Positions 1-64,000 of a stretch of 64,000 bases of DNA are shown here, in pieces (position 1 is the stretch's first letter; every line of letters starts with the position of its first letter). Source of the stretch: Candidatus Hadarchaeota archaeon (lineage in GTDB: Archaea; CAYQAE01; CAYVLA01); assembly GCA_964621445.1 (NCBI GenBank), contig CAZUNO010000003.1, positions 128,001 through 192,000 on the forward strand. Reading direction: 5' to 3'. The notes beneath the pieces were generated by a model, which was given only the letters and a program-made list of their open reading frames with translations, made no database searches and was not told where the DNA came from. Made by a program: the position numbers and the translations under genes.

Positions 1-1
1 G

Positions 2-1657
2 GGGGAGGGGGCTAAGATGGTGGAGGCGGCCCGGGCCCTTAGCGACATCATGGTCAAACTTGGTGTAGCCGTGGACGGCGGAAAGGACAGTCTTTCCATG
101 GCCGCCAACCTCCCAACCGGTGAACGGACGGAGACGGTGATATCTCCCGGATCGCTAACCATCTCCGCATACGTAACATGCAAGGATATCAGGGCGACCA
201 TAACTCCGGATATCAAGAATCCTGGTCGCAGCGTGCTGATCCTGGTCGACCTGGGGTCGGGTAACGCCAGGCTCGGAGGGTCCGCGCTGGCCCATGCATA
301 TGGCCAGATAGGCAAGACCTCTCCTGATGTGGAAGACCCCGGTACCCTGGAAAGGGCCTTCCGGGTGACCCAGTCCCTGATCTCCCGACGGATTATCGAG
401 GCCGGGCATGACCTTAGCGATGGTGGTCTCATTACCACATTACTGGAGATGGCCTTTTCGGGGAACTGTGGATTCACGGTCCATTTGGAGGAGGAAAGGG
501 AGTCCTGCATCCCCAGGCTTTTTTCCGAGGAGCTCGGTCTGGTGATCGAGGTCCTGTCAAGTAATCAGCAGGAAGTACTGAACGCGTTCCGGAATGCCGA
601 GGTGCCCTGCAAGGTTCTGGGGACCACAGAAACAAACCGCGAGGTGAGAATCGAGTTTAACGGGGAGGTCGTGCTCTCCGAGAGCATGGAGGTACTCAGG
701 GATATCTGGGAGGAAACCAGCTACCAGCTTGAGAGGCTCCAGGCCAACCCCCGATGCGCGGATAGCGAGAGAAGGGCCACCTCCAAACAGGAGCCCCCGC
801 CCTACAAGGTCAGCTTTGACCCCCGGAGGACGCCATCAAGGGCCTTGTCGAGCCAGCAAAAGCCACGGGTGGCAATCCTGAGGGAGGAGGGCAGCAACGG
901 GGACAGGGAAATGGCCTCTGCTTTCCACAGCGCTGGATTCGAATCCTGGGACGTTACCATGACCGACCTGCTTGAAGGGAGAATTAACCTGGATATCTTC
1001 CAGGGAATCGCCTTTGTGGGAGGATTCAGCTACGCCGACGTTTTGGACTCAGCCAAAGGCTGGGCGGGCCTCATCAGGTTTAATGAGGACTTATGGGGCC
1101 AGTTCACGGGATTTTACGAGAGAGAAGATACCTTCAGTCTCGGGGTCTGCAACGGCTGTCAGCTAATGGCCCTTCTGGGATGGGTCCCCTGGGCGGGAAT
1201 AGAAAGTGGTAATCAACCCCGGTTCATTAGCAATGAATCGGGAAGGTTCGAGTCCAGGTTTAGCACGGTCAGGATACTCCCCAGTGAATCCATAATGCTC
1301 AGGGGCATGGAAAACTCCGTATTGGGAATATGGGTGGCCCATGGGGAGGGCCGGGCCTACTTTCCTGAACAGGGTATCGAAAAGAGGGTCCTGAAGCGGA
1401 AGCTAGCACCACTGCGATATGTGGACCGGAATGGAGAGATGACCGGGGAGTACCCCTTCAACCCCAATGGATCACCAGAAGGCATTGCCGCCTTGTGCTC
1501 CCCAGATGGCCGGCACCTGACCATGATGCCCCACCCGGAGAGAACATTCCTTAAATGGCAATGGCCCTGGATGCCCCCAGAACTCAAAAAAATGGAAGCC
1601 TCTCCATGGCTTCGTCTCTTCCAAAATGCCATGACCTGGGTTGATGATCACCGATAA
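2..1657 (+). CDS. purL: Phosphoribosylformylglycinamidine synthase, large fused type (C-terminal part; gene begins before the window)
   Basis: DGGKDSLSM, HDLSDGGL and LFSEELG synthetase motifs fused in frame to a glutaminase domain (GSNGDREM, GGFSYAD, GVCNGCQ, MMPHPER); frame is open to the window edge. Confidence 0.95.
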   Translation, partial: GEGAKMVEAARALSDIMVKLGVAVDGGKDSLSMAANLPTGERTETVISPGSLTISAYVTCKDIRATITPDIKNPGRSVLILVDLGSGNARLGGSALAHAYGQIGKTSPDVEDPGTLERAFRVTQSLISRRIIEAGHDLSDGGLITTLLEMAFSGNCGFTVHLEEERESCIPRLFSEELGLVIEVLSSNQQEVLNAFRNAEVPCKVLGTTETNREVRIEFNGEVVLSESMEVLRDIWEETSYQLERLQANPRCADSERRATSKQEPPPYKVSFDPRRTPSRALSSQQKPRVAILREEGSNGDREMASAFHSAGFESWDVTMTDLLEGRINLDIFQGIAFVGGFSYADVLDSAKGWAGLIRFNEDLWGQFTGFYEREDTFSLGVCNGCQLMALLGWVPWAGIESGNQPRFISNESGRFESRFSTVRILPSESIMLRGMENSVLGIWVAHGEGRAYFPEQGIEKRVLKRKLAPLRYVDRNGEMTGEYPFNPNGSPEGIAALCSPDGRHLTMMPHPERTFLKWQWPWMPPELKKMEASPWLRLFQNAMTWVDDHR

Positions 1658-1668
1658 ATTTCATGCAC

Positions 1669-1863
1669 CTATATCCAGGAGCCCCTCGCCTTTCTTAGTC
1701 CCTCACGCCTGGACCTGAGTCTGAGGGCCCCGGCGATACGAAGCATCTCGCCACAGGAGGTACATGACCAGTCCGGCGTTGGTTCCGTAAACGTCCTTCC
1801 GCACCGAGGACAGGCATACCTCAGATCCTCATCCTCCCCCTCGGACGGCATATTGAAATCCAT
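1669..1863 (-). CDS. Small zinc-ribbon (CPxCG-type) protein
   Basis: YACPRCG...CTSCG with acidic N-terminus and basic C-terminus; start uncertain (ATG at 1863 or 1851). Confidence 0.6.
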   Translation of the reverse strand: MDFNMPSEGEDEDLRYACPRCGRTFTEPTPDWSCTSCGEMLRIAGALRLRSRREGLRKARGSWI

Positions 1864-2078
1864 TTGGCTACTCACCCCCCTTTGCCCTTCTTTCTGTAAA
1901 GGTAAGCAGGCATTCAATGTCAGTGAACTCGGTTGCCTCTTTTCTCAAACAACCGGCGTATAAGACCATGTCATCTTCGCTGATATGCCATTATTTATTA
2001 ATATTGCGTTTATTATTTGAAAATAATGTAAATATTACTTGAATATGGACTACTTTTTCCGGTTGCTACGTATAGATT

Positions 2079-2387
2079 TCAGCCCTTGCGGAAACCGAGG
2101 TAGGCCCCGGCCCCGAATGCCCCAAAAACCGAAAGCGAGACCACGGCCGTGGACCAGTAGGATTCGACCTGCTGGAAGAGCAGGGCCACTATCTCGTCCG
2201 CAGAACGTCCCAGATCCCGGTTAATCTCTACAAACCCCTGTTGCTGGAGGTAGATTAGGGAAGCACAATAAATGCCCATCACTATCAGTAAGTATTTCAT
2301 AAGCTTCTTGGCCACGAATCCAGTGGCGAAACCGATAATGCCCCAACCCCCAATGCTGGGGAGATGGGAGAACATTTCGCTGGACAT
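2079..2387 (-). CDS. FUN14 family membrane protein
   Basis: GFATGFVAKK, YLQQQGFVEIN and FGAGAYLGF pattern typical of FUN14. Confidence 0.85.
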   Translation of the reverse strand: MSSEMFSHLPSIGGWGIIGFATGFVAKKLMKYLLIVMGIYCASLIYLQQQGFVEINRDLGRSADEIVALLFQQVESYWSTAVVSLSVFGAFGAGAYLGFRKG

Positions 2388-2564
2388 GATCTGTAAATTA
2401 GACTCCCATATTAATAATGTTTACTGTTAATTGCAATATTTAGACCCCAGGGGTGAATTTTTTGCATATATAATGATAAATACCCCGCGGTTTTCCGAAT
2501 GTTTTCCTTTTAGAAAGGGGGATCAAATATATCTTTGACCCTTCTCAACATATGGGGAGACCAA

Positions 2565-3230
2565 TTGAAAATCGCTATCAAGATCGGGGGCTCCATTTCC
2601 ATCAACGGGGAGGGTCCTCGGAAGGATTTTGTATCAAAATTTGCAGAGGTCGTCCGTGACATATCCTTCGATACTCTATGCGTTGGAATTGGAGGGGGGA
2701 AGTTGGCCAGAAACTACCTGCAGGCAATTGAACCCTTCCTCAACGACCAGGAATCGGAATTGGTCGTCCTGGACATTCTCAGGGCAAATACCAGGTTCAT
2801 GGCCTCGGTTCTTGGAGGACGGGCCGTTCTGGATGAATCCTCTCTAAACCTGCTTTCCAGAGGCCAGGACGGCATTCTGGTCATCGGAGGAATCAAGCCA
2901 GGAAGAAGCACAGATGCAAATACCGCTCTCCTGGGCGAGAAGGTCGGCGTTGACCTATTTGTAAAGATGACCAACGTGCGGGGGGTCTTCGATGCGGACC
3001 CCGCGTCCGACCCCGGCGCCCAGCTCATCAGGAGGATGACCTACGACCAGCTATACGAGCTTTCCATCGAGGGGAGCCCCGGTAGTTATGGAATACTGGA
3101 CCGTCTAGCAATTGATGTACTCAAGCGGTCGGGAATACCCACCCGTATCATCGATGGTCGGCGACCGAAGGGGCTAAAGATGGTCCTGGAAGGCAAGGAC
3201 CTAGGAACCCTGGTGCTCCCCGAGGATTAG
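2565..3230 (+). CDS. pyrH: Archaeal UMP kinase
   Basis: IKIGGS, GGGKLARNY, GGIKPGRSTD and TNVRGVFDADP motifs; TTG start after GGGGAG. Confidence 0.88.
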   Translation: MKIAIKIGGSISINGEGPRKDFVSKFAEVVRDISFDTLCVGIGGGKLARNYLQAIEPFLNDQESELVVLDILRANTRFMASVLGGRAVLDESSLNLLSRGQDGILVIGGIKPGRSTDANTALLGEKVGVDLFVKMTNVRGVFDADPASDPGAQLIRRMTYDQLYELSIEGSPGSYGILDRLAIDVLKRSGIPTRIIDGRRPKGLKMVLEGKDLGTLVLPED

Positions 3231-3240
3231 GGCCCCTGTC

Positions 3241-4242
3241 TTACTTCTCGGAGGCTGCCCGGTTTATGGCGACCTCCGCTATATCGGTCCCATAATCCCC
3301 TATTCTCTCCAGGCTCTCAATTACCGAATTCAGGGTTACGCTGATGTTCGGCTCTAGCTTGGACAGCATCTGCTTGAACCGTTCGCTTCGCTCCCCCAGG
3401 TCCTTTCTGAGGTTCAGTGATTTATTGGCTAGTTCTAAATCACCATCCAAGAGCGCCCTCACGGCCCCCTCATGAATTTCTCGTGCCGATTCGTTTAGAA
3501 GCCTCAATTCCGCCTTTTCCCTTCCATCCAATTTTCCGATAAGCTTAAGGACATTCCTGGCCATTTTCTCCCCGTGATCCGCGATATGCTCAATTCTCCT
3601 GGCAACTGACTGTAAATCAAGGCACTCTATAGGCTTAAGGCGCAGGGAGGCCGAGGTGGCAGGATTGGATGCAGCCTTTCGCAACTGGCGTAGATTCAGG
3701 AAATGGAGGCGATCCACATCATCGTCCCGGTCAATTGCCTCTTTTGCCAGGTCGGGATTATCCGTAACCAGGGCCTCCATCGCATCCTCCTGCATCTTAG
3801 CGGCGACATTGTGGGTTCTGGCGATTCCACGCCAGACATCTACATCCCTCATGTCGATCAGGCCCTCCAACAGGTACCTGTCCCCGGACTTCTCGATTAT
3901 CTCCAGGCCAACCAACTTCCTTTGAACGCCCTCAATGGCCTCCTTCTGGCCGGAGGAAAAGCCCGAGTCCGAAATTAAGGTAATGGCGTCGCAACCATTC
4001 AGGTAGCTGGAAATTATCCCTCTAGCTAGCGAGCGCTCCGGGGTTCTGCTCGAAACCTCTATAGTCCTCTTCCTAACGGGGTCCAAATCTCCAGCGTGGG
4101 GCACGATGACAATGGTCCCGTCCATTTGAGCGATCAGGCTTACCGGTACCTGCTTCTTCAAGCCTACTCGCCTGGCCCAATCCTTCGGCAGGGAAATGGC
4201 GTAGGTTGAACCGCCTATAAGTTGAACCCTTCTTTTATCCAA
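3241..4242 (-). CDS. phoU: Phosphate uptake regulator (AbrB-like N-domain plus two PhoU domains)
   Basis: RRVQLIGGSTYAISLPKDWA N-terminus; DDDVDRL, IEHIADH and LERIGDY PhoU repeats. Confidence 0.9.
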   Translation of the reverse strand: MDKRRVQLIGGSTYAISLPKDWARRVGLKKQVPVSLIAQMDGTIVIVPHAGDLDPVRKRTIEVSSRTPERSLARGIISSYLNGCDAITLISDSGFSSGQKEAIEGVQRKLVGLEIIEKSGDRYLLEGLIDMRDVDVWRGIARTHNVAAKMQEDAMEALVTDNPDLAKEAIDRDDDVDRLHFLNLRQLRKAASNPATSASLRLKPIECLDLQSVARRIEHIADHGEKMARNVLKLIGKLDGREKAELRLLNESAREIHEGAVRALLDGDLELANKSLNLRKDLGERSERFKQMLSKLEPNISVTLNSVIESLERIGDYGTDIAEVAINRAASEK

Positions 4243-4270
4243 TAAAATATACTCCTATATTGATCTATAA

Positions 4271-5287
4271 TTAATAGTGATAGTAAAAACTTTTCGTCCA
4301 TCTACCCCTGCAATCACATTCAAGGGCTTTTAGCTGGGAGGGGTCCTGGCTCAATGAAAAGTCCCGAACCATCTGCTTTCCCTTGCTGCTGCACTTTCGA
4401 CAGTTGTGTGGGCCCCTTCTGGTCCCGAATGCTACGGTGTCGCATATCAGGTTCTTGCTGGGATCGAGGGCATCCCGGGCGGAGCGCAAGATTCTCAAGA
4501 CCGTCCAGATCCAGGGAGGTCGATAGTTACCTCTCTTATAAAGACTCTCCACCAAGGTCCCCTTCTGGACGTTGCATGCGTTTATGGAGATTGAATCCGA
4601 ATACTCCGCCGATTCTTCAACGCTTTTTACCGTGTCGTAGGCCGCGTCGAATTCGCTCAGAAATGGCGGTTTGACTAAAAGATAGGTTTTAACCCGGGCT
4701 CCCGAGTTTCTTACCACAATGGACTTTTTTCTAAATCTCTCGAATGTGAATCCCTTCCCTATGCAGTTCTTTCTGACCCAATCACTCGAAGATTCCAGGC
4801 CCATAGCCACCTCGATCTCCAGGTCAGGGAGCCCCGAGACCAGTCCAGAAACCAGGGAGGACTCTATAAATTCGGGTCTTGATTCCACGGTGAGTTCGGA
4901 AAGCCCACTGACCCCCCTTAGCTCCTGGATCAGGTAATCCCTGGCCTCCCCCCTCACCTCTCGGGTATCAAAGAAGCTACCAGAGGTGAAAATCTTGAGT
5001 CCAAATGGCCCCTTAGATGCCGGTAAGATTGCCAGCATCTCGTCCACCTGGGCCTTTAGCTCCTCTACCTCGACCTCTCGACCGCAGGTATCCGCTATAT
5101 ATCCACACATCGAACAGCCGCCGGTTTCACGTGCCCATCGACAACCGCCCGTATCAAGTATGGCGTAATAGATGACCCCGGGGCCGTGAAACATCCTGTC
5201 CCGTGCGGACCAGAAGCTAGGGTTGATCTCGTCCCTGGTTCTCACCTCTCTAATCCTGCTGATGCGTTCCCTGATATTACTCGACAG
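4271..5287 (-). CDS. Archaeosine biosynthesis radical SAM protein RaSEA (TIGR01210-type)
   Basis: GCRW...GGCSMCGY, KIFTSGSFFD, VESRPEF, YLLVKPPFLSE and RGPHNC motifs; start either GTG 5245 or CTG 5287 (GAGGAG upstream of the CTG). Confidence 0.88.
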   Translation of the reverse strand: MSSNIRERISRIREVRTRDEINPSFWSARDRMFHGPGVIYYAILDTGGCRWARETGGCSMCGYIADTCGREVEVEELKAQVDEMLAILPASKGPFGLKIFTSGSFFDTREVRGEARDYLIQELRGVSGLSELTVESRPEFIESSLVSGLVSGLPDLEIEVAMGLESSSDWVRKNCIGKGFTFERFRKKSIVVRNSGARVKTYLLVKPPFLSEFDAAYDTVKSVEESAEYSDSISINACNVQKGTLVESLYKRGNYRPPWIWTVLRILRSARDALDPSKNLICDTVAFGTRRGPHNCRKCSSKGKQMVRDFSLSQDPSQLKALECDCRGRWTKSFYYHY

Positions 5288-5374
5288 GTGTTTCTCCTCT
5301 GATCCGAATGGATGCGGTCCTCCAGTTCTGAAGGTGAGAGTTAAAGGAGTTATATCTTTTCAAGTAACGTACCC

Positions 5375-6664
5375 ATGCCCAGCATTTTCCACTTCGAACT
5401 CAACCGACCTTCGAGAATGGACAAGCTTCTAGGTCAAGTTATATCCTCAGCCCAGACACCAGCTTCCCTTGAAGTATCGGGTTTCGTGGGGAAGGAATCC
5501 TTCTCCGGAACCGTGGACTGCCCTTCCATCCCCCGTGGGAGATGGGGAACAGGCGCCATCCAGCTCGGCAGCCCCCTGGAAACCGGTTTTCTGTTACATG
5601 ACCAGGCCGGACCTGGTGAGGGGCATGGCGATTTACCTTCCCTGGTCGAGTCCCGTGCCATCTACGGCCCGGAATCCCCGTTATTTGGCACCTTTATCCT
5701 CAGAAGCTCCGATGGTAATTATATAGGGAGGGATGTATTGGGAACCCGTCCCCTTTTCTCCGGCAAGGGTAAGGGAACTGCATTTGGAAGTGAACCACGG
5801 GTTCTAAAAGAACTGGGATTTGGGGACATACGGAACTTTCCCCCGGGAAAGATACTTGATAGTTCGGGCAGGAGACGTGAACTGTCCTCGCAAATACAGA
5901 TACCTGACCATAGATCGGTCAATCTAAAAGGGCTAATCGATAGACTCTACTGGTTTCTCGAATCCACGCCCTCCCCCCGAGCCATCTTTTTTTCAGGAGG
6001 GATTGACAGCCTTATCCTGGCGAAGATCTCGGAGGAAACCGGGGAAACAATCCTGATCACTGCAGGGGTGCCTGGTTGTAAGGACTTCTCCGGAGCCAGA
6101 GCAGCCTCAAAAATACTCTCCAGCGACCTACAACTGGTCAAAATCGATCCGTGTGATATTCCAAATGATGTGGATGATATGGTCCCAATTATCCATGACC
6201 AGAATAAAATGAACCTGGCAATATGCCTTCCCATTTTACATGCCGCGGGGGCCTGCTCGAATCAGGGGATCGAGCATGCCATTACCGGTCAGGGTGCCGA
6301 TGAACTGTTTGGAGGATATCACAAGTATCTCTCCAAACCGAAATACGAGAGATCGATGTTCACTGACCTGTTCAACCTGCACGAGAGGGGGATGGATGCA
6401 TGCGATCTAGCTTCCCGGGCGAGGGGTGTAAGGCTGTTCCTTCCCTACCTTGACCGGGAATTCATCAAGACCACCCTCCATTTACCTCCCGGGATGAAGA
6501 TAGATAATGATAAGAGAAAGGTCGCTCTCAGAAAGATAGCTAAGAAGCTAGACATTCCCCAGGCCCTTTCTTCAACCAAAAAACGGGCCATGCAGTACGG
6601 TTCAGGGGTAAACAAGTATGTGAAAAAATATCTCAGGAGGAATGGAACTGGAAAGCGACCTTGA
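5375..6664 (+). CDS. Asparagine synthase-like N-type ATP pyrophosphatase with degenerate amidotransferase domain
   Basis: RDVLGTRPLF, FSGGIDS, GQGADELFGGY, PYLD and KKRAMQYGSG; no N-terminal catalytic Cys evident. Confidence 0.8.
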   Translation: MPSIFHFELNRPSRMDKLLGQVISSAQTPASLEVSGFVGKESFSGTVDCPSIPRGRWGTGAIQLGSPLETGFLLHDQAGPGEGHGDLPSLVESRAIYGPESPLFGTFILRSSDGNYIGRDVLGTRPLFSGKGKGTAFGSEPRVLKELGFGDIRNFPPGKILDSSGRRRELSSQIQIPDHRSVNLKGLIDRLYWFLESTPSPRAIFFSGGIDSLILAKISEETGETILITAGVPGCKDFSGARAASKILSSDLQLVKIDPCDIPNDVDDMVPIIHDQNKMNLAICLPILHAAGACSNQGIEHAITGQGADELFGGYHKYLSKPKYERSMFTDLFNLHERGMDACDLASRARGVRLFLPYLDREFIKTTLHLPPGMKIDNDKRKVALRKIAKKLDIPQALSSTKKRAMQYGSGVNKYVKKYLRRNGTGKRP

Positions 6665-7214
6665 CGATTCACAAAAGAAAATCCTGGCCCTGAGCCGGGA
6701 GCACGGACTTTCAGCTATACAAAGGATACTGCTTGGGCATGATGGATCAATGACCCGGCTTCTTGAACTGGCCAGCGGCCACCAGGTCTTTTTACATACC
6801 CTGAAGCAGGTGGTTATACCCTGTCCGGCCGACATATCAAAGATCCTACAGATTTCTCCTCAAGAGAGGGTTAACGAGAGAGAGATAGTAATGAAACGAG
6901 ATGCTGATGACCGCCCGCTACTTCATGCCATATCCTATACACCCCTTTCAAGACTTGAAAAGAGGTTCAGGTCCGACCTCATGAAGGCCGACATCCCCAT
7001 AGGACGCCTAATGCAGAGATATAACATGGAAGCGAGGAGAGAAATCACCGAGGTCGGTCTGGAGAGGGAGAATGAACGTCTATCCCATATTTTGGACTGT
7101 GAGGGCCCCTTTCTCTGGAGGTCGTACATCATATTCAAAGACGAGATACCCCTGATAACCATTCATGAATCCTTCTCGACCGATGTCATCTCCAGTGCCC
7201 GCGAAAGCACTTAA
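6642..7214 (+). CDS. Chorismate pyruvate-lyase-like / DUF98 protein
   Basis: QRILLGHDGSMTRLLE, ADIPIGRLM, EARREI and LITIHESF. Confidence 0.85.
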   Translation: MELESDLDDSQKKILALSREHGLSAIQRILLGHDGSMTRLLELASGHQVFLHTLKQVVIPCPADISKILQISPQERVNEREIVMKRDADDRPLLHAISYTPLSRLEKRFRSDLMKADIPIGRLMQRYNMEARREITEVGLERENERLSHILDCEGPFLWRSYIIFKDEIPLITIHESFSTDVISSAREST

Positions 7215-7249
7215 ATCGGCCAGATATGGCTTGGATGTGAGGAATCTAT

Positions 7250-7933
7250 TTGGATATTGGAAGGAGAAGGGACCTCCACATGCACACCATCCTTAGCGAT
7301 GGAGGTATGATCGCCTCTGAGGTCGCTCGCAGGGCCGAGAACCTCGACCACGCATTGATAGCCATTACCGATCACGTTGACAAGTCCAATATCGATATCT
7401 GTCTCTCGGGACTACTGGACGCTTTGGCCGACATCAATTCCCTATCTGAAATATCCGTGCTGGCCGGGGTGGAAATCACCCACGTTCCACCAGCGACCAT
7501 AGATGAAATCGCCAGGCAGGCCAAGTATAAAGGGGCAAATATAGTGGTCGTGCACGGCGAAACCGTGGCCGAGCCGGTCCAGCCGGGAACCAACGCCGCG
7601 GCCGTAAACTCCCCCTATGTGGATATCCTTGCCCACCCCGGCTTGATCTCTCCCGAAGTGGCTCAAACGGCCAGGGAAAACGAGGTTTACATCGAACTGA
7701 CGGCTAAGGCAGGGCACGACAAGACCAACCCGCACGTAGCCAAGGTATGCCGCGAATGCGGTGCCAAGATGGTGGTAAATACCGACCTCCATTCTCCAGA
7801 TGATTTCATCTCTCAAACGGAGGCACTGGAAATTGCGCTAGCGGCGGGCCTGGACAGAAAACAAGCCATTCAAACGGTAAGGGAAAATCCCATTGAGCTA
7901 TCTAGTCGTGCTGCCCTTCATTTCCGTCGATAG
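7250..7933 (+). CDS. PHP-domain phosphoesterase (archaeal histidinol-phosphatase-like family)
   Basis: DLHMHTILSDG, AITDH, GVEITHVPP, VHGET, ILAHPG and NTDLH. Confidence 0.9.
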   Translation: MDIGRRRDLHMHTILSDGGMIASEVARRAENLDHALIAITDHVDKSNIDICLSGLLDALADINSLSEISVLAGVEITHVPPATIDEIARQAKYKGANIVVVHGETVAEPVQPGTNAAAVNSPYVDILAHPGLISPEVAQTARENEVYIELTAKAGHDKTNPHVAKVCRECGAKMVVNTDLHSPDDFISQTEALEIALAAGLDRKQAIQTVRENPIELSSRAALHFRR

Positions 7934-9275
7934 ACCGTAATAACCTCTTAACGATCCTACCTTTTTTAAGATCCGCCTTTTCCGCGCTTGTCCATAGGCT
8001 ACTTCGCCTATTCTCTCTATCCCCGGCATCCACATCCACCACCCTCTTCACCTCGGTGTACGGGCTCTCCCTGAACCGGGGCAATAAACGCTTCTCCCCG
8101 GCAGGGCCTTGGATAAATACCTGGTCTCCCTCCACTTCTCCTATTCTTTTCGATTTAACCCCCACTTCTTCTAGCTTAGCAATCAACGAGGCTGAAATGG
8201 AGGGTTTACAGAAGACGAGGAGGGAATCCAATGAAACCCCAAGAACGTCAACGCCCCGGTCCTCCAGTAGCTTCTTGACCCTCGGGTCTGGCAGGGAAAG
8301 TATTTTCGACTCATTTACCCTGGCCCCGTGACCGCATTCCTTGGCTATCTCGTGGAGATCGGCTCGAATACCTCCGTTGGTTACATCGGCCATGCAGTGG
8401 ATTCCATCAACTAGTTCGCTATTCAAGATGGCCCTCGCGGCCACCAAAAAATCCACGTTTATCGTTTCCTGGACCACTTCCGGTTGGCCCGAATAAATTG
8501 CCGTGGTGCATATGGTTCCTCCTCCGGCACCCTCGGTCATTATTATGTCGTCCCCCCTTCGCACATCCCTACGTGGGAAAAGACGTTCTGCACTTCCAAA
8601 AGCACTGACCCCTCCCGTTAGCCGGGAACCTATTACCATGTCCCCGCCGATTCTAAGAGTGCTTCCCCCCAGTACTGGGCAACCGATAACTTCACAGACC
8701 GAGCTAACCCCTGCCATGAACTCGAATAGCTTGGCTACATCCCCATCATCCGCGAGATGGAGGTCTACTAACAAGCCGCCGGGGGATGCCCCCTTCACAT
8801 ATAAATCCCGAAATGCGGCCCGGGTCACGTGGAATCCGGCCAGGAAGGGGAAATCGCTAAGCCTTGAATGCATTCCTTCCATCTTGACCACCAGATACCG
8901 GCCCTTATCGGTATGTATCGCCCCCGCATCGTCCATGTCCTGGGGGGAGAGAACGGCCGCGCCTCCGGTGTAGGAGAGGTCGCTTAAAATCTCATGAACG
9001 AAGAAATCACCGGTTCCCCTGCAGCCCACGCCCTGCTCACCCATGGTCACCCCTGATCTAGAATAACCAATAACGCTCTCCTCCTGGTCCCCGGCAACAA
9101 GGCTGGCCTTGACCTCGGAGACGATTGCCCGGGCAATCCCTCGGGCCCTTTCCCGGTCAGTATCCTTAAAATCCAGTATCTCACCGGTTAACCTGGTTAT
9201 GATATCCTCTTCCCCAGTCTCCTTCGCCAACAGGTTACGAGCCAACCCTTCAAGATCCGCCATTTTCATCACCAA
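7902..9275 (-). CDS. AIR synthase-related (PurM/HypE-like) protein of the methanogen-associated type
   Basis: GVTMGEQGVGCRGTGDFFVH, EGMHSRLSDFPFLAGFHVTRA and DVTNGGIRAD. Confidence 0.85.
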   Translation of the reverse strand: MVMKMADLEGLARNLLAKETGEEDIITRLTGEILDFKDTDRERARGIARAIVSEVKASLVAGDQEESVIGYSRSGVTMGEQGVGCRGTGDFFVHEILSDLSYTGGAAVLSPQDMDDAGAIHTDKGRYLVVKMEGMHSRLSDFPFLAGFHVTRAAFRDLYVKGASPGGLLVDLHLADDGDVAKLFEFMAGVSSVCEVIGCPVLGGSTLRIGGDMVIGSRLTGGVSAFGSAERLFPRRDVRRGDDIIMTEGAGGGTICTTAIYSGQPEVVQETINVDFLVAARAILNSELVDGIHCMADVTNGGIRADLHEIAKECGHGARVNESKILSLPDPRVKKLLEDRGVDVLGVSLDSLLVFCKPSISASLIAKLEEVGVKSKRIGEVEGDQVFIQGPAGEKRLLPRFRESPYTEVKRVVDVDAGDRENRRSSLWTSAEKADLKKGRIVKRLLRSIDGNEGQHD

Positions 9276-9355
9276 GGCCCTACAGGTCCCGCGAGCATCA
9301 TTCCTTTCCTCTGGAAGGTAATTTCGCTACTTCTCGAGATATTTATCAGCCTTAC

Positions 9356-10231
9356 TTGGGCCTAAACTACCGGGAGGCAGCTTTGATAGATATTAGCAAT
9401 TGCCGACCTGATCCTGATTTCAACGGTAAAACCTATGAGAGAATCGCGAGAACACTAAACCTAGATACCTATGCTGATCACGAAGCCACTCAAATTCTCC
9501 ATTCCCTTATGATGGGCAGGGCAGAGGAATCCAGAAATGCCTTGGACCGGCTTGAAGAACTTGTAAACTCTAGACCTGCCTTCGTATTTGGGTGTGGACC
9601 TTCCCTGGATAACCATATCGCGGGATGCATTTCCTATCTGAGATCCGCAAAGGTGGTGACAATAGCCGCCGATGGTGCAGCATCTGCCCTCATTGACAGG
9701 GAGGTCCTGCCAGATATCGTGGTTACCGACCTGGATGGAATACCGTCCGATATTTCCCTGGCATCAAATAGGGGAACCATAGTACTACTACATGCACATG
9801 GTGATAACCTGAACTCGGTTCGGAGATGGCTGCCAAGAATCAACAACGTTATACCTGTGACCCAGACCGAACCGACGGACCTTGTTCACAACTTCGGAGG
9901 TTTCACGGATGGAGACAAATCAGTACATGTAGCCTGCCTGTTCGGTTGCTCGGCCTTGCTGCTTGCTGGAATGGACTTTGGAAACGAGGTGGGCCGATGG
10001 TCGTCTCCACAAGGCCCTCATGATGACCTTGGAATGAAACTGAAAAAGCTGGAAATTGGTAGTGAACTAACAGCCAGATGCATATCAGAATGTGGTGCAC
10101 CTGTGTATTCACTCCCACCCAGCCCATTCGACTGGGTTCCTGAAATTGAGTGCCAGAGACTTCCCAAAATTTTGGGCGCTAGGAGAACGAGAGATGAAAG
10201 ACAAGATGCTAATCGAAAAAATGATGCCTGA
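9356..10231 (+). CDS. mptE: 6-hydroxymethyl-7,8-dihydropterin pyrophosphokinase (DUF115)
   Basis: GCGPSL, IAADGA, PDIVVTDLDG, HAHGDN and NFGGFTDGD. Confidence 0.9.
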   Translation: MGLNYREAALIDISNCRPDPDFNGKTYERIARTLNLDTYADHEATQILHSLMMGRAEESRNALDRLEELVNSRPAFVFGCGPSLDNHIAGCISYLRSAKVVTIAADGAASALIDREVLPDIVVTDLDGIPSDISLASNRGTIVLLHAHGDNLNSVRRWLPRINNVIPVTQTEPTDLVHNFGGFTDGDKSVHVACLFGCSALLLAGMDFGNEVGRWSSPQGPHDDLGMKLKKLEIGSELTARCISECGAPVYSLPPSPFDWVPEIECQRLPKILGARRTRDERQDANRKNDA

Positions 10232-10838
10232 AGGTTCGTTACAGGAGCTAATCCTGGTCTCAATATCACAGGCTGGGAAAACCAACCTAGCACCAATAGG
10301 CGTTTGGAGCGATGATAAAGGGCTCTTGGCAAGGATTGGCCGCGAAACCCAGAGCATGCGTAACTTGCTCAGCCGTCCTCAAGCCCGTTTTTGTGTGACC
10401 CTGAACCCGCTATTGATAGCCAAATCGGCGTTTAATCTTGATTGCCATGAATTTATCCTGGATGATAGCAGAGGACTCCCCCAGATATCCGGTTCCGAAG
10501 CCGATATTCTGGTGGAGATGAAGAGCCATAGGGATTTCGTGAAGAGGGACCTGCTTGGGAATTCGCCCTTTGTAGAGGTGCTCTTCGAGGTAAAGGAGGT
10601 CAAGGTAAAAGGATTGCCTCGTCCCCCATCTCGTTCTCTTTGTGCGACCATCGACTCCATCATAGGAATAACTAGGGCTAGGCTGGCTCTTGAAAGGGAA
10701 CTGGAAATATATGAACAGCTGGCTAGGCAGGTAAGAGAAAATATTTCAAAAGCAAGGAGGTTAGGAACAAACCAGGAAGAGGAGGAGGCCCTCCAGCTGT
10801 GCGAGGAAGAGCTGAAAGATATGACTAGAGAGGAGTGA
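10194..10838 (+). CDS. DUF447 family protein (split-barrel fold; linked to H4MPT clusters)
   Basis: NLAPIGV, TQSMRNL and helical C-terminus; overlaps both neighbouring genes. Confidence 0.75.
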   Translation: MKDKMLIEKMMPEGSLQELILVSISQAGKTNLAPIGVWSDDKGLLARIGRETQSMRNLLSRPQARFCVTLNPLLIAKSAFNLDCHEFILDDSRGLPQISGSEADILVEMKSHRDFVKRDLLGNSPFVEVLFEVKEVKVKGLPRPPSRSLCATIDSIIGITRARLALERELEIYEQLARQVRENISKARRLGTNQEEEEALQLCEEELKDMTREE

Positions 10839-12400
10839 GCATGAACATGCTCACTGATGAGGGGGGGAAACCGCTCATAATAACCGGAAGGATCTGCTAT
10901 CCAAGTATAAGTAAACTCACGCGCGAATTTGAAATCTCCATTTATGAGGTACCGATCGACGTCGCGGCCTTACTCACGGCAAATGATGTCATCGATGCCA
11001 TGAAGGATATTGACCTGGAGGAGATAAGCTACGTCATGCTACCGGGTATGTTCAGAGGAGACATAGACGCCCTCCAGGAGCGCTTTCAGATACCGTTCTT
11101 TCTAGGTCCTACTAACTTCGTTGATATACCTCTAGTAGTAAGCGAAACCTCGATCGCCGAGCTATCAAAGACGGTCCCCGCCGATAGGCAAATAGCAGAC
11201 CATAAGCGGAAAGAGGTTCTTGGCTTCTACAGAGATGCACGCCGCAGGGAAAACCAATGGCAAGGGGAACCTCTCATTATTGGTCATGATGATAATGGGG
11301 TATCCATAGGGAGAGGGTGCCCACCTGCACTGGTTGCCGAGGTCGTTGATGCACCAAGGAAGGATGTCAAGGACATCCTAAAGGAATGCAGGCACTACCT
11401 TGAATCCGGAGCAGATATCATAGATATGGGGATGATTCCTCGGGAGGATAACTCGAAATGGATCACATCAACAATACCCGAGATTAAGGCCGAAATCCAG
11501 GCGGCCATCAGTATAGACACAATGTCAGAGAAAGAGATCTTGGCTGCGAACGATCACCAAGCGGATCTTATTCTAAGTATCTGTGGAAGCACCATTGATT
11601 TAGTCCCCAGCATCGACCTGCCCTTTGTGCTAGTTCCCGTTGATGATCCCCAAAGCAAACCCCCTGATTCCAGCCAAGCCAGAGTAGAGAAGCTAAAATC
11701 CTACCTAAAACTCATCGGTAACCGGAATGTAATCCTTGACCCTTTACTGGCACCAATAGGAACTGGATTCTATTCATCCATTAAATCGTATTTAAAACTG
11801 GAGGAGGAACTCCCGAAATTTCCATCATTAATGGGGATAGGAAATGTTACCGAATTAATCGATGTTGATTCCATTGGCATCAACGCAGTGCTCGCTGCTT
11901 TGGCGCTCAAGGCAAACACGTCATTGATCTTAACAACGGAAAACAGCCAAAAATGTAGAAACTCGTTATCGGAGCTCAGCACAGCTTTAGCGATGATCTA
12001 TTACTCACAACAGAAAAAAATAGTCCCAAAAAACATGGGCCTTAACCTCCTTCGCTACAAGGAAAAGAGGAAAAGGATTGATCCCACACCTCTAGCAAAA
12101 CCTGAAATCAAGGCAGGAAAAGGAAAGCAAAAAACGGATATTGATAGGAATATAAAGTTCCACATTTTACTAAGGAACAAAAGAATTCATGTACTGAGGG
12201 AGGGAGAGGGAGATAAGATCCATCTTTCGGGGAATTCCGCCATGGACATCTGCTTTGAGCTGGATAGGCAAGAACTATTGCCGGGACCAGCCCATTCCGT
12301 GTATTTAGGAAGGGAGCTGGCAAAGGCAGAGACCGCGCTAAAGACCGGCCGTAGCTACATCCAGGACCAGAACCTATTCACTGAGGTTGATGAGTCTTGA
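10835..12400 (+). CDS. Dihydropteroate synthase-like protein (TIGR00284-type, DUF4346-like C-terminus)
   Basis: IDVAALLT, VAEVVDAP, GADIIDMG, ISIDT, GNVTELIDVDSIGINA and HSVYLGRELAKAE...YIQD. Confidence 0.88.
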   Translation: MSMNMLTDEGGKPLIITGRICYPSISKLTREFEISIYEVPIDVAALLTANDVIDAMKDIDLEEISYVMLPGMFRGDIDALQERFQIPFFLGPTNFVDIPLVVSETSIAELSKTVPADRQIADHKRKEVLGFYRDARRRENQWQGEPLIIGHDDNGVSIGRGCPPALVAEVVDAPRKDVKDILKECRHYLESGADIIDMGMIPREDNSKWITSTIPEIKAEIQAAISIDTMSEKEILAANDHQADLILSICGSTIDLVPSIDLPFVLVPVDDPQSKPPDSSQARVEKLKSYLKLIGNRNVILDPLLAPIGTGFYSSIKSYLKLEEELPKFPSLMGIGNVTELIDVDSIGINAVLAALALKANTSLILTTENSQKCRNSLSELSTALAMIYYSQQKKIVPKNMGLNLLRYKEKRKRIDPTPLAKPEIKAGKGKQKTDIDRNIKFHILLRNKRIHVLREGEGDKIHLSGNSAMDICFELDRQELLPGPAHSVYLGRELAKAETALKTGRSYIQDQNLFTEVDES

Positions 12401-13392
12401 AAACTGGAGTTCGGGTTAAAACCGGTCCAAGACTCCATTTCGGCTTGTTAGACCTATCCGGTGACATGGGCAGGGTGGACGGTGGAATCGGCATGGCCCT
12501 TCAGGAACCTTCTCTGGTCATCCAGGGTAGGAGATCGAGTTCCACGAAAAGCAACAAGTTCTCTAAACTGGTTGAGTATGCGGTTGACGCTCTAAACAAG
12601 CATTATGATAAAAATTACAGCCTCGATATCCAGGTAGATCGATCTTACCCCCAGCACGTGGGACTGGGATCCACCACCCAGATCCTCCTCTCAATCTCAT
12701 ACATCTACAACTTAATTTTCGGACGAACACATAACTCGCGAGAAATGGCCAATTTGCTAGGGCGAGGTGGAACATCCGGGATTGGGGTAGCATCCTTTCG
12801 ATCAGGAGGCTTCATACTTGATGCAGGTCATACCTTTGGTCATAACGGTGAAAAGAATACATTCCTGCCGTCGAGGGTTTCTAATTGTCCTCCTGCACCC
12901 GTTCTCTTTAGGCATCGCATTGCATCTGACTGGGTCGTTGATCTACTCGTACCCCTTGATTCCCCAGGCCTCTCCGGTAGACCTGAAGCCGAATTCTTTC
13001 AGAAAAAATGCCCAATTCCTCGGCCAGAAACCGATAGGATATCTAGAATAGTATTATCAATTATCCTTCCAAGCGTTATTTCATCTGATATTAAACGCTT
13101 TTCTAAAGGCATTAACCTACTTACAACGTTGGGATTCAAGTATCTAGAGATACAAAACCAATCTGAATACGTAAGGAATCTAATTTCCGATATTAAACTG
13201 GTTACTAAAAATCAAGCAGCAGTTGGTTTAAGTTCATTTGGTCCAACCGTTTTTGTTATAAGTAAAAATAATTTAAGAATGAAATTCATTGATAAATTAA
13301 AGGATCACATATCGTATATACAATCACAACATGGAGTTACTTACTACGTAACAAGGTGTAGAAATATTGGGGCTACTGTAAATGTATGGTAG
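12397..13392 (+). CDS. mptG: Beta-ribofuranosylaminobenzene 5'-phosphate synthase (GHMP fold)
   Basis: PRLHFGLLDL, PQHVGLGSTTQ, GRGGTSGIG, GGFILDAGH and GLSSFGPT. Confidence 0.92.
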   Translation: MKTGVRVKTGPRLHFGLLDLSGDMGRVDGGIGMALQEPSLVIQGRRSSSTKSNKFSKLVEYAVDALNKHYDKNYSLDIQVDRSYPQHVGLGSTTQILLSISYIYNLIFGRTHNSREMANLLGRGGTSGIGVASFRSGGFILDAGHTFGHNGEKNTFLPSRVSNCPPAPVLFRHRIASDWVVDLLVPLDSPGLSGRPEAEFFQKKCPIPRPETDRISRIVLSIILPSVISSDIKRFSKGINLLTTLGFKYLEIQNQSEYVRNLISDIKLVTKNQAAVGLSSFGPTVFVISKNNLRMKFIDKLKDHISYIQSQHGVTYYVTRCRNIGATVNVW

Positions 13393-13580
13393 TTATCTTC
13401 ATTGTTTGATTGTTTGACAAAGGAAACAGAACAACCTGAAAGAGGGGTACTATTGAGTTTTGTTTGATCGTTTGAATGATTATAGTTGTAGCTCCGATGG
13501 ATATCTTGGAAAAGAGCATTTTCCCACCTGGTTTAGTTTTTTGTTTGTGTATGTTTGTTCAAATGTTCAAATGGATTGGG

Positions 13581-14681
13581 TTATCCCTTTTTGAAGGCTC
13601 TGGTAATATCTTTGGAGAGAGTGTACTTGTTTTTTCTCCCGACTTTTTCCACTTGAACTGCTCCCATGTTACGTAACCTGTTTAGTTGGGTGTTTATGCT
13701 ACCGTAGTTGTCAACGTCGAGTTCATCTAGCACATCCTTTATGAAGGCACCGTCGGGATAGTCAACAAGGGCCTGGATTATCTCACTTTGTTGTGGTGAG
13801 TATCTTTCTAGGATCTGTTCTCTCATTGGGCCCGTGTCCTTCTTCTTTCCTAGGTAATCAGCGACCAGATCGGCATCTATAACATCTTTCCCTGACCTAA
13901 TAGTCTGGAAGACTAATTGAGCTGCTATGGTTAGAGTATCCCTGGGTACCCCGTTTGAGTGTGCATGGATCTGTTCTATCGCCTCGTCTGTGAAGGGAAG
14001 GCCATCCTCTACTTCCTTCTCACCCCTGGCCCATGCTATTCTCCTGTAGATAAGTTCCTTTGTTTCTTCTAGGTCGAATGCCTCGAGGTAGATACGCATC
14101 TTTATTCGATCCTCGAGCGGAGGAACTTTCTTCCTGATGGTGTCTAGAGCATCTTCAGTTCCCGCGAACACTATGGACCCGCCGGCATCGTGTAGGGTTC
14201 TCACCCATCGGGCAGCTGGTTCGGATATTTCCTGGAATTCGTCGATTAAGATAACGATGTTTTCTTGTTGTAGGTGTTGTGTTATGTTTGTTGCAATTCT
14301 GTCTAGCTCTAGGGCCCTGTTTCTGGAAAAGATGGAGGATAGTCTTTCCAGGATGGAGGGTGAGTGAACGTTTTGATGTATGTGCCGGAGCATTTCGTCG
14401 TGGGTAAGGGGTTTTTCTATTAGGATTACCTTTCCGCCATTTTCCTTGCGAAGCATGTAGTGAAGCTTCTTTAGAAATGCGCTTTTACCATATCCTATGG
14501 GGGAAAGAATGGATACCATGCCCTGGTTATGTTGAAGCATGAAGGTTGCTTGGTTAAGTTCCTCTTCGTATCTGGGAACATAAACGAATTCATTGGGTAA
14601 AGGAGTATTCAGAATAAAGGGTTCTCTTCCGTGAGTCCAGCCTTGTTTGTTATAGAACTCCTCTGTTATGTTGGTGTTCAA
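13581..14681 (-). CDS. AAA+ ATPase (ExeA/Orc1-like core) with C-terminal winged helix
   Basis: Walker A SPIGYGKS, Walker B ILIDEFQ, sensor region SNGVPR; C-terminal wHTH (QQSEIIQAL...SINTQLNRLRNMGAVQVEKVGRKNKYTL). Confidence 0.8.
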   Translation of the reverse strand: MNTNITEEFYNKQGWTHGREPFILNTPLPNEFVYVPRYEEELNQATFMLQHNQGMVSILSPIGYGKSAFLKKLHYMLRKENGGKVILIEKPLTHDEMLRHIHQNVHSPSILERLSSIFSRNRALELDRIATNITQHLQQENIVILIDEFQEISEPAARWVRTLHDAGGSIVFAGTEDALDTIRKKVPPLEDRIKMRIYLEAFDLEETKELIYRRIAWARGEKEVEDGLPFTDEAIEQIHAHSNGVPRDTLTIAAQLVFQTIRSGKDVIDADLVADYLGKKKDTGPMREQILERYSPQQSEIIQALVDYPDGAFIKDVLDELDVDNYGSINTQLNRLRNMGAVQVEKVGRKNKYTLSKDITRAFKKG

Positions 14682-15226
14682 TTTCTACCACTGAGGTGCG
14701 TGCCTTAAGGATCGTCTTGTGCGGGTAAACCTAAACATCACTCTAACGTTTGCTGAACATAGATAACGTACGGCTTCCAATAATTGATAGGCAAATCTCG
14801 TTCTAATAAAGCTTTTTGTTTTATTTGTTGGCCCATGTTTTAGTTGTTGTTGCGCTCTGATCAGAAGTTGTATGAATAGTTGGGTTTGTTGTTATTGTTG
14901 GGGTGCTTTGGTAGGCAATTTTGATAGGCCTGGATATATCCAAAAGCAGATGATAATGATTTCGTTTGGTTTGTTGGTCTATTGTGTTCCTTCCGTTATG
15001 CTTGAATGTTTGGTGGGGTTTAACTCAGAGACCGTTGTTGGTCTTGTTGGAGTTAGTTATTGCTTACGTTAGGAGTTTGTATATGTTTGTTATTGATACG
15101 TTTACCTGTTAGCTGAACCGTTTATTGATGCGGTATAGTTGTTAGGCAGGTTTGAATTTGTTTGTTTTGGTGTTATTGGCGGTGGATAATGGCTGTTTAA
15201 TTTGTTGATTTGTTATTAAGCGTATG
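14682..15226. other. Non-coding G/T-skewed low-complexity tract with recurring GTTTG/TGTT motifs
   Basis: For example 15121-15180 has G18 T30 A9 C3; no credible ORF. Confidence 0.7.
14804..14818 (-). promoter_or_regulatory. BRE/TATA promoter candidate for the AAA+ gene
   Basis: CAAAAAGCTTTATTA on the minus strand about 120 nt upstream of the start. Confidence 0.5.
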
Positions 15227-16156
15227 TTATGCTTTAGCTCGACCTATTAAATGGCGGGAAATTGCGCCAGTTACGTCAACTCCGGATGCCCTAGCGGTTG
15301 CTTCAAATGATGGAGAAGGGTTAACTTCAAGTAGCTTATGCCCTTCGGAAGTATCAAGAATGTCTACGCCGGCAATATCTAGATTAAGTACTTCTGAAGC
15401 CTTAATAGCGTCTTCAGCCATCTCAGCGGGTATATATTGTTTATCCAGCGCCTCTGCGGTGGCACCAAGGGATATATTATGCTTGTATATGGAGCCCTGT
15501 CGCTTTATTGCAGCGATGATTTCATTACCAACAAGCAGTATTCTAATATCATATGAGGAAGGAATGTAGGGCTGGATCATGGCGGGTTGTTTGTTCATAT
15601 GAAAGAGGGAAAGGGTGTCTCCTAAACAAACATCATCCTTAGCTAACATAACACCAATCCCACCAGCGCTTTGAAGGGCCTTGATTACACAGGGGGAATG
15701 GATAGTTGAGTTTGTTATATGTATGTTACGTATGGGGTTTGGTGATACGAAAAAGGGAACTATTGGTAAATCATTTTTAGATAGAATGGAGAGACAAAGA
15801 TGCTTCCTGGCGCTTAGATATATGGAACGCGGATGGTTAATAACGGGGACTTGTTGAGAGGCAATCCACATGGTCTCAAAAAAGAATTGGAAACATCTAG
15901 GACCGTATTCCTCAAGCCATGAAGATATGGGCCTTTGGAAAATTAGATCAAAGGAGGAAAATGACATGTTTTCAACTTGGCCGTAAGCTAGGTCATTTAG
16001 GTCTGGAGAAGGGCCTGAACCGGTTTGAGGATGATTGATTAGGGAGAGCCAGGTGTCATTTGGACTGAAAACATCAAATTCGATGCCCAGGGAATTGAAT
16101 TTTGGGGCAAAAAGGGATACTTCCTTTTTGTTTTTTGGAAAGTAGGCTATCCTCAT
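15227..16156 (-). CDS. RimK-family ATP-grasp ligase (MptN/CofF-like cofactor alpha-L-glutamate ligase)
   Basis: VINHP, IKALQSAGGIGV, IQPYI..DIRILLVG, NISLGA, AGVDIL and LEVNPSP; sits within the cofactor cluster. Confidence 0.8.
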   Translation of the reverse strand: MRIAYFPKNKKEVSLFAPKFNSLGIEFDVFSPNDTWLSLINHPQTGSGPSPDLNDLAYGQVENMSFSSFDLIFQRPISSWLEEYGPRCFQFFFETMWIASQQVPVINHPRSIYLSARKHLCLSILSKNDLPIVPFFVSPNPIRNIHITNSTIHSPCVIKALQSAGGIGVMLAKDDVCLGDTLSLFHMNKQPAMIQPYIPSSYDIRILLVGNEIIAAIKRQGSIYKHNISLGATAEALDKQYIPAEMAEDAIKASEVLNLDIAGVDILDTSEGHKLLEVNPSPSFEATARASGVDVTGAISRHLIGRAKA

Positions 16157-16176
16157 TGGAATTCCCTTTGATTTTA

Positions 16177-16198
16177 TGTTATGACTTGTAGCATAACA
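16177..16198. promoter_or_regulatory. Inverted repeat TGTTATG-N8-CATAACA, candidate operator
   Basis: Perfect 7 bp arms 21 nt upstream of the RimK-like start. Confidence 0.45.
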
Positions 16199-16199
16199 A

Positions 16200-16725
16200 G
16201 AAGGGGGGGAAAAGTTATATGTGTTGTTATGATTAGAATAATGGAGTAAGAAAGGGGTTGGCTGATAACGGCAAGGTTAGAGATTTGGGTTAATAACAAT
16301 AGGGGGTAAATGGGGAAATTACAAATAAATATTAATAAGATTGATTCCAAAAGTTATTAATCATTTTATTCAGCATTGGAATTAGAAGCCAGAAATGCGT
16401 TCATGAAGATATGAGATGACATTAATCCTGTATCTGGGACGTTGGAGATTATCATTTGCTAAATAAAGAAATCTAAGGGCCTGGCCTGCCGGTTACGGGC
16501 ATTAATTGTAAATCATAATAAGTCTCAAAAAGGGGGGTGGAAACGGAAAAAAAGAAAGAGGCATCTCGAAAAGGGGCAAAAGGGGGGTGCTAGTGTAACT
16601 ATATATGAATTAGGGCTGCAATAAGGTTTAATTAAAAAAATGGACAGCTATGGGGGCATAAGAGGAGTAATGGGAAGCAAAAAGGGGTTTGATGGGTAAT
16701 AAGATGGGTGTTAGGAGGGGGTCAA
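16200..16725 (+). repeat. AT-rich non-coding region with co-oriented AAGGGG G-strings
   Basis: AAGGGG runs near 16201, 16252, 16530, 16571, 16580 and 16682; TCTCRAAAAGGGG-like occurs twice. Confidence 0.55.
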
Positions 16726-16748
16726 GGATGCAGGATTATTTCTAATAC

Positions 16749-17456
16749 TCAAATTAGGGTTTCTTTGAAACGATCAACCCTATGTGCCGTTATTTTACCG
16801 TTACGCCGGTCGTTAGATTGACAGGCAGCACCTCTGATACCTATAACATCTGGTGATAATGTTTTGAGTTGTTTAGAGTGATTCAGATTTAGGGAGCCGG
16901 CCAGGGCGGAGATCATATCCATTTCCTGGAGGTGGGAGATAAATGAACAGAGTTCATCATAAGCCATGAAGTCAAACAAACATCTACCATCTTTGTTTAT
17001 TGTGTCGATAAGGACCCCATCAGCTCCAGATTGGGATGCCGCCTGGAGTAGGACCAGGGGGGAAATGGACCCAACAAGTTCCCAGTCGGCGTAGCCACAG
17101 GCTATTACCTTAATCGAGGGATCGATTGATTTAACGATATCAACGGAGGGGGTGAGTAGGGCTTGGGCCTCGGATTGGGTTTTTGTACCAAAGAGACCAA
17201 GCTTAACGTAATCCGGTGAAAGATATGCCGCCCCGGCGGCTGCCAAGCTGACGGTTCCGGGAAGATTTGGGAGATCACCTATAGCACAACTGGTTTCACT
17301 TGTTCCGTTTACGGCATCGATAATCCTAGAGGCCTTCTGGGGAGTTGGGGCTCCAAGAGAGCCCTCCGCGGGATTCTTTATGTCAACAATGTCGGCGCCA
17401 CCCGAGATGGCTTCTGGCACCTCTTCCTCGTCTACAACGCTGACTAGTAACCTCAT
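16749..17456 (-). CDS. mfnB: (5-formylfuran-3-yl)methyl phosphate synthase
   Basis: MRLLVSV, GADIVDIKNPAEGSLGA, AIGDLP, YVKLGL, ALAGSL and DVIGIRGAAC. Confidence 0.95.
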   Translation of the reverse strand: MRLLVSVVDEEEVPEAISGGADIVDIKNPAEGSLGAPTPQKASRIIDAVNGTSETSCAIGDLPNLPGTVSLAAAGAAYLSPDYVKLGLFGTKTQSEAQALLTPSVDIVKSIDPSIKVIACGYADWELVGSISPLVLLQAASQSGADGVLIDTINKDGRCLFDFMAYDELCSFISHLQEMDMISALAGSLNLNHSKQLKTLSPDVIGIRGAACQSNDRRNGKITAHRVDRFKETLI

Positions 17457-18127
17457 GATGTGATGGTAGAGGATTCGCTATAAATATGAGTTCCATACGT
17501 TCGGCCGTTAACCAAAAGCTGATGAATTCGTTTTGGGTGGTGACCATTTACAATCCATGCCTCAAGTCCATGTTTCCTAAGAATAATCGGGAGATATTCG
17601 TCTACCAGGGATTGACGGTGACCGGAGAGGTCCTTTGCTGTGAGGGATTTGATGATCTCTTTGGATTTTTGATTCGTCAGCCCATCAACAGATTTTAATA
17701 GAAGCAATTTGGAGTTTAGGGTATTGGCTAAATAAGCGGAGATTGTATCGGAGGTCACTTCCCAGCTTTGGGGAAGATCTGATTCCTTGATAGGCGAGTA
17801 GGGAAGAAAAATGGGGATCGGTTTGCCGGGTTCCGGCTTTGGCTGCGTCGATAGGCTAAAGTAATTCGGCCAGCTAGATTCAATACAATAAGCGTTGAGG
17901 TGCATGGCAAGGATTGCCAGCCAGTGAGAACCTCTATTCCCAATACTGTAGTTATGCCCCAGTTTTCTGATTAGATCTGCATAGGAGCCCCCACCCGCTA
18001 CAGCCGCAATATCTTTTATCTTATGGACATTCCAAAGCTCGCCGACTATTTCTTCCAGTATCTCACTTGCGTCATTTATGAGACTTCCACCGATCTTCAC
18101 GACCCACATTACTTGGCCATCCTCCAT
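17453..18127 (-). CDS. mfnE: [5-(aminomethyl)furan-3-yl]methyl phosphate kinase (amino-acid kinase family)
   Basis: VVKIGGSL, GGGSYADLIR, HWLAILAM, LPQSWEVTSDTI and KSVDG; in operon with mfnB/F/D. Confidence 0.85.
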   Translation of the reverse strand: MEDGQVMWVVKIGGSLINDASEILEEIVGELWNVHKIKDIAAVAGGGSYADLIRKLGHNYSIGNRGSHWLAILAMHLNAYCIESSWPNYFSLSTQPKPEPGKPIPIFLPYSPIKESDLPQSWEVTSDTISAYLANTLNSKLLLLKSVDGLTNQKSKEIIKSLTAKDLSGHRQSLVDEYLPIILRKHGLEAWIVNGHHPKRIHQLLVNGRTYGTHIYSESSTITS

Positions 18128-19170
18128 GCCTCAATCGAAAGTGAAACCGCTGGAGCTGTAGTGCAAACCTCCTTTTCCAGGCCGGCAACATCCATGTTGA
18201 GTTCCTGGTTCACGAAATTTTGGAAGGGGATAGGTGTTTTTAATCCGGTCTTTAGGGCGGCTGGTTTGGCAAGACATTCAGAGCCGCTTCCCGCGATAAT
18301 ACAGGGAATCTCTGTCCCGAGTTTGGCTCTGTTGAGAACAAAGCCGATGGACTTCTCCACCCTTTCAATCTGTCTATTGCGAACCGAGACGGCGATTTCT
18401 CGGATCTGGTTCCCATTAAGCTCTTGAAGGTCCGAGCACACGACTCTGGCCAGTCTTCTCATGCAGGCGGTAAGGTTTGTTCCCTTGCCATCAGCTGTAG
18501 GTCCGCCGTAATCACCTGGACCTAACAGACCGAGAATTATGTTGACATCGCCCATAGTTGCAAATTCCTCTGAAGCGCAGGGGATTTCACTACCACCCAA
18601 ATTCACCGAGTCCACTACTGTGGCTACGTTGGTCCTAGTCGAACCGGTGTATACCAGTTCCCGATTCTTGAGTCTACCTCTGTCCGTTGGGTCATTGACA
18701 GCTGGACGTCCAGATAGGATGGGGATTATATCGGTGGTGGTTGATCCCGAATCTATTAGCAAGGACTGGGAGTGAGCTCTCCCTATCAGCAAGGATGTTG
18801 GGACCCAATTTGCTGCGGCGACTTCCAATGGGCGGGATATTGCTGTTTTGCCCTTAACCACCGATCCCGAGTTTAGGATGATTCTGGTTTCTGGCTCCTG
18901 TTCTAGGAGACTAGAAAGAACGAATTCTACTCCCTGCTTTTTTGATTGGAAGCAATCCGCGAGCTCCGCCGTCATGGTGGCCAAGGTTAGATGTGGGACA
19001 GCCTGGTAGGGCTCCAATAGCTTCTGAACTAATTTGGGGAAAGAGCGGTAGTTCTTCCAAAATGGATGGTAGATTGATTTTAGGTCACGGATTTCGAGCC
19101 CCTCTCCCCCATTTGAGGTTACTGCAATTTTGGTGTTTGCACCGCCAATATCTAACCCGATTGCTAGCAT
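18109..19170 (-). CDS. mfnF: Methanofuran biosynthesis protein (hydantoinase A-like)
   Basis: GLDIGGANTK, TMTAELADCF, AAANW, DSGSTTTDIIP, ELVYTG.TRT and RLARVVCSD. Confidence 0.92.
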   Translation of the reverse strand: MLAIGLDIGGANTKIAVTSNGGEGLEIRDLKSIYHPFWKNYRSFPKLVQKLLEPYQAVPHLTLATMTAELADCFQSKKQGVEFVLSSLLEQEPETRIILNSGSVVKGKTAISRPLEVAAANWVPTSLLIGRAHSQSLLIDSGSTTTDIIPILSGRPAVNDPTDRGRLKNRELVYTGSTRTNVATVVDSVNLGGSEIPCASEEFATMGDVNIILGLLGPGDYGGPTADGKGTNLTACMRRLARVVCSDLQELNGNQIREIAVSVRNRQIERVEKSIGFVLNRAKLGTEIPCIIAGSGSECLAKPAALKTGLKTPIPFQNFVNQELNMDVAGLEKEVCTTAPAVSLSIEAWRMAK

Positions 19171-20348
19171 TTGATGTGCCTCTCTGATAGCCATTTCTTT
19201 ACACGGGCAAATCGTTGAGGTATCTCCATGGAGTCCTTGGCCCAAACACAGGTCAATACCTTGCTTTTTCCCTTCATATAGTAGGGACCCACAGGAAATG
19301 GTGGGGAAACTATCATCTTACTTTGAAACATCTTCTGGTGGATTGATTGGTCAAATGGGACGGTCCGGATTAAGGGTAGTATGGACCATTTTGAAAAGCC
19401 CTCAGTATCAACAGCGGTTTTCTCCCCGGTGATGATCGATGCCAATCCTTTCTGGATTATCTTTTCTATACCTATACATGATGTGGTCATCCTGGGATTT
19501 ATCTCCATAAAATGAGCCTTGCCCTGACTATATACAAAGTCTAGGGTCATCAGGCCCTTAAGCTTGCTCTTTGTTACCATGGAGGAGATATCATCCCAAA
19601 GCCCACGAACGGGAAGGGGGAATGGGCTGGAACCACCCAGGTATTCAAGCTCTTGAGAAGCCTGGATGGCTTGGGTGTTAATTGCAAGAGGAATTACCTC
19701 GCTTTCCATGGCCATGAAGGTCGCACTGAGGTGGCGTCCCTGCTTGAATTCCTGAATAATGGCAGAATTCCACCCGGAGCTCCTTAATTTTGCAGCTGCG
19801 CGTCTGCAATCGCTATTGCTTCTAACTATGGTTGTGCCCTCGCATCCAGCCCCGTCAGGGGGTTTTATAACCAGGGGTAAACCCATTTTGGGGATTGCCC
19901 TGGATATTTCCTTGGTAGTAGATTCAGTGGTTAAGGTTCTGGGCACGGACAGGAAATTGCATTGCTGGTCGACTAATTCAAATGAAGAGGGCTTATTCGC
20001 CAACCGGGAAACCGTTCCCGAGGGGCAGCTCAACAATTCCGTTTCCTGCTCAATGGCACGAGTGAGCTCGAGGAGTTTTCCGCCTGATTCTGGAGCAATT
20101 ATGAAAGCGGCGTCGAAGCTAGATGAAGTCTCTGGGAGCTCTTCCATTGGGTTTTCCCGGGGAAATACCAGATCATAGATCGGTAAAAAACCGGCCTCTC
20201 TCTTTAAACTCTTATTAACTGCGGCGGTAACCTCGTGACCATCCTTTTTGAAGGATTCACATAACGTCCGGAGCATGCCGAACCCCTGTGGCAGAATGCT
20301 TCTCGGCCCGCCCTTGAGTGATGTCCATTCCGACAGGAGGAGCTTCAT
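19164..20348 (-). CDS. mfnD: Tyramine--L-glutamate ligase-like ATP-grasp protein
   Basis: GFGMLRTL, IIAPESGG.L, VIKPPDGAGCEG and MEINPRMTTS; mfn operon context. Confidence 0.82.
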   Translation of the reverse strand: MKLLLSEWTSLKGGPRSILPQGFGMLRTLCESFKKDGHEVTAAVNKSLKREAGFLPIYDLVFPRENPMEELPETSSSFDAAFIIAPESGGKLLELTRAIEQETELLSCPSGTVSRLANKPSSFELVDQQCNFLSVPRTLTTESTTKEISRAIPKMGLPLVIKPPDGAGCEGTTIVRSNSDCRRAAAKLRSSGWNSAIIQEFKQGRHLSATFMAMESEVIPLAINTQAIQASQELEYLGGSSPFPLPVRGLWDDISSMVTKSKLKGLMTLDFVYSQGKAHFMEINPRMTTSCIGIEKIIQKGLASIITGEKTAVDTEGFSKWSILPLIRTVPFDQSIHQKMFQSKMIVSPPFPVGPYYMKGKSKVLTCVWAKDSMEIPQRFARVKKWLSERHIKC

Positions 20349-20397
20349 GGCTACGCATTTAATAGCGGACTTCTTTTAAATCTGGTGAGCTGGGACC

Positions 20398-21111
20398 TTG
20401 AGAATCATTCCCGTTCTGGATATTCTTGATGGAAAAGTTGTAAGGGGTGTTGCTGGTAATCGGAAGAGGTACAAGCCGGTCACCAGTTCCATAACCGATT
20501 CAGTTCATCCGGTGCAGGTTGCCCGGGATCTCCTTGACATTCACACCTTCCGGGAAATCTACATAGCCGACCTCGACGCTATCGAGGGCAGGCCCGACAA
20601 CAGGGAGCTTGTGAAAGAAGTATCTGAATTGGGCTGCCAGGTTTACCTCGACTCCGGAATTACGGGTCCGGGGGACATTGACCCGGATTACGAAATCAAC
20701 CACCTGGTAGCTGGAACCGAGACCCTGGATTCATTGGAGGTCTTGGCAGAGATCTGTCAGATGCACCCGTCTGTAGTTTCCAGCTTGGATTACAAGGGAG
20801 ATGACCTGCTTTGCCGAGAGGAAAGCCTGAAACATATGAAACCCCGAGAGCTCGTCGCCAGCGTATGCGCTGCAGGCGTTTCGGAGATCATCTACCTGGA
20901 CCTGGCTCGGGTTGGAACCGGTTCCGGTGTAGTATGCGAGAGAGTTGAGATGGTCATAGAAGCGTCCGAGGTACCGGTGATCGTGGGAGGCGGGATTAGG
21001 AATGCATCCGATATTCGATCCCTTGATGAGGCTGGGGCGGATGGTGTTTTGGTTGCGAGCTGCGTTCACTCAGGTGAGTTGGATGAAGGGGACCTAGAGG
21101 GTTTGACCTGA
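20398..21111 (+). CDS. HisA/HisF-related TIM-barrel protein (TIGR00734-type, linked to H4MPT clusters)
   Basis: IIPVLDILDGKVVRGVAGNR..Y, IYIADLDAI, LDLARVGTGSG and VGGGIRN. Confidence 0.88.
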   Translation: MRIIPVLDILDGKVVRGVAGNRKRYKPVTSSITDSVHPVQVARDLLDIHTFREIYIADLDAIEGRPDNRELVKEVSELGCQVYLDSGITGPGDIDPDYEINHLVAGTETLDSLEVLAEICQMHPSVVSSLDYKGDDLLCREESLKHMKPRELVASVCAAGVSEIIYLDLARVGTGSGVVCERVEMVIEASEVPVIVGGGIRNASDIRSLDEAGADGVLVASCVHSGELDEGDLEGLT

Positions 21112-22088
21112 TGATATCTAAGGCTCTTTATGAACTCATTAGGGGCCTCTCTGCTGGACCCTACCAGGATTCTGTGGTATGAGCGGTTTCCGGAGACCCT
21201 TTCCAATATACCTTTACATTGAACCATTTCGCCACTGCGTGCCTGCCCAACGTAGGTATGGGTATAGGACACGATTTCCGATATCTCAAATCCCGAATAT
21301 TCACATTTCTCAACCTTGTATATCGCCGGGTAATCATAGGCCCTATTAGCATCTCTCACCATGCATTCAGCTCGGGCCTGTTCAATCCTCTGGTATCTTA
21401 AGTCTCCGAAGGATCCGGAGATCTCATGGGGCTTCCGGCAGGAGAGCAGGTCAAACCTTACATCGCCCAGCTTAGCCCGATTGAATTTTCTGGTCTCGTG
21501 CCAGACGAATTCCGCGAAGGAATAATCCCCATTTGCTTCAATACCTCTTTTGGAATAGATATCCTTCCAATCGGTTCTGCCCAGTGCTGCGATTCTGTCC
21601 TCGGTAATGGCTCTCTTTACCGAGTTAACTGTCTTGGAAAGGTTATCTAGCCCGTACACGACCAGGTCAACATCCGAGCTGGTATTCTGGGCGCCGATAA
21701 GGTAGGACCCGGTAATTCCCATGTCATCCAGCGACAGATTAGATTCGGAAATGATTATTGATACGATATCCGATACTATAGGAGCCGTCCCCCGTTCAAG
21801 CAAGTCCTTTAAGGCAGGACCGGGCATGTAATGCCTCTTGATCGAGGATCTTGGAACGATCGTAAGTTTTCGGTCAAATTCCGGCCGAAAATGGACGTAG
21901 TTAGGGGCATGTTTTTGTAGATACAGGCGTGATTCCTCGCTCGATTCAAACTTATGAATATCCCCACACTCTCTTCTGTAACGAAGCTGGGATACAACGC
22001 CGGAAATTGGATGGTTGAATAGGAGAACGGAGAAAATCAGACCATCCTTGGTTTCAATGAAGTCCCTTACCCGGTACATGCGATTCAC
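21066..22088 (-). CDS. Archaeal predicted nucleotidyltransferase (COG1665-like)
   Basis: RDFIETKDGLIF, GITGSYLIG....SDVDLVVYG and HTYVGQA. Confidence 0.8.
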   Translation of the reverse strand: MNRMYRVRDFIETKDGLIFSVLLFNHPISGVVSQLRYRRECGDIHKFESSEESRLYLQKHAPNYVHFRPEFDRKLTIVPRSSIKRHYMPGPALKDLLERGTAPIVSDIVSIIISESNLSLDDMGITGSYLIGAQNTSSDVDLVVYGLDNLSKTVNSVKRAITEDRIAALGRTDWKDIYSKRGIEANGDYSFAEFVWHETRKFNRAKLGDVRFDLLSCRKPHEISGSFGDLRYQRIEQARAECMVRDANRAYDYPAIYKVEKCEYSGFEISEIVSYTHTYVGQARSGEMVQCKGILERVSGNRSYHRILVGSSREAPNEFIKSLRYHQVKPSRSPSSNSPE

Positions 22089-22142
22089 AAATATATCGCC
22101 GATGAGTAATATCTTTAGTTGGCCTAGTATTAGGATCAGACA

Positions 22143-22823
22143 GTGATTGCTGGAATTGTGCCCTGCAAGGGACTGAAAAATGGGAAAACTAGGCTTGATC
22201 TTCCACCTGAACTTGGGAGAGAAAAGAGGGAGCTAATAATATCAATGTTTGATCGGGTTCTAAAAGCGATGGTGGAAAGCAGGCTGGAGACGGTCTATGT
22301 AGTGAGCCCTGACGAAGGCATCCTTGAGCATGGTTCCGCTTTGGGAGCGCGGACAATTCTTGAATACAATCCCTCGGGGGCCAATTCCGCTGTTGAGCTG
22401 GCTAATAAAAAAGCGATTAAAGACGGCTTTGAGGCAACGCTCGTTGCTTTTTCGGACATTCCTCTTATCTCGAAGCGGGACCTAAACGGAATACTGGACT
22501 TGATTATTGAGTCTAACAGATGCGTGGCCGCGCTCCGTTCAAGGAGGGGGGGAACGAACCTTCTATTGCGGAAACCTCCTTCGGCAATACCATCTCGATA
22601 CGGGAAAAACAGTTTTATCAAGCATCGCGATGAGACAATGCAGAATAGAATTCCCTTCTTTGAGTATGTGAGCAACCCGGCGTCCCTCGATGTAGATACG
22701 ATATCCGATTTGAGGCTCTTGTTTCGGGGTGAGAGGTCGGCAGGGAATGAGTTGGAAAAAGAAGAACAATTTCGAATCTCACAAAGGATCACGGAGGCAT
22801 TAGATTGGCGAAGTCGAGAATAG
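22143..22823 (+). CDS. cofC: 2-phospho-L-lactate guanylyltransferase (F420 biosynthesis)
   Basis: IVPCK...GKTRL, SDIPL, GGTNLL, YGKNSF..H and LDVDT.SDL. Confidence 0.9.
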   Translation: MIAGIVPCKGLKNGKTRLDLPPELGREKRELIISMFDRVLKAMVESRLETVYVVSPDEGILEHGSALGARTILEYNPSGANSAVELANKKAIKDGFEATLVAFSDIPLISKRDLNGILDLIIESNRCVAALRSRRGGTNLLLRKPPSAIPSRYGKNSFIKHRDETMQNRIPFFEYVSNPASLDVDTISDLRLLFRGERSAGNELEKEEQFRISQRITEALDWRSRE

Positions 22824-23005
22824 TTGTCGTGGAAGGTCTTAGTTATCTGGTTCCAAGAAAGAAGTACAAGGTGGCAAGGAAGGAATGTCCTCCAGCAGTC
22901 GATACCTGGGATTATATTATGGATCACATAGAGGATTATGGTAGACTGTTGGATGAGGAAGAGGAACTAGAGGAAGAAGAGGAAGAAGAGGAAGAAGAGG
23001 AATAA
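22805..23005 (+). CDS. Small protein with poly-Glu acidic tail
   Basis: TTG start after GGAGG; ends in a nearly pure Glu run. Confidence 0.6.
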   Translation: MAKSRIVVVEGLSYLVPRKKYKVARKECPPAVDTWDYIMDHIEDYGRLLDEEEELEEEEEEEEEEE

Positions 23006-23010
23006 CCTAT

Positions 23011-23484
23011 TCAATGAAAAATTTTCACAAAGGCCATCAGGGAAAATGTCAGTACTAGCAATAGTGATAAAACGAGGCTCATCTCTCCCATGCCCAGTAG
23101 GGGGGTTAGGCATATTCCAGCAACCATGAGAGGCACGAGGCTAAAAGCCAATTTACTCGCACTGTATCTCCCCAGCCATTGCGAGACGTGTTTGAATTCG
23201 TGTTGGATAACATATGGATCATCGACGGAGAGGATTCCCCAACCGACGAAAGAGTAGCCTGAGATCTCGATCGATTTCTGGCCAAGGAAATCCCTGTTTT
23301 TCTTTCTCTCGAGTTTATTTATCTCAATATCCCTGCTGCAAATGTAATTTCCCTGGCCTGTTCTGGGTTTCATTATCAGGGCAGTTGGTTTCCCATATAT
23401 AATCGATAGAAGGCAAGCAAGGCAGAGAAAGGGGAAATATACGGCATGGGCAATTGCCCAGGAAACGGTCCTGGGAAAGGTCAT
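23011..23484 (-). CDS. Membrane protein with HExxH motif
   Basis: Hydrophobic segments and QHEFKH. Confidence 0.5.
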   Translation of the reverse strand: MTFPRTVSWAIAHAVYFPFLCLACLLSIIYGKPTALIMKPRTGQGNYICSRDIEINKLERKKNRDFLGQKSIEISGYSFVGWGILSVDDPYVIQHEFKHVSQWLGRYSASKLAFSLVPLMVAGICLTPLLGMGEMSLVLSLLLVLTFSLMAFVKIFH

Positions 23485-23565
23485 AAGAAGCGGTTGGAAT
23501 GGAAGGTGTACTAATTTGGGAGTAAATTCAAGATTTTGCTTTGCCGCGGAGTTGGTTTTGCTCAG

Positions 23566-23895
23566 TTACTTCTCTTCCTCCAGCGGTGCACCTGCATAGC
23601 TTGCTGCGGACAGCCTTTCTCCCTTTCGAATGCCGAAAAGCTTCATCGTCCGTTCATCGATGCCAATGGAGTTGGCGGGGAGGTAATCATCCTCAACGGC
23701 CTTGACCAATAGGGTTCCTCTCTTACCGATAATCTCTATGGTACCGCCGGGCATGATCTGTAGCCTCTCCAGGTCCTCTCCTCTCATCTTCACCGTGTTG
23801 ATCCAATCCACCGGCTGGGCTTCGATGTTGATTACGCCTTTCTTTTCCTCCTCCTCAGACATTTCCATCTCCCGGTAAATGTGGGCGCTTCTCAT
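23566..23895 (-). CDS. Stand-alone CDC48/VAT N-terminal-like double-psi beta-barrel protein
   Basis: Twofold repeat MRGEDLERLQIMPGGTIEI / IDERTMKLFGIRKGERL; real start may be the internal MSEEEE. Confidence 0.65.
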   Translation of the reverse strand: MRSAHIYREMEMSEEEEKKGVINIEAQPVDWINTVKMRGEDLERLQIMPGGTIEIIGKRGTLLVKAVEDDYLPANSIGIDERTMKLFGIRKGERLSAASYAGAPLEEEK

Positions 23896-23936
23896 ATATA
23901 GATATGAGGGATTCCCTCCCCGGGTGAAGGAAAACG

Positions 23937-25124
23937 TTACTGCAATGCGGACTCGATGGTGGAGAGTGCCAGCTCCATTTGCTCCTGGCCTATAATCAGC
24001 GGGGGTACCATTCGAATTACGTTACCGGCCGTTCTATTGATCAATATCTTCTCGGAAAGACAATGTTCGAATACTCTCTTGGCTACCCCTTCCGAGCACA
24101 TTTCCATGCCCAGCATGAGCCCAAGGCCCCTTACCTCCTTGATCTTTTCCGGGTAATTCCCCTTGATCTGCTTCATGCGGTTCAGACACCAATTGCCGAG
24201 CTTACTAGCCCTTGTCGGTAGATCCTCCTCCACAAGGACCTCCAACGCAGCTTTGGCGGCGGCACAGGCCAGGGGGTTTCCACCGAAGGTTGACGCGTGG
24301 TCTCCTGGTTTGAACTTTGCCATGACCTCGTCCCTGGCAGCCATGGCCCCGATGGGGAACCCTCCTCCCAGCCCCTTGGCCATTGAGACTATATCGGGAG
24401 TCACTCCAATGGTTTGGCAGGCAAGGAAGCTCCCCGTTCTGCCCATTCCCGTCTGAACCTCGTCGAATGCCAGGTAGAGTCCTTGATCATCACATAGCTC
24501 CCGGACCCTTGAGAGATAATCCCTTTTAACGGTTCTAACTCCTCCCTCACCCTGGATGGGCTCCAGTATCACCCCACCCACGTCCGTGCCCACCGCGGAT
24601 TCAAGGCTCTGGAAGTCTCCGTAGGGAACGAATTTTACGCCGGGAACCAAGGGGCGAAAGGGTTTTCGGTACTTTTCCTGCCCAGTTACGGAGAGAGCGC
24701 CAAAAGTTCTTCCGTGAAAGGATCTATCTGCAGCGATTATTCCACTCTTTCCCGAAGCCCTTCGAATGAGCTTCAGGGCCGATTCCACGGCCTCCGCTCC
24801 GCTGTTACAAAGGAAGACCTTGCCGATAGGGCCCGGCAAGATATCGACTAGCGTTCGGCAGAGACGGGCCTGGGGCTCGATATAGTAGAGGTTCGAACAA
24901 TGCATCAGCTTACCTGCTTGCTCCCTTATCGCCTCTACAACGCGAGGATGACAGTGCCCGACATTATTCACGGCGATGCCGGCGAGACAATCGAGATATT
25001 CATTTCCCTCGGAATCCCAGACCTTTACACCTTCGCCCTTGACTAGGCATATGTCAAGTCGGCCGTAAAGGCCTGCGTGATACTCCGAATCTAGGTGGAA
25101 GATCTCGGAGGTTAAGGAATTCAT
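23937..25124 (-). CDS. argD: Acetylornithine/LysW-type class III aminotransferase
   Basis: YLDCLAGIAVNNVGHCHP, NSGAEAVE, FHGRT, EPIQGEGG, DEVQTG, AKGLGGG and HASTFGGNP. Confidence 0.92.
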   Translation of the reverse strand: MNSLTSEIFHLDSEYHAGLYGRLDICLVKGEGVKVWDSEGNEYLDCLAGIAVNNVGHCHPRVVEAIREQAGKLMHCSNLYYIEPQARLCRTLVDILPGPIGKVFLCNSGAEAVESALKLIRRASGKSGIIAADRSFHGRTFGALSVTGQEKYRKPFRPLVPGVKFVPYGDFQSLESAVGTDVGGVILEPIQGEGGVRTVKRDYLSRVRELCDDQGLYLAFDEVQTGMGRTGSFLACQTIGVTPDIVSMAKGLGGGFPIGAMAARDEVMAKFKPGDHASTFGGNPLACAAAKAALEVLVEEDLPTRASKLGNWCLNRMKQIKGNYPEKIKEVRGLGLMLGMEMCSEGVAKRVFEHCLSEKILINRTAGNVIRMVPPLIIGQEQMELALSTIESALQ

Positions 25125-25155
25125 GGCTTGGAGTTGTAGCGAGTTCTCAAAAAGG

Positions 25156-25734
25156 TTACCGGGCTATCTTTATCAAAGAAATGGCCATGTCCTCATCGCA
25201 GTTCAGCTTCCGGATGAGCTGGAGGTCCTTTCCGCACGCACTGGAAAGATCCATTCCGGTTGATCGGGGGTAGGTAATTACGGCCTGCCCCCCGGGCTTC
25301 AGAACCCTTGCAACCTCCTTCAGTCCTAGGTCGGGACGAGGCAGGTTTTGGATAACCGTTGCCCCTATCACCACGTCGAAGTAACCCGACCGGAAGGGTA
25401 TTTTTTCACAGTCGCCAATTACCACCTCGCATTCCGGATGACGTTTCTTCAAAAGGGAGACCATGCCTGTCGAGAAGTCCAATCCGAGGTATGATAGAGT
25501 CTCAGTTTTCAGGGAATCTATAAGCAGTCCGGTCCCACAGCCCCAATCGAGAAGAACATCACCCGGGGATAGGGAGAGCATGCTCAGGATGATCGGGTAC
25601 TTGACCTTCTGTATTTCGGTATAACGTCTCTGGTAGTGGGATGGCGTGGCATCGTATCTTCGCCTTGTGTTGTTTTTGCGGGTATTTTTCCTGCGGTTCA
25701 TTTCCACCATTTTCTCTTCTGGGATGGAGAGCAA
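25156..25734 (-). CDS. Class I SAM-dependent methyltransferase
   Basis: LLDWGCGTG, GLDFS and RVLKPGG. Confidence 0.85.
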   Translation of the reverse strand: MLSIPEEKMVEMNRRKNTRKNNTRRRYDATPSHYQRRYTEIQKVKYPIILSMLSLSPGDVLLDWGCGTGLLIDSLKTETLSYLGLDFSTGMVSLLKKRHPECEVVIGDCEKIPFRSGYFDVVIGATVIQNLPRPDLGLKEVARVLKPGGQAVITYPRSTGMDLSSACGKDLQLIRKLNCDEDMAISLIKIAR

Positions 25735-25910
25735 ACCCGGGAATCAGGGCTAGCGTCTCTAGAAAAAGAAGCAATTAATTTCTTTCCTTATTTTTAGAAA
25801 ATTATCTCAGATATTCATTAATAATAGAAATACAAATGGCCTTTTCTTCCGTTTCTCGCGTTTTTGTAAACATTTATAAGGGAAATTGCGGGGTTTCGGC
25901 CTGATCGAGC

Positions 25911-27299
25911 TTGGACTCTCTAAACTTAGCCATACGTAACCTCAACCGGCGAAAATTGCGGACCGGTTTGATGATAGCCGTGATGGCTATTGTTTGTACT
26001 AACTTCATTCAACAGGTTAACTTCACCATTGGACTTCAGGTTACGGGAGATGTCGAGGAAGCACAGTCGGAGTGGGAAAAGAGATCCTCTCACCTGGCCT
26101 TCTTTGATGCGGAGATATATCCACAGGGCAAGCCCGATGACAAAATCCAGAAGGTGAACCCGCGGGACCTGGCGAAGATTCCAAATGGACTTTATGAAAA
26201 GGCTTTTCTGGCATCCGATGACGTGGATGGGAAGGTGGCGAGGGAAGTTGCGTTGAATTATGTCAAGGTGGAGATAACTCAGCCCGGCGAGTTCGAGACG
26301 GTACGAATTCCTTCGGGCGATCAATATATGGAGGTGCTGGGTGTTGGTTCGCCGTATATATCCATGTTCCTCAACAACACGCCCAGGCTGGAGCTCGCGG
26401 ATTGCCCCTACTGTAATGGTGACGGGTGCGAGAAGTGCGACTTCACAGGAAAGTGGGGAGAGTACCCGCCTCCCAGAGGAGGTGGCCTGGTAATCTCCCA
26501 GTACTACATGAACAGGGAGGACATGAATCTCACCCTGTTTTATGACAGCGAACGGGAGAAATGGGTGGGAACAAATGTAACCGCTTTCTACGATCTGGAG
26601 GGGGCAGGAGTTCAGGGGGAGTACGCCCTGTATAGCCCGGGTTATATGCCTCCTGCTGATGGTGTACAGCTTCAAATCATCGGGGTTCTTAGAACGTTCG
26701 ATCCATCTTTTGGTCTGGTGGCCCTTGACGATGCCTGGACCTTGAAGGGAATGGAGGATGATAGGTTCTCAAGCTTCCTGTACGTGAGGATTCCAAGCGT
26801 TCTTGATTTCGGTGAGGTAAATCAGAAGCTATCGCCTTTCTACCCGCAGTTCAATGTCTTCGTTCTTTATCCCCAGATCAAAAATGTGCAGGCGGTTATT
26901 AACATCCTGCAGTGGGAGTTGCCCACTGTGGCAGGGCTGGTGGCCCTGTTGATCTTCCTGAATATGATGCAGATGTCGGTGTATGAGAGGCTGAAGGAGG
27001 TAGGAACCATGAGGGCCCTGGGTGCGGAGACCACAACCGCCATAATGATCTTCGCCTTTGAAGGTATAGCAATTGGCGGGCTTGGAGGGCTAATTGGGTA
27101 CGCCGCGGCCTCGATAATAAGCCTGGCTACCAAGTTCGGAGGACTGAATCCGGACCTCAACCTGGTTGCCCAGATAGGTCCGGGCAAACTCATAATGGGT
27201 CTAGCTTTTGGCCTGATGATTGCGTTTATCGGGTCGGTATTGCCCGCCTTCTTCGCAATTGCCAAATCACCGGATGACTGCCTGAGAGGGGCTAGGTAA
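25911..27299 (+). CDS. MacB/FtsX-family ABC permease with inserted Cys motif
   Basis: LAIRNLNRRKLRT and SVYERLKEVGTMRALGA; 1+3 TM layout; CPYCNGDGCEKCDFTG in the large loop. Confidence 0.85.
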   Translation: MDSLNLAIRNLNRRKLRTGLMIAVMAIVCTNFIQQVNFTIGLQVTGDVEEAQSEWEKRSSHLAFFDAEIYPQGKPDDKIQKVNPRDLAKIPNGLYEKAFLASDDVDGKVAREVALNYVKVEITQPGEFETVRIPSGDQYMEVLGVGSPYISMFLNNTPRLELADCPYCNGDGCEKCDFTGKWGEYPPPRGGGLVISQYYMNREDMNLTLFYDSEREKWVGTNVTAFYDLEGAGVQGEYALYSPGYMPPADGVQLQIIGVLRTFDPSFGLVALDDAWTLKGMEDDRFSSFLYVRIPSVLDFGEVNQKLSPFYPQFNVFVLYPQIKNVQAVINILQWELPTVAGLVALLIFLNMMQMSVYERLKEVGTMRALGAETTTAIMIFAFEGIAIGGLGGLIGYAAASIISLATKFGGLNPDLNLVAQIGPGKLIMGLAFGLMIAFIGSVLPAFFAIAKSPDDCLRGAR

Positions 27300-27326
27300 A
27301 CGGTTTTTGGGCAGGGCTCCAGCAAT

Positions 27327-27698
27327 CTAGTGTAGCCTGGATTCCTCTTCGACCTTGCGTATGATACCGGGATCAATCCTGCCCTCTTCCAAAGGTCGGT
27401 CTTTTCTCAACAGAAAGGTGGTTACTTTAGCGTTTTCACCGGCTATGATTGCATTTACTACCTCTTTACGGTAATTTTCCCCATAGTAATCGTCGAGAGC
27501 CTGAAGGTATTTTGCTGAGGCCTCGATAACTAAACCCTCGGTTTTAGCCCTCTCCTTGTATTTGATATTGGGTAGACCGCTTGGTGACCGCTTTCTTTCG
27601 TAATCAATAAGGTATGATGGCCTGGATTTCGCATGTATCCTGGTTATCAGAAAAAGGATCTCGTTATCCGCCAGTCGACCATAGACGAAGACCTTCGT
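27327..27698 (-). CDS. Gamma-glutamylcyclotransferase (GGCT/AIG2-like) family protein, missed by the ORF track; probable ACG start
   Basis: Manual translation: (T/M)KVFVYGRLADNEIL...SYLIDY...LPNI...TEGLVI...LQALDDYYGENYRKEVV...SRLH*; no ATG/GTG/TTG near the 5' end; GGAGATGA 4 nt before ACG. Confidence 0.8.
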   Translation of the reverse strand, partial: TKVFVYGRLADNEILFLITRIHAKSRPSYLIDYERKRSPSGLPNIKYKERAKTEGLVIEASAKYLQALDDYYGENYRKEVVNAIIAGENAKVTTFLLRKDRPLEEGRIDPGIIRKVEEESRLH

Positions 27699-27713
27699 AG
27701 CCTCATCTCCTTC

Positions 27714-28208
27714 CTACTCTATCTCGGAATTCCATAGTTGGTCACCGACGTGATGAATATTCTCGGCAACCTTGCCCTTCTCCTCGGGGTCGATATCGAT
27801 GGAATCTACGAGCATCTCGGCGACACATATTGGCTTGTTATGCCTTTCCTCGGTCACCACGCACAACTCACCCTGGCTTAGCTCGTGATCCCATTGAACG
27901 ATGCCCGGTGCCATGACATCGGCACCGTTAATGAGATAGGGAACGGCTCCCGAGTCAACCGTCAGATAGCTGTTGTCGATATCGATGCGGAGGAATCCCT
28001 TAAGGGTTGGAAACATGCCACCTCTGGTGGTGAACACCACAGGTTCGCGGTCGGAAAGAATTAGCTCATGCTCGTCACCAGCGGCATGTTCCAGTGGTTG
28101 ACGGAGAATGGAGTCTATCGCTTCCGGGGAGAGAAAGTTTGATAATTCCTGTCTTACCTTTTCGATCTCCTTTGAGGAAATGGGGTGCCGCCTTCGAATT
28201 CTCATCAA
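27714..28208 (-). CDS. PUA-domain RNA-binding protein (MCT-1/Tma20-like)
   Basis: FPTL, VDSGAVPYLINGADVMAPGI and NIHHVGD. Confidence 0.92.
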   Translation of the reverse strand: MMRIRRRHPISSKEIEKVRQELSNFLSPEAIDSILRQPLEHAAGDEHELILSDREPVVFTTRGGMFPTLKGFLRIDIDNSYLTVDSGAVPYLINGADVMAPGIVQWDHELSQGELCVVTEERHNKPICVAEMLVDSIDIDPEEKGKVAENIHHVGDQLWNSEIE

Positions 28209-28264
28209 CCTAAACCTCCGCTCGAATAGATTTAAATATCGCTTGAGGGATCAAGCGCTGGGAC

Positions 28265-28498
28265 TTGACCATGGTTCAGAAACCAATGGATATACTTGAT
28301 TCATCACTGGACCAGGTAGTGCTCATAAAGCTTAGGGGTGGCAGAGAGTTCAGGGGCCTCCTCCGCGGCTATGATGTACACATGAATATAATCCTGGACG
28401 AGGCGCAGGAGCTAGACGGACCGGATGCCCTGAACTTCGAGACCGCCATAATTAGGGGCGATAATGTTGTATTCATATCGCCGACCGATAAGAGGTGA
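28265..28498 (+). CDS. Sm-like archaeal protein (SmAP/Lsm)
   Basis: Sm1 ([20 protein letters not shown]) and Sm2 (IIRGDNV) motifs; directly upstream of L37e. Confidence 0.95.
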
Positions 28499-28503
28499 TC
28501 AGA

Positions 28504-28671
28504 GTGACAAAGGGAACGACATCTTTTGGCAAGAGGAACAAGGTTACTCACGTTATATGTCGCAGGTGCGGCAATCATTCCTATCACGTAAGGAAGAAGA
28601 GGTGCGCTGCCTGCGGTTTTGGGCAGAGTTCAAAGAGAAGGACCTATAACTGGCATAAGTGGTCAACGTAA
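28504..28671 (+). CDS. rpl37e: 50S ribosomal protein L37e (missed by the ORF track)
   Basis: GTG start after GAGGTGA; [40 protein letters not shown]. Confidence 0.97.
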
Positions 28672-28737
28672 GGGATACGGATAACCGTCCTTGAATCCGA
28701 GAACATTTTAAAGCAAATCCAACTAGTGATCTGCGGT

Positions 28738-28861
28738 GGGCCGGTAGATCAGTCGGTAGATCGTCGTCTTGGCATGGCGTTTAACGCCCCAAGCTGGCGG
28801 AGGCCGCGGGACAGGGTCTGGGTTTCCAGGCCTTGCGCGAATTCAAATCCCGCCCGGTCCA
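28738..28861 (+). tRNA. tRNA-Ala(GGC) with two BHB introns (28775-28794 at 37/38; 28811-28841 at 53/54)
   Basis: Removing both introns gives a full cloverleaf GGGCCGG...TTGGCAT...GCGGG TTCAAAT CCCGC CCGGTCC A; BHB helices TTGG/CCAA and CGCG/CGCG with 3-nt bulges. Confidence 0.93.
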
Positions 28862-28996
28862 CTTTCGGGTTAACCCATTTAACCAATTAGGAATATAAAA
28901 TAGGCCTTTTTGGATTTTTTTATGGGGAATATTGCCAATTACGGGGAAATCCGTTTCGATTTACGTGCAAAATGTCTTATTATAGACCCGATGTCA

Positions 28997-29010
28997 CAAA
29001 AACTTTATAA
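28997..29010 (+). promoter_or_regulatory. BRE/TATA promoter (CAAAAACTTTATAA)
   Basis: Strong archaeal consensus about 24 nt upstream of the hairpin element at 29034. Confidence 0.65.
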
Positions 29011-29033
29011 GCAGGCCCGTCCTTTACAGGAAT

Positions 29034-29133
29034 GGGTCGCCTGAGCGGTAACTCAACCCCCTAAACCCCGAAAAGAAAGAACCCCCTATTTCCCCGAATT
29101 GTGTGTTTCTTTTCTCGCTGAGGCGGCCCCTTT
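29034..29133 (+). ncRNA. Candidate structured small RNA with two C-rich single-stranded motifs
   Basis: 29034-29048 pairs with 29115-29129 (one G.G mismatch); 29070-29078 pairs with 29106-29114; own TATA box. Confidence 0.55.
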
Positions 29134-29181
29134 GGGTAAAGACCAATAAGCCTCTAGTATACACCATATTATCGTGGTCGA

Positions 29182-31602
29182 GTGAGGGGTCCGGAAGTCG
29201 GCATATCCAGCCTTGGCGGGGAGTGCATTTCAGTCGCGCTTCTATCCCTGGCCTCGCTTACCCTGGAGATCAGCCTTACCAGGGTTTTATCATTGGTTGC
29301 CTGGTATCATTTCGCGTTTATGGTGGTTAGCATAGCCCTTTTTGGTTATGGGGCTGCTGGAGCTGTTCTTTCCGTGTTCCCTGGGCTCAGGAAGGATGGG
29401 CGGGTCCTCATTGTCTCATCCTGGATATGTTCCATCGCCGTAGTTCTCTGCCTGGTATTCCCGGTGGTATTTCATTTCGACCCCATGCTGGCAGACACCG
29501 AGCCATTCCACCTGGTAATGATAGTTTTACAGTATCTTAGCCTTGGTATTCCCTTCTTTCTCAGCGGAATATGCCTGGCTTCCGTGATATCCAGGCATTC
29601 GGAGAGGTCCAGTATAGTCTACTTCTCAGATCTAACCGGAGCCGGGTTGGGGTGCATAGCCGCTTTGCTGCTGCTTCCACTGGGGGGACCAAAAATCCCC
29701 GTCTTCTTCGCCGCGGTGGCGGCGGCCCTTGCATCCGCCATCTTTTCATATGTCCACGGTGGAAGACGTCTTATTTTCCTGGGATTGGCTACTGGATTGG
29801 CATTGCTATTGGTGGGGGGAGTGGTAGAATACGATCCGGAGATCTCCGAGTACAAGGCCATGAGCGCGGTTTTGCGGCAGCCCGGCGCTGAAAGGGAGTG
29901 GAGTTCATGGAATGAGGTGTCGCGGGTTGACGTGCTGAATAGCAGCATGATAAGGTATGCCCCCGGCATGCCCTTCGAGAAGTACTATCCGATTCCCGAA
30001 CAGCTTGGCCTTACCGTGGATGGGGACAACCTGGAACCGATAACCAGGTTTAGCGGTAATCTTTCCGATCTATCGTTCATGAGGACTTTGCCCTCCTCGG
30101 TTCCTTACCAGATGTCCTCCAGATCCAGAGTCCTGGTAATCCGGTCCGGTGCCGGTTTCGATGTGCTCAAGGCCCTGGTGAATGGGGCCGAAAGAGTTTC
30201 CGGGACCGAGAGGAATCCTGGAATTGTCGAGGTGGTTGGTAAGGAGTTCGAGCGGTTCTCGGGGGATATATACTCCCGTGAGGATGTTGACCTGGCGCGG
30301 AGGGGTGTAAGGTCATATCTAGGCGAGGTTGAGGGCAATTTTGACCTGATGGAGATATCGCTTAAACAGGACCCCGTAACCTCGGCTGTGGGGATGTACA
30401 GCCTCTCCGAGAACTACCTTTTCACCACCGAATCCTTTGGTGAGATGTTTGAGCATCTATCCCCGGAGGGAGTCCTGACCGTTACCAGGTGGCTATCCCC
30501 TCCACCAAGACAGGGGGCCAGGGTGGTGAGCCTAATGGTCGATTGCCTGGAGAGGGAGGGAGTGGATAGAGTTGGAGAGCATATCGCTTGTTTCCGTACA
30601 TATCTAACGATTACTGCGATGATTAAGAAGACGCCTTTCACCGTTGCTGAGATTGATGATCTCAGGAGGATTTGTGAGGAGAGATCGTTTGACCTCGTGT
30701 ATGTGCCAAATATCACCAGATCGGATGTCAATCGTTTCAACCTGTTTGATCGGCCATACTACTTCAACGCGATAAGCAAGATCGTGAACGACACTGAAAG
30801 GGAGAGCTTTCTGTCGGATTATATCTTCGATCTTTCCCCTCCCACGGATGATAGTCCCTTCTTCTTCGATTTTCTAAAGCTGGGTAGACTGGGTGATATC
30901 GCCGGGGCTCTGGGCCCGGCCTGGAATCCCTTCCTGGAGGGAGGCCTCCTGATCCTGGCGGTTTCGGCGCAGTCATTGGTTGCCTCCTTCCTGTTCATAA
31001 TGGGTCCTATTTGGCTATCATCCAAGTTGGGACATGAATTGGAGATGGAGTGGAGGTGGATATCCTACTTCCTCTGTCTGGGCGGGGGCTATATGCTGGT
31101 GGAGGTGTCCTTCTTGCAGAGATTGATACTGTTCCTGGGACAGCCATCACACGCCATGGGGGTGACTCTGTTCTGCATGTTGGTCTTTTCCGGCCTGGGT
31201 AGTCTCTGGAGCGGACGTTTTAGGCCGAGTTCCAGGCTCGTAGGGCTCTGTGTTCTAGGTATCGTGTTTATGGTCCTTGCTCACGTTTTCCTTTTCAGTT
31301 TTCTAATAGGGAATTTCATGGGGCTGGGAATATGGATGAAATCTCTGGTGGCCGTGTCAATACTAGCCCCGGTAGCCTTCCTAATGGGAATTCCCTTTCC
31401 CACGGGATTGAGGGTTCTGGGAAAGAATTCCCCGGATTCAGTTCCCCTGGCCTACGGTTCGAATTCATGTGCCTCGGTTGTGGCCTCGGCTGGTGCCATG
31501 GTTCTGGCCGGGTGGGGTGGGTTTTCCGGTGTTTTGCTGTTGGCTATTGTACTCTATTTGATAGGTTTCCTTTCCCTAAAAGGTGTTGGGAAAAGCGGAT
31601 AA
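29182..31602 (+). CDS. Polytopic membrane protein with central spermidine-synthase-like SAM-binding domain
   Basis: YHFAFMVVSIALFG, YFSDLTGAGLG, VLVIRSGAGFD, SLSENYLFTTE and PTDDSPFFF; TM clusters at both ends. Confidence 0.8.
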   Translation: MRGPEVGISSLGGECISVALLSLASLTLEISLTRVLSLVAWYHFAFMVVSIALFGYGAAGAVLSVFPGLRKDGRVLIVSSWICSIAVVLCLVFPVVFHFDPMLADTEPFHLVMIVLQYLSLGIPFFLSGICLASVISRHSERSSIVYFSDLTGAGLGCIAALLLLPLGGPKIPVFFAAVAAALASAIFSYVHGGRRLIFLGLATGLALLLVGGVVEYDPEISEYKAMSAVLRQPGAEREWSSWNEVSRVDVLNSSMIRYAPGMPFEKYYPIPEQLGLTVDGDNLEPITRFSGNLSDLSFMRTLPSSVPYQMSSRSRVLVIRSGAGFDVLKALVNGAERVSGTERNPGIVEVVGKEFERFSGDIYSREDVDLARRGVRSYLGEVEGNFDLMEISLKQDPVTSAVGMYSLSENYLFTTESFGEMFEHLSPEGVLTVTRWLSPPPRQGARVVSLMVDCLEREGVDRVGEHIACFRTYLTITAMIKKTPFTVAEIDDLRRICEERSFDLVYVPNITRSDVNRFNLFDRPYYFNAISKIVNDTERESFLSDYIFDLSPPTDDSPFFFDFLKLGRLGDIAGALGPAWNPFLEGGLLILAVSAQSLVASFLFIMGPIWLSSKLGHELEMEWRWISYFLCLGGGYMLVEVSFLQRLILFLGQPSHAMGVTLFCMLVFSGLGSLWSGRFRPSSRLVGLCVLGIVFMVLAHVFLFSFLIGNFMGLGIWMKSLVAVSILAPVAFLMGIPFPTGLRVLGKNSPDSVPLAYGSNSCASVVASAGAMVLAGWGGFSGVLLLAIVLYLIGFLSLKGVGKSG

Positions 31603-31603
31603 C

Positions 31604-32392
31604 TCACGACTCCTTTATGTGACCGGTCATGGGCACGAAACGAACGTCAATAAGGTGGTGGACCGTCCTCTGGCCATCCTTCCTGGTGACAAGATCCAGA
31701 GTCTGGATGCCATGGGAAGGGCCCACCGGCATTATGAGCCTTCCGCCATCCTTCAGCTGTTGGAAAAGGGGTGCCGGTATGTGGCTTCCGGCACAGGTAA
31801 CGATTATGGCATCGAAGGGGGCGTACTCCTCCCAACCAAAATAACCATCACCGTTCCTAACCTCGACGTTGTCGTAGCCCAGGCGATCCAGGGTCTTTGA
31901 TGCTCTTTCTGCCAGCTCGGGCACTATCTCTATGCTGTAGACCTGTTCGCATATCTCGGCCAGAACAGCCGCCTGATATCCCGAGCCGGTGCCTATCTCA
32001 AGAACTTTGCACTGGTTGGGCCTCAGCTCCAGGGCCTGGGTCATGAAGGCGACTATGTAGGGCTGGGATATGGTTTGTCCATAGCCGATAGGCAATGGGG
32101 AGTCCCGATAGGCCTGGGGCTTCCTGCCGTCGGGAACGAATTCGTGCCTGGGCACGGATTTCATGGCCTGGAGAACGTCCTGGTCCCGGATATTCCTGGT
32201 TTCTAGCTGGGTTTCAACCATTTTTAGCCTCTCATCTGCCCGGTTATCCGAATCCTGGGGCTGGGAGTAGGACGTGTTATTAGTCGGTTCCTCCCGCGGC
32301 CGGGGGGACCAGGCAAGGAATATACCTATGGCTAATATGGTAACAATGACCAGCGCAATCGCAAGTTTCCCGTTCCAGGAAAGCCTTTTCAC
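31604..32392 (-). CDS. pcm: Protein-L-isoaspartate O-methyltransferase with N-terminal membrane anchor
   Basis: VPRHEFV, GYGQTISQP, VLEIGTGSGYQAA, APFDAI, QLKDGGRL and VRFVPM; N-terminal hydrophobic helix. Confidence 0.93.
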   Translation of the reverse strand: MKRLSWNGKLAIALVIVTILAIGIFLAWSPRPREEPTNNTSYSQPQDSDNRADERLKMVETQLETRNIRDQDVLQAMKSVPRHEFVPDGRKPQAYRDSPLPIGYGQTISQPYIVAFMTQALELRPNQCKVLEIGTGSGYQAAVLAEICEQVYSIEIVPELAERASKTLDRLGYDNVEVRNGDGYFGWEEYAPFDAIIVTCAGSHIPAPLFQQLKDGGRLIMPVGPSHGIQTLDLVTRKDGQRTVHHLIDVRFVPMTGHIKES

Positions 32393-32496
32393 GATAATAA
32401 TTGAAATCAGGGCCTGAAATGATTTTTGGAGCCGAAGGTATTTTTCGAATGATGGCGATAAGATTTAAATCCATTTTTCGGGAGGATGAAGGTACT

Positions 32497-32596
32497 GGGC
32501 CCGTGGTCTAGCTGGTTATGACATCGCCTTGACGTACTCCTTTTCAGGCGTTCAAAAAGGCGAAGTTCTTGGGTTCAAATCCCAACGGGCCCACCA
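32497..32596 (+). tRNA. tRNA-Val(GAC) with canonical 37/38 intron (32535-32557) and encoded CCA
   Basis: GGGCCCG/CGGGCCC acceptor, TCGCC/GGCGA anticodon stem, BHB TTGA/TCAA, TTCAAAT T-loop; TTTAAAT promoter at ~32464. Confidence 0.93.
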
Positions 32597-32955
32597 TTTA
32601 TTGGTGATTTCTAAGTTAGGGGTTTATCTGTGCGAGATTAGATTATGGAACCAGGGCAATTTCCACTTATTTGAAGCCTTCCCGTAATTTAGGCGGTCCG
32701 AAGTAAAATAAAGGGGGGGGCGTTCATGGAGATCTCTCAGTGCTGTTCTGACTTCATTCTTTTTCAGTATCTCTCTCGATATGCTCTAGGTAGTATTCCC
32801 ACAGAACCATGCGGGTCTAGGCCATGTTTCTTAGGCACTGCCCTTGCTTCTAGATCCTTAGTTAAAATCAAATGAATTCCGAGTTCAAGTGAAAGAGAGA
32901 TTGGCCTCTTCTATTTGTAACCCATACCGGGCAACTAAGATAACCGCTGATTCCC

Positions 32956-34224
32956 TTAATCTCGGGAAATTTCCTCTTCTAGACGGGTTGTACTGACTTC
33001 CTTGTAAAGCCTGCGTCGGACCATCACCGACCAGACGATGAATCCGCAACCCATGGCGGTGCCGGTCACCGCTAGCCATTCAATCACGTATACCCACATT
33101 AATGCCCGGTTCTTGAGCTCGACGGCGTCCTGTTCCACGTTCTTGATCATATTATCGGCTTCTCGGTAGGCGTCAAGGGTCCTTTCGATCTCCAGGTCCA
33201 GGTAGTATGGTGTGGCCTGGGCTATTACCGTGTTGATTTGGTCTATCTTCCGCTCAATTTTATCCGTGTTGGCCCCGAAGGAGTCACAGAATTCAAGTAG
33301 GCCCAGCAGCAGGCTTTTTCGGGTAGCTACATCCTGCATCTGGGACCTGAGGGTGTGAACCAGGTCTATATCCTGCGGCACATCTCGGTGATCCAGGTAT
33401 ATCATCAGGTTGCTCCCGAAGTCAATATAGTAGGTCCAGAAGGGCTTTTTTCTACAGAAGAAATAGATCTCACCGGTATAGGCGAATACCCTGGCCTGAT
33501 TCTCCACCTCCCAGGTGACCATGGCCGGGTGATCCTTGAATTTGACGCTCTCGGCATGGGCAAGTTTCCGGGCTCCGGGCTTGAGCTTGACCAGGTTGTG
33601 GTGGAAATCGTTCATGAAGTAGGCTCTTTCTCTCTTCCAGGGCAGGCTGCTGATGAACTCGTGTTCCCTGTCATCTATGCGCAGCAGTATTCCATTTTGG
33701 GGGTATTGGACCCAGGTATCGATGACGTCCCTGGTAGGTAGCAGCTCCCCTATTTCGGTCTCTCCCCAGGCTGGCCTGCCGAAGGCTCCACCAAAGGTCT
33801 CCCAGCCGCCGAACATGACCAGCCCCATGCCGCTATCCCTCACCCCTCTGGCCAGCATCCTGATGTAGGGCTCTACCGCGAACCGGTTGGCGTTGGAGAT
33901 TACTATAACATCGAACCTCGATGCCAGATCCTTGTATGTCCTGGGCATGTATAGCCTGACAAACCTGTATATCTCCGCGCCCTGACCGGCCTGGATGGGC
34001 CCTATCGCGCCCCAATCGCGCATAGTTGCCTGCACAAAGGAGATCGAGAACAGAGGGTCTGATCTCATCTCCCAGAAGGGACGCGAGCGAGCCGTACAGC
34101 CCACGTAGAGAACCCCGATCCGTCCATCCTCTCTGCCCGTTACGGAAGGCGGGATGAAAAGAGCCATACATGCAAGAAGGACGAATAATGCTCGGCGGGG
34201 CAAGTATTCAGCCAAACACTCCAT
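32956..34224 (-). CDS. Secreted, C-terminally anchored GATase1-like (DUF1355-like) protein, paralog 1
   Basis: Signal peptide, GLVMFGGWETFGG and WGETEIGELLP, helical stalk, TM plus RRRLYK. Confidence 0.7.
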   Translation of the reverse strand: MECLAEYLPRRALFVLLACMALFIPPSVTGREDGRIGVLYVGCTARSRPFWEMRSDPLFSISFVQATMRDWGAIGPIQAGQGAEIYRFVRLYMPRTYKDLASRFDVIVISNANRFAVEPYIRMLARGVRDSGMGLVMFGGWETFGGAFGRPAWGETEIGELLPTRDVIDTWVQYPQNGILLRIDDREHEFISSLPWKRERAYFMNDFHHNLVKLKPGARKLAHAESVKFKDHPAMVTWEVENQARVFAYTGEIYFFCRKKPFWTYYIDFGSNLMIYLDHRDVPQDIDLVHTLRSQMQDVATRKSLLLGLLEFCDSFGANTDKIERKIDQINTVIAQATPYYLDLEIERTLDAYREADNMIKNVEQDAVELKNRALMWVYVIEWLAVTGTAMGCGFIVWSVMVRRRLYKEVSTTRLEEEISRD

Positions 34225-34307
34225 CTCTGGTATTTAGATATCCCTGCTTACCGATAAAGTTTTGTCCCTTACTCAGGGGGCGTAGGTTGATGGTCTCCTG
34301 ATGAAAA

Positions 34308-35018
34308 TCAAATATGACGGACAAGTCCTTGTATCTCCCATACAGTGTGCATTATTTCTCTAAATGACACAGTTGACTTTCCCCTCCTCCTAGGGGAGTG
34401 GGAGACCGGTAGCTGGGTTATGCTGAATCCCTTCTTGATGGTTCGGGCCACGAGTTCCAGGTCAAATGCGAACCTATTGCTTGTAATTTCCACTTCTTCG
34501 GGAATCTTGCGGTCGAAGATCTTCATGGAACAGTCTATGTCCTTTAGACCCTCCAGGGCGAATAGTATTCGGCATACCGTATTGTAGCCTTTCGATATAC
34601 ACCGGCGGTGAAATGGTTCATCATGGCGCTGTCTGTAGCCGACCACCATATCAAATTCTGGAAGCGGCTCCAGCATCCTTTGAAATTCCCCGATATCGAA
34701 CTGCAGGTCGGCGTCAGTATATGCTATGTACTTAAAACGGGACGAGGAGATGCCGGTCATTATGGCCGCTCCATATCCCTCGTTCCTGTCATGAATGGAA
34801 ATCCTGACCTGAGGGAAATCCCTTGACGCCTCCCTCATCCTTTTTCCAGTACCATCGGTACTCCCGTCGTCAACCAGGATGATTTCGTATTGGGAAAGGC
34901 CAATGCTGGAAAGGGAGCGGTCGGCACTCCTCGCCGTGTCGTAGATCAGCTGCTGTTCATTAAATGCGGGGATAACAAATGATAGCTTCACTCTGGATGC
35001 ATCCAATGAAATCCCCAT
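34308..35018 (-). CDS. GT2 polyprenol-phosphate glycosyltransferase (Dpm1/GtrB-like)
   Basis: VIPAFNE, VDDGSTDGT, NEGYGAA, DADLQ and DIDCSMK. Confidence 0.9.
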   Translation of the reverse strand: MGISLDASRVKLSFVIPAFNEQQLIYDTARSADRSLSSIGLSQYEIILVDDGSTDGTGKRMREASRDFPQVRISIHDRNEGYGAAIMTGISSSRFKYIAYTDADLQFDIGEFQRMLEPLPEFDMVVGYRQRHDEPFHRRCISKGYNTVCRILFALEGLKDIDCSMKIFDRKIPEEVEITSNRFAFDLELVARTIKKGFSITQLPVSHSPRRRGKSTVSFREIMHTVWEIQGLVRHI

Positions 35019-35130
35019 TGGTTTTCCCTGGGATTTGTACTGGGTCTGAAATATGTTAATGAGGCAGCCGTCCTTGGTGGCAAGGCTTAATATGTGATAC
35101 AGGATGCTGATTATTGATAGGCGGGATTGA

Positions 35131-35496
35131 ATGGTCTGGCTTTATATCTCGATGCCTGTCTTTCTGAACGGTCTTGGTCAGTTGATGCTCAAGAAGGGAG
35201 TGGATACCATGCTTTATGGGGAGATCGGATTCCCATCCCTAGAGAAGCTGATTCCGGATATATTGAGCAGCCCTCTGGTTCTGGCCGGCCTGGCCTGTTC
35301 CGGTATCAGCATGTTGGTCTGGCTGAAGATTCTATCCATCTCCGAGGTGAGCTATGCCTATCCCATAACCGTTAGCCTGACCTACGCTCTGGTGGTGGCT
35401 GGTTCGGGCCTGGTTCTCGGTGAGGATGTGTCCATGATGAGGATGCTAGGGATAGTGGTAATCGTCACCGGAGTGTTCATCGCGGGGATGACCTAG
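35131..35496 (+). CDS. SMR/EamA-type small membrane protein (ArnE/ArnF-like flippase)
   Basis: GQLMLKKG, WL..LS..EVSYAYP and LGE. Confidence 0.8.
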   Translation: MVWLYISMPVFLNGLGQLMLKKGVDTMLYGEIGFPSLEKLIPDILSSPLVLAGLACSGISMLVWLKILSISEVSYAYPITVSLTYALVVAGSGLVLGEDVSMMRMLGIVVIVTGVFIAGMT

Positions 35497-35500
35497 GGCT

Positions 35501-37279
35501 TTGGGAAGGGGATCTGAATTGCGGTTTTCTGGACTTCAGGACAGCCTTTTAATCCTCCTGATAGTTACCGGAATTCTCCTTGCCTTTTCTTTGCAGGGCC
35601 TGGACCTGACGGATCTTGGCTGGCATCTGACAAACCAGATGTGCACGGTCAAATACTCGCCCAATTTTGACTCCTTTGATTGGACTTTCCTGCTCTCAAA
35701 CTACGCAGGGGGGATATGGCTTTCCTTGATTGGAGGGCCGTCTGTGTTATGGGCCAGGATTGGAGGCGCTCTTCTTGTCGGGGTCAATTCGGTTATCGTA
35801 TATTCCATCCTCTCCAGGCATTTCGGGCGTATGGAGGTGCTTTTGACGGTACCGGTGACTGCTCTGTTCATTGCTGCTTGCTCCAGCCAGATATTGATAC
35901 ACTACTTCTCCTTCCCGGCCTTCCTGCTCTGCGTTGAGTTTTGGCTTTTGGACCGGGCCATGGATGAGAGGTCAGGAACCAATAAGTTGCTAATCGGCAT
36001 GGGAATGGGCGGGTTGCTAATTCCCATAATTCTTAGTTACCTTCCCATGGGCTTGCTGCTGGTATTTCCTCTCATCGCGATCACCTACATCCGGCTCACG
36101 GATGCCTACCTTGAGCTTAGAAGGGTTTTTGTGGGAGCTTTGTTGGGGTTATCGATATCCCTGGTTTTAACCCTGGTGGTATTTCTCTCTGCAGGAATCC
36201 TAGAGGGCTTCTGGGATGCCGGTATCTCGTTGATTTCCGGTGGTAGAGCGGTCGCCGACCATGAGGCGGCTGACCTGATCCGGCTCTATGCCGCTGACCT
36301 CAGGAGGGTAATCTTGCGGACCTTTCTTTTAGGCTCCTTTCTCCTTGTTGTGTACAGGGCCAGGAAGCACGGTGGAAAAGCGCTTCAAGTAGCGGTAGGA
36401 ATAGCCTTGGCCGGGTTTATTGGCGGCGTATTGTGGGCGTGGACCGAGGGATTAATCGCCATTGATCCCGGAAAGGAGCTAAGCAGAGTGGCCATGGGCT
36501 GGATATTCGTCGCCACCTGGATCGTGCTTTTCAGGGGGGATGGGCGGAAACCTAGACTGGATATTCTGGTTCTGGCCGGGGTCCTGGCAATGATTGTGAC
36601 CCCAGTGGGCTCAAATGGCGGCCTGGTCAAGGCGGTCTACGGAATGTGGTTGATTCTACCCCTATCCCTGCTTAGAGTCAAGGATCTTCCCCCGCCCTCG
36701 TGTCCAGGACCCCTTCGATGGCTGCAAAAAAATTTCAAGCCCATCGTTATTGTTTTACTTGCTCTTTCTCTGCTGACGCTCTGGTTCACCGTTTATCGGG
36801 ACCACTGGAACCGGTTGGATCTGACCACTGGTTTTTCGGAACCTTCCCTTGCGGGGATATATTCAACCCCGGAGAGAGTGGAGGCAGTGGAAGGGGTTTT
36901 GTCCTTCCTGGATAAAGAGACCCAGAAGGGGGACAGAACGCTTTTCGTAAACGTGGTCCCCCTGATATATTACCTAACGGAAACCAGGCCGGCACTAAAT
37001 AACTCCTGGCTCTTTCTGGAAGAGCTGGAGAGGATAAAGACCAGACAGAGAAAGGTTAACAAGCTACCTACCATATTTGGTTACACCTCGAGTTTCCCGG
37101 ACGATGAATGGCCCGACGAGAAGAAGGAGGGGGATTCAGGTAATATTTCGGAAAAGATAGAGTTCCTGGAGATTGTATATGTCAATGAACTGGGATACGA
37201 GCTAGCCTTCGAGTCCGACTCGTTCGTGATGTACTCCCGCCCCGGAGAAGATGCCAATGTTAACCATCGAGAAACTTAA
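35501..37279 (+). CDS. Polytopic membrane protein, probable GT-C fold glycosyltransferase
   Basis: GLDLTDLG acidic motif after TM1, many TM helices, soluble C-terminal domain; next to GT2 and flippase. Confidence 0.55.
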   Translation: MGRGSELRFSGLQDSLLILLIVTGILLAFSLQGLDLTDLGWHLTNQMCTVKYSPNFDSFDWTFLLSNYAGGIWLSLIGGPSVLWARIGGALLVGVNSVIVYSILSRHFGRMEVLLTVPVTALFIAACSSQILIHYFSFPAFLLCVEFWLLDRAMDERSGTNKLLIGMGMGGLLIPIILSYLPMGLLLVFPLIAITYIRLTDAYLELRRVFVGALLGLSISLVLTLVVFLSAGILEGFWDAGISLISGGRAVADHEAADLIRLYAADLRRVILRTFLLGSFLLVVYRARKHGGKALQVAVGIALAGFIGGVLWAWTEGLIAIDPGKELSRVAMGWIFVATWIVLFRGDGRKPRLDILVLAGVLAMIVTPVGSNGGLVKAVYGMWLILPLSLLRVKDLPPPSCPGPLRWLQKNFKPIVIVLLALSLLTLWFTVYRDHWNRLDLTTGFSEPSLAGIYSTPERVEAVEGVLSFLDKETQKGDRTLFVNVVPLIYYLTETRPALNNSWLFLEELERIKTRQRKVNKLPTIFGYTSSFPDDEWPDEKKEGDSGNISEKIEFLEIVYVNELGYELAFESDSFVMYSRPGEDANVNHRET

Positions 37280-37321
37280 GAACTACTCTATTCCAACCCA
37301 AACAAGGTTAGGGTTGATCCT

Positions 37322-40244
37322 TTGAAGCTGGCCTTGCCTTGGCATTTTGGATGGGCGATGGCCGGTTTGGTCTCCTTGACCATGGTGGTCCTGGTGTCTT
37401 CGGCCCAATGTTCAGGAGGAGGTTTGCCAGAATTGGAACTATACGTTTCCAAACAGGGGGATGACTCTTGGTCGGGCTCCCTTCCCGAGCCCAATGCGGA
37501 GGGAAATGATGGCCCCTTGGCAACCCTTGGACGGGCCCAGGCCGCGGTTCGGGAGGCCCGGGCCCAGGAGGACCGTCCGGTAAAGGTCATCATACGGGGT
37601 GGCACCTATCAGCTTACAAAGGCACTCACCTTCACCCCGGAAGATGGGGGCTCGGAAGATTCTCCGGTAACGTATGAAGCATACCCGGGGGAGGAGCCAA
37701 TATTCTCAGGTGGCAGCGAGATCGGAGGTTGGGAGAAGGGAAATGGCTCCGTATGGAGGACACGGGTACCTGAAGTTGAGAGCGGGGACTGGTATTTTCA
37801 CCAGCTTTTTGTGCAAGGAAACCGCGAAACTCGGGCAAGGACGCCAAATAAGGGCTACCTCAATATCGCCGATACCCTGAAACCACTTCTGGATCGGGAT
37901 AAGGCACTTCGAGAGAGAGGATACAAGATAGGTTTTCAGTACAGGGACCAGGACATAGAACACTGGGAGGGCATCGAGGACGTTAACATCTTTCTTTACC
38001 ATTCCTGGACCTGTTCGGTACACTGGATAGATAGTCTAAACCAGGAAAACCGGACCGTACGTTTCACAAATCCTTCCTCGAAACCGGTGGGTTACTGGGA
38101 CCCGGAGCAGCGCTATCACCTGGAGAACTATCTGGAGGCCCTTGACGCTCCCGGCGAGTGGTACCTGGATCGTAAGACCGGTGTCCTGCACTACTGGCCT
38201 CCTGATGGCAGGGACCCCAACGACTTGGAGATCGTGGCTCCCCGACTCCGCCACCTGGTCAGGATTCAGGGAGATCTATCCCAGGGTCGGACAGTGGACC
38301 ACCTGGTGTTCCGCGGTCTTTCATTCCAACATGCTGACTGGGAGCTGGACAGGGAGAGACGGGCCGACGGCCAGGCAGCTACCTTCCTCTCTGCAGCGGT
38401 TGTGGCTACCGGTGCCCGTAACTGCCTCTTCGAGGATTGTGAGATCTCCCATGTGGGCGAGTACGGTTTAATCCTGGGAGAGGGCTGCAAGCTCAACAAG
38501 GTGGTCAAGTGTGAGTTCCATGACCTGGGAGGCGGCGGGATTCGTATGGGGACTACCGGACTTCCCCAGGACCCGGAGAGGCAGACCGATCACAACACCG
38601 TCGATAACTGCTTCATCCATTCAGGGGGTCACGTGTTCAGGGCGGGAATAGGTGTTTGGATAGGCAAGAGCAGCTATAATAACGTGACCCATAATGAGAT
38701 CTGCGATTTCTATTACTCTGGATGCTCGGTTGGCTGGAGCTGGGGGTATGACCCGACCTCGGCCCACCACAATATCCTGGAGTACAATCACATCCACCAT
38801 CTTGGCAAGGGCGTTCTCAGCGATATGGGCGGAATATATACTCTGGGGATATCCCCCGGGACCAGGGAGAGATTCAACCTCATCCATGACATCTATTCCT
38901 ATACCTATGGTGGCTGGGGGCTGTATACCGATGAGGGCAGCTCCAATATTACACTGGAGGGAAATATCGTGTACAACACCAAGAGCGGGAGCTTCCACCA
39001 GCACTATGGTTGTTGTAATCAACTGCGTAACAATATTCTCGGTCCCGCCCTCGACTCCACCATCCGGCGTTCCCGGCAGGAGGACCACATATCCTTTACC
39101 ATGGAGAAAAACATCATCGTCAGCAGGGAGGGCAAGGTTCTGGGGGGATTCATGGGATAATCGGAAATATCGTATGGATTACAACCTGTACTGGGATGTA
39201 TATGGAATTCTAGGAGAGGACATGGATTTTGGAGGCATCGGCTTCGAGGAGTGGCAGGAACCGGGAAGGGATTACCACTCCCTGGTGGCTGACCCCATGT
39301 TCGTTGATCCAGGAAACCACGACTACAGGTTGAATGAGCAATCCCCGGCCCTGACCATGGGTTTTGAGCCCATTGATGTCGAAAAGATCGGTCTTTACAG
39401 CGAGGAGAGTTGGGTTCAGGCCCCCGAGGCCGTTTCCAGGGAGCCCGTATTCGGGTTCTCTCCTCCCTTGCTCAGGGAGGGTCCCGTCTCCCACCCAGAA
39501 AACCTTTCGAAAAGTGACATGTGGATCATCAAGTACGATCCTGAAAAGGGAAGGGGTACGATTCCTCGGGACACCGAGGAATGCGCCCTGGTCTGGACCA
39601 TAGACGGGGGGAGGTACCCGTCCACCACGCCTCCGGGAAGCCAGGAGGTTAACGGGAGCTGCGAGAGCCCGATGAAGAGGGGCCTGGACGGTAGGTGGTA
39701 CCTTATAATACCCGAACAGAAGCTTGGGGCCATATCCCTGAGCTTCAGGGATGGAGTCAGAGGGGAGAACTGGGACGATAACCGGGGAGAGAGGTGGTGG
39801 ATCACATCCAGCGATTACGTTCACAGCTTACTAGTAGAATTCGACCGGGTTATAGCCAATGGATCCAAATACGGGGCAGACATGTCCTCGTTTGAGGGCG
39901 CGGCCTCGGAAGCCTGGGAGGACTATAGATCCGGTGAATACGGGAAGGCCATGAATCACCTGAGCGGCGAGGTTAACCGGGCCTGGATCCGGTACACGGA
40001 CCGGTTGCTCGAATTCACAGCTAGTGAGCTGGAGTCAATTCGCTCCACCGGGGTAAACCTGGGCAGGGAGGAACGCCTCCTGTACCTGGCGGAGCTGATG
40101 AAGGGACAGGGAAAGTTCGGTGTTGCCGAGGGTTACTGCAAGAATGTTCTCTCGGAACTCTTGGAGATAAGGGATATGATACCTGAGGGTGCATTATTCT
40201 TGGCATTCATAACCCTACTTGTGGCCCGGAGGTTGATCAATTGA
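37322..40244 (+). pseudogene. Secreted right-handed beta-helix (pectate lyase/GH141-like) protein, frameshifted at G6 tract 39142-39147
   Basis: YVS..G.D.W.G, LDAPGEWY and SDMGGIYTLG in the first ORF; continuation SWDNRKYRMDYNLYW...ADPMFVDP in another frame; ends IPE plus TM plus RR. Confidence 0.8.
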
Positions 40245-40249
40245 GGCCT

Positions 40250-41203
40250 TTAGAAAGGATGGCGGTTATTGAGCCCGCCCATTATTTCCAGTTTTATCTC
40301 GGGCTTCCGGATGATGAGTTTTCGGACATACTGCTGGGGTACGTCCCCTCCCGATACTGCGGGCACTCCCAGATACTTCGTTTCGAAGGTTTTGACTCCT
40401 CCCCGCATGGTATTCACCGGTTTCTGATAATCTACCTCACTGAGGCTTTGCCCGAAGAGCTTCAATCCCTTGGTATAGTAGTGAATGTACCACACTCCTC
40501 CCCCGATGTCCATGCGCACACCCCCCAATAGGAAGTGCTTGAAAGCTACGGTATTTTCATCGATATGGAAGGTACCGTCCTGCTGGGTTACCGTTAATCC
40601 CCACTGCCTAATACCGGATTTATAACCGCCTATCTACTCCGGTATTTTGAGCTCGGGGTATTTGTGGTACAGATCGACATGGATTATAAGCCCCTCGATG
40701 GGAGGGCTCACCTTTCCCTCTATTTTTATTTCTCCTGGGTTGGTATAGGTGTTTGGCTTCGGCTCGGTTATCGAGATCTGGACCTTGCTCCGGCTCAATT
40801 CCAATTTGGCGGTTGCCTTGAGCCCATCGCCTGAGGCCGTTATCTCTATCTCTCGAGTACCTAGGTCACTGCTCCTGCGGATCTTTACCGCCGCCTGGGC
40901 CCTGAAAGGTGGGACTTTTCTTCTCGGCTTGATCTCGCTTCTGCTCAGATACACCCCTTCGCCGCAGGAGAGGGAAATGCTTGCCGCCCCGGGGATATCA
41001 CCCTCCGCGATGATCTCAAACTCCTGGGTGATGTATGGTCTGTCCGGGTCCCGGCTCAGGTCGCTGAGGTCCAGATTTACCTCGCTTGGTTTCACACTCA
41101 CTGATAGCTCCTGCCCGGACACTACTGATAGTGAGAGTACTAAGGCGAGGCACAGCAAGAGGTATTGGAGTGAACCCGAGGGTGGATCTATGGGTGAGGC
41201 CAT
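40250..41203 (-). pseudogene. Secreted Ig-like protein interrupted by an in-frame TAG (40634-40636) and apparently truncated
   Basis: ORFs 40634-41203 and 40250-40528 share one frame, separated by a single TAG. Confidence 0.6.
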
Positions 41204-41291
41204 GGTACATTAAGATGGGAAGATCGAATATATACACTATGTATGGTTGAGCATGGGATAATCCTATAAAGCAAGTTGATGTAGTGAGAAC

Positions 41292-42404
41292 ATGGAACTG
41301 TTTGTAGGCGATGAGTCCATCAAGAGGGCAATAAGGGAGAGCATTGCCTACGGTCAACCCGTTAGGGACATCTCTATTCTGGGTGAAGAGCTAGAGCCCG
41401 CCTCAACCGAGATTGACCCCCACTCGGGGGACAATGCCTGCATGCTAAGCGGGGGAGTTGACTCGAGCTTGGTGGCATGTATGTTGGCCGAGGTGGGCGA
41501 AGTGACCGCCTATACCCTGACCTTTGGAAAGGAAACCGATGAGGCCGTTTATGCAAAAAAGGTGGCGGAAATACTTGGAATCGAGCACGTGGAAATCAGG
41601 AATACCACCGAGGAATTCATAGGCAATTATGAGGAAATTTCTACCTTCCAACCTCATGCGAGGCCAGCATACTGGGCAGTAATGGGGGCCGTGAAGGAGG
41701 ACGGGTATGATAAACTTTACTCCGGCGAGGGGGGAGACGAGCTCTTCCTGGGATACGTCACGAGATATGAGAGAATCAGGCGTTATCAGAGATGGAAAGC
41801 GGTCAGACCCTTACTGGGACTGGGGACTTTTCTTCCCGGCAAGTATGGTAGATACGCGTGGATCATGAGCAGGAGGACATGGGCGGAGTTCATGGCAGCA
41901 AATGACACTAAGGTGAAGGACATGTATTACCCGGAGGGTTTCAAGGAACTATGGCATCAGGACTGCATCGTGTCCAGTATGAGATGGGACTACCTGAAGC
42001 TGAGACACTATGTGGACACCATCAACCGTATGAGCAGAGAAAGCGGGGTAAAGGCGGTGTTCCCCATCATGGCCAATGAATTCTTGCCAGAGAAATGGCG
42101 AGAGTATAGATGGAAGGAGCATTGTGGAAAGAAGCCCCTAGTTAGGAGGCTGAAGGAATATAGCCCGGAGATAGCCAAGATAGCCACCCGCGAAAAACAG
42201 GGATTCCGCCCCCCAGGGATAAGGGAGAGGTGGAGAGCCGGCATGGGTCAAAGGATAATGTCCGATCTACGCGACTCGCCCATAAGGTCTCTTGCAAGTA
42301 GGGAACTAGATCTGGCTATAGAAAAAGGCCCGGATAACGACATGCAAAGACGAGCACTCACCGAGATGTATACCATAAATAGATTCCTTACCCACCGGGG
42401 TTAA
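41292..42404 (+). CDS. Asparagine synthase C-terminal-domain protein (no glutaminase domain)
   Basis: LSGGVDSS, SGEGGDELFLGY and REKQGF. Confidence 0.8.
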   Translation: MELFVGDESIKRAIRESIAYGQPVRDISILGEELEPASTEIDPHSGDNACMLSGGVDSSLVACMLAEVGEVTAYTLTFGKETDEAVYAKKVAEILGIEHVEIRNTTEEFIGNYEEISTFQPHARPAYWAVMGAVKEDGYDKLYSGEGGDELFLGYVTRYERIRRYQRWKAVRPLLGLGTFLPGKYGRYAWIMSRRTWAEFMAANDTKVKDMYYPEGFKELWHQDCIVSSMRWDYLKLRHYVDTINRMSRESGVKAVFPIMANEFLPEKWREYRWKEHCGKKPLVRRLKEYSPEIAKIATREKQGFRPPGIRERWRAGMGQRIMSDLRDSPIRSLASRELDLAIEKGPDNDMQRRALTEMYTINRFLTHRG

Positions 42405-42439
42405 GCCTTTTCCGTGTTCTCTTCTGGATTGGTAAATTC

Positions 42440-42988
42440 TCAGGCAAAGGCCTTGAACATTTCCTTGCGGGCCTTGCATATTGGACATGTGTCGGGAGCC
42501 TCGCCTTCCACGGTGAATCCGCACCCCTCGCAAACCTGGATGGGTCCTATGTCGAGGTCTTTTCCCTCCTCGACGGCCTCTTTCGCCCGTTTGTAAAGGA
42601 CGAGATGGATCTTCTCCACCTTGAATGCCCACTCCATGCCCCCGGCTGCCGCGTCCTCTCCCTGGAACCTGGCGGCGTCGATATAGACCGGGTACATCTC
42701 CTCGACCTCAAAGGTCTCCCCCTCTATGGCAATATCGAGGTTCTTGGAGGTATCGCCTGGACCGAATCCTGCTCCCGAGACCACCGAATAAGAGTCCTTA
42801 AGATGGCCCAGGTTATGGAAGTGAAGTCCGGCGTGGACCTTCTCGGCGTGGCTGATTGCCTTGAACAGCCGGGCCACATTTGGTAATTCCTCTTCAGCAG
42901 CTATATCAGAGAACAGCAGGTAACGCATGTGGGCCTGGCTTTCCCCACCAAATGCACTCATGAGGTTTGTCTGGGTCATGGCCTTCAT
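42440..42988 (-). CDS. rbr: Rubrerythrin
   Basis: AFGGESQA, AEKVHA, GETFE..MYP, EKIH and C-terminal CEGCG...CPIC. Confidence 0.95.
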   Translation of the reverse strand: MKAMTQTNLMSAFGGESQAHMRYLLFSDIAAEEELPNVARLFKAISHAEKVHAGLHFHNLGHLKDSYSVVSGAGFGPGDTSKNLDIAIEGETFEVEEMYPVYIDAARFQGEDAAAGGMEWAFKVEKIHLVLYKRAKEAVEEGKDLDIGPIQVCEGCGFTVEGEAPDTCPICKARKEMFKAFA

Positions 42989-43537
42989 TTTGATCGCTAT
43001 CCGGGCAGAGAGTGATTGCTATTAAAGTTGACAAAAGGAAACTTCCTTGTCACATTATTGACATCCTTTTGGATTCTTACCGGCTTTCATGCGCACGCCT
43101 GGCTATGTTTGGCCTGGTAGAAATTCGAGTGAGATGCTTGTAGTGTTCTGATGTCAGATATTGGAATCCTCCAAAGTGACGGGGGCCCTGCTTTCCATAA
43201 ACCAATCGATGCTGGAGAGCCTTCGGTCCCCACCTGTCGACAAGCTCGAGCGTATCATAGGTGACACCGCCGATGCGATGTCGCGCGTTCGAGAAGGTTA
43301 AGGAAACTTCGACAGTGGCGTCATCGATATGAATCGGAAAGGATGGTTGGGACCATTTCTAATACCTGTCATAGGGCCTCGCGTCGGAGGTCCAGTACTT
43401 TGTTACACATCGGTGCTCTTGGAGTGCTTTCTCGAGGATCATTCTGTTAGAATCAAACCTGATAACCGGCGGATGGCTAGAGGTCCTAGTTACCCGTCAA
43501 ACATCGGGCATTGGAAACCAATTGGTGGCTTCTTGGT

Positions 43538-46500
43538 CTAAGCCTTTTCGTTAGTTCTTCCGACTCTTATGATCGTTCTTTGGAGGGCCCAACCTGAACC
43601 CAGGAGAAGCAGCAGCACGGCGGCGGGTTCCGGCACCGGGGTCCACACTACGGGCTCGGTGGATACTCCATCATGAGAAACGTACATTACGATCGATGAT
43701 ATATCGGATAGAAGGAACGAGCAGGTTTCTCCCAGTTCGATGAGTCCCCCGGGAGATAGGGTCTCAAACCCTTTGGCCTCCCGCCAGACCGTGTTGCCCG
43801 ATTTGTCCCGGGCTATGAACACCCCGCTGCCGGATAATTCGGTCCGCCCGGTATTTTGAACGGTAATGGACATGCCTGAAATATTTCCGTTCCCCGTCTC
43901 AACTTCATGTTCCGTTAGCTCGCAGGATGGAAGGCCCACCTGGAGGTCCGCGGTTCTTCGATCAAACACCTGACCCTCCAAATTCTTTATTTCAGCCTCA
44001 ACGTAGTAATGCCCGGGCTCGACCTGGGGGTGCCAGGTTAGGCCGCAGGATGCAGGTCCCTTAAGGTTACTGAGTGTCTGGAGAAGAAGACCTTCTACTA
44101 GATCCCCGTTTTCGATTCGTCTGATGCAGATATCGGTAACCAGGTCCAGGGCGTATCCGGAGTTCTGGATAGAGATCTCCACGTCCACGCTCTCCCCAAT
44201 ATCGTATTGGGCCCTGTCCGTATCCAGAGTTATTATTGAGACATCCGATTGGGTATAATCGACCTCGAATGTGAAGGTGGACCAGACCATGGATTCCCCG
44301 GTTGAGGGGTCGTACTGGAAGGGAAACACCTGCAGGACCAGTTCGCTAGCTCCGTCCGGTTTCTCGATCTCTGTCCATCGATAGTCCGACCCAGGATACC
44401 ATCCCCCTTCAGCCAAAGTGGAATCGCTGCCAATCCCGCCTCTGAAGTCATTCGTCGTCAGGGGTAGATGGAGACCGGACTGTCTAGTAAGTCCGGTTTT
44501 TTCGGTGAGCTCGACGCTCTGTACCTTTGTTCGGACCGGGCAGGAGAAGGACTGGACGTAATATGGTATCTGGGGCCTGTCCCTTTCCATATAAGTCCAA
44601 CCGCCGGGGATATCAACATGATCGAAGCCCTCAAGCTCGGTAACCGTGTATTGAGGAACGGTCACAACCAGTTCGGGTGAGAGGGTCTCCCCGCCTTCCC
44701 TGGAATTTGAGGAAAGGGAGGGGACGGCACCGAACTTCGGGTCCCCGTATATATTGTACTCCCAGGCGAAGAGATTGCCGTATTTGTCAGTCCCGTACCT
44801 GTTCCGCTCGGTTTCGAGGAAGGCCTTGCCGATGGATTCTGTTGTGTCCCAGTTGTTGAAGATGTGGTTACCCGCCTTGGAATCCTGTTTCATGGGGGCG
44901 AGCTGGGTTGAACCAATATACACGACTGCTCCTGAGTTCAGGAAACCTTCGGCTATATTGTAATCATCACCTGATTCGTAGTTCCCGGTCAGGCAGGATA
45001 GGGCGATGACCGCGGGCGATGCTTGCCCGAAATCCAGGGGGAAATCGTTAGGGTTGCTCCACGAGGAGGAGCTGGTTTTAAGTCCACACTGGATATCGTC
45101 CCATTCATCCAGGTTTCCGTGACCTCTGAAGCAGATCAAATCCTGGTCAAGGATGCTTTGTTTGAAGGCGGATGCCTTCTGGTCGTGGGTGGAGTACCAC
45201 TTTAAATGAAGTTCGGAGGCGGTAAGTCCCTTGCCCTTCAGTACCTTGACCAAGTTCGTGACATCATTGACGAAGGTCCCCTGTTTGTATCCGGTTCCAC
45301 TCACCAGCAGGGCGTGGGATCGATCGTAGCTAGACCCTCCCTGGCCGAGGTGGACGTATATGCTGTGATTTATGGTGGCCGTAAGCTCCTCCAGGGTGTT
45401 CCCGATTACCCTGCCAACTATGAGATCCGGTACGCCGTTACCGGTGGTGTCGGAGTAGGGATGGTCGCTCAGCGGGACATCCTTGGTATTTGGGGCGTTG
45501 TTCCATTCTATATCGAAGCCGTATTGGTGCCATGACGGTACCAGTTCGGTCTCACCGACGATGAGCAGGTAGCCATGCCCCAGTTTTGAGAAGGAGGGGC
45601 TGAGCTTCTTGTTCCAGGCCCCCTGGGAACCGATGACCTTGTCAAAAGCGGAGGCGCTGTTGGTGTCCAGGTATCCCAAAGTTCCATGTTTCAACATGGC
45701 CAGTCTTGCCATGGTGCTGAGAAGGTTCTGCGCGTCCTGCTTGTTATAGTAGTAAATTGCCCTGAAGGGGTTGGTCACAATCAGGTAATTGGAGGCCTCA
45801 AGAGCCTTATCATAGGCGGCTTGTAAGGTCTGCCCCCCTGTGGTATACTTTACCGAGCTCCAGGTTGAGCTGTGCTCGCTTCCCTTTAGTGACTCGTACC
45901 ATAATTTGAGCTTGCCGATCTCTGGGGTCGGTTGATTGCTCTGTAGCATGACGGGGACGGCCTTGTAGGTGAAGGTTCGAGATTTCCCAACGTCTATATC
46001 ATCCTCAACAAGGATTAGGCAGTACCACCACTTTGCCGACGGATTGTATTCGGCGAGGATGTCGGCGGTTGAGCTGTTGCTGGAGATGGGCTGGAGCAGC
46101 CTAAGGTAATCCTGGAGGATGATCCCTGTTGCGTTGCCCTTGCCGACGTTCTTCACGGTTATCTTCATGGTGAAAACGTTCTGGTTTCTGGTTAGCTCCC
46201 TTGAGGTAACCACCAGCTTTGGCTCCATCTTTGGCGTGGCAGGGAGCAGTATGTCCAAAGTATCCAATCCCATCTTTAGGTCGACATCGTATGCCATGAT
46301 CCCGATGCGGTATTCCTTTCCCTTGGGCACCGGTTTTATGTACCATTTGAACTCTATGTTTGCCGTTTTTGGGTTGGAGGGGAACCCCTCAGTCTGGATG
46401 AGATTCCCGTCGACATACACCTGGGCGGTGCTCAGCCCATTTTGATCTGAGATATCTGCCCAAACCGTAAGGTATTCCTCGGAGCGAGTCCATGAGCAAA

Positions 46501-49500
46501 TTGAAACATAGGGGGCGGTGGGATCTGGTGTGTTCTTGGCCCGGACCTTGGCGGAGTCCTCTGCTGCTTTCCCGTATCCATCGTAAGCCTTCGCGGTTAT
46601 GGTGTAATTACCATCGAGGAATCTAGGGGTGTCAAAGGGCCAGCGATAGGGTGGAGAGTAGTCGGTGAAAGTCTGGACGCCGTCTACGTAGAACTCCACC
46701 TTCTCCACGCCCACGTTGTCCGTGGCCTCGGCGAGGACCGTTTTGGTTCCATTCAAGGTACCCTCGAGTGGGAGAAGTTCTATTAAGGGTTCCTCGTTAT
46801 CTGGGATGGGAAGAGTTGAGAAAAGCCCTGCCTCCGAGGCGGTATTTCCATCCACATCCATGGATATGGCCAGGAAATGGTAGGTGGTAGAGGGTTCAAG
46901 ACCGGTAAGGTTTATGGAATGGATCTTGTTATTTCCCCTGTGGGATTCCGAGTAACCATAAATCCTGGAGACGGTATCGTATCTCACGGTGCCGTTGGCC
47001 GATTCATCGGTGACCCACTCCACTATGGCCCAGTTCGTTTCACATTTCACCGAGGGACCGCTTGTGAACCTTGGTGGGGTATTTGAATCCCCGATAGGTA
47101 CAAAGGTGGCCTTGAGAGAATAGTTACCATATACCGTAAAGGTGGTGTCGGGGGACTCGACGTTTTCCACGGTGTCGACATCGCCGGTCCATAAAGAGAA
47201 CTCGTGGTCCTGTGAGGGAGAGGCCGACAGGGAAACGTTTTCCCCGCTATCGAAGGTTAAGTTCCCGGTGCCAGGTGAGGAAACGGTGCCGTTGGGACAT
47301 GTTTCTATCTGAACCACGTGCCGGGCTTCCTTGGTTGCACAGAAACCGTAAGTTTCGCCGGGAGAAACCCTTACGCCGGCCATCGCAGCCTTGGTCTGGG
47401 TGAAGAGGTACCCCTCATACTTCTCGAGGATCCCCACCAGGATGCCTCCGGAGAAATCGATGTATAGCTCGATCTTGTGGTCCGGGCCCCAGGATTGGGG
47501 CATGGGATGGGATGGAGTCCTGACATACCCCCATGCGTTGAAGCTTTCCCCATCGGGGGTCGTGTATCTACCTTCCACGTTGGGACCGGTTGAATATGAT
47601 GCCGTGCTGGGCCAGAGTTCCAGGGTGCCTTGTACCCCGTTTACGGTAAAGTCATAGGTTCCCAGGAAATCAGAAAGAACGATGGTTCCCGGAGCCCCCG
47701 TTTCATATGAGATCTCCTGGTTCTTGAGCGCATAGAATCCGTAGGGGGTTCCATGCCACCAGGTCTTGCCGGCCATGCCGTCCAGGGTCTGGGTGAAGAG
47801 ATAGGCCTCGAAGACCTGGTCGTCTCCGGCGGAGGGGGTGTCCTGGAAATCGAGCTTGAACTGGAACTGGAACTTGTGGTCTGGTCCCCAGGAAGGTGAA
47901 AGCCTGTATTTCCAGGTGTTCATCCTTCCCTGCACGTCATGGGTTTTTCCATCGGAGGCCGTGTAGTTGCCCTTGATGTTGGGAGTGCCCTCTATCGCGT
48001 CGCCATTTGCCTCCCATAGATCTAGATTTCCGAGCCATCCATCGTGGACCATGCTCCAGTTCCCGATGGCGTCCTTCCTCTGGGTTGGGGATATCCCGCC
48101 TATGCGCAGGGAGGGGTCCCCGAAAAGCTGGAACTTCTGCGCGTGGTGGTAGTAGGCCTGCGATCTCCAAGTTGAGGTCCACAGAGGGTTGATGCCGAAA
48201 TCCTCCTGTATGTACTCATAGAGCGCTCGATTCCATATATCACCCATGATGGCCGGTTTGCTGGAGTAGGTATATGCCTCGAAGAAGTGCCTATCGAGGG
48301 TTAATCCCGCCGGCTGTGAGCCCGTGTAGCAGCCTATGTAGCCTATGGCCCCCACATCTCGTTTCACAAGGAAGAACTCGGCCAGGGAATCCGAGTCGTA
48401 GTTTCTGGTTGCGTTCCTCTGGATGGCCGCGGGAACGGGGGGATCGACTGCGTTGGGGTTCTTGGGCCAGCATCGGCTGTCGTTCCATCCACAGCAGGGA
48501 GGACACTCGACGGAGGGGTCGAATTCCTTTCCATTCACGTCAAGATGCTTGCCTTGGTAGTGGAAGTGTGCGGTGCTGCATGCCGCGGCAAACACCACTG
48601 GCAGCCGGTCCGCGTTGTCTAGCTTTACCGGGAAGGAGACGTACACATCGCCGCGCTGGGTTCCGTTTCTTTCGTCTCCCACGAAATTTACGATGCCCGA
48701 GGTGTTTCCCCACCTGAAATTTCCGGTAAGTGGGGTTTCATTACCCGCGCAGAAATTCGTGGTCCAGGTGCGGGCGGGCTGGAACTTAGACCCTGAGGAT
48801 AGAGACACCCAGACCTTTCCGGCTTCTTTTCTGGTGAAGGCTATGATATCGTCACTGCCATCGCCGTTGAAGTCACCGACCCCTGGCTCCTGGGACGGGT
48901 AGCAGAAGTTGCCGTGCCATAGGTCTGGAGACCCGAATTTGGTGCCGGTGGAGAGGGCAACGTGAACGTTGGCCGCTGACCGCTTGAAGGTGATGATGTC
49001 GTCCTTTCCGTCGCCGTCGAAGTCGCCTATCATGGGGATCTCGCTCCCCCAGGAGAAGCTCCCGTGCCAGAGCTTCCCTGGTAGGAAGGAGGTTCCGTTG
49101 GAGAGAGATACGTACACGTCGTTGGCGGCTGAACCCGACTTGGTGCCCTTGATGAAGGTGATGATGTCGTCCTTCCCGTCGCCGTTGAAGTCCCCGACCT
49201 CCGGCCACTCTCCCGGGAGGCAGAAGTAGTTCTGCCATTTCTGCTGGGTTCCGAAGCTCGAGCCCGTGGAGAGGGCCACGTGGACCTCGGATACATTTCT
49301 GTGGAAGCAGGCTATGTCGTCCTTCCCGTCGCCGTTGAAGTCCCCGACTCTTGGTATCTCGCCCCCCGGACAGAGGTTCCCGTGCCAGATTTGACCGGGA
49401 CCGAAGTTGGACCCGGTCGAGATTGCGACGTATACATCACCCTGGGCGGAGCCCTTACCCGAGTCCCTAAGGAAACAGGCGATATCATCCCTACCATCCC

Positions 49501-52500
49501 CGCTGAAATCACCGATAACTGGTAGCTCCTGGCCCAGACAGAAGTACTCGTGCCACTTCTCGGCCGAGCGGAAGTGGAGCTTCATTCCATCCGAGGTGTA
49601 TACGTGGGCCCAGAGATCGGTGTTACCGTGACCTCCGAAGCTGACGAAACCGGCTCCCTTGTTCAGTTCATCGTTTATGCTTTCCCGGTCCGGGTTACCG
49701 TCGGATAAACCGGCGGGAAGGTCGGCAATCCTTTGGTCATAGAGCCTCACTGGAGTCATACCAGCTGAAGAGAGGTTGGAGGATACGTGTTCCATCGTCT
49801 TCCAGGCATCTGCGTAGTCATTGTATGCATTCTCCCCTTCCTTGTATCCGGGAACGACCATCAGTGCCCTTTGGAACCAGCTCGAGTCGTAAGAGGAGAA
49901 CTCGTATGATATGATCTTTTCCACGTAGGTTTTGACCTCGCTGGCCGTTGATGCCGGTATCCTGCCAACCGCTATGTCCGGAATTAGGTCGGCGTCATCG
50001 AGGTTTATGGTGCTGATTGGGTCACCGGACTGCCAGGGTATCCCGTCCATCTCCCCGAACAGGAGGTCGCCGTCCCCATCCCAGTCCTCGAAGCTGCCGT
50101 CCTGTTCATAGAGGTCTGCGTAGTAGAGATCGGACGGGGCGAAGTTGTTACCCCAGTGGGTGGGGTCATGTATCTTGCAATACCTGACCGGGAACCGGTC
50201 GCAGTCTCCCACCAGCATCAGATATTTGATACCGCAGGCATCCTCGTAGGCCGCGGCTCCCATCTTTATCCTCTCCTGGATGTCCACCCCGCTTGACGCG
50301 AAGCTTCTATTGAGGGTTTGCCAGCTCTGGATGTAGCTCTCCATATCGGTGTGGTCCTTATGTTTCTTGAGGGGGATAAGCTCCTCGACGAAGTCCTGGT
50401 CGGTCAGCATGAGTAGTTCGATATCCCGCGTGGAGAGGTTAATCTCGGTCAGGGTGGAGAAGTCTCCGGTGAAGTTTGGGGGGATGGACTTGGAGAGCGG
50501 TGGATTATCTGATCCCAGACGTACGCCCACTCTAACCTTCTGGCCCGGTTTGCTTTCCAGCTCTGGAAGGCTGAAGGCCAGCTCCCACACCCTGTGGTTG
50601 TATCTCGAGTGAATAGAAGGTCCAAAACCCGCGCCGGCCGTGGAGTGGCACGCCTGGAGTGGTGTCCATGACTCCTCGCCTAGGTAGTACTGCAGCTGCA
50701 TTCCCTGGAAAACCGAGGCCCGGTAGTTGGTGTCCAGGTTGGGTGATATCTCGCCATCGCCATCGATGTCAAAGGTGATCCACGCAAGGTCCGATGGATC
50801 TCCTTCGGTGTCCGCCGGGATATCCAAAAGCATGTACATGCAGGAGGCATCGTTCTGGACACCAAGGTAGCCCGCCCCAAGGTCTAGGAAAGCGGAGCGG
50901 TTCCACTCACCGGCATCAATCTGGCCGTCAATTACCGGTGGCAGGTACGAGAAGGGGCTTTGAACCATAAGGGGTTCAGGGACCACCATGTTGATGTGGC
51001 AGGTGGCGGGGCCTGCGTTGGACTCGAATTGAATGGTGTGCCCGTATTGCCCTGGGGAGAGGGCGGACCGGGAAACGGTGATGTTGATTTCGGTTTCATG
51101 GCCTGCCGGTACATAACCGGTCATTGGATTAGCGCTGAGCCAGCTGGGCAGATCCGAGACCATGTCCCAATCGAGGGCTGCGGAGCCCGGGTTCTGGATG
51201 TAGACCGACCCCTTGGTAAGACTCGTACCGAGGTTCAGGACCTGCGGCTCCAGCACAATCTGAGGATCTCCCTCCGGGACATCCATGGCTACTCCAACCT
51301 CGGACTCCCCTCCATTGGAAACCAGGTGAATGATGCAAGCATAGGTACCGGGTGACAACCCACTCCTGTCCACCGACGCGGTAACCAATTCGTGGGTTCC
51401 CGATCCGAGTTCTCCATCCGTCTTCGAGAGCTCAAGCCACTCGGCGATTTCTCCCTCTGTCTCCCAGACAAGGGACCCGGAGCCGGCATTGCTCACGTTG
51501 AAGAAGGCCGATTGGTCCTCGAGCCCGAGATCAAGTGAAGCGGGGGAGACCTGAAGTACCGGGCCCTGGCTGAAGGAAGCGTTGATGCTTTGATTTCCCA
51601 GAATGGTGATGGTTGTGGACGCTGAGTCGGGGTTGGCCATGGTTCCTGTGCCCCCGGACCAGCCGGCGAAGTTCCAGCCGGGATCAGCAACGGCCTCCAG
51701 AGGTACCTCGAAATCCAGGGGGTATTCGAAGGTTCCCTCACCGGGATCAGCCACGTAGCCGCCCTCTCCGCTCGATATGGTGAGGAAATAAGACTGCGGT
51801 TCGGAATCCGGGACCTCCATATTTACCTCCACCTGGCCCTTTCCTCCATTGGAGATGATGAGCATGGTGTGTTGATAGGTTCCCGGGTTAAGTCCCGCTC
51901 GATCAACCGCCGCCATGTAGGGCAAGGTCTCGCCCACCCCGGCCGCTCCGCTGGATGGGAAGCTTAGCCAGGACGGCAGGTCCTGCTCCAGCTGCCAGCT
52001 AAGTGGCCCGTTCCCTGAGTTTCCGATATTGACGTAGAGCTCGGTGGTAACCGTGCCGAAATCCAGGTTCTGTGGCTGCAAGGTGAGCACCGGCAGTCCC
52101 TGGAAGGTGCCGGTGATGGCATGGTAGCCGTTAATCGTTATGGTGGTGCTGCTCGAATCGGGGTCGGCCATGGTTCCGGTGTCCCCGTCCCAACCGGTGA
52201 ATACGTATCCGGATTGGGCTGATGCCACAAGCGAAACCACCTCCCCATAGTCCCGGTTAAAGTTGCCCTCTCCCGGGGTGGTTACCGATCCTCCCGAGGT
52301 GCTGCCGATGGTTAGACCGGGAACGGTCATGGTGACCGTCACAGTGCCGTCGCCTCCGTTTGTGGTTACCGAGATGTCGTGGTTGTAGTTCGCCGGCCCC
52401 ATGCTGGTCCGGGTGACCGTGGCCTTGATAGATGCCCATTCGTCCGGGGTTATGGGGTCTCCCGTCATCTGGGAGAGGGTTAACCACCCTGGAAGATCGG

Positions 52501-52675
52501 ACTCGATGGACCACTCGAGGTATTGATCCCCTGTATTTTTTATATTGAACCAGAGCTCGGTGGTAGTTGATCCGAAGCTCAGGGAGGATGGGGATAGTTC
52601 CAGGGCTGGGCCTGCAAGGGCGATATGAGGGATGCCGATAAACAGTACCCCCAGAAGCAGAAAGGAGTTTCTCAA
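43538..52675 (-). CDS. Giant secreted multidomain protein with two C25 (gingipain-like) peptidase domains, BACON-like and InlB-B-like repeats, FG-GAP repeats, FN3/Ig domains and a VPEP anchor
   Basis: YLMLVGD, SDLYYADL, DIAVGRIP, GHG and ACST; second set YLLIVGE, DLIVGRV, GHG and SCLTG; five GDF(N/S/D)GDG repeats; ends VPEP-TM-basic. Confidence 0.85.
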   Translation of the reverse strand: MRNSFLLLGVLFIGIPHIALAGPALELSPSSLSFGSTTTELWFNIKNTGDQYLEWSIESDLPGWLTLSQMTGDPITPDEWASIKATVTRTSMGPANYNHDISVTTNGGDGTVTVTMTVPGLTIGSTSGGSVTTPGEGNFNRDYGEVVSLVASAQSGYVFTGWDGDTGTMADPDSSSTTITINGYHAITGTFQGLPVLTLQPQNLDFGTVTTELYVNIGNSGNGPLSWQLEQDLPSWLSFPSSGAAGVGETLPYMAAVDRAGLNPGTYQHTMLIISNGGKGQVEVNMEVPDSEPQSYFLTISSGEGGYVADPGEGTFEYPLDFEVPLEAVADPGWNFAGWSGGTGTMANPDSASTTITILGNQSINASFSQGPVLQVSPASLDLGLEDQSAFFNVSNAGSGSLVWETEGEIAEWLELSKTDGELGSGTHELVTASVDRSGLSPGTYACIIHLVSNGGESEVGVAMDVPEGDPQIVLEPQVLNLGTSLTKGSVYIQNPGSAALDWDMVSDLPSWLSANPMTGYVPAGHETEINITVSRSALSPGQYGHTIQFESNAGPATCHINMVVPEPLMVQSPFSYLPPVIDGQIDAGEWNRSAFLDLGAGYLGVQNDASCMYMLLDIPADTEGDPSDLAWITFDIDGDGEISPNLDTNYRASVFQGMQLQYYLGEESWTPLQACHSTAGAGFGPSIHSRYNHRVWELAFSLPELESKPGQKVRVGVRLGSDNPPLSKSIPPNFTGDFSTLTEINLSTRDIELLMLTDQDFVEELIPLKKHKDHTDMESYIQSWQTLNRSFASSGVDIQERIKMGAAAYEDACGIKYLMLVGDCDRFPVRYCKIHDPTHWGNNFAPSDLYYADLYEQDGSFEDWDGDGDLLFGEMDGIPWQSGDPISTINLDDADLIPDIAVGRIPASTASEVKTYVEKIISYEFSSYDSSWFQRALMVVPGYKEGENAYNDYADAWKTMEHVSSNLSSAGMTPVRLYDQRIADLPAGLSDGNPDRESINDELNKGAGFVSFGGHGNTDLWAHVYTSDGMKLHFRSAEKWHEYFCLGQELPVIGDFSGDGRDDIACFLRDSGKGSAQGDVYVAISTGSNFGPGQIWHGNLCPGGEIPRVGDFNGDGKDDIACFHRNVSEVHVALSTGSSFGTQQKWQNYFCLPGEWPEVGDFNGDGKDDIITFIKGTKSGSAANDVYVSLSNGTSFLPGKLWHGSFSWGSEIPMIGDFDGDGKDDIITFKRSAANVHVALSTGTKFGSPDLWHGNFCYPSQEPGVGDFNGDGSDDIIAFTRKEAGKVWVSLSSGSKFQPARTWTTNFCAGNETPLTGNFRWGNTSGIVNFVGDERNGTQRGDVYVSFPVKLDNADRLPVVFAAACSTAHFHYQGKHLDVNGKEFDPSVECPPCCGWNDSRCWPKNPNAVDPPVPAAIQRNATRNYDSDSLAEFFLVKRDVGAIGYIGCYTGSQPAGLTLDRHFFEAYTYSSKPAIMGDIWNRALYEYIQEDFGINPLWTSTWRSQAYYHHAQKFQLFGDPSLRIGGISPTQRKDAIGNWSMVHDGWLGNLDLWEANGDAIEGTPNIKGNYTASDGKTHDVQGRMNTWKYRLSPSWGPDHKFQFQFKLDFQDTPSAGDDQVFEAYLFTQTLDGMAGKTWWHGTPYGFYALKNQEISYETGAPGTIVLSDFLGTYDFTVNGVQGTLELWPSTASYSTGPNVEGRYTTPDGESFNAWGYVRTPSHPMPQSWGPDHKIELYIDFSGGILVGILEKYEGYLFTQTKAAMAGVRVSPGETYGFCATKEARHVVQIETCPNGTVSSPGTGNLTFDSGENVSLSASPSQDHEFSLWTGDVDTVENVESPDTTFTVYGNYSLKATFVPIGDSNTPPRFTSGPSVKCETNWAIVEWVTDESANGTVRYDTVSRIYGYSESHRGNNKIHSINLTGLEPSTTYHFLAISMDVDGNTASEAGLFSTLPIPDNEEPLIELLPLEGTLNGTKTVLAEATDNVGVEKVEFYVDGVQTFTDYSPPYRWPFDTPRFLDGNYTITAKAYDGYGKAAEDSAKVRAKNTPDPTAPYVSICSWTRSEEYLTVWADISDQNGLSTAQVYVDGNLIQTEGFPSNPKTANIEFKWYIKPVPKGKEYRIGIMAYDVDLKMGLDTLDILLPATPKMEPKLVVTSRELTRNQNVFTMKITVKNVGKGNATGIILQDYLRLLQPISSNSSTADILAEYNPSAKWWYCLILVEDDIDVGKSRTFTYKAVPVMLQSNQPTPEIGKLKLWYESLKGSEHSSTWSSVKYTTGGQTLQAAYDKALEASNYLIVTNPFRAIYYYNKQDAQNLLSTMARLAMLKHGTLGYLDTNSASAFDKVIGSQGAWNKKLSPSFSKLGHGYLLIVGETELVPSWHQYGFDIEWNNAPNTKDVPLSDHPYSDTTGNGVPDLIVGRVIGNTLEELTATINHSIYVHLGQGGSSYDRSHALLVSGTGYKQGTFVNDVTNLVKVLKGKGLTASELHLKWYSTHDQKASAFKQSILDQDLICFRGHGNLDEWDDIQCGLKTSSSSWSNPNDFPLDFGQASPAVIALSCLTGNYESGDDYNIAEGFLNSGAVVYIGSTQLAPMKQDSKAGNHIFNNWDTTESIGKAFLETERNRYGTDKYGNLFAWEYNIYGDPKFGAVPSLSSNSREGGETLSPELVVTVPQYTVTELEGFDHVDIPGGWTYMERDRPQIPYYVQSFSCPVRTKVQSVELTEKTGLTRQSGLHLPLTTNDFRGGIGSDSTLAEGGWYPGSDYRWTEIEKPDGASELVLQVFPFQYDPSTGESMVWSTFTFEVDYTQSDVSIITLDTDRAQYDIGESVDVEISIQNSGYALDLVTDICIRRIENGDLVEGLLLQTLSNLKGPASCGLTWHPQVEPGHYYVEAEIKNLEGQVFDRRTADLQVGLPSCELTEHEVETGNGNISGMSITVQNTGRTELSGSGVFIARDKSGNTVWREAKGFETLSPGGLIELGETCSFLLSDISSIVMYVSHDGVSTEPVVWTPVPEPAAVLLLLLGSGWALQRTIIRVGRTNEKA

Positions 52676-52894
52676 GGTAGGGATGTGGGGGGAGTTTATG
52701 ATATATTTGTATTGTGTATGAGATCATTCGGCATGCTAGCGATGTTAATACCGGCTGTATGAGTGATCTGGTCCGGAGATGGCGGTGAGGAAAATCCATC
52801 GATCCAATTTCGAATCCCGTTCGACCATCCAGAATAATCATTATCGCGTGAGGAAACCTTTTTCCATTCCCAATCTAACTCCATATAGAGATTT

Positions 52895-54124
52895 GTGACC
52901 ATGGCTGGTCAGAGACCATTGGGGTTGGGCTCGATAATTTTATTGGTTTTTGCCCTTTTTGTTCCACAATCGGCCTCATCTCTCCCTGATGGTAGGCTAG
53001 GCGTTCTATACGTGGGGTGTTTTGCTCGCTCCGCGCCCTTCGAGCAAATGAAGAACGATCCTTTTTTCTCCATGAGCTATGTGCCGGCCACATTTAGGGA
53101 CTGGGTTGCGGTTGCCGGGCTCACCATAGATGATACCAAGAGAATGATTAGGCTTTATATGCCGCGGACCCTGGAAAGGCTGACCAGCCGGTTTGACGTG
53201 GTGGCACTGGCTAACGCTAATAGGATGGGTTTGGGAACCAGGAACGTGGAGATGATTGCCAAGGGAGTGCGGGAGGAGGGGGTCGGGTTTTTCATGTCCG
53301 GCAGCTTTGAGAGTTTTGGGGCTAACGCGGGATATCCTGCTTGGGGCGATAGTGCCATCGGGGAGATACTGCCAACTGAGGATGTCGTGGACACCTGGCC
53401 CCAATGCGGCCGTCTTGTCCTCGACGCACCGGATCACGAACTTCTCAGTAGTGTACCTTGGGACGACCCTGCACTCAAGCATCCCGATAAATGGGATCAT
53501 AACCTGGTCACCGTAAAGCCTGGGGCGAACCAGATTGCACATCTTTTGTGGAAGCCGGGGGTTGACCACCCCCTGATGGTTACCTGGGAGGTAGAGGGCG
53601 GGGCAACGGTTTTCGCGCTGACCAGCGAGATTTCGCGTCTCACCTGGACTGGGGATGCCTGGGAGTACGATTACGATTTCGGTAGCAATCTCATGATCTA
53701 CCTGGACGGCCGACCTGTGCCCCAGGAAACGGAGATCGTTCACCGGGCCAGGTCCAAGATACTGGAGATAGCGGATAGGAGGAAGTTGGTTATCGACCTT
53801 CTCCAGTTCAGCGAGTCCTTCGGGGCCAATACACATGAGGTAATGAACAGTCTTGGCGAGGTGGACGAGGTCATTTCCCAGGCCTCCGAGCAGTACATCG
53901 ATCTCCAGTACCAGGAGATGCTGGAAACAAACGAAATAGTGGTCTCCATGCTCCAGGATTTACAGCAGGAGGCGGTTGAACTAAAGAACCATGCCCTGAT
54001 GTGGGTCTATTTAATCGAGTGGCTGGCAGTTACGGGGACCGCTCTGGTCTGCGGTTTCGTGCTTTGGACGGTTATGGTCCGGCGCAAGCTTTACAGGCAG
54101 GTTAAAGTGACCAGAGGTAGGTAA
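52895..54124 (+). CDS. Secreted, C-terminally anchored GATase1-like protein, paralog 2
   Basis: Aligns by eye over its full length with 32956-34224 and 54243-55478. Confidence 0.7.
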   Translation: MTMAGQRPLGLGSIILLVFALFVPQSASSLPDGRLGVLYVGCFARSAPFEQMKNDPFFSMSYVPATFRDWVAVAGLTIDDTKRMIRLYMPRTLERLTSRFDVVALANANRMGLGTRNVEMIAKGVREEGVGFFMSGSFESFGANAGYPAWGDSAIGEILPTEDVVDTWPQCGRLVLDAPDHELLSSVPWDDPALKHPDKWDHNLVTVKPGANQIAHLLWKPGVDHPLMVTWEVEGGATVFALTSEISRLTWTGDAWEYDYDFGSNLMIYLDGRPVPQETEIVHRARSKILEIADRRKLVIDLLQFSESFGANTHEVMNSLGEVDEVISQASEQYIDLQYQEMLETNEIVVSMLQDLQQEAVELKNHALMWVYLIEWLAVTGTALVCGFVLWTVMVRRKLYRQVKVTRGR

Positions 54125-54242
54125 GCGGTTTAATCCCCCGATATTTTCTCTAAATGATCCAGGGCGATAATTTCCAGTTAAGGACGCTCTACCGGAGTTT
54201 GAGAAGAAATAATAACCCTGTTCGGCATCGAGGCCTTGGTCC

Positions 54243-55478
54243 ATGATCCACGAAAATAAGGCGCTTTTGATCGCTGGACTCGCCTTTTTCCTATTCCTTA
54301 TGGTTTCCATGCCCACGGAGGCCCTGCCTAGCGGGAAAATTGGGGTTCTCTATATTGGCGATCTCGCTCGCTCACCACCTTTCAACATGATGACCTCTGA
54401 CCCTCTGTTTTCCATGTCCTTCGTTCCCGCATCTCTTCGTGATGACTGGGCTGCCGAGGCGGGGCTTACAATCGATGATGTCCATAGGAGGATACGGCTC
54501 TATATGCCACGGACCACGGAAGCACTCGCCGATCGGGCCGATATCGTGGTGCTGTCCAATGGAAATCGTTTGGCGGTGGGCTCCAAGAACGCCGACCTGA
54601 TCGCAAGAGGGGTCCGGGAAGAGGGGGTCGGCCTCTTAATGGCCGGTGGATGGGAGAGTTTCGGTGGCAGTGGGAGTTGGTCCCCGCCGTGGGGGGAGAC
54701 GTCCATAGGAGAGATACTCCCAACCGAGGATTTGGCGGGCACATGGATACAGGATGGGCGCCTGGTTATCGATAGACCTGACCATGAGCTCATTGACAGT
54801 TTGCCCTGGGATTCCCCGTTGTTAAAGAATCCCGTTCTTTGGCACCATAACCTGGTCCAGGTCAAGCCGGGTGCCAATCTGCTCGCCCACGCTCTTTGTG
54901 CGGGGGGAGAGGAGCACCCCCTGATGGTTACCTGGGAGATCGAGGCGACCAGGGTATTCGCCCTTACCAGCGAGATACACACCCTTTCTTGGTATGGAAA
55001 GCCCTGGAAGTACGACTATGATTTCGGGAGCAACCTGATGATATACCTGGATGGTAGGCCTGTGCCCCAGGAGATCGAACTGGTTCACCGGGCCAGGTCC
55101 AAGATACTGGAGATGGATCGGAGGAAATCGCTTCTGATGGGCCTTCTGGATTTCTGTGACTCCTTCGGCGCCAATACGAAAGCGGTCATGTCCAAGATCG
55201 ATCAGGCCGATGATGTGCTATCACAGGCAAATGAGGAATATCTACAGCTACGATTCCAGGAGATGCTGGAAACCTACGAGGTAGCGGAGGACATGATCGA
55301 GGAGGTTGAGGAGGACGCGGTGGAACTAAAAAACCGGGCCCTTCTCTGGGTTTACGTTATCGAGTGGCTGGCGGTAACCGGAACCGCCCTGGTCTGCGGT
55401 TTCGTGCTCTGGACGGTTATGATCCAGCGACGATATTTCAGAGAGGTCCGCAGCACCCGTCACAGGTCAGGAAGATGA
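54243..55478 (+). CDS. Secreted, C-terminally anchored GATase1-like protein, paralog 3
   Basis: GLLMAGGWESFGG, YDYDFGSNLMIYLD and WVYVIEWLAVTGT. Confidence 0.7.
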   Translation: MIHENKALLIAGLAFFLFLMVSMPTEALPSGKIGVLYIGDLARSPPFNMMTSDPLFSMSFVPASLRDDWAAEAGLTIDDVHRRIRLYMPRTTEALADRADIVVLSNGNRLAVGSKNADLIARGVREEGVGLLMAGGWESFGGSGSWSPPWGETSIGEILPTEDLAGTWIQDGRLVIDRPDHELIDSLPWDSPLLKNPVLWHHNLVQVKPGANLLAHALCAGGEEHPLMVTWEIEATRVFALTSEIHTLSWYGKPWKYDYDFGSNLMIYLDGRPVPQEIELVHRARSKILEMDRRKSLLMGLLDFCDSFGANTKAVMSKIDQADDVLSQANEEYLQLRFQEMLETYEVAEDMIEEVEEDAVELKNRALLWVYVIEWLAVTGTALVCGFVLWTVMIQRRYFREVRSTRHRSGR

Positions 55479-55586
55479 AGACCCCTGGAGTTCACCCGGG
55501 CTCGAAGGTCGAGACAGGCGGAGTTTTCAGGTTGGTGCTAAGGCGAATACCCTCTCCTCAGGATAGGAAAAAGAAACAATATATAG

Positions 55587-55600
55587 TATGTGTACACATA
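55587..55600. promoter_or_regulatory. Palindrome TATGTGTACACATA, probable VapB operator
   Basis: Perfect 14 bp palindrome between a TATA-like box and the antitoxin ATG. Confidence 0.6.
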
Positions 55601-55608
55601 ATACACAT

Positions 55609-55848
55609 ATGGGTTCCAAGAATATCTCCATTCGAAAGGATGTATACGAGAAGCTAAAAATCGAGAAGAGGCCGGACGAGAGCTTCACCGAAGTGATTGA
55701 TAGGCTACTGAAATCCGAAAAACCGCCGCTCACAAAATTTTCCGGGACCATATCCGAAAAAACAGCAGTAGGGATGGAACGCACGTTGGAGATACTATCG
55801 GAGATGGAGAAGAGGGAGATAGCCAAGCTTCACGGGGAGTCAAAATGA
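55609..55848 (+). CDS. vapB: VapB antitoxin (DUF217-like)
   Basis: KNISIRKDVYEKL..EKRPDESFTEVIDRL; overlaps the PIN gene. Confidence 0.88.
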   Translation: MGSKNISIRKDVYEKLKIEKRPDESFTEVIDRLLKSEKPPLTKFSGTISEKTAVGMERTLEILSEMEKREIAKLHGESK

Positions 55849-56237
55849 TCCTCGATACAACATTCGCCATAGACCTGCTGAGGGGAAATAAGAGCGCGGA
55901 GAAGAAGGCCCGGGAGATGGAGGACAGAGACGAGGCAGTTGTCATACCGACACCCGTGGTGCTTGAACTCTTCGCTGGTGCGGCTCGTTCGGATGCCCCC
56001 ATGAGTGAGAGACGGAAAGTCGAGGAATTCGCCAGTAGCTATGGTCATGCTATCCTGGGATACAATGAAGCTAGGCTGGCTGGAGAGATCCTGGGAAACC
56101 TGATGCTGAAAGGCCAAAGGATCGGGTTGATCGACACCATGATTGCCAGTATCGCGATCACTCACGGAGAAACCGTCTTGACGAGAAGCCCTGAGCACTT
56201 CGATAGAATCGAGGGGGTCAGGGTAGAGGGTTACTGA
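55845..56237 (+). CDS. vapC: VapC PIN-domain toxin
   Basis: MILDT, EL..G, DTMIASIA and TRSPEHFDRI. Confidence 0.92.
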   Translation: MILDTTFAIDLLRGNKSAEKKAREMEDRDEAVVIPTPVVLELFAGAARSDAPMSERRKVEEFASSYGHAILGYNEARLAGEILGNLMLKGQRIGLIDTMIASIAITHGETVLTRSPEHFDRIEGVRVEGY

Positions 56238-56516
56238 GAGATTGGCGCAGGGCAGGACATTCGTTCTGTCCGTGGAGTCGGTGGTGTCTTTTCTCTATCG
56301 ATGCTTGAACTTGGTATCTCCGCCTGGTGTATAGTTTGGGTTTGACCATCAGGGTCCATAACGCTACGGCGTAAGCTCTACCGGAAAGTTGAATCCACGA
56401 CTTTGAGATAGGTATTGTTGGTTTAAGACATACCTGGATTTCCGATTGGACCTCATCGTGATTTTAAAAAGAATCAACTATTGTGGGCAATATTAAAATA
56501 ATGGGTAATTGATATA

Positions 56517-56771
56517 TTGTGGGTAGATTCTATGACGGTTGCGGCGAGATTGGATGACAGGGGAAGGATTACAGTACCGGCTTCGGTAAGAAAGAAATTG
56601 GGATTCAATAGGGGAGATCTTCTCGAGATTAGAGTGGAGGACTCAAGAATTATACTCTCGCCCTTTAAAAATGAAGAAGGAAAAAAGCTCGACGAATTAA
56701 TCGGTGATTTAAAATTTGACAGGTCTTCTAGGAGGGAGGCTGAATCTTGGCTAGAGGACCAGAATATTTAG
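56517..56771 (+). CDS. AbrB/MazE-family antitoxin
   Basis: LDDRGRITVPASVRKKLGF..GD. Confidence 0.88.
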   Translation: MWVDSMTVAARLDDRGRITVPASVRKKLGFNRGDLLEIRVEDSRIILSPFKNEEGKKLDELIGDLKFDRSSRREAESWLEDQNI

Positions 56772-57190
56772 TTGAGACCGATTTCATTTTCGGGCTTAGA
56801 CAGGGTGATAGATTGCATGATCATGTTTCTGCTGCCCTGGAAAGAAACCTTGAGGGTGAAATCAGCCTCTGTATTTCCGCTGTGGCTCCAATTGAGACAA
56901 ATGCGGTAATGGCATCTCGGGGTGTCAGCGAGCATCGGATTAGCGCTGCCTTTTTGCTCATTAACAAGGTATTGGAAAAGAACGGGATTGAGAGTTACAC
57001 CAAGATTAAGATTCCTGATATGGAATTTGCCTCGAATCTTAGACAAAAGTTGAACAGACTTACCTTCTTTGACTCCCTGCATGCCGCAATCTCAAAGAGA
57101 ATGGATATTCCAATTCTATCTAGCGACCCAATATATGATTCGCTGGACCTGATATGGGTTGATCTCCAGGATTTTAGTGAGCTCTTCTGA
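56747..57190 (+). CDS. vapC: PIN-domain toxin
   Basis: LVETDF, LTFFDSLHAA and SSDPIYD. Confidence 0.85.
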   Translation: MARGPEYLVETDFIFGLRQGDRLHDHVSAALERNLEGEISLCISAVAPIETNAVMASRGVSEHRISAAFLLINKVLEKNGIESYTKIKIPDMEFASNLRQKLNRLTFFDSLHAAISKRMDIPILSSDPIYDSLDLIWVDLQDFSELF

Positions 57191-57283
57191 ATGTTTCTTG
57201 TCAGTATCAATTTATCCCTTAATCACGGAAAGAAAATATCAAGCGTGAAGGATTTTGATACATAGGGAAGATACCTGAGGGAA

Positions 57284-57400
57284 TTGAGGGTGCTTCCGGT
57301 CGAGAGGAGCGGGATCGTTTTGTGGGGTCTGGCAATGGCAATTATCTTGGGGGCTTTTATCGGGATAGCCATCTTTGAGTACTATTCCAGCAAAAACTAG
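57284..57400 (+). CDS. Possible 38 aa single-TM peptide
   Basis: Manual translation MRVLPVERSGIVLWGLAMAIILGAFIGIAIFEYYSSKN from TTG. Confidence 0.35.
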   Translation: MRVLPVERSGIVLWGLAMAIILGAFIGIAIFEYYSSKN

Positions 57401-57497
57401 TCATTCAGAATGGCAATTAGCACAACCCCTAGCAGAAAGTAATCAGTGAACGTGCGTTTATGAATTATGAATGGAATAATCGATAGAGGAATCCTGG

Positions 57498-58382
57498 TTA
57501 TTGGTTTTTCTTCTCATCCCTGTTATTTACCGATTTGAATGAGCTGGGGGAGCCTTTTCTTCTAGCCTCCATCATGGTATTTGCTGTTACATCAGGATGG
57601 CGATAGTGATAATCCTCCTCCGCCACTCCACCCCTTATGGCCTTATGGGGGCAGAAATTGTAGCATGCCAGGCAGTTTTCGCAGTGATCCAGCCATACAG
57701 GCCGACTCTCAACCATCTTTATATTATCCACCGGGCAGACCTCGGCGCAGATGCCGCACTCCGTGCATTCATCACCTACCGAGTAGCTATTTCCAATCAT
57801 GCGTATCATTTCATCAAGGGCGGACTCCCTTGGTGCGCCAGTGAGCTGTGAGAGGCTTCTTCTAGTGAGGAGCTGGACTAATAGGTTGAGTGGTTCGAGC
57901 AGGGCGCTGAAGAGCCAGGACCAGAAGAACTTGCCCCTTCTTCCTGCCTTGGCGTTTTCGGCGATGGCATCCAGCTTCTGTTCGGACCTGGCCAGGGTCT
58001 TTTCCTGGTTTTCCCAGAACTTCCGAAAGGAGTTCTGGGGCATGTGTATACCATATGAGCCCTTTAGCTCGCCGCCCCTGAACTCGATTATTCTTCGCAG
58101 AGCTCTAAGGGAGTCTCCCGCTGCTCCCCCGTAGTTGGAGACGGCGAAGATGTACTTTCCCTCTATTCCCTCAAGCTTCCCTGCAAACTCCTTGACTATG
58201 ACCGGCAATGTTCCGTAATATACCGGGAATACAATTCCAATGATATTGGCGCTGGGCTTCACCTGTTTCTCGTTCATCAGGTTCCCTATTGGAGTGATTT
58301 TGCCTTGGAGTCTTTGCGCGAGGCCTCGGGCAAGGACAAGGGAGTTCCCGGTCCCCGAAAAGTAAAAGATCTCTGAACTCAT
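57498..58382 (-). CDS. EFR1-family flavodoxin/ferredoxin fusion
   Basis: YFSGTGNS, GIVFPVY, CTECGICAEVCP and CENCLACYNFCP. Confidence 0.92.
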   Translation of the reverse strand: MSSEIFYFSGTGNSLVLARGLAQRLQGKITPIGNLMNEKQVKPSANIIGIVFPVYYGTLPVIVKEFAGKLEGIEGKYIFAVSNYGGAAGDSLRALRRIIEFRGGELKGSYGIHMPQNSFRKFWENQEKTLARSEQKLDAIAENAKAGRRGKFFWSWLFSALLEPLNLLVQLLTRRSLSQLTGAPRESALDEMIRMIGNSYSVGDECTECGICAEVCPVDNIKMVESRPVWLDHCENCLACYNFCPHKAIRGGVAEEDYHYRHPDVTANTMMEARRKGSPSSFKSVNNRDEKKNQ

Positions 58383-58640
58383 TTTATGTCTGCTAGATTT
58401 CGGGATATAAATCGTTAATCTCTCTTAATCTGGTATTGGATTTTGATAGGGCTCAAACCCATTCCACTTCTTGTCCCTAGGGCGCTTACAGCTATTGTTT
58501 TCCTGCATTTTCGTTCCTGGTTGGCCTCTTTGTTGGCTTTACCAAAACTTTTTCATCCCTCAGCTTGCCTCAAAGTCGGAAAATTACAAACGCTGAAGAA
58601 GATATTAATGGGAATAACCCATAATCCCTCGTGTGGGAAT

Positions 58641-58871
58641 ATGGGTATAAAGGTTGAAATTGATAAACGGGGCAGGCTACTCCTACCTGCGGAGATAAGA
58701 AACAGGATCGGCAGCAGGCGGTTCCTCCTGAAGGAGGTGGAGGGGAAGTTGGACCTGGAACCTTTACCTCGTCCAGAAGAGGTGAAAGGAAAACATAGGG
58801 GACTTTTGGAAAAGGATATTCAGGAATTAGAGGAGGACCAGGAGAAATTTGTGAACCGGGGATCTCGTTGA
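58641..58871 (+). CDS. AbrB/MazE-family antitoxin
   Basis: IDKRGRLLLPAEIR; ATGGG-AATAA-CCCAT inverted repeat just upstream. Confidence 0.85.
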   Translation: MGIKVEIDKRGRLLLPAEIRNRIGSRRFLLKEVEGKLDLEPLPRPEEVKGKHRGLLEKDIQELEEDQEKFVNRGSR

Positions 58872-59307
58872 TGGAAATACCTGAGCAATTATTGATAGAA
58901 GCAGATCTATTCATTTCCTATCTAGGGGGGATATGGTTGAGCAGAATTTTTCGAGAGTCGTTGAGAGCGCCGAAAACCGGGAAACGGAACTATTATCCTC
59001 ATCGGAAGTCTACGATGATGTTATATCCGCTCTCAGGAGCCAAGAAATAGGGCTAGAAAAGGTGATGTGTTTCGTCTCAGATATGAGGGCTATACCGCAC
59101 AGACCGATACCTGTTACCGCTGAAATTGCTAGAGTAGCACTTGATCTCTACGGAAGATATGGTGGATCTAGAAAGCTGCATTATTTCGATTCTTTTCACG
59201 TGGCAACGTCGAGGCAGACCTCTCTAAACTTGCTTACAAGTGATCGATACATTCAGGATCACTCCAATGATCTAGGCATCAAGACTGTGGATATTAGGAA
59301 AGTATGA
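58868..59307 (+). pseudogene. vapC: PIN-domain toxin frameshifted at G6 tract 58925-58930
   Basis: N-terminal LIEADLFISYL in one frame; SSEVYDD, LHYFDSFHVA and TSDRY in another. Confidence 0.8.
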
Positions 59308-59941
59308 CTTCCAAGCCGATTACTTTGTCCTTGTTTCTGAATCTGCCACCACAATTATTTAGGTTCCGTATTAGTGACCTGATTTCTTGGACTTTTTGAG
59401 AGATCGTCGTGGTCAATCAGGAATGGCGTCTGCAAGAGGTTTCCAGATATCCCGGGATCAAAATGCAATTAAGGCTCGGGAATGGGATATGTCAGGGCTG
59501 CTTTTTAAGTTTCCCTACCGTCAACCTGGGCATATCGCGCGCGAAATTCTATGCGAGCGCTAAACGGTAGAAACCGGTCACATAGAGGTTTATACGTCTA
59601 AAAATGCCTACACAACCCTTCTAGAAAAAAGCAAACTTTTCTGAAAACCTCGAAGACGGCTCGATAAGCCCAAAAAGACGGCATTTCTACCCTAAAACCG
59701 GGATAAGTTTCCCTTATCGCCCGGCTGAAGCAGCCCAATATCCATAGCATGGCCCTTTTTGACCAAATGAAGCCTGCAAACAAAAAATCGCGCTCAAAAA
59801 ACACCGCAACAACCACTAAACCCAAAAACAAGGCCAGAGAGGAGCGACTCCCGAGCCTTAATTCTAATATAAAGGGAAACTGACCATGCTTGAAAGAGAA
59901 CCTGACCAGAGATTGCTATGGTTCCTCTTAACGCGCGTTGG

Positions 59942-59977
59942 AAAAAATGAGATGCCCGTCCGGAAACCCAGACGGGC
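59942..59977 (-). terminator. GC-rich hairpin followed by a T-tract downstream of the surface-protein gene
   Basis: Minus strand GCCCGTC-TGGGTTTCCG-GACGGGC followed by ATCTCATTTTTT. Confidence 0.55.
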
Positions 59978-60006
59978 TAGTCGAATTTCTCGTTAATGCT
60001 GGGAAC

Positions 60007-63000
60007 TTACTCCTCCATTTCCTGCTGTTGGAAGTAGAGCCACAACCCGGCGGCGCCGACCACGATTACCAGTACTATCAGGCCTAGCAGCAGGAGCCAC
60101 GGGAATCCCTTCCCCTCGACTTCCAGTCCGTAGGACCAGCTATGGCTGATCCCGTCACCGGAAGCGGTGATGGTCAGCTCGTGGGTGCCCTCCGGCACGT
60201 CGTCTCCCAGCTCGATGGTCAGGTTGGAGCTGAACTCGGGAACTCCTGACTCCGGATCGAAAGTGGCAGTCGCCCCTTCGGGAAGACCATCTATGGAGAG
60301 GGTGACCTCTCCGCCGAATCCCTCGATTGGCCTCACATTGACGGTGATGGTGAGGGTCTCGCCCTGCTCGGCGGAACCGCCTTCGGTGGTGGAACCGGTC
60401 TCGGGGTCCACGGCGTCCATCTCGAAGTCCTGTTCCGGAGCGGCTGTAACCGTCAGTTCGTAGGTGGTGGTGTGGGTCTTGCCTCCGCCGGTCCCGGTTA
60501 TTGTTATCTCGTGGGTGCCCGCGGTGGTGTCCTCCCCGACATTAAGGGTCAGGGTGGAATCTAGATCCGGGGTCCCGGTGGACGGATCGAAGTCGGCACT
60601 GACGCCGCTGGGGAGTCCGGTGGTGGTTAGGGTTACTGTGTCGTCGAAGTCGTTCGTTGCGGTGAGGGTGATGGTGGTTGTGGTGGATTCTCCTTGCATG
60701 GCGGTGCCTGTGGTTGGGTCGATGGATATCTCGAAGTCTGGCTCGGGGGCCTCGGTTACCGTTAGCTGGTAGGTGGTGGTGTGGGTCTTGCCCCCGCCTG
60801 TACCCGTGAAGGTGATATCGTAGCTTCCTGCTGGCGTTCCCATGCTTGTGGTCAGTGTGGCAGAGGACGTGAAGTCCGGGCTGCCCGAACCTGGAGCAAA
60901 GGATACGTCAACCCCATTGGGCAGGCCGGTGGTGGTTAGGGTTACTGTGTCGTCGAAGTCGTTCGTTGCGGTGAGGGTGATGGTGGTTGTGGTGGATTCT
61001 CCTTGCATGGCGGTGCCTGTGGTTGGGTCGATGGATATCTCGAAGTCTGGCTCGGGGGCCTCGGTTACCGTTAGCTGGTAGGTGGTGGTGTGGGTCTTGC
61101 CTCCGCCGGTCCCGGTTACCGTTATCTCGTGGGTGCCCGCGGTGGTGTCCTCCCCGATATCAAGTGTCAGCGTGGAGCTGAAGGTCGGGGTCGAGGATGC
61201 GGGGTCAAAGCTCGCCGTAACTCCGGAGGGGAGTCCGGTGGTGGTTAGGGTTACTGTGTCGTCGAAGTCGTTCGTTGCGGTGAGGGTGATGGTGGTTGTG
61301 GTGGATTCTCCTTGCATGGCGGTGCCTGTGGTTGGGTCGATGGATATCTCGAAGTCTGGTTCCGGCGCCTCGTTCACCGTCAACTCTAGGGTGACGGAGT
61401 GGGTCTTTCCTCCTCCCGTTCCCGTGATCTCCACATCGAACTGCCCGGTCGCGGCGATGGCGCTGGCACTTACCTCCATGGTGGAGGTGAAGTCCGGGGA
61501 TGCGGAGGAGGGCGTGAAGGTCGCTGTAACTCCCACCGGCAGCCCGCTTGCCGTTAGGGACACATCCGGGCTGAACCCGTCGCTCGCCATAACCGAGACC
61601 ACTGCCGTCGAGGTCTCGCCCTGGATCATGGACATGCTGGTGGGGCTCACGCTAAGGGTGAAGTCCGGGGCAGCATTCACGGTCAGGTCAAAGGTAGTGC
61701 TGTGGGTCTTGCCTCCGCCGGTTCCGGTGATGGTCAGGGTGTAGGTACCCGGCTCGGTCTCCGCATCGGTCAGCAGGGTCAGACCCGAGCTGAAGCTCGG
61801 AATCGCGCTCGAGGGCACGAACTCTGCCGTAGCCCCCTCGGGCAGACCGGTTATCGAGAGATCCACGGTTTCTGAGAAGCCGTCGATGGCGGTAACGGTG
61901 ACCGTGGTCCTGGTCCAGGTGCCCTGCACGACCGAGCCCGCCTCTGGGCTGGCCATGATCTCGAAGTCGGGCATCGGGACCTCGGTTACCGTGAGCTGGA
62001 AGCCCACGCTGTGGGTCTTGCCTCCGCCGGTACCGGTTACCGTTATCTCGTAGGTGCCTGCAGGGGTGGACTCCGCGGTGCTAACGGCCATTCCGGCGCT
62101 GAAGCTCGGGGTTCCAGAGCTCGGGGTGAAGGCCGCGCTGGCCCCGCTGGGCAGGCCGGTGGCACTCAGGGTCACCGTGTCGTCGAAGCCGTTGATCTCC
62201 GATATGGAAACCACGATGCTCGTGGACTGGCCCTGGATCACCGAACGGGATGTTGGGTTAATTGAAATCTCGAAGTCCTTTGGCGGCGCGGCGGTAACCG
62301 TAAGCTGCAGGGTGCAGTTATGGGTTATTCCGCCTCCGGTGCCCGAAAGCGTCAGGTTATGGACGCCGGGGGCCACCGTGTCATCCACCGAGACCTCGAA
62401 TGTCGAGTTGAAGTCCGGGGTCCCCGAGGCCGGATCGAAGGACGTGCTCAGTCCGGCGGGCAGGTCGAGGGCGGCCAGATCCACCATGTCTGTGAACCCG
62501 TTCATGCCGATAACGGAGACCGTGGCCTGTGCGGATTCTCCCTGCATTGCGGATACAGCTTCGGGATCCACCGAGATATCGAAGTCTGGCTCGGGGGCCT
62601 CGGTTACCGTGAGCTGGTAGGTGGTAGTGCGGGTCCTGCCTCCGCCGGTTCCGGTGATGGTAATGGCGTACACACCCGGATCGGTCGTCGGCTGGGTGTA
62701 GATGGTCAGGTTGGAGTCGAAGCTGGGCACGCCGCTGGTTGGATCGAAGGACGCGCTGGCTCCAACTGGCAGATCCGATACCGAGAGGTCCACCGTGTCG
62801 CTGAACCCGAATCTGGGGGCCAGGGACACCGTGGTTGACACCGATTCTCCCTGTTGCACGGAATCGGAATCCGGATCGGCCGTTATGGTAAAGTCAGGAG
62901 CTGGCGGTGCAGCGCCGGATAGGGTTACCGTCCTGGTTTCCTCGAAGGTGTCGCCGTTGGCGGTCACCGTGAGCTTGATTACATAGGTACCGCCTGGCCA

Positions 63001-63528
63001 GCTTGAGGGTGAGTTCCATGCAATTCCGTAGGTGATCGAGGTTGGGCCGTAGCCATACCCGTAGCCGTAACCGTATCCGTAACCGTAGCCATAACCATAG
63101 CCCCAGGAGTAGGAATACGAATCCCAGTCGGCATAGCGATAGCCGTATCCATAGCTCCATCCCGCATCGGGGTTTGCATCGATGGTCACGCTTCCGCCAG
63201 AGGTCGAGTATGTTGTGGTCTGGGAGTCAAGGGGTAGGTTGGAACAGGTAAGCTGGTAGGTGGAGGGCTGGTCCTGCTTGTAGATCTCGAGGTCAATGCT
63301 CTGTATGGGCAGCAGCTCCCCGTCCTCGATCTCCACCTCGATATCGAAATTGATTATCTGGCCCAGGGTCTGGGGGGAGGGATTGGCGATGTCGATCTGG
63401 AGTCCGGAAAGCGGTGAGAGGTAGAGGAGTGAGATTATTATTATGGCGGTGATGGTCGAGCTTAGTACTATCTTACTTCTAGGCGAGTCATGCCGGCTAG
63501 GCCGGGAACGCTTATCATCTTGAATAAT
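60007..63528 (-). CDS. Large Thr/Ser-rich surface protein: signal peptide, (YG)n tract, nine ~103 aa Ig-like repeats and C-terminal TM; probable ATT start
   Basis: Repeats DF.IS..P...QG...GLP.G...TGTGGGKTH; frame stays open upstream of GTG 63336 and encodes the signal peptide; GGGAGGA precedes ATT 63528. Confidence 0.85.
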   Translation of the reverse strand: MIQDDKRSRPSRHDSPRSKIVLSSTITAIIIISLLYLSPLSGLQIDIANPSPQTLGQIINFDIEVEIEDGELLPIQSIDLEIYKQDQPSTYQLTCSNLPLDSQTTTYSTSGGSVTIDANPDAGWSYGYGYRYADWDSYSYSWGYGYGYGYGYGYGYGYGYGPTSITYGIAWNSPSSWPGGTYVIKLTVTANGDTFEETRTVTLSGAAPPAPDFTITADPDSDSVQQGESVSTTVSLAPRFGFSDTVDLSVSDLPVGASASFDPTSGVPSFDSNLTIYTQPTTDPGVYAITITGTGGGRTRTTTYQLTVTEAPEPDFDISVDPEAVSAMQGESAQATVSVIGMNGFTDMVDLAALDLPAGLSTSFDPASGTPDFNSTFEVSVDDTVAPGVHNLTLSGTGGGITHNCTLQLTVTAAPPKDFEISINPTSRSVIQGQSTSIVVSISEINGFDDTVTLSATGLPSGASAAFTPSSGTPSFSAGMAVSTAESTPAGTYEITVTGTGGGKTHSVGFQLTVTEVPMPDFEIMASPEAGSVVQGTWTRTTVTVTAIDGFSETVDLSITGLPEGATAEFVPSSAIPSFSSGLTLLTDAETEPGTYTLTITGTGGGKTHSTTFDLTVNAAPDFTLSVSPTSMSMIQGETSTAVVSVMASDGFSPDVSLTASGLPVGVTATFTPSSASPDFTSTMEVSASAIAATGQFDVEITGTGGGKTHSVTLELTVNEAPEPDFEISIDPTTGTAMQGESTTTTITLTATNDFDDTVTLTTTGLPSGVTASFDPASSTPTFSSTLTLDIGEDTTAGTHEITVTGTGGGKTHTTTYQLTVTEAPEPDFEISIDPTTGTAMQGESTTTTITLTATNDFDDTVTLTTTGLPNGVDVSFAPGSGSPDFTSSATLTTSMGTPAGSYDITFTGTGGGKTHTTTYQLTVTEAPEPDFEISIDPTTGTAMQGESTTTTITLTATNDFDDTVTLTTTGLPSGVSADFDPSTGTPDLDSTLTLNVGEDTTAGTHEITITGTGGGKTHTTTYELTVTAAPEQDFEMDAVDPETGSTTEGGSAEQGETLTITVNVRPIEGFGGEVTLSIDGLPEGATATFDPESGVPEFSSNLTIELGDDVPEGTHELTITASGDGISHSWSYGLEVEGKGFPWLLLLGLIVLVIVVGAAGLWLYFQQQEMEE
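60460..61370. repeat. Three near-identical 309 bp intragenic tandem repeats
   Basis: Identical block containing GGTTACTGTGTCGTCGAAGTCGTTCGTTGCGG at 60631, 60940 and 61249. Confidence 0.92.
63046..63153 (-). repeat. Tyr-Gly dipeptide repeat
   Basis: SYGYGY...WGYGYGYGYGYGYGYGYG, encoded with varied codons. Confidence 0.85.
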
Positions 63529-63718
63529 ACCAAATCCTCCCGTAATTACTAATATATTAAGAATTAACGAATTAGATTCTCTAGCTAATCCTTTATAACT
63601 TTTCCTGATCCCGTCCGCAAGAATTTTGGGAATTATGTAGATATCTACTTATTCTTGTGACAGTTTTTGGTAGAAGCTCATTTCTTCTTGGGAAATCCTC
63701 CTCAGGGGGTCAAAAACA

Positions 63719-64000
63719 CTATGAAATTCGGGCGAAAACGGTCAATCCCGGCGCGCCGAATTGCTTGATGACCACCGATCTAATTCCGTAATTCAGCAAC
63801 AGGAAAATTGCAATAAGGTAGAATAGCCAGAAGAGCAAGATGACGACTTTTTTTGAGGCATTGTTTTCGGCGACCGCGGAGATCTTATTAGCGCCGTATA
63901 AGATTCCCAGGGTGGTATAAATGCTGAAGGGAGTCATGTATAGGAACCGTGCATGCATAGGAAACTCAAAGAAGATCATCGAGGAGCAGAGCAGCAACCA
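63719..64000 (-). CDS. C-terminal part of a membrane protein (starts beyond the window)
   Basis: Hydrophobic helices; ORF runs to the window edge. Confidence 0.55.
   Translation of the reverse strand, partial: WLLLCSSMIFFEFPMHARFLYMTPFSIYTTLGILYGANKISAVAENNASKKVVILLFWLFYLIAIFLLLNYGIRSVVIKQFGAPGLTVFARIS

Follow-up and report, generated by a model that had tools for sequence, protein, structure and literature searches.

Candidate small RNA gene and its surroundings

In the window, the whole stretch of 64,000 nucleotides that was analysed, a predicted small RNA gene of 96 nt lies on the + strand at 29034-29129. On its 5' side are found a PUA-domain gene, an LSM-domain (SmAP) gene at 28265-28498 and the L37e gene at 28495-28671. 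Between L37e and the element, a tRNA was detected at 28738-28861 (Rfam, E<=10), which carries a 53-nt insertion after its anticodon stem. Since the anticodon was read as GGC and a G3:U70 pair is visible, this tRNA is taken to be tRNA-Ala. On the 3' side, an 806-aa open reading frame without Pfam family occupies 29182-31602. The element is single-copy in its own genome. Together with its relatives, which are 88-97 nt in length, it is referred to as family 1, and a second group of small elements introduced below as family 2. The features of the locus are as follows.

28997..29011, + strand: BRE/TATA promoter of the family-1 RNA, CAAAAACTTTATAAG
29034..29129, + strand: predicted family-1 RNA gene; 5' end placed by promoter spacing, 3' end by the end of the stem
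29034..29048, + strand: terminal stem, 5' strand, pairs with 29115-29129
29115..29129, + strand: terminal stem, 3' strand, pairs with 29034-29048
29055..29069, + strand: first C-rich motif, AACCCCCTAAACCCC, in the one-sided bulge
29070..29078, + strand: A/U-rich upper stem, 5' strand (GAAAAGAAA), 9 bp in this genome only
29106..29114, + strand: upper stem, 3' strand (TTTCTTTTC), pairs with 29070-29078
29076..29103, + strand: invariant 28-mer AAAGAACCCCCTATTTCCCCGAATTGTG, comprising the second C-rich motif and its flanks
29083..29095, + strand: loop core CCCCTATTTCCCC, reverse complement of the family-2 G-rich core

The promoter sequence CAAAAACTTTATAA occupies 28997-29010, and GGGTCGCC begins at 29034, 23 nt beyond CAAAAACTTTATAA and 22 nt beyond TATAAG. 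Of the 15 positions in the terminal stem, position 10 is a G.G mismatch and two are G.U pairs (U4-G and G15-U). It is followed by a one-sided bulge of 21 nt (29049-29069), the upper stem and a loop of 27 nt (29079-29105). An earlier note on this DNA had described promoter, terminal stem, bulge, 9-bp stem and loop, and all of them are present where it had placed them. It had also reported one and the same C motif in bulge and loop. The motif does occur in both, with different spacers: it reads AACCCCCTA-N2-CCCCG in the bulge and AACCCCCTA-N3-CCCCG in the loop, N3 being TTT.

The + strand of the element folds with -32.7 kcal/mol against a shuffle mean of -22.1 (z -3.42), and none of 200 shuffles was as good. 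For the - strand, z is +0.09 and 107 of 200 shuffles were equally good. A U-tract terminator was looked for 3' of the stem and none was found.

Comparison with known classes of RNA gave negative results throughout. With Rfam 15 at gathering threshold, the sole match in the whole window is a tRNA at 32497-32593. At E<=10, a search of 28650-29250 retrieved only the upstream tRNA and a spurious match to the lncRNA HOTTIP_2 (11.8 bits), with nothing on 29034-29129. Rfam 15 models of SRP, RNase P, 5S, RsaE, riboswitches and Y RNA leave the element unmatched. ARAGORN found no tRNA over the window, and T-arm sequence is absent from the element. The comparison with Rfam that the earlier note had proposed thus yields no known family, and its view that the fold is not that of a tRNA, C/D box sRNA, SRP or RNase P RNA agrees with the Rfam (E<=10) and ARAGORN results. 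Identity with a C/D box sRNA was further rejected on sequence, as TGATGA is absent from the 96 nt and CUGA occurs within the stem strands only. H/ACA sRNAs were rejected since the internal loop has 21 nt on its 5' side versus 0-3 nt on its 3' side and is thus one-sided, and ACA follows the stem in one of eight copies, L032. A role as rRNA guide was rejected as well: the best ungapped helices comprise 10 bp with 16S and 12 bp with 23S rRNA, and 74 and 23 of 100 shuffles, respectively, were as good.

Two further RNAs call for comparison by their architecture. Y RNA and YrlA, associated with Ro60 (TROVE), are about 100 nt long, and their 5' and 3' ends form a long stem that closes a pyrimidine-rich interior. 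The genome harbouring the family-1 RNA is, however, devoid of a TROVE protein (the search control was positive in Deinococcus and Bacteroides), and neither the Y_RNA nor the YrlA model of Rfam matches the element, so that an analogue of the Ro/Y RNA system was rejected. The 6C RNA of Actinobacteria contains two hairpins, each with a C-rich loop. Family-1 RNA also possesses two similar C-rich motifs in one small RNA, but these are located in a bulge and a large loop beneath a single terminal stem, and the element matches at E<=10 no family of the Rfam library, which presumably includes 6C.

Conservation and distribution of family 1

Using 28265-29400 as query, BLAST search was performed against 40 relatives. 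The element is present in all three other genomes of the same family. In these sister genomes the element region is 79-82% identical, compared with 70-72% for the SmAP-L37e-tRNA stretch. Metagenomes were searched with a 19-mer of the loop as pattern. Eight contigs were retrieved, six of which contain the whole element; the two others (L036 and L039) represent unrelated coding sequence and were dropped. After removal of identical copies, eight distinct family-1 sequences were available, four from genomes and four from metagenomes.

The promoter sequence AAAACTTTATAAG is invariant in the four genomes and present in all eight distinct copies. In every copy, TATAAG and the first G of the RNA are 21-22 nt apart, while the sequence of the spacer varies (counted by eye). 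Given how far archaeal TATA boxes usually lie from the start, this fixed distance makes it likely that transcription begins at the first base of the stem. In the terminal stem, 119 of 120 cells (99.2%) are paired, compared with 33-51% in slid controls, and its values were reached by 3 of 500 shuffles. Three pairs display compensatory changes, namely G-C/A-U at 6/94, C-G/A-U at 13/87 and G-C/A-U at 15/85. G.U or U.G pairs occupy 20 of the 120 cells. On the minus strand these would be A.C mismatches; since they suit the + strand alone, the + strand is likely to be the RNA. Conservation of promoter and stem, together with the fold of the + strand, supports the discrete ncRNA candidate with its own promoter proposed in the earlier note.

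Conservation of the interior is uneven. The 28-mer AAAGAACCCCCTATTTCCCCGAATTGTG is the same in eight of eight copies except for one inserted T in G003; as 19 of its bases served as search pattern for the four metagenome copies, the independent test of its invariance comprises the four genomes only. Four C-tracts are kept across the copies. The four G-tracts noticed earlier on the minus strand are indeed there, each at least three bases long in 8/8 copies. The first C motif occurs in all eight copies as well but is variable, with tracts of C4-5 and C3-5 and spacers TAAA, TAA or TA. Of the conservation expected in relatives, the terminal stem and the second C motif are therefore confirmed and the first C motif is not. 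The 9-bp A/U-rich upper stem, present here as described, is peculiar to this one of the eight copies. A shorter core of 6 bp, AAAGAA/UUCUUU, is possible in its place (perfect in five copies, with one mismatch in three) and lacks covariation; RNAalifold on four sequences retains the terminal stem alone. The ATG at 29032 does start a 10-codon ORF overlapping the element, as had been noted. This ORF is not conserved and was rejected: its ATG is missing in six of seven other copies (by eye), and indels of 1, 4, 6 and 8 nt occur among copies. The same indels led to rejection of a 47-aa ORF on the minus strand.

Subsequently, distribution of family 1 was determined with a covariance model, R1. It scores 101-116 bits in 4/4 genomes of the Hadarchaeota-labelled family. 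No copy was found in one other genome of the class (98% complete), nor in 147 further archaeal genomes except for one weak match in G055 (24.3 bits, per-genome E 0.028), which is expected by chance among 151 genomes. Viral contigs contain no match to the loop 19-mer. Family 1 is an undescribed RNA, as predicted from sequence, without Rfam match and confined to one Hadarchaeota-labelled archaeal family.

Neighbouring genes differ among the eight loci. In five of them (this genome, G001, L032, L033 and L035), the element has the 806-aa gene behind it within ~50-100 nt and in the same orientation. In G002, only a shadow ORF hints at this gene. In G003, two convergent genes, one of them with AbiEi and HTH matches, begin 30 nt past the stem. 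In L037, a glyoxalase-fold ORF intervenes on the 3' side and two other genes are found between element and tRNA. An AATAAG box (CCAATAAG) is conserved between the element and the 806-aa gene, and we read it as the probable TATA box of that gene itself. A 5' leader or riboswitch of the 806-aa membrane-protein gene (29182-31602) would account for the close arrangement on the same strand in five of eight loci and for a stem without U-tract terminator behind it. This role is nevertheless highly improbable. A constant position upstream of the regulated gene, typical of riboswitches and leaders, is not observed, as the convergent two-gene insert in G003 and the extra ORF in L037 separate the element from the gene. 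The AATAAG box lies in between, the element is better conserved than adjacent coding sequence, and Rfam detects no riboswitch. Because convergent genes come after it in G003, the element is not simply a leader, and the possibility, allowed for in the earlier note, that it merely precedes the gene at 29182 as its leader is contradicted by both loci. Features of stand-alone archaeal small RNA genes are found instead: the promoter in 8/8 copies, a covarying stem and differing neighbours in G003 and L037. It is thus reasonable to predict that family 1 is, with high probability, a real stand-alone RNA gene. That the SmAP gene is nearby reflects synteny common to close relatives and is no evidence for SmAP binding.

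A G-rich counterpart, family 2

The sequence GGGGAAATAGGGG occurs three, two, one and one extra times in the four genomes (seven in total), compared with one occurrence of the reversed control. Five of the seven extra occurrences fall in a second conserved element, family 2. In each of the four genomes, at least one copy retains the exact 13-mer. A covariance model of the second element, R2, detects 11 copies with 63-105 bits; this genome has five of them and each sister genome two. Copies are ~95 nt long and amount to 2-5 per genome. Those in this genome are located as follows (contig and positions).

C24:34565-34653, family-2 copy
C2:28179-28282, family-2 copy
C14:58337-58434, family-2 copy
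C6:33788-33888, family-2 copy
C22:45600-45702, family-2 copy

Rfam leaves family 2 unmatched, and R2 finds no copy in the other 147 genomes; both families are thus present in 4/4 genomes of the archaeal family and in 0/147 other genomes searched. A viral origin was considered for an 18-mer of family 2 that occurs in five viral contigs, but neither model matches these contigs and the occurrences were ascribed to chance. Genes adjacent to family-2 copies encode DUF4838, URO-D, semialdehyde dehydrogenase and proteins without family. No transposase was detected among seven neighbours scanned. Some of the neighbours were described as sugar-enzyme-like.

In the G-rich sense, family 2 displays a conserved upstream block with a TATA-like box 21-24 nt before GAUCCCAAGG in 11/11 copies (by eye) and a 12-bp terminal stem with compensatory changes, often with a U-tract behind it. 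The sequence CGCGGUCGGCUUCC is invariant, and the conserved core reads GGGGAAAUAGGGGAUUCUUCUCAGGCGACCUCU. An indel or change within the G motif is found in six of the 11 copies. Both families thus share a common gene design, in which a TATA box is followed after ~22 nt by a stem-closed RNA. Wobble pairs were inspected for the sense of transcription. At stem positions 1-11, four cells are wobbles in the G-rich sense only and none in the other sense only. Position 12 points the opposite way: its five A.C cells turn into wobbles when the other sense is read, a sense that U-G pairs of a putative inner helix would favour as well. Mainly on promoter evidence, we read the G-rich sense as the putative transcribed strand.

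Reverse-complemented, the family-1 loop core CCCCUAUUUCCCC gives the conserved core of family 2, and complementarity of 13-19 nt is conserved. The family-2 counterpart of CCCCUAUUUCCCC is GGGGAAAUAGGGG. When a family-2 profile was used in nhmmer, all eight family-1 copies were matched, on the reverse strand only and over 27-33 nt, with E from 2e-5 to 3e-4 in a small database. In this genome, the match is interrupted by a gap of 31 nt and then extends into CUCAGGCGA, which faces the 5' strand of the stem. Full-length models do not detect each other: R2 yields no family-1 match at E<=1, and R1 no family-2 match. The families are therefore related by local complementarity, centred where both are most conserved. 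Complementarity is not maintained in a second block common to both (GGUCGCCUGAG versus CUCAGGCGACC): three of four genomes have A where family 2 requires G, which gives this block the look of common ancestry or of parallel structure. Pairing with family 2 accounts neither for the invariant GAAUUGUG nor for the first C motif. Compensatory changes between the two families were not found, because the family-1 loop never varies.

Cofolding was calculated with the structure of each RNA competing against the duplex. The RNA of this genome and copy C24 gain -13.7 kcal/mol, compared with a mean of -0.2 and a minimum of -7.6 for 300 random 97-mers. The 11 within-genome pairs gain -13.7, -7.6, -5.2, -4.1, -4.0, -3.6, -1.6 and, in four cases, 0; two of them pass the first percentile of random controls (-6.3). 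On thermodynamic grounds, the case for pairing is mixed.

Possible partners and roles of the family-1 RNA

Targets of the family-1 RNA were also sought among mRNAs. The 16S 3' end reads GGAUCACCUCCU (CCUCC), and the motifs enriched before starts are GAGGT (3.9x) and GGTGA (2.9x), compared with 1.6x for GGGG. GGGG occurs at -18 to -3 in 159 of 2207 long ORFs, and GGGGA is enriched 2.3x at these positions. Start regions, which were defined by crude longest-ORF calls, contain 98 8-mers complementary to the interior of the RNA (101 and 97 in two control windows), 23 9-mers (36 and 25) and eight 10-mers (seven and seven). Long antisense targets in the own genome do not exceed 13-14 nt exact or 22 nt with two mismatches (E ~0.8-3). 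The 22-nt match is at C7, where it falls on the sense strand of a gene that we take to be HypA-like. It was left as chance, as was a 16-mer match at C4:34936 that overlaps the stop codon of a putative 84-aa ORF. The complement of the first C motif (GGGKTTWAGGGGK) has extra occurrences at about control frequency in the five genomes searched. RNAduplex gave inflated energies on long targets and was set aside as evidence.

A trans-acting sRNA that pairs with G-rich mRNA stretches at ribosome-binding sites or elsewhere, similar to RsaE/RoxS or M. mazei sRNA41, is quite unlikely in view of these counts. Its C-tracts are exposed, GGGG and GGGGA precede starts as stated, and short seeds are indistinguishable from chance with the methods used; on the other hand, Shine-Dalgarno sequences are here of GAGGT/GGTGA type and the 16S 3' end is CCUCC, complementary 8-, 9- and 10-mers are not enriched at starts, and the best long antisense matches are of chance quality. 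The suggestion of the earlier note that the RNA pairs with a G-rich partner is hence supported in so far as such a complement exists in family 2, and not with regard to ribosome-binding sites. The absence of an enriched mRNA or rRNA complement would also suit a protein-bound RNA, whose stem and two C-rich sites (AACCCCCUA-N2-3-CCCC) serve as scaffold, or as decoy for a protein with affinity for single-stranded C-rich RNA. We regard this as unlikely, albeit worth consideration: an invariant single-stranded block of 28 nt beside flanks of 70-72% identity befits a fixed macromolecular partner, and the motif is duplicated inside the RNA. However, no candidate protein was identified and TROVE/Ro is absent from the genome, the first site is, oddly for a second protein site, variable in its length and in the size of its tracts, and the exact complementarity of the most conserved 13-mer to the core of another conserved RNA is left unexplained. 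Under the same explanation, SmAP might bind U-rich tracts, and the resemblance to family 2 would be left over from a common origin. A further alternative treats family 1 as an inverted, partial copy of a family-2 unit, conserved for reasons other than pairing, for example as a DNA motif read in either orientation or as a G-quadruplex on the template strand. Two blocks common to both families in the same inverted order (in this genome) and the persistent minus-strand G-tracts agree with such a relic or DNA-level feature. It is very unlikely all the same, since the stem covaries and requires G.U pairs on the + strand, the likeness is local (27-33 nt) with no cross-detection by full-length models, and, without pairing, it is difficult to see why two complementary sequences should each be constrained independently.

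The reading we favour, though tentatively, is that the family-1 RNA is a stand-alone base-pairing sRNA that may have G-rich family 2 as its partner, in the manner of RoxS and RosA. The BRE/TATA promoter would start transcription at the first G of the 15-bp G+C-rich terminal stem, and this stem would close a largely single-stranded C-rich interior. The invariant loop AAGAACCCCCUAUUUCCCC could then pair with the family-2 G-rich core GGGGAAAUAGGGGAUUCUU, whereby one RNA would titrate or regulate the other as RoxS and RosA do in Bacillus. That both RNAs are produced, meet and pair, and in which direction regulation would run, is what we infer from these features. With still more reserve, the single-copy, near-invariant C-rich RNA might be envisaged as a master sponge or antisense controller of the scattered multi-copy G-rich sRNAs, which would make it the first archaeal sRNA-on-sRNA network.

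Systems of this kind have been described in Firmicutes. RoxS/RsaE, together with FsrA, are ~100-nt sRNAs whose unpaired C-tracts pair with G-rich partners, and the separately transcribed sRNAs RosA, the sponge of RoxS/FsrA in B. subtilis, and RsaI, the counterpart of RsaE in S. aureus, bind with their G-rich regions to these C-rich sRNAs and neutralise them, according to passages of PMC8216469. Like RoxS/RsaE, the family-1 RNA is predicted to be stand-alone, about 100 nt long and endowed with several C-tracts in unpaired regions. RoxS/RsaE are, in contrast, bacterial, have a sigma-A promoter and a Rho-independent terminator and act mainly on Shine-Dalgarno targets, whereas the archaeal family-1 RNA combines a TATA promoter with a long terminal stem and lacks a terminator hairpin; it has neither sequence or Rfam relationship to them nor enrichment of complements at start sites. 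The geometric relation of family 2 to the family-1 RNA, as predicted from sequence, is that of RosA and RsaI to their C-rich partners. Family 2 differs from these in being archaeal, ~95 nt long and multi-copy (2-5 per genome), with one G motif per copy. Among archaeal sRNAs, those of the Methanosarcina mazei sRNA41 type mask ribosome-binding sites, as stated in passages of a 2018 review of archaeal sRNAs (PMC5867862). M. mazei sRNA41, sRNA154 and sRNA162 belong to another lineage and show no sequence relationship; in contrast to them, the proposed partner of the family-1 RNA is another sRNA. The same review does not use the word 'sponge', and literature searches returned, among the matches listed, no archaeal sRNA sponge and, judged by title, nothing relevant on non-coding RNA in Hadarchaeota.

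Few archaeal regulatory RNAs have a known partner. Here, two new RNA families emerge from sequence alone; their promoters are clear, their stems covary and complementarity of 13-19 nt is conserved between them. This also provides annotators with two covariance models for genomes where Rfam is blank. If the proposed pairing is true, the C-rich/G-rich sRNA logic of Firmicutes would be extended to an uncultured archaeal lineage.

Surroundings and possible alternative folding of the family-1 RNA

In most loci, the family-1 RNA gene adjoins an open reading frame of 806 aa, which is conserved there as 801-814 aa. No Pfam family was matched by this ORF at E<=0.001. Its N-terminus looks hydrophobic by eye. 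Two tRNAs were also located in the window.

28738-28861 (+): tRNA with a 53-nt insertion between anticodon stem and T arm (37.7 bits, sensitive local Rfam run)
29182-31602 (+): 806-aa ORF
32497-32593: second intron-bearing tRNA (whole-window Rfam run)

The first tRNA was missed by both ARAGORN and the whole-window Rfam run. As read, it carries anticodon GGC and a G3:U70 pair, and we therefore read it as tRNA-Ala.

In the sister genome G003, a convergent two-gene insert (L031:2239-3632) separates the small RNA from the homologue of the 806-aa gene. One product, of 205 aa, has matches to HTH and the AbiEi antitoxin family, whereas the other, of 259 aa, matches nothing in Pfam.

Within the family-1 RNA, UGAG at RNA positions 9-12 can pair with CUCA at positions 19-22 to form a local hairpin (window 29042-29055, +); the other partner open to UGAG is the terminal stem's 3' strand. 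Seven of the eight copies retain CUCA; the remaining one has UUCA, where by eye pairing is still possible via G.U. The hairpin could be an alternative conformation of the RNA.

Copies of family 2 and their upstream block

Family 2, whose G-rich core is complementary to the family-1 loop core, comprises 11 copies of about 89-104 nt among four genomes, namely the own genome (G000) and three sister genomes (G001-G003).

G000: C24:34565-34653; C2:28179-28282; C14:58337-58434; C6:33788-33888; C22:45600-45702
G001-G003: L064-L071

The terminal stem consists of 12 bp (GAUCCCAAGGGG/CCCCUUGGGAUC), and CGCGGUCGGCUUCC is invariant alongside the G-rich core. About 80 nt upstream, every copy (11/11) is preceded by a strongly conserved block, AAACGTTGGGATAACA-N8-TTTAAACAAAACCACTTTATTTTCGTAACAA (for example L064:1076-1155 and L072:1421-1500). 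A 24-mer part of this block occurs in G000 only at the five family-2 copies. The block probably contains the promoter together with an operator-like AACGTT palindrome.

Isolated near-matches to family-2 boxes, CGCGGTCGGCTTCT and TTCTCGGGCAACCTCT, were seen in G000 at C69:1328-1341 and C6:123250-123265, and could represent additional copies that have diverged or been disrupted.

Genes adjacent to family 2 and its distribution

A same-strand ORF of at least 80 aa lies downstream in about 10 of the 11 copies. Downstream of four of the 11 copies is a gene for a member of a 351-371-aa protein family that starts M-x-Y/F-K-x-D-W and has no Pfam match, and DUF4838 genes are found upstream in three (neighbour genes at L065:2-1363, L072:2-1312, L066:1643-2704 and L074:166-1257). 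A URO-D gene is also nearby, together with a putative oxidoreductase and a putative TIM-barrel-like ORF, both read from translations.

An Rfam search with family 2 gave no match and, among the genomes searched, it is confined to its own family of genomes (G000-G003). Family 2 is a second, undescribed putative small RNA family.
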